Part shown: piece by piece, positions 1 to 64,000 of the stretch
How the letters are laid out: each line of letters starts with the position of its first letter
Numbering within the stretch: position 1 is the first letter of the stretch
NCBI RefSeq assembly: GCF_003334335.1
Contig: NZ_QOWQ01000001.1
Strand: one strand, 5' to 3'
Source: Escherichia coli
GTDB taxonomy: Bacteria > Pseudomonadota > Gammaproteobacteria > Enterobacterales > Enterobacteriaceae
Length of the DNA stretch: 64,000 bases
Notes under the pieces: generated by a model
Told to the model about the DNA's origin: nothing
The model's input: only the letters and a program-made list of their open reading frames with translations
Databases searched by the model: none
Made by a program: the position numbers and the translations under genes

Positions 1-11015: not shown

Positions 11016-11936
11016 ATGAGCACCTTAGGTCATCAATACGATAACTCACTGGTTTCCAATGCCTTTGGTTTTTTACGCCTGCCGATGAACTTCCAGCCGT
11101 ATGACAGCGATGCAGACTGGGTGATTACTGGCGTGCCGTTCGATATGGCCACTTCTGGTCGTGCGGGTGGTCGCCACGGTCCGGCAGCGATCCGTCAGGT
11201 TTCGACGAATCTGGCCTGGGAACACAACCGCTTCCCGTGGAATTTCGACATGCGTGAGCGTCTGAACGTCGTGGACTGCGGCGATCTGGTATATGCCTTT
11301 GGCGATGCCCGTGAGATGAGCGAAAAGCTGCAGGCGCACGCCGAGAAGCTGCTGGCTGCCGGTAAGCGTATGCTCTCTTTCGGTGGTGACCACTTTGTTA
11401 CGCTGCCGCTGCTGCGTGCTCATGCGAAGCATTTCGGCAAAATGGCGCTGGTACACTTTGACGCCCACACCGATACCTATGCGAACGGTTGTGAATTTGA
11501 CCACGGCACTATGTTCTATACCGCGCCGAAAGAAGGTCTGATCGACCCGAATCATTCCGTGCAGATTGGTATTCGTACCGAGTTTGATAAAGACAACGGC
11601 TTTACCGTGCTGGACGCCTGCCAGGTGAACGATCGCAGCGTGGATGACGTTATCGCCCAAGTGAAACAGATTGTGGGTGATATGCCGGTTTACCTGACTT
11701 TTGATATCGACTGCCTGGATCCTGCTTTTGCACCAGGCACCGGTACGCCAGTGATTGGCGGCCTGACCTCCGATCGCGCTATTAAACTGGTACGCGGCCT
11801 GAAAGATCTCAACATTGTTGGGATGGACGTAGTGGAAGTGGCTCCGGCATACGATCAGTCGGAAATCACTGCTCTGGCAGCGGCAACGCTGGCGCTGGAA
11901 ATGCTGTATATTCAGGCGGCGAAAAAGGGCGAGTAA
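11016..11936 (+). CDS. speB: Agmatinase (ureohydrolase family), 306 aa
   Basis: Full ORF; arginase-fold metal-binding motifs (GGDH, DAHTD) visible. Confidence 0.95.
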
Positions 11937-11975
11937 GCACCAGATGCGATGCGCACGGGTAAAACGTGCCATTAA

Positions 11976-12123
<148 letters not shown>

Positions 12124-12141
12124 GTTCGACACCACCAGGCT

Positions 12142-12900
12142 TTACTTAATCCCATCCGCGCTCATGCGATCGCGAATATGCTGGGCGCGTTCGGCGGATG
12201 CAGGATGGTCGTCAAACATTGAGCTTTGGCGACCTTCTTCCAGTTTTGCCAGTTTTTCAAAGCTGGTGGCAAGACCTGCCGGGCTGATGCCGCGTTGGCG
12301 CAGAAGATCGTAAGAATAATCATCGGCTTCTGCTTCCTGGCGCTGGGAGAATTGCGAATTGACTAATTTCTCGCCCAGATTACCAAGTTGTGATTGAGAT
12401 AAACTTCCGACAATCCCGCCCGCAGAGGCCGCAGCTACTCGCACGGCATTTGTACCAAGTGCCACCTGCATTCCTTTTTTCACATGGCCTAACGCCACGT
12501 GCCCCATTTCGTGACCGATCACCGCTTCGACTTCGTTATCCGTCATCATATCCATCAGCCCGCTATAGACGCGGATACAGCCGTTAGCCATTGCAAAGGC
12601 GTTCACATCCTTCGCCATATACACTTTGTAATTTACCGGCTGACCGTTGATATTGTTGCCTAGCGCATTGGCAATAGTTGTCAGACGTTTAGCGTATTCG
12701 CTATTGGCTGGCGCAATCGTCGCCTTGCTGTCCATCTCCTGACATGCCTGATCGCTCAGGGTTTTCACCTGCGCATCACTCAAACTGTAAGCCTGAAAAG
12801 CTTCCGCTCCTGATGAGAGCAGTCCGTTGGAGTCCATATTCTGGCAACCAGTCAGTACCGTTGCCACGCTCATTGCTACCAATAAGGCGCGAATTTTCAT
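12142..12900 (-). CDS. loiP: Outer-membrane M48 zinc metalloprotease lipoprotein, 252 aa
   Basis: ORF 12142..13119 trimmed to MKIRALLVAMSVATVLTGC (lipobox); HEMGH zinc motif. Confidence 0.9.
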   Translation of the reverse strand: MKIRALLVAMSVATVLTGCQNMDSNGLLSSGAEAFQAYSLSDAQVKTLSDQACQEMDSKATIAPANSEYAKRLTTIANALGNNINGQPVNYKVYMAKDVNAFAMANGCIRVYSGLMDMMTDNEVEAVIGHEMGHVALGHVKKGMQVALGTNAVRVAAASAGGIVGSLSQSQLGNLGEKLVNSQFSQRQEAEADDYSYDLLRQRGISPAGLATSFEKLAKLEEGRQSSMFDDHPASAERAQHIRDRMSADGIK

Positions 12901-13177
12901 GTTTTCTCTTCCGCACAAGGTCAGGATTATTCTAAAAATGCGCCGTTTGCAGGTGAATCGACGCTCAGTCTCAGTATAAGGAAAAGCGCAGCGGACGGGC
13001 GAGTAGATTGCGCAACATGCGAGCATGATCCAGAGATTTCTGAAGCGGCAAAAGGATGTTCCATGTACATGACGCGCGGCTTGCGGTAAATTGTTGGCAA
13101 ATTTTCCGGCGTAGCCCAAAACGCGCTGTCGTCAAGTCGTTAAGGGCGTGCCCTTCATCATCCGATCTGGAGTCAAA

Positions 13178-15169
13178 ATGTCCTCACGTAAAGAGCTTGC
13201 CAATGCTATTCGTGCGCTGAGCATGGACGCAGTACAGAAAGCCAAATCCGGTCACCCGGGTGCCCCTATGGGTATGGCTGACATTGCCGAAGTCCTGTGG
13301 CGTGATTTCCTGAAACACAACCCGCAGAATCCGTCCTGGGCTGACCGTGACCGCTTCGTGCTGTCCAACGGCCACGGCTCCATGCTGATCTACAGCCTGC
13401 TGCACCTCACCGGTTACGATCTGCCGATGGAAGAACTGAAAAACTTCCGTCAGCTGCACTCTAAAACTCCGGGTCACCCGGAAGTGGGTTACACCGCTGG
13501 TGTGGAAACCACCACCGGTCCGCTGGGTCAGGGTATTGCCAACGCAGTCGGTATGGCGATTGCAGAAAAAACGCTGGCGGCGCAGTTTAACCGTCCGGGC
13601 CACGACATTGTCGACCATTACACCTACGCCTTCATGGGCGACGGCTGCATGATGGAAGGCATCTCCCACGAAGTTTGCTCTCTGGCGGGTACGCTGAAGC
13701 TGGGTAAACTGATTGCATTCTACGATGACAACGGTATTTCTATCGATGGTCACGTTGAAGGCTGGTTCACCGACGACACCGCAATGCGTTTCGAAGCTTA
13801 CGGCTGGCACGTTATTCGCGACATCGACGGTCATGACGCGGCATCTATCAAACGCGCAGTAGAAGAAGCGCGCGCAGTGACTGACAAACCTTCCCTGCTG
13901 ATGTGCAAAACCATCATCGGTTTCGGTTCCCCGAACAAAGCCGGTACCCACGACTCCCACGGTGCGCCGCTGGGCGACGCTGAAATTGCCCTGACCCGCG
14001 AACAACTGGGCTGGAAATATGCGCCGTTCGAAATCCCGTCTGAAATCTATGCTCAGTGGGATGCGAAAGAAGCAGGCCAGGCGAAAGAATCCGCATGGAA
14101 CGAGAAATTCGCTGCTTACGCGAAAGCTTATCCGCAGGAAGCCGCTGAATTTACCCGCCGTATGAAAGGCGAAATGCCGTCTGACTTCGACGCTAAAGCG
14201 AAAGAGTTCATCGCTAAACTGCAGGCTAATCCGGCGAAAATCGCCAGCCGTAAAGCGTCTCAGAATGCTATCGAAGCGTTCGGTCCGCTGTTGCCGGAAT
14301 TCCTCGGCGGTTCTGCTGACCTGGCGCCGTCTAACCTGACCCTGTGGTCTGGTTCTAAAGCAATCAACGAAGATGCTGCGGGTAACTACATCCACTACGG
14401 TGTTCGCGAGTTCGGTATGACCGCGATTGCTAACGGTATCTCCCTGCACGGTGGCTTCCTGCCGTACACCTCCACCTTCCTGATGTTCGTGGAATACGCA
14501 CGTAACGCCGTACGTATGGCTGCGCTGATGAAACAGCGTCAGGTGATGGTTTACACCCACGACTCCATCGGTCTGGGCGAAGACGGCCCGACTCACCAGC
14601 CGGTTGAGCAGGTCGCTTCTCTGCGCGTAACCCCGAACATGTCTACATGGCGTCCGTGTGACCAGGTTGAATCCGCGGTCGCGTGGAAATACGGTGTTGA
14701 GCGTCAGGACGGCCCGACCGCACTGATCCTCTCCCGTCAGAACCTGGCGCAGCAGGAACGAACTGAAGAGCAACTGGCAAACATCGCGCGCGGTGGTTAT
14801 GTGCTGAAAGACTGCGCCGGTCAGCCGGAACTGATTTTCATCGCTACCGGTTCAGAAGTTGAACTGGCTGTTGCTGCCTACGAAAAACTGACTGCCGAAG
14901 GCGTGAAAGCGCGCGTGGTGTCCATGCCGTCTACCGACGCATTTGACAAGCAGGATGCTGCTTACCGTGAATCCGTACTGCCGAAAGCGGTTACTGCACG
15001 CGTTGCTGTAGAAGCGGGTATTGCTGACTACTGGTACAAGTATGTTGGCCTGAACGGTGCTATCGTCGGTATGACCACCTTCGGTGAATCTGCTCCGGCA
15101 GAGCTGCTGTTTGAAGAGTTCGGCTTCACTGTTGATAACGTTGTTGCGAAAGCAAAAGAACTGCTGTAA
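13178..15169 (+). CDS. tktA: Transketolase 1, 663 aa
   Basis: ORF 13148..15169 trimmed to [19 protein letters not shown]; TPP-binding motifs. Confidence 0.97.
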
Positions 15170-15183
15170 TTAGCATTTCGGGT

Positions 15184-15212
15184 AAAAAGGTCGCTTCGGC
15201 GACCTTTTTTAT
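15184..15212 (+). terminator. Rho-independent terminator of tktA
   Basis: ggtcgc-ttcg-gcgacc stem-loop followed by tttttt. Confidence 0.8.
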
Positions 15213-15482
15213 TACCTTGATATGTCCGTTTGCGGACAAGCAATAGATAAGGCGTGTTGTAGATCACAAATATTTATATGCAATAAATATCAATTATGTA
15301 ATATGCATCACGATATGCGTATTGACATTTGTTGTTATATCTATAACTCAATGTTATATAAGAAATTAATAATTCACTGTTTTCAAAACACCGGTTTCCC
15401 TGCTCAATTGCTTTCATTAAACCGCACGAGTATTTTATTTTTACCGCCGGACGGTACCCTAAAAATAAAATAAGGATAATTT

Positions 15483-15926
15483 ATGCGGCTTAGTGATTAT
15501 TTTCCAGAATCATCAATCTCAGTTATACATTCAGCAAAAGATTGGCAGGAAGCTATCGATTTCTCGATGGTATCATTGCTGGATAAAAACTATATCAGCG
15601 AGAATTACATTCAGGCAATTAAAGATTCCACCATTAACAATGGCCCTTATTATATTCTCGCACCAGGCGTGGCAATGCCTCATGCGCGACCGGAATGTGG
15701 GGCGCTTAAAACCGGGATGTCTTTGACATTACTTGAACAAGGTGTTTATTTTCCGGGGAATGACGAACCAATTAAATTACTCATCGGACTCTCTGCTGCC
15801 GATGCCGATTCGCACATTGGCGCTATTCAGGCGTTAAGTGAATTACTGTGCGAAGAAGAAATACTCGAACAACTCTTAACAGCATCATCAGAAAAACAAT
15901 TAGCGGACATTATCAGCCGCGGATAA
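15483..15926 (+). CDS. cmtB: PTS EIIA component, mannitol-family (cryptic), 147 aa
   Basis: Full ORF; PTS EIIA(Mtl/Fru)-like sequence with the phospho-acceptor His region (PHARPECG). Confidence 0.9.
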   Translation: MRLSDYFPESSISVIHSAKDWQEAIDFSMVSLLDKNYISENYIQAIKDSTINNGPYYILAPGVAMPHARPECGALKTGMSLTLLEQGVYFPGNDEPIKLLIGLSAADADSHIGAIQALSELLCEEEILEQLLTASSEKQLADIISRG

Positions 15927-15953
15927 TTACTCTCTCCTCTACAGGATAATATT

Positions 15954-17342
15954 ATGGAAAACAAGTCTGCTCGTGCAAAGGTCCAGGCTTTTGGGGGCTT
16001 TTTGACTGCAATGGTCATCCCCAATATTGGTGCTTTTATTGCCTGGGGTTTTATTACTGCGTTATTTATTCCCACCGGTTGGCTGCCTAACGAACATTTC
16101 GCCAAAATTGTCGGCCCGATGATTACCTATTTATTGCCCGTGATGATTGGTTCTACAGGTGGTCATCTGGTCGGCGGTAAACGCGGGGCGGTCATGGGCG
16201 GAATAGGTACTATTGGTGTGATCGTTGGCGCAGAGATCCCGATGTTCCTTGGCTCAATGATCATGGGGCCGCTCGGTGGGTTGGTCATAAAATATGTCGA
16301 TAAGGCACTGGAAAAACGCATACCTGCCGGTTTTGAGATGGTTATCAATAACTTCTCATTAGGTATCGCGGGGATGCTCCTTTGTCTGCTGGGTTTTGAA
16401 GTTATCGGCCCGGCGGTGTTAATTGCCAATACTTTCGTCAAAGAGTGTATTGAGGCGCTGGTACATGCGGGTTATCTGCCATTGTTGTCAGTCATCAATG
16501 AACCGGCGAAAGTGCTTTTCCTCAATAATGCGATCGATCAGGGCGTCTATTATCCGCTGGGAATGCAACAGGCTTCGGTTAACGGTAAATCCATCTTCTT
16601 TATGGTGGCCTCTAACCCAGGTCCGGGCCTGGGGCTGCTGCTGGCGTTTACCTTGTTTGGTAAAGGGATGAGTAAACGTTCTGCGCCCGGGGCGATGATT
16701 ATTCACTTCCTCGGTGGGATCCACGAACTGTATTTCCCGTATGTGCTGATGAAGCCGCTGACCATTATTGCCATGATTGCGGGCGGTATGTCTGGCACCT
16801 GGATGTTTAACTTACTGGACGGTGGTCTGGTGGCTGGCCCAAGTCCGGGGTCTATCTTTGCTTACCTGGCACTGACGCCGAAAGGCTCGTTCTTGGCGAC
16901 AATTGCCGGTGTTACGGTAGGTACCCTGGTGTCCTTTGCTATTACTTCGCTGATACTGAAGATGGAAAAAACGGTGGAAACGGAGAGCGAAGATGAGTTT
17001 GCTCAGTCAGCCAATGCGGTTAAGGCGATGAAACAAGAGGGTGCATTCTCGTTAAGCAGGGTTAAGCGTATCGCCTTTGTTTGCGATGCGGGGATGGGCT
17101 CCAGTGCGATGGGCGCGACCACCTTCCGTAAACGCCTGGAAAAAGCGGGGCTGGCAATTGAAGTAAAACATTACGCCATAGAAAACGTGCCTGCGGATGC
17201 GGATATCGTCGTTACTCATGCCAGTCTGGAAGGGCGCGTGAAACGTGTGACGGATAAACCACTGATATTGATTAATAACTATATTGGCGATCCAAAACTC
17301 GACACTTTATTTAATCAATTAACCGCCGAACATAAACACTGA
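15954..17342 (+). CDS. cmtA: PTS EIICB component, mannitol-family (cryptic), 462 aa
   Basis: Full ORF; polytopic membrane EIIC domain plus C-terminal EIIB with CDAGMGSS phospho-Cys motif. Confidence 0.9.
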   Translation: MENKSARAKVQAFGGFLTAMVIPNIGAFIAWGFITALFIPTGWLPNEHFAKIVGPMITYLLPVMIGSTGGHLVGGKRGAVMGGIGTIGVIVGAEIPMFLGSMIMGPLGGLVIKYVDKALEKRIPAGFEMVINNFSLGIAGMLLCLLGFEVIGPAVLIANTFVKECIEALVHAGYLPLLSVINEPAKVLFLNNAIDQGVYYPLGMQQASVNGKSIFFMVASNPGPGLGLLLAFTLFGKGMSKRSAPGAMIIHFLGGIHELYFPYVLMKPLTIIAMIAGGMSGTWMFNLLDGGLVAGPSPGSIFAYLALTPKGSFLATIAGVTVGTLVSFAITSLILKMEKTVETESEDEFAQSANAVKAMKQEGAFSLSRVKRIAFVCDAGMGSSAMGATTFRKRLEKAGLAIEVKHYAIENVPADADIVVTHASLEGRVKRVTDKPLILINNYIGDPKLDTLFNQLTAEHKH

Positions 17343-17356
17343 TTACAGAGGTAAAA

Positions 17357-18634
17357 ATGAAAACCAAAGTTGCTGCTATTTATGGCAAGCGGGATGTCCG
17401 TCTGCGCGTATTTGAACTGCCAGAAATTACCGATAATGAATTACTGGTGAGTGTAATTTCTGACAGCGTCTGTTTATCGACCTGGAAAGCGGCGTTACTC
17501 GGTAGTGAACATAAACGCGTACCCGACGATTTAGAAAATCATCCGGTCATTACCGGGCATGAATGTGCCGGGGTTATTGTCGAAGTGGGTAAAAATCTCA
17601 CTGGCAAATATAAAAAAGGCCAGCGTTTTGTATTGCAACCGGCGATGGGGTTACCAAGCGGATATTCAGCGGGCTACAGCTACGAATATTTTGGCGGCAA
17701 TGCCACTTATATGATTATTCCCGAAATCGCCATTAATTTGGGCTGCGTATTACCGTATCACGGCTCTTATTTTGCTGCGGCGTCGCTGGCAGAGCCTATG
17801 TGCTGCATTATTGGTGCTTATCATGCCAATTATCACACCACGCAATATGTTTATGAGCATCGCATGGGCGTCAAACCTGGCGGCAATATTGCACTGCTGG
17901 CGTGTGCAGGTCCGATGGGCATTGGCGCTATCGATTACGCCATTAACGGCGGCATACAACCGTCGCGGGTGGTGGTGGTCGATATCGACGACAAACGTCT
18001 GGCGCAGGTACAGAAGCTGCTGCCGGTGGAACTGGCGGCCAGTAAAGGCATTGAGCTGGTGTATGTGAATACCAAAGGGATGAGCGATCCTGTCCAGATG
18101 CTGCGGGCGCTGACAGGAGATGCCGGGTTCGATGACATTTTTGTTTATGCGGCGGTGCCTGCTGTCGTTGAGATGGCTGATGAATTACTGGCGGAAGATG
18201 GCTGTCTGAACTTCTTTGCCGGGCCGACGGATAAAAACTTCAAAGTGCCGTTTAATTTCTACAACGTCCATTACAACAGCACGCACGTCGTCGGTACATC
18301 TGGCGGTTCAACGGACGACATGAAAGAGGCGATTGCCCTTAGCGCCACTGGGCAGTTACAGCCGTCGTTTATGGTGACCCATATCGGTGGCCTGGATGCG
18401 GTGCCAGAAACCGTGCTCAATCTGCCGGATATCCCTGGCGGTAAAAAACTCATTTATAACGGCGTGACCATGCCGCTCACTGCCATTGCCGATTTTGCCG
18501 AAAAAGGCAAAACCGATCCGCTGTTTAAAGAGTTGGCGCGGCTGGTTGAGGAAACGCACGGCATCTGGAATGAACAGGCCGAGAAATATCTGCTGGCACA
18601 ATTTGGCGTTGATATCGGGGAGGCCGCGCAATGA
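17357..18634 (+). CDS. yggP: Zinc-dependent medium-chain dehydrogenase/reductase-like protein, 425 aa
   Basis: Full ORF; MDR-like motifs (GHECAG); stop overlaps the yggF start. Confidence 0.85.
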   Translation: MKTKVAAIYGKRDVRLRVFELPEITDNELLVSVISDSVCLSTWKAALLGSEHKRVPDDLENHPVITGHECAGVIVEVGKNLTGKYKKGQRFVLQPAMGLPSGYSAGYSYEYFGGNATYMIIPEIAINLGCVLPYHGSYFAAASLAEPMCCIIGAYHANYHTTQYVYEHRMGVKPGGNIALLACAGPMGIGAIDYAINGGIQPSRVVVVDIDDKRLAQVQKLLPVELAASKGIELVYVNTKGMSDPVQMLRALTGDAGFDDIFVYAAVPAVVEMADELLAEDGCLNFFAGPTDKNFKVPFNFYNVHYNSTHVVGTSGGSTDDMKEAIALSATGQLQPSFMVTHIGGLDAVPETVLNLPDIPGGKKLIYNGVTMPLTAIADFAEKGKTDPLFKELARLVEETHGIWNEQAEKYLLAQFGVDIGEAAQ

Positions 18635-19596
18635 TGTCCCTGGCGTGGCCATTATTTCGCGTTACGGAACAGGCAGCGTTGGCTGCCTGGCCGCAAACCG
18701 GATGTGGCGACAAAAATAAAATTGATGGCCTGGCGGTCACCGCGATGCGCCAGGCATTAAACGACGTCGCTTTTCGTGGACGAGTGGTTATCGGCGAAGG
18801 AGAAATTGACCATGCGCCGATGCTGTGGATTGGCGAAGAGGTGGGCAAAGGCGATGGGCCAGAAGTCGATATCGCGGTTGATCCCATTGAAGGCACGCGG
18901 ATGGTGGCGATGGGGCAGAGCAATGCGCTGGCGGTCATGGCTTTCGCCCCTCGAGATAGCCTGTTACATGCGCCCGATATGTATATGAAAAAGCTGGTTG
19001 TTAATCGGCTGGCGGCGGGCGCGATTGATCTGTCTTTGCCTCTGACGGACAACCTGCGCAACGTGGCGAAAGCGTTAGGCAAACCGCTGGATAAGCTGCG
19101 CATGGTTACGCTGGATAAACCGCGCCTGAGTGCCGCGATTGAGGAAGCAACACAGCTGGGCGTGAAGGTTTTTGCCCTGCCGGATGGCGATGTCGCCGCC
19201 AGCGTGCTGACCTGCTGGCAGGATAATCCTTACGATGTGATGTACACCATCGGCGGTGCGCCAGAAGGCGTGATTTCTGCCTGTGCCGTTAAAGCATTAG
19301 GCGGGGATATGCAGGCCGAGCTGATTGACTTTTGCCAGGCTAAAGGGGATTACACGGAAAATCGGCAGATTGCAGAGCAGGAGCGCAAGCGTTGCAAGGC
19401 AATGGGCGTTGACGTTAACCGTGTGTACTCGCTCGATGAACTGGTGAGGGGGAACGATATCCTCTTTAGCGCTACGGGCGTGACGGGCGGTGAGCTGGTG
19501 AACGGTATCCAACAGACGGCGAATGGGGTGCGGACGCAGACATTACTGATCGGCGGCGCGGACCAAACGTGTAATATAATAGACTCCCTGCATTGA
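18631..19596 (+). CDS. yggF: Fructose-1,6-bisphosphatase class II (GlpX paralogue), 321 aa
   Basis: Full ORF recognised as GlpX-like FBPase. Confidence 0.9.
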   Translation: MMSLAWPLFRVTEQAALAAWPQTGCGDKNKIDGLAVTAMRQALNDVAFRGRVVIGEGEIDHAPMLWIGEEVGKGDGPEVDIAVDPIEGTRMVAMGQSNALAVMAFAPRDSLLHAPDMYMKKLVVNRLAAGAIDLSLPLTDNLRNVAKALGKPLDKLRMVTLDKPRLSAAIEEATQLGVKVFALPDGDVAASVLTCWQDNPYDVMYTIGGAPEGVISACAVKALGGDMQAELIDFCQAKGDYTENRQIAEQERKRCKAMGVDVNRVYSLDELVRGNDILFSATGVTGGELVNGIQQTANGVRTQTLLIGGADQTCNIIDSLH

Positions 19597-19617
19597 TGGT
19601 GATCTATCGGAAGACCA

Positions 19618-20127
19618 ATGGCGACGCTGACAGAAGATGATGTGCTTGAGCAACTGGATGCACAGGACAATTTATTTTCATTTATGAAAACTGCGCATAC
19701 CATTTTGCTCCAGGGGATACGCCAGTTTCTGCCGTCGCTGTTTGTCGATAACGATGAAGAGATCGTGGAATATGCAGTGAAGCCGTTACTCGCCCAAAGC
19801 GGCCCGCTTGACGATATTGATGTTGCACTGCGTTTGATTTATGCGTTGGGGAAAATGGATAAATGGTTGTACGCCGATATCACGCATTTTTCCCAGTTCT
19901 GGCATTACCTGAACGAACAGGATGAAACGCCCGGATTTGCCGATGACATGACCTGGGATTTTATCAGCAACGTCAATAGCATAACCCGCAATGCGATGCT
20001 CTATGACGCGTTAAAAGCGATGAAGTTCGCTGATTTCTCCGTCTGGTCAGAGGCGCGTTTTAGCGGAATGGTCAAAACGGCGCTGACGCTGGCAGTAACG
20101 ACCACCTTAAAGGAATTAACGCCGTGA
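19618..20127 (+). CDS. yggD: MtlR-like (mannitol operon repressor family) protein, 169 aa
   Basis: Full ORF; small acidic helical protein resembling MtlR; stop overlaps the yggC start. Confidence 0.8.
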   Translation: MATLTEDDVLEQLDAQDNLFSFMKTAHTILLQGIRQFLPSLFVDNDEEIVEYAVKPLLAQSGPLDDIDVALRLIYALGKMDKWLYADITHFSQFWHYLNEQDETPGFADDMTWDFISNVNSITRNAMLYDALKAMKFADFSVWSEARFSGMVKTALTLAVTTTLKELTP

Positions 20128-20837
20128 AAATTGAATTAACGGTGAATGGGCTGAAGATACAGGCACAGTACCAGAACGAAGAGATTGAAAATGTACATAA
20201 ACCGTTGCTGCACATGTTGGCGGCCTTACAGACGGTAAATCCGCAGCGGCGTACGGTGGTTTTTCTTTGCGCTCCGCCGGGGACGGGTAAATCAACCCTA
20301 ACCACCTTCTGGGAATATCTCGCGCAACAAGACCCGGAACTGCCCGCTATTCAGACGCTCCCGATGGATGGTTTTCACCATTACAATAGCTGGCTGGATG
20401 CGCATCAATTGCGCCCCTTCAAAGGCGCACCAGAGACATTTGACGTTGCGAAACTGACGGAAAATCTGCGCCAGGTCGTGGAAGGGGATTGTACGTGGCC
20501 GCAGTACGATCGACAAAAGCATGATCCTGTTGAAGATGCGTTGCACGTTACCGCACCACTCGTCATCGTCGAAGGAAACTGGTTGTTACTGGATGATGAA
20601 AAGTGGCTGGAGTTGGCATCTTTCTGCGATTTTTCTATTTTTATTCATGCACCTGCTCAAATTCTGCGGGAGCGCTTGATTAGTCGTAAAATTGCGGGAG
20701 GATTAACGCGGCAAGTAGCCGAAGCATTTTATGCCCGCACCGATGGCCCCAATGTCGAGCGTGTGCTGATGAATAGCCGTCAGGCCAATCTGATAGTAGA
20801 GATGACTGAAGAAGGCCGGTATCACTTCACAAGCTGA
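20124..20837 (+). CDS. yggC: P-loop nucleoside/sugar kinase-like protein, 237 aa
   Basis: Full ORF; Walker A APPGTGKST. Confidence 0.85.
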   Translation: MKIELTVNGLKIQAQYQNEEIENVHKPLLHMLAALQTVNPQRRTVVFLCAPPGTGKSTLTTFWEYLAQQDPELPAIQTLPMDGFHHYNSWLDAHQLRPFKGAPETFDVAKLTENLRQVVEGDCTWPQYDRQKHDPVEDALHVTAPLVIVEGNWLLLDDEKWLELASFCDFSIFIHAPAQILRERLISRKIAGGLTRQVAEAFYARTDGPNVERVLMNSRQANLIVEMTEEGRYHFTS

Positions 20838-20984
20838 CAATTTATTCCAGTTATTGTAGGGTTATTATTACGCCAGCCTGGAATAAAGCTTCCCACAAAA
20901 GGGGATAAAAGTGTGATGTGAGTCAGATAAATGTCTTCTTCGGCTGGACAAACATTCCTTTTATTCCACGTTTCGCTTATCCTA

Positions 20985-21001
20985 GCTGAAGCGTTTCAGT
21001 C
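20985..21001. promoter_or_regulatory. Cra (FruR)-type operator-like palindrome upstream of epd
   Basis: gctgaagcgtttcagtc fits the TGAA-N-TTCA Cra half-site arrangement, about 120 bp upstream of the epd ATG. Confidence 0.4.
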
Positions 21002-21121
21002 GATTAAATGTTCGACAATTAACCAATCAGTCGCAGTTTGCGACAGGTAAGGTTTCCCCGGACGATTTGCTGGATTACTCTGTCTGGCAAATTTGCTCAG
21101 GGAAAACCTTGCAGGAGATCT

Positions 21122-22141
21122 ATGACCGTACGCGTAGCGATAAATGGCTTCGGTCGCATCGGGCGTAATGTGGTTCGTGCTTTGTATGAATCCGGACGCC
21201 GGGCGGAAATTACCGTGGTGGCAATCAACGAACTGGCGGATGCTGCGGGCATGGCGCATTTGTTGAAATATGACACCAGCCATGGCCGTTTTGCATGGGA
21301 AGTACGACAGGAACGCGATCAACTTTTTGTTGGTGATGACGCCATCCGCGTATTGCATGAACGTTCACTGCAATCGCTCCCCTGGCGTGAACTTGGCGTT
21401 GATGTAGTCCTCGACTGCACCGGCGTATATGGCTCCCGCGAGCATGGCGAAGCGCATATTGCCGCCGGGGCCAAAAAAGTGCTCTTTTCACATCCTGGCA
21501 GTAACGATCTCGACGCGACCGTTGTTTACGGCGTCAATCAGGATCAACTTCGTGCGGAACACCGCATCGTTTCTAACGCTTCCTGTACCACGAATTGCAT
21601 AATTCCCGTCATCAAATTGTTAGATGATGCGTACGGTATTGAGTCCGGCACTGTGACCACAATTCACTCCGCCATGCACGATCAACAGGTTATTGATGCA
21701 TACCATCCTGACCTGCGTCGCACCCGGGCAGCCAGCCAGTCGATCATTCCGGTCGATACTAAACTGGCCGCCGGTATCACACGATTTTTTCCGCAATTTA
21801 ACGATCGCTTTGAAGCGATTGCGGTACGTGTGCCAACCATAAATGTGACGGCAATCGATTTAAGCGTGACGGTGAAGAAACCTGTAAAAGCCAATGAAGT
21901 CAACCTGTTGCTGCAAAAAGCAGCACAAGGTGCATTTCATGGTATAGTTGACTATACGGAATTGCCGTTGGTCTCTGTAGATTTTAACCACGATCCGCAC
22001 AGTGCCATTGTCGATGGCACCCAAACCCGGGTCAGTGGCGCACACCTGATCAAAACGTTGGTCTGGTGCGATAACGAATGGGGCTTTGCTAACCGAATGC
22101 TCGACACGACGTTAGCTATGGCTACTGTTGCTTTCAGGTAA
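21122..22141 (+). CDS. epd: D-erythrose-4-phosphate dehydrogenase, 339 aa
   Basis: ORF 21038..22141 trimmed to [17 protein letters not shown]; GAPDH-family fold with active-site SNASCTTNC. Confidence 0.95.
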
Positions 22142-22190
22142 GACGCAAGCAGCGTCTGCAAAACTTTTAGAATCAACGAGAGGATTCACC

Positions 22191-64000: not shown

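Follow-up and report, generated by a model that had tools for sequence, protein, structure and literature searches.

What does the cluster cmtB-cmtA-yggP-yggF-yggD-yggC of Escherichia coli do, and on which substrate does it act? The cluster is a long-annotated, conserved six-gene unit and, as such, is known ground and not a new kind of system. An earlier note on this DNA described its substrate as not firmly established, and our literature search likewise found no paper naming one; CmtAB, YggP and YggC are likewise without a demonstrated activity, substrate or inducer, which counts against any firm assignment. The analysis presented here indicates that the cluster most likely imports and degrades a mannitol-like sugar alcohol. 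For the more specific reading, in which all six genes belong to a single CRP-activated operon that catabolises a mannitol-like PTS polyol by the steps modelled below, we put the chances at about even.

The window, that is the whole 64,000-nt stretch of E. coli chromosome that was analysed, carries the six genes on the + strand between positions 15483 and 20837, as read from its open reading frames and in agreement with how RefSeq annotates a 100%-identical E. coli genome. The features of the locus are:

15184..15211, + strand: tktA intrinsic terminator, AAAAAGGTCGC-TTCG-GCGACCTTTTT, as read from the sequence; upstream boundary of the unit
15212..15482, + strand: cmtB leader/promoter region, AT-rich (33% GC), the roughly 270 nt that follow the tktA terminator
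15253..15268, no strand assigned: putative CRP-like site 1, CGTGTTGTAGATCACA, 8/10 to TGTGA-N6-TCACA
15297..15312, no strand assigned: putative CRP-like site 2, TGTAATATGCATCACG, 8/10, 44 bp from site 1
15408..15436, + strand: candidate sigma-70 promoter, -35 TTGCTT, 17-nt spacer, -10 TATTTT
15483-15926, + strand: cmtB, 147 aa, PTS EIIA (mannitol/fructose type)
15954-17342, + strand: cmtA, 462 aa, PTS EIICB (mannitol family)
17357-18634, + strand: yggP, 425 aa, Zn-dependent MDR dehydrogenase of the SorE (L-sorbose-1-P reductase) family
18631-19596, + strand: yggF, 321 aa, class II (GlpX-type) fructose-1,6-bisphosphatase paralogue
19618-20127, + strand: yggD (RefSeq fumE), 169 aa, MtlR-family protein, probable operon regulator
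20124-20837, + strand: yggC, 237 aa, GTG start, P-loop kinase of the FrcK/COG1072 family

The layout is operon-like, with intergenic gaps from cmtB to yggC of 27, 14, -4 (ATGA), 21 and -4 (GTGA) nt and a Shine-Dalgarno-like sequence upstream of all six starts; the earlier description of six co-directional genes with short gaps, and with 4-nt overlaps at yggP/yggF and yggD/yggC, matches these reading frames, positions included. The stem and T-run of the tktA terminator are kept in 14 genera in a multi-genus alignment. A terminator scan of the cluster returned no terminator-like site at the intergenic junctions, all six hits (7.3 expected from shuffles) lying inside coding sequence, and an Rfam search gave zero families above threshold. 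A single transcript across all six genes in K-12 is not proven, since Nac overexpression raised cmtA 5.75-fold and brought yggP down to 0.036-fold (PMC5217608), and one compilation treats yggDC as a separate transcription unit (PMC3946193).

The spacer between the tktA stop and cmtB (313 nt) has a GC content of 32.9%, as against 42-57% in the genes, and the AT-rich leader had been taken as a sign of silencing. This interpretation is unsupported because the cmtB promoter is active and, in promoter fusions, dependent on CRP (PMC3105977; PMC12412646); moreover, deletion of cmtA alters the tobramycin MIC in ordinary medium (PMC12412646) and cmtB goes up 4-8 fold in the contents of the bovine gut (PMC6199705). 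The leader also holds sequence blocks conserved across genera in the alignment: the position of CRP-like site 1 reads GTGAT-N5-ATCACA in most other genera, the ATCAC(A/G) half-site of CRP-like site 2 is likewise conserved, and the candidate promoter coincides with the best-conserved block in Enterobacteriaceae, (A/T)TTG(A/C)TTT..N..GTATTTT(A/G)TTTT. Biolog plates, the source of the compounds in a published reporter screen, contain common polyols. In that study, whose text does not itemise the compounds, nucleosides alone were the best inducers of PcmtA-GFP among 198 Biolog compounds, which counts against a polyol, with uridine also switching on 13 other transporter promoters (PMC12412646).

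Conservation of the cluster is extensive. It was found in 5426/5426 complete E. coli genomes, and all six genes are under purifying selection, with dN/dS of 0.02-0.16 for every gene in comparisons with four other genera and E. albertii. Among 84 loci of other species, drawn from Enterobacterales, Vibrionaceae and Clostridia, 81 have YggP together with a mannitol-type EIIA, EIICB and YggC (the other three are truncated or broken), YggC stands alongside YggP in 81/81 complete loci, and the six-gene order is conserved in 48/84. With the order recurring in 48 loci and the four-gene core in 81, the arrangement is not due to chance, and the earlier proposal that the genes are one functional module is borne out by this genome-context comparison, as synteny is kept across three bacterial lineages.

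The invariant core is comprised of EIIA, EIICB, YggP and YggC, whilst YggF and YggD are lineage-specific accessories. YggF is confined to Enterobacterales clusters; a YcdX-like PHP phosphoesterase stands in its place in Vibrionaceae (18 loci), Rahnella and Budvicia (6 loci) are without a phosphatase, and the Clostridial loci (nine) hold only EIIA-YggC-EIICB-YggP, as overlapping genes, plus a PRD/EIIA regulator. This activator is the Clostridial counterpart of YggD, the probable regulator in gammaproteobacteria. From the phosphatase-free loci it appears that PTS, dehydrogenase and kinase are enough to reach central metabolism. The surroundings vary: tkt is the neighbour of the cluster in Enterobacteriaceae and at several Vibrio loci (L059, L061, L073, L076, L083), the Hafnia cluster occupies another chromosomal site, between menF and menD, and those of Hafnia, Yersinia and Serratia all lie away from the tkt...epd-pgk-fba neighbourhood. 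In Garciella a gat-like cluster, which encodes a PfkB kinase and an aldolase resembling GatY, adjoins the module.

The gene identities proposed earlier (EIIA, EIICB, Zn MDR dehydrogenase, FBPase paralogue, MtlR-like protein and P-loop kinase) are upheld by profile matches. CmtB matches NF007358 (326 bits, cut-off 192), with weak matches to fructose EIIA models also, and its translation contains the GVAMPHA histidine motif. CmtA matches TIGR00851 (480 bits, cut-off 468.4) and NF011663 (592.9 bits, cut-off 589), is 51-52% identical to Rahnella MtlA, and has an EIIB motif, CDAGMGSS, which aligns with the MtlA IIB domain structure 1vkr; the phosphorelay motifs of both proteins are intact. YggF matches TIGR00330 (588 bits, cut-off 259) and the GlpX structure 1ni9 (E = 5e-111), and has FBPase activity in vitro (Brown et al. 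2009, as cited in PMC8719807). YggD, named 'fumarase E' (fumE) in current RefSeq, matches NF007455 (333 bits) and MtlR-family models only, with no fumarase family matched in the profile search; structure 3c8g is its Shigella orthologue, and the MtlR structures 6kcr and 3brj are relatives. Fumarase activity and zero ChIP-exo peaks have been reported for it (PMC8464067), both of which speak against the model given below.

YggC matches NF006742 (504 bits, cut-off 402) and belongs to the PRK-uridine kinase-PanK superfamily, its closest structure being 3c8u, deposited as 'fructokinase'. Its relatives are placed after ketose-forming enzymes in unrelated clusters: in Deinococcus and Arthrobacter they accompany polyol ABC transporters and mannitol-DH-family or MDR dehydrogenases (the Arthrobacter cluster has no second kinase in the 5-kb flanks that were read), in Phyllobacterium a mannose/lyxose isomerase, and in S. 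meliloti FrcK, which is about 37% identical to YggC (tblastn), is encoded in frcBCAK. As a point against the model, S. meliloti FrcK does not substitute for the true fructokinase Frk (PMC10433430).

YggP falls with SorE in the ketose-1-P reductase family, as judged from alignment. Aligned over 98% of its length, it shows 45.8% identity with the SorE of a genuine K. pneumoniae sor operon (sorC-sorD-sorFBAM-sorE); with the L. plantarum sor homologue the figure is 42%. YggP and SorE have in common the Zn ligands, the GPMG motif, D209 and a C-terminal extension, with C39, H68, E69, E146, GPMG and D209 invariant, whilst a loop at residues 95-112 distinguishes the two clades. SorE interconverts L-sorbose-1-P and D-sorbitol-6-P (PMC12817954); by our own stereochemical reasoning, fructose-1-P and mannitol-1-P would differ from this pair at C5 only. 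The position of D209 after the second beta-strand suggests use of NAD+ and hence a catabolic, oxidative direction, although SorE has D209 too.

The following route may be proposed. CmtB and CmtA would take up the polyol and phosphorylate its terminal hydroxyl, giving a polyol-1-phosphate; YggP, as an NAD-type Zn dehydrogenase, would oxidise the carbon beside the phosphate ester to a 2-ketose-1-phosphate, which is the SorE reaction in reverse; and YggC, as a ketose kinase of the FrcK type, would phosphorylate the far end. The resulting ketose-1,6-bisphosphate, in the simplest case probably fructose-1,6-bisphosphate (FBP), would be cleaved by the housekeeping aldolase. YggF, a lineage-specific add-on, may replenish the fructose-6-phosphate that biosynthesis needs if carbon comes in no higher than FBP, a role likened to that of glpX in glpFKX, and YggD would be the specific, MtlR-like regulator. 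Gene content, the operon-like layout, the linkage across lineages and the family memberships are shown by the sequence comparisons, and CRP dependence and the FBPase activity of YggF by published work; what we infer is the order in which the steps run, the positions at which YggP and YggC act, that FBP is formed and that YggD regulates. Both the FBPase activity of YggF and the PPi-PFK flanking the module in three Clostridial loci point to the F6P/FBP node.

Could the cluster instead be a redundant, 'cryptic' second D-mannitol system, running from mannitol-1-P through fructose-1-P to FBP and idle in K-12 merely because it is uninduced? This is unlikely. In its favour, CmtA clears both the mannitol EIIC and the IICBA cut-offs and shares about 52% identity with MtlA, RefSeq and recent papers label it a mannitol PTS, the Rahnella cluster adjoins mtlA...mtlR, and the C5 relationship noted above would suit YggP. 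However, CmtA is barely above those cut-offs, and strong purifying selection despite a resident mtlADR argues for a distinct substrate. Where FruK exists a dedicated kinase would be superfluous, and the strict conservation of YggC thus hints at a ketose-phosphate other than fructose-1-P. The cluster also reportedly does not rescue mtlA and mtlD mutants. A mannitol-dependent tolerance phenotype requires mtlA and not cmtA (PMC11656735), and mannitol was among the conditions of the reporter study, yet its text gives validated (sixfold) induction for uridine only (PMC12412646). Uptake of a ketose, which CmtAB would convert to ketose-1-P and YggP reduce to a hexitol-phosphate in the manner of SorE in sorbose use, leaving YggC and YggF to reposition the phosphate or feed housekeeping hexitol-phosphate dehydrogenases, we consider improbable. 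Mannitol-family and fructose EIIs form one superfamily, of which the fructose members make ketose-1-P; CmtB weakly matches fructose EIIA models, and the closest characterised relative of YggP is a ketose-1-P reductase. Nevertheless, the transporter is of neither the fructose nor the mannose type but of the mannitol type, the cluster is without a second dehydrogenase equivalent to SorD, D209 suggests oxidation (with the reservation that SorE shares it), and the Clostridial four-gene core would stop at a hexitol-phosphate, a non-central metabolite.

A further alternative takes the substrate to be a pentitol or heptitol of mannitol-like configuration (D-arabitol or volemitol, for instance), with xylulose-1,5-P2 or sedoheptulose-1,7-P2 as the bisphosphate; a 1-phosphatase leading into the pentose-phosphate pathway would then be obligatory, and YggF or the PHP protein would fill this role. 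The adjoining tkt genes, the dual FBPase/SBPase nature of some GlpX-type enzymes (e.g. PDB 3roj), the inclusion of phosphoribulokinase in the YggC superfamily and the keeping of a phosphatase via non-orthologous replacement in two lineages favour this quite improbable alternative; but Rahnella, Budvicia and all nine Clostridial loci have no clustered phosphatase, the tkt...epd-pgk-fba neighbourhood may be mere ancestral synteny, the Hafnia, Yersinia and Serratia clusters sit elsewhere, and YggF hydrolyses FBP (PMC8719807). Strongly disfavoured is the view that these are unrelated neighbours (a spare FBPase, a fumarase, a nucleoside/nucleotide kinase and a dead PTS) or a decaying remnant. It would accommodate the RefSeq product names (glpX, fumE, 'nucleoside/nucleotide kinase family'), the FBPase and fumarase activities reported in vitro (PMC8719807; PMC8464067) and the opposite Nac responses of cmtA and yggP (PMC5217608), but not a core that stays together in every complete locus of three lineages with accessories swapped lineage by lineage, the low dN/dS, the intact phosphorelay motifs, the overlapping start and stop codons or a YggD profile that is purely MtlR-family.

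The mannitol-like polyol operon which we favour resembles several known systems in part. Like E. coli mtlADR (MtlA EIICBA, MtlD mannitol-1-P 5-dehydrogenase, MtlR), cmt-ygg has a mannitol-family EII with the CDAGMGSS EIIB motif, a small helical MtlR-family protein in the operon and CRP-dependent expression; however, its EIIA is a separate protein, a Zn MDR dehydrogenase of SorE type stands where mtlADR has a member of the MtlD long-chain family, there is a P-loop kinase as well as an FBPase besides, and mannitol is not demonstrated as its substrate or inducer. With the L-sorbose operon sorCDFBAME (Klebsiella, E. coli, and a Lactobacillus counterpart) it shares a dehydrogenase of one family (42-46% full-length identity) encoded inside a PTS operon, whereas sor has a mannose-family EII, the second dehydrogenase SorD and the SorC regulator, and is without kinase or phosphatase. 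The proposed logic of ketose-1-P to ketose-1,6-bisphosphate to aldolase is that of fruBKA and of D-tagatose use (PTS plus TagK), but the cmt-ygg kinase is P-loop FrcK/COG1072 and not PfkB, and a dehydrogenase step precedes it. In glpFKX a GlpX-type FBPase likewise lies within a CRP-controlled catabolic operon, and in both carbon would enter below fructose-6-P; YggF, however, is a separate paralogue of Enterobacterales clusters, and other lineages have a PHP protein or nothing in its place. Finally, although S. meliloti frcBCAK pairs its kinase with free fructose and an ABC transporter, not with a PTS, FrcK and YggC are of the same family, and the gene for each comes last in a sugar-uptake operon, overlapping or closely trailing its neighbour.

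The six genes lie in the order cmtB-cmtA-yggP-yggF-yggD-yggC, and the earlier note's description of them as co-directional, with short gaps or overlaps, was confirmed in every detail by a mechanical ORF list, by the junctions and by RefSeq annotation. The genes, as given in the ORF list, are as follows.

15483-15926, + strand: cmtB, EIIA
15954-17342, + strand: cmtA, EIICB
17357-18634, + strand: yggP, predicted dehydrogenase
18631-19596, + strand: yggF, class II fructose-1,6-bisphosphatase (FBPase)
19618-20127, + strand: yggD, MtlR-family protein
20124-20837, + strand: yggC, predicted kinase

The region 15100-20950 (5.85 kb) of this E. coli chromosomal DNA is 100% identical to strains M217 and ECO11, and the RefSeq annotation of the identical region reads tkt, cmtB, cmtA, yggP, glpX (the yggF paralogue), fumE (yggD), yggC and then epd-pgk-fbaA. 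Each of the 5426 complete E. coli genomes searched matches this region, and in 5387 at least 80% of it is covered. The junctions, in cluster order, measure 27, 14, -4, 21 and -4 nt, the two overlaps being ATGA and GTGA, and a Shine-Dalgarno-like sequence precedes each of the six starts. A sequence scan found no terminator-like site in any gene junction, and no Rfam family scored above threshold in the cluster region. Internal terminators and promoters proposed by consensus scans were discarded, as their counts did not exceed the shuffle expectation and none fell in a gene junction. At the sequence level the cluster thus has the make-up of a single operon: its genes point the same way and keep a conserved order, their junctions are short or overlap, and no internal terminator was recognised. 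The literature on one transcript for all six genes in K-12 is mixed: one compilation table gives yggDC as a unit of its own (PMC3946193), Nac overexpression raised cmtA 5.75-fold and lowered yggP to 0.036-fold (PMC5217608), and a sigma-54 binding site has been mapped within yggP at 17877-17893 (PMC4591121). The sequence at that position on the + strand, CTGGCGGCAATATTGCA, is the intragenic site IS35 of Bonocora et al. (2015); it is in sense orientation, 744 nt upstream of yggF, and the window has a single copy of it, where chance would give 0.

Two further observations concern the 3' end of the cluster. The yggC-epd spacer (20838-21121; 284 nt, 42% GC) has no terminator-like site after yggC, and a promoter compilation places H-NS and a constitutive epd promoter in this spacer, downstream of the cluster (PMC3946193); judging from the spacer sequence, transcription may run on from yggC into epd-pgk-fbaA. 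In a few assemblies yggD and yggC are called as one fused ORF (protein entries P0121 and P0132; 406 aa, PF05068 plus kinase), which probably results from an altered GTGA overlap and is consistent with tight translational coupling of the two genes.

The six E. coli proteins and extra queries were mapped onto the ORFs of 84 loci that surround a YggP homologue, in most cases from a single genome of each species. The full order cmtB-cmtA-yggP-yggF-yggD-yggC was found in 48 of the loci, including Escherichia, Citrobacter, Salmonella arizonae and diarizonae, Raoultella and Enterobacter-group genera, as well as Buttiauxella, Yersinia frederiksenii, Serratia, Hafnia, Providencia and Limnobaculum; in Hafnia the six genes lie between menF and menD, a different chromosomal site. 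The 18 Vibrionaceae loci replace YggF by a YcdX-like PHP phosphoesterase (NF006702, 357 bits), encoded after cmtB-cmtA-yggP-yggD-yggC, and six Rahnella and Budvicia loci are without a phosphatase. Nine Clostridia loci (Hungatella/Lacrimispora, Garciella, Butyricicoccus, Blautia, Hespellia, Anaerotalea and MAGs) contain only EIIA-YggC-EIICB-YggP, with the genes overlapping, together with a PRD regulator of approximately 690 residues bearing an EIIA-like C-terminal domain. The remaining three loci are on truncated or broken contigs, and in 81 of the 81 complete loci YggP is accompanied by a mannitol-type EIIA and EIICB and by YggC. This linkage of the four-gene core in Enterobacterales, Vibrionaceae and Clostridia bears out the earlier suggestion that the genes form one functional module. 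For all six E. coli genes dN/dS is 0.02-0.16 (against E. albertii, Citrobacter, Salmonella, Raoultella and Enterobacter), and the six are therefore maintained and functional rather than a decaying remnant.

Within Escherichia the outer genes, cmtB and yggC, are far more divergent between lineages than the four inner genes: YggC shares 81-91% amino acid identity compared with 94-99% for the inner genes, and the dS of yggC to E. albertii is 0.81 compared with 0.10-0.53. E. coli YggC proteins cluster at approximately 100, 95, 87, 83 and 80% identity, and the alignment of many E. coli genomes ends at about position 20768, a pattern that suggests long-standing allelic lineages or recombination at the edges of the cluster. 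In Garciella (locus L064, 556-4801) a gat-like hexitol cluster, comprising EIIC-Gat, a GatD-like dehydrogenase, a PfkB hexose kinase and a GatY-like ketose-bisphosphate aldolase, lies immediately upstream of EIIA-YggC-EIICB-YggP, with the module regulator divergent between the two.

Family assignments were made with NCBIfam profiles and PDB sequence searches. CmtB is a mannitol/fructose-type EIIA (NF007358, 326 vs 192) with the histidine motif GVAMPHA in its translation, whilst CmtA passes the mannitol EIIC models narrowly (TIGR00851, 480 vs 468.4; NF011663, 592.9 vs 589), keeps the EIIB cysteine motif VCDAGMGSS and aligns with the MtlA IIB domain 1vkr; homology and phosphorelay residues together place this mannitol-type EIICB and EIIA in the PTS fructose-mannitol superfamily. 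A search of the PDB for a solved EIIC(Mtl) structure with which binding residues could be compared returned IIB domains only. The tolerance effect of mannitol depends on mtlA and not on cmtA (PMC11656735), and deletion of cmtA gives a higher tobramycin MIC in ordinary medium (PMC12412646). In Rahnella (loci L050-L054) the cmt cluster has no yggF, and genes for an MtlA-like EIICBA and an MtlR-like protein follow directly, about 1.4 kb downstream of yggC, so that two mannitol-type systems adjoin.

In NCBIfam and the PDB, YggP has only weak matches to generic zinc alcohol and polyol dehydrogenases; a closer placement came from annotated plasmids, searched in translation. There YggP matches the L-sorbose-1-phosphate reductase SorE of K. 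pneumoniae, a member of a canonical sorC-sorD-sorFBAM-sorE operon, with 45.8% identity across 98% of its own length, and a homologue in a Lactiplantibacillus sor cluster with 42% identity. A joint alignment of YggP and SorE shows the catalytic zinc ligands C39, H68, E69 and E146, together with G185-P-M-G188 and D209, to be invariant, and a C-terminal extension of approximately 70 residues to be common to both; no structural-zinc cysteines were seen in this alignment, and the loop 95-112 differs between the two clades. SorE interconverts L-sorbose-1-P and D-sorbitol-6-P (PMC12817954) and hence acts on the carbon beside the phosphate ester. The SorE-type context, a mannose-family sorbose PTS with a sorbitol-6-P dehydrogenase gene, was found inside the contiguous cluster in none of the 81 complete loci; as YggP is always found with the mannitol-type EII and YggC, it is a sister subfamily of SorE and not SorE itself.

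YggC belongs to the FrcK/YggC P-loop kinases of the PRK-uridine kinase-PanK superfamily (NF006742, 504 vs 402) and has the motif GTGKST in its translation, and its nearest structure is 3c8u (E = 4.6e-21), which was deposited as 'fructokinase' and is FrcK-like, followed by pantothenate kinase structures. A 2011 comparative-genomics survey listed the family as a predicted 'sugar/polyol kinase', work in progress (PMC3223725), and work published in 2023 identified Frk as the true fructokinase of S. meliloti and was unable to assign a role to FrcK (PMC10433430). The relatives of YggC were surveyed by tblastn against annotated plasmids, and seven of the eight annotated plasmid contexts are polyol or ketose clusters. 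Contexts of the kinase are listed below.

Deinococcus: sugar ABC transporter, kinase, mannitol-dehydrogenase-family protein, further dehydrogenases
Arthrobacter: ABC transporter, MDR dehydrogenase, kinase, mannitol-dehydrogenase-family protein
Phyllobacterium: frc-like ABC transporter, D-lyxose/D-mannose isomerase, kinase
Palleronia: ABC transporter, PfkB kinase, GatZ-like protein, kinase, SDR
Marinovum (locus L093, 4920-6554), alphaproteobacterial plasmid: FrcK/YggC-family kinase directly before a transaldolase gene
Bartonella sp. (locus L095, 4938-6611), alphaproteobacterial plasmid: FrcK/YggC-family kinase directly before a transaldolase gene
S. meliloti: frcBCAK

In Arthrobacter the dehydrogenase stop and the kinase start share one base, and the 5-kb flanks contain no second kinase. 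That these kinases repeatedly follow an enzyme producing a free ketose supports, on the strength of gene context, the prediction that the FrcK/YggC family phosphorylates fructose-like ketoses. The pairing of kinase and transaldolase genes recurs on the Marinovum and Bartonella sp. plasmids.

The other two proteins are lineage-specific accessories. YggF is a GlpX-type class II FBPase (TIGR00330, 588 vs 259; E = 5e-111 to 1ni9), and its FBPase activity was measured by Brown et al. (2009), as cited in PMC8719807. The NCBIfam matches of YggD are restricted to MtlR-family models (NF007455, 333 vs 167), the narrower MltR subfamily model falling below its cut-off (89 vs 149). Its Shigella orthologue is the structure 3c8g, with the MtlR structures 6kcr and 3brj as relatives, and PF05068 is recorded on its orthologues. 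Despite the RefSeq name 'fumE', no fumarase or lyase family homology was found by NCBIfam; the label 'fumarase E' comes from an in vitro metabolomics activity cited in PMC8464067, and rests on that reported activity, not on family membership. ChIP-exo of YggD gave no peaks under the conditions used (PMC8464067). In the loci survey YggD was present in every gammaproteobacterial cluster and a PRD/EIIA regulator took its slot in Clostridia; YggD, which occupies the regulator slot, is thus a putative regulator, the replacement by PRD being circumstantial evidence.

The tktA-cmtB spacer is 313 nt long with a GC content of 32.9%, and was aligned across 15 Enterobacteriaceae genera. The tktA terminator is conserved in this alignment, as are the A-rich stretch up to the Shine-Dalgarno sequence and the following elements.

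15253-15268: CRP-like site 1, 8/10 to the consensus, conserved
15297-15312: CRP-like site 2, 8/10 to the consensus, 44 bp from site 1, conserved
15408-15436: candidate promoter (-35 TTGCTT, 17 nt, -10 TATTTT), strongly conserved block

A perfect 13-nt inverted repeat, TATTTTATTTTTA ... TAAAAATAAAATA (15431-15472), lies immediately ahead of the cmtB Shine-Dalgarno sequence and encloses a short hairpin that varies, and both arms are conserved in sequence across the Enterobacteriaceae. A leader RNA element at this repeat was rejected, since its fold was no better than shuffles (z = -0.2), RNAalifold on 18 genera gave 0 pairs and no Rfam family matched. The conserved blocks are therefore taken as promoter/operator sequence at the DNA level, and the repeat may serve as a DNA operator that overlaps the putative -10 region. 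An 83-aa leader ORF (15222-15473) was judged spurious, as it is AT-rich and its conservation is confined to short, non-coding-like blocks. The spacer is longer, approximately 1.5 kb, in E. albertii and in some lineages of E. coli, where it contains on the opposite strand a 305-aa SPFH/prohibitin-like ORF (locus L006, 6838-7755, - strand; also L008, L009 and L011); the window strain has no such ORF, so that its presence is polymorphic immediately upstream of the cmtB promoter.

The interpretation in the earlier note was largely a correct restatement of known annotation, with the exception of its proposal that the AT-rich leader points to silencing of the cluster, which found no support. The leader is AT-rich because it is a promoter region, with conserved CRP-like sites and a promoter block; the activity of a cmtB promoter-lacZ fusion was lost in a crp mutant (PMC3105977), a PcmtA-GFP fusion is under CRP control (PMC12412646), and cmtB of EHEC was up 4-8 fold in bovine gut contents compared with M9-glucose (PMC6199705). 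Expression of the cluster is low and catabolite-sensitive, not silent. In a PcmtA-GFP screen of 198 Biolog compounds (PM1, PM2B, PM3B) the top activators were uridine, bromo-succinate and inosine; the text reports validated induction for uridine only, and uridine switched on 13 other transporter promoters as well (PMC12412646). The effect on PcmtA therefore looks general, and uridine as a specific inducer, tied to the 'uridine kinase' superfamily of YggC, was set aside on account of those 13 promoters and the CRP control of PcmtA. If the common polyols were among the compounds screened, as the plates PM1, PM2B and PM3B would suggest, the compound that truly induces PcmtA may be an uncommon one or may require conditions outside that screen. 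The tandem CRP-like sites 44 bp apart (15253-15312) were also noted beside the nucleosides (uridine, inosine, cytidine and others) that are the best PcmtA activators in PMC12412646, a combination that could reflect CytR-type co-regulation.

The literature search found no published substrate for the cluster. In the route that we would propose, CmtAB would convert a polyol to polyol-1-P, YggP, with SorE-type regiochemistry, would oxidise this to 2-ketose-1-P, and YggC would phosphorylate the latter to a ketose-1,6-bisphosphate for cleavage by an aldolase; YggF would supply fructose-6-P when carbon enters at or below FBP, as glpX does in glpFKX. The Clostridial minimum of PTS, dehydrogenase and kinase suggests that two phosphorylations and one oxidation suffice to reach central metabolism, which implies a ketose bisphosphate, most simply fructose-1,6-bisphosphate, as the sole common central metabolite of that description. 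By our own stereochemical reasoning, the SorE pair (D-sorbitol-6-P, which is L-gulitol-1-P, and L-sorbose-1-P) differs from mannitol-1-P/fructose-1-P at C5 only, making a mannitol-like polyol a natural substrate for a 46%-identical paralogue whose transporter is 52% identical to MtlA. The Vibrionaceae PHP protein that replaces YggF and the Clostridial PPi-dependent phosphofructokinase point to the same metabolic node, the latter thinly: it lies beside the module in three of the nine Clostridial loci, two of them near-identical (NF010675, 483-504 bits), and this support was too weak for it to be kept as a module part. Were fructose-1-P the intermediate, FruK would make YggC redundant, and the strict conservation of YggC then leaves room for a different ketose-phosphate; the intermediate may thus be one other than fructose-1-P. 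Tentatively, and with the balance of probability somewhat against it, we suggest that the four-gene core is an undescribed route from polyol-1-P via 2-ketose-1-P to ketose-1,6-bisphosphate, common to Enterobacterales, Vibrionaceae and gut Clostridia. Our sharpened hypothesis is of a four-gene core with a SorE-like polyol-1-P 2-dehydrogenase and a FrcK-like ketose-1-P kinase, and the comparative data narrow the question to YggP on polyol-1-P/ketose-1-P pairs and YggC on ketose-1-phosphates.

The genes of the cluster have been annotated since the 1990s. The link between YggP and YggC is already present in database names ('oxidoreductase linked to yggC') and in a SEED subsystem (PMC3223725). That six genes present in every complete E. 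coli genome and under purifying selection have no substrate paper that we could find is a modest yet genuine gap for the best-studied bacterium. If the proposal is true, a biochemical function would be defined for the first time for the COG1072/FrcK kinases, among which a plant homologue has been reported, and six core y-genes of E. coli would gain a role; confirmation of the enzyme activities would settle this long-ambiguous family and bear on the 'fumarase E' label of YggD. There is also a practical side: an effect of CmtAB on the uptake of aminoglycosides has been reported, and gut contents induce cmtB.

The combination of parts in the cluster, above all the FrcK-type P-loop kinase, has not previously been characterised, and the general kind to which it belongs is the PTS sugar-alcohol operon, as exemplified by mtl, srl, gat and sor. 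The type of transporter and regulator is common to the cluster and mtl, and the dehydrogenase family is shared with sor. The conversion of ketose-1-P to a bisphosphate, as predicted here, follows the logic of the fructose and tagatose pathways, and the embedded FBPase is like that of glpFKX.

Follow-up and report, generated by a model that had tools for sequence, protein, structure and literature searches.

The window (i.e. the whole 64-kb stretch of Escherichia coli DNA that was analysed) carries on its plus strand the gene yggC (20124-20837; NCBIfam and RefSeq annotation of the identical locus), followed by epd (21122-22141, plus strand; erythrose-4-phosphate dehydrogenase, first gene of its operon; NCBIfam NF010058, 702 bits, and RefSeq annotation of the identical locus), pgk (22191-23354, plus strand; phosphoglycerate kinase; RefSeq annotation of the identical locus) and fbaA (23569-24648, plus strand; class II fructose-bisphosphate aldolase; RefSeq annotation of the identical locus L001 8870-9949, offset 14699). 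The product of pgk scored 426 bits against NCBIfam NF010569 (a bifunctional phosphoglycerate kinase/triosephosphate isomerase model), under the 883-bit cut-off. With yggC ending at 20837 and the epd ATG lying at 21122, the spacer between the two genes spans 284 bp (20838-21121), and the sequence read from the window at 20985-21001 is exactly gctgaagcgtttcagtc; the original prediction, which had set a 17-bp site at these positions within a 284-bp yggC-epd spacer, is thus borne out by the sequence and the gene ends. The 601 bases around this site are 100% identical to those of many E. coli genomes (K-12 derivatives included). The gene for Cra (catabolite repressor-activator, also FruR; LacI/GalR family) is located outside the 64-kb window; it is annotated at 88028-89032 in K-12 ER3413, a genome in which the epd spacer is 100% identical to that of the window.

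Further upstream, yggF (class II fructose-bisphosphatase, annotated as glpX; 18631-19596) is an intact open reading frame of 321 amino acids in the window. Its counterpart in strain ER1709 (L001 3933-4897) is annotated as frameshifted, and the epd region of that strain is otherwise identical to the window.

Match to the Cra motif and its expectation by chance

The Cra (FruR) motif is given as gcTGAAtCGaTTCAgc, and its ChIP-exo version as ctgaAtCGaTtcag (PMC5888115). The core of the site, GCTGAAGCGTTTCAGT (20985-21000, unstranded), agrees with gcTGAAtCGaTTCAgc at 13 of the 16 positions, among them all ten of high information (i.e. those in upper case), and has the TGAA-N-CG-N-TTCA arrangement with a central CG that characterizes the Cra motif. 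Its description as near-palindromic was accurate, as six of the eight symmetric pairs match when the 16-mer is folded upon its centre (GCTGAAGC|GTTTCAGT). The exact pattern GCTGAANCGNTTCAG occurs a single time in the 64-kb window. Looser matching (one or two mismatches) gave counts at chance level, so that only the exact match is informative.

For a scan of the window we used a simple weighted consensus (maximum score 26), which stands in for a curated weight matrix. The matrix scan that had been proposed as a check of the prediction, carried out in this form, placed the operator at the top of the 64-kb window, with a score of 23/26 and a runner-up of 21. As a score of 23 was reached in six of 200 first-order Markov simulations of the whole window, a chance hit in one particular 284-bp promoter spacer is very unlikely (roughly 1e-4). 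The same simulations (in which a few random 64-kb sequences attain the operator's score somewhere), together with the chance-level frequency of patterns with one or two mismatches, are what can be said in favour of a functionless near-palindrome arisen by chance in AT-rich intergenic DNA, a reading to which the comparative data below leave next to no credence.

The runner-up (score 21/26) is ACTGAAACGGTTAAGC at 27601-27616, about 25-40 nt upstream of the start of an open reading frame for a LysR-type regulator (ygfI-like; ATG at 27625 or 27640). We rejected it as a real Cra site, as the score of 21 was reached in 101 of 200 simulations and the intergenic region in which it lies gave no alignment to Citrobacter; the match is probably a product of chance.

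Architecture of the epd promoter

The published epd promoter is ACATTCCTTTTATTCCACGTTTCGCTTATCCTAGCTGAA, with a transcription start 132 nt upstream of the ATG and with FruR and Crp as its regulators (PMC2759082 Table 1, citing Bardey 2005). Mapping this distance onto the ATG at 21122 sets the start of epd-pgk-fbaA transcription (epd P0/P1) at 20990 on the plus strand, where the promoter string ends in ...CCTAGCTGAA, and +1 is thereby the second A of GCTGAA. The operator core consequently spans -5 to +11, lying over the start site and directly after the -10 box. The site had been placed in the spacer at large, which is correct but can be refined to an overlap with the transcription start, and it is this overlap that explains repression.

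From the published start and the sequence we assign the -10 hexamer to TATCCT (20978-20983, plus strand; 4/6 matches vs TATAAT), within a region whose TTA...T positions are conserved across 13 species (see below). The spacing of 17 bp then points to a weak -35 element, TTCCTT (20955-20960, plus strand), situated in the conserved block ATTCCTTTTATTCC, with TTCC (20955-20958) being invariant in the 13-species alignment. A sigma-70 consensus scan of the spacer found no promoter; we do not accept this as an argument against one, since the mapped promoter is weak and CRP-dependent, and a weak, activator-dependent promoter is expected to be missed by such a scan. Furthermore, sequence and conservation indicate a CRP site, TGTGAtgtgagTCAGA (20912-20927, unstranded), centred at -70.5 in a class I position, in which the 13 species share an invariant GTGA and, for the most part, the TCAGA half. 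A CRP-type site at this distance agrees with the class I activation by CRP described for the epd promoter (PMC5888115).

Conservation of the operator in E. coli and related genera

Within the species, the 41 nt around the operator (20973-21013) are present in 5421 of 5426 complete E. coli genomes and 100% identical in 5383 of them. For a broader comparison we aligned 13 species, i.e. the E. coli of the window and 12 further epd upstream regions from Enterobacteriaceae and Erwiniaceae (E. albertii, Citrobacter, Superficieibacter, Enterobacter sp. Ag1, Salmonella, Buttiauxella, Cronobacter, Cedecea, Mangrovibacter, Erwinia and two Pantoea). A degenerate-pattern scan of genome contigs, with a pattern that also matches the GAPDH of many phyla, gave at least 10 useful gammaproteobacterial epd loci, and further loci were added by protein search and by look-ups of exact proteins.

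The sequence GCTGAA[G/C]CGTTTCAGT was found 132-146 nt upstream of the epd ATG in 13/13 species, and the only core base to vary corresponds to position 7 of the Cra motif, where information content is low. Accordingly, 15 of the 16 core columns are invariant, as compared to 13% of the columns elsewhere in the spacer (hypergeometric P about 1e-11), no other 16-bp stretch of the spacer alignment is conserved as strongly as the interval 20985-21000, and the two longest invariant runs of the noncoding region (20985-20990 and 20992-21000) both fall inside this interval. The flanking base 21001, by contrast with this core, is T in Salmonella and Pantoea and A in Mangrovibacter. Of the 17-mer initially proposed, the 16 bases at 20985-21000 therefore stand as a conserved functional core and the last one does not. 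The gene upstream of epd differs between species (yggC, tkt or a divergent gene), and as the operator is kept regardless, we regard the module as belonging to epd. It forms a clean phylogenetic footprint, no other element of the spacer being as well conserved as its 16-bp core in these two enteric families.

These data bear directly on two of the alternative explanations. The reading of the site as a chance palindrome is refuted by conservation and published binding: the contrast between invariant core and surrounding spacer in the 13 species, a context identical in 99% of the 5426 E. coli genomes, and a position exactly on a mapped start site, where both binding and function have been published (see below), are all at odds with it. 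The palindrome might otherwise act as a nucleic-acid hairpin in place of a protein site (i.e. as a terminator of transcripts running on from yggC or as a stem-loop at the 5' end of the epd mRNA), since a 5-bp stem could be formed by CTGAA and TTCAG. We nevertheless reject this reading too and consider it hardly tenable, for the terminator scan gave nothing at 20985-21001 (after the A/T-rich stem comes TCGATTAAATG, with no T-run) and transcription begins within the palindrome, at 20990, which leaves only its right arm in the epd mRNA. Moreover, compensatory substitutions would be tolerated in a hairpin; here the bases stay fixed instead of covarying, and the sole variable position is the one that carries little information in the Cra motif. 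In most E. coli, as in several other genera, a gene other than yggC lies upstream of epd.

The epd upstream regions of five Vibrionaceae and one Glaciecola contained no Cra site, with best scores of 14-17/26 that equal background. FruR is a local regulator of fru genes in Vibrionales and Pseudomonadales and a global one, with central glycolysis among its targets, in Enterobacteriales (PMC4052901). The absence of the operator upstream of Vibrionaceae epd agrees with the local role described for FruR in Vibrionales (PMC4052901).

In addition to the conserved operator, Pantoea sp. Mb-10 (L130) carries another strong Cra-like match, CCTGAATCGGTTCAAT (22/26). This second site is situated in the tkt-epd interval, 256 nt before the epd ATG and about 124 bp before the operator.

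Published binding and identity of the regulator

[quoted passage not shown] The 18-mer AGCTGAAGCGTTTCAGTC, taken 'from epd gene', has been used as a Cra operator in synthetic promoters: placed just after pBAD it lowered activity 3.7-fold in the wild type and left it unchanged in delta-cra, and outside the promoter it was without effect (PMC8363753).

A further explanation is that a different repressor of the LacI/GalR family uses the site, either in place of Cra or alongside it. The central CG and the dyad symmetry (inverted half-sites of 6-8 bp) are indeed features found across that family, but it is the Cra motif that has TGAA-N-CG-N-TTCA half-sites at this spacing. PurR, GalR, LacI and RbsR have half-sites that differ from the Cra ones. 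As ChIP-exo puts Cra itself on the epd promoter (PMC5888115) and the repression exerted by the isolated 18-mer is lost in delta-cra (PMC8363753), this explanation is largely refuted, and we rate it as very improbable.

Taken together, the motif match, the top score in the window, the conservation, the published ChIP-exo and the functional use of the sequence leave us in little doubt that 20985-21000 is the Cra operator of the epd-pgk-fbaA promoter, and no evidence contradicting this identity was found. The initial suggestion of a Cra-like operator upstream of epd-pgk-fbaA is hence supported by its motif, its position in the promoter and the published ChIP-exo and delta-cra data. The operator is the already described P0 site of E. 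coli epd (gapB) and not a new member of the family. Charpentier 1998 and Bardey 2005 are reportedly the primary footprinting and mutagenesis studies of the epd (gapB) P0 Cra operator.

The reach of this control is qualified by two published observations. In glucose-grown PTS- strains the role of Cra at the epd operon is minor (PMC2759082), from which it follows that the strength of repression depends on conditions. Furthermore, pgk-fbaA are also transcribed independently, from a promoter within the 3' portion of epd (PMC2759082), so that the Cra operator would control epd fully and pgk-fbaA only partly.

Proposed mechanism and comparison with other Cra operators

Under low glycolytic flux (on acetate or other gluconeogenic substrates), effector-free Cra would occupy the epd operator, where we infer that it may sterically block the binding of RNA polymerase or the formation of the open complex, thereby overriding recruitment by CRP-cAMP. 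Sugar catabolism would in turn supply fructose-1-phosphate, which, judging from the general behaviour of Cra, should free the repressor and allow the epd promoter to fire. Whether fructose-1,6-bisphosphate is a further effector that releases Cra is debated. Release by fructose-1-phosphate is a general property of Cra (PMC8363753).

The element of the window shows no difference from the described E. coli epd (gapB) P0 operator (PMC2759082, PMC5888115, PMC8363753), with which it shares the sequence AGCTGAAGCGTTTCAGTC, the locus, the position relative to the -10 box and start, and the CRP site as upstream partner. The operators of gapA, pdhR-aceEF and mtlA share its motif, and there too Cra, bound at or downstream of the promoter, overrides activation by CRP (PMC5888115). 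They are not identical in geometry: in gapA and pdhR the Cra site lies downstream of the promoter (roadblock), whereas the epd site lies across the -10 box and +1 (promoter occlusion). More distantly, the FruR operators of fruBKA in Vibrionales and Pseudomonadales (PMC4052901, PMC7897506) are bound by an orthologous regulator through a related palindromic motif, but FruR in these orders controls fru genes only, unlike enteric Cra at epd.

We consider the epd operator to be one of the switches that bring the expression of lower-glycolysis enzymes into line with carbon flux, Cra taking precedence over CRP on poor carbon sources, and it is already in use as a portable flux-responsive part in metabolic engineering. 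Its confirmation here brings no new biology; it shows that a true transcription-factor site is recognisable from sequence alone.

The epd leader

Given the published start site, the 5' leader of the epd mRNA is 132 nt long (20990-21121, plus strand). Folding of the region 20990-21140 predicted several hairpins (-50.4 kcal/mol, z -2.9; none of 200 shuffles was as stable), and one long leader stem stops just before the Shine-Dalgarno sequence AGGAG. Covariation in the alignment fold of ten Enterobacteriaceae was weak (term -0.3), with compensatory change in 4 of the 31 pairs, and on this ground we set aside a conserved RNA structure in the leader. Rfam covariance models gave no match with E-values up to 1 in the region 20800-21200.

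Adjoining the operator, the block 21001-21028 (TCGATTAAATGTTCGACAATTAACCAAT; +12 to +39) holds the inverted repeat GTCGA-N8-TCGAC. It is nearly invariant in ten Enterobacteriaceae and unrelated in Erwinia and Pantoea, which retain the Cra site. That the block constitutes a separate, undescribed regulatory element of the epd leader strikes us as rather unlikely; if so, it might serve as an additional site for a protein, or form a 5' hairpin for RNA stability or processing, and act together with Cra.

A variable cassette beside the promoter

All 5426 complete E. coli genomes contain the promoter portion of the spacer (20901-21121); only 2098 of them have the 63-83 nt that directly follow the yggC stop. 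The K-12-type yggC-epd junction (20838 to about 20900) is thus a pan-genome breakpoint, located a short way upstream of the CRP site. In about 61% of complete E. coli genomes, and also in Salmonella, a five-gene cassette of about 3.4 kb, divergent to epd, is found between yggC and epd (e.g. in strain S103EC; compare L134 1050-4500 and L123 1-1200). Its products are a PPC-domain DNA-binding protein and, from the other four genes, an ECF transporter (S, T and two ATPase components). Owing to this position of the breakpoint, strains that carry the cassette have the epd promoter region set between divergent genes.
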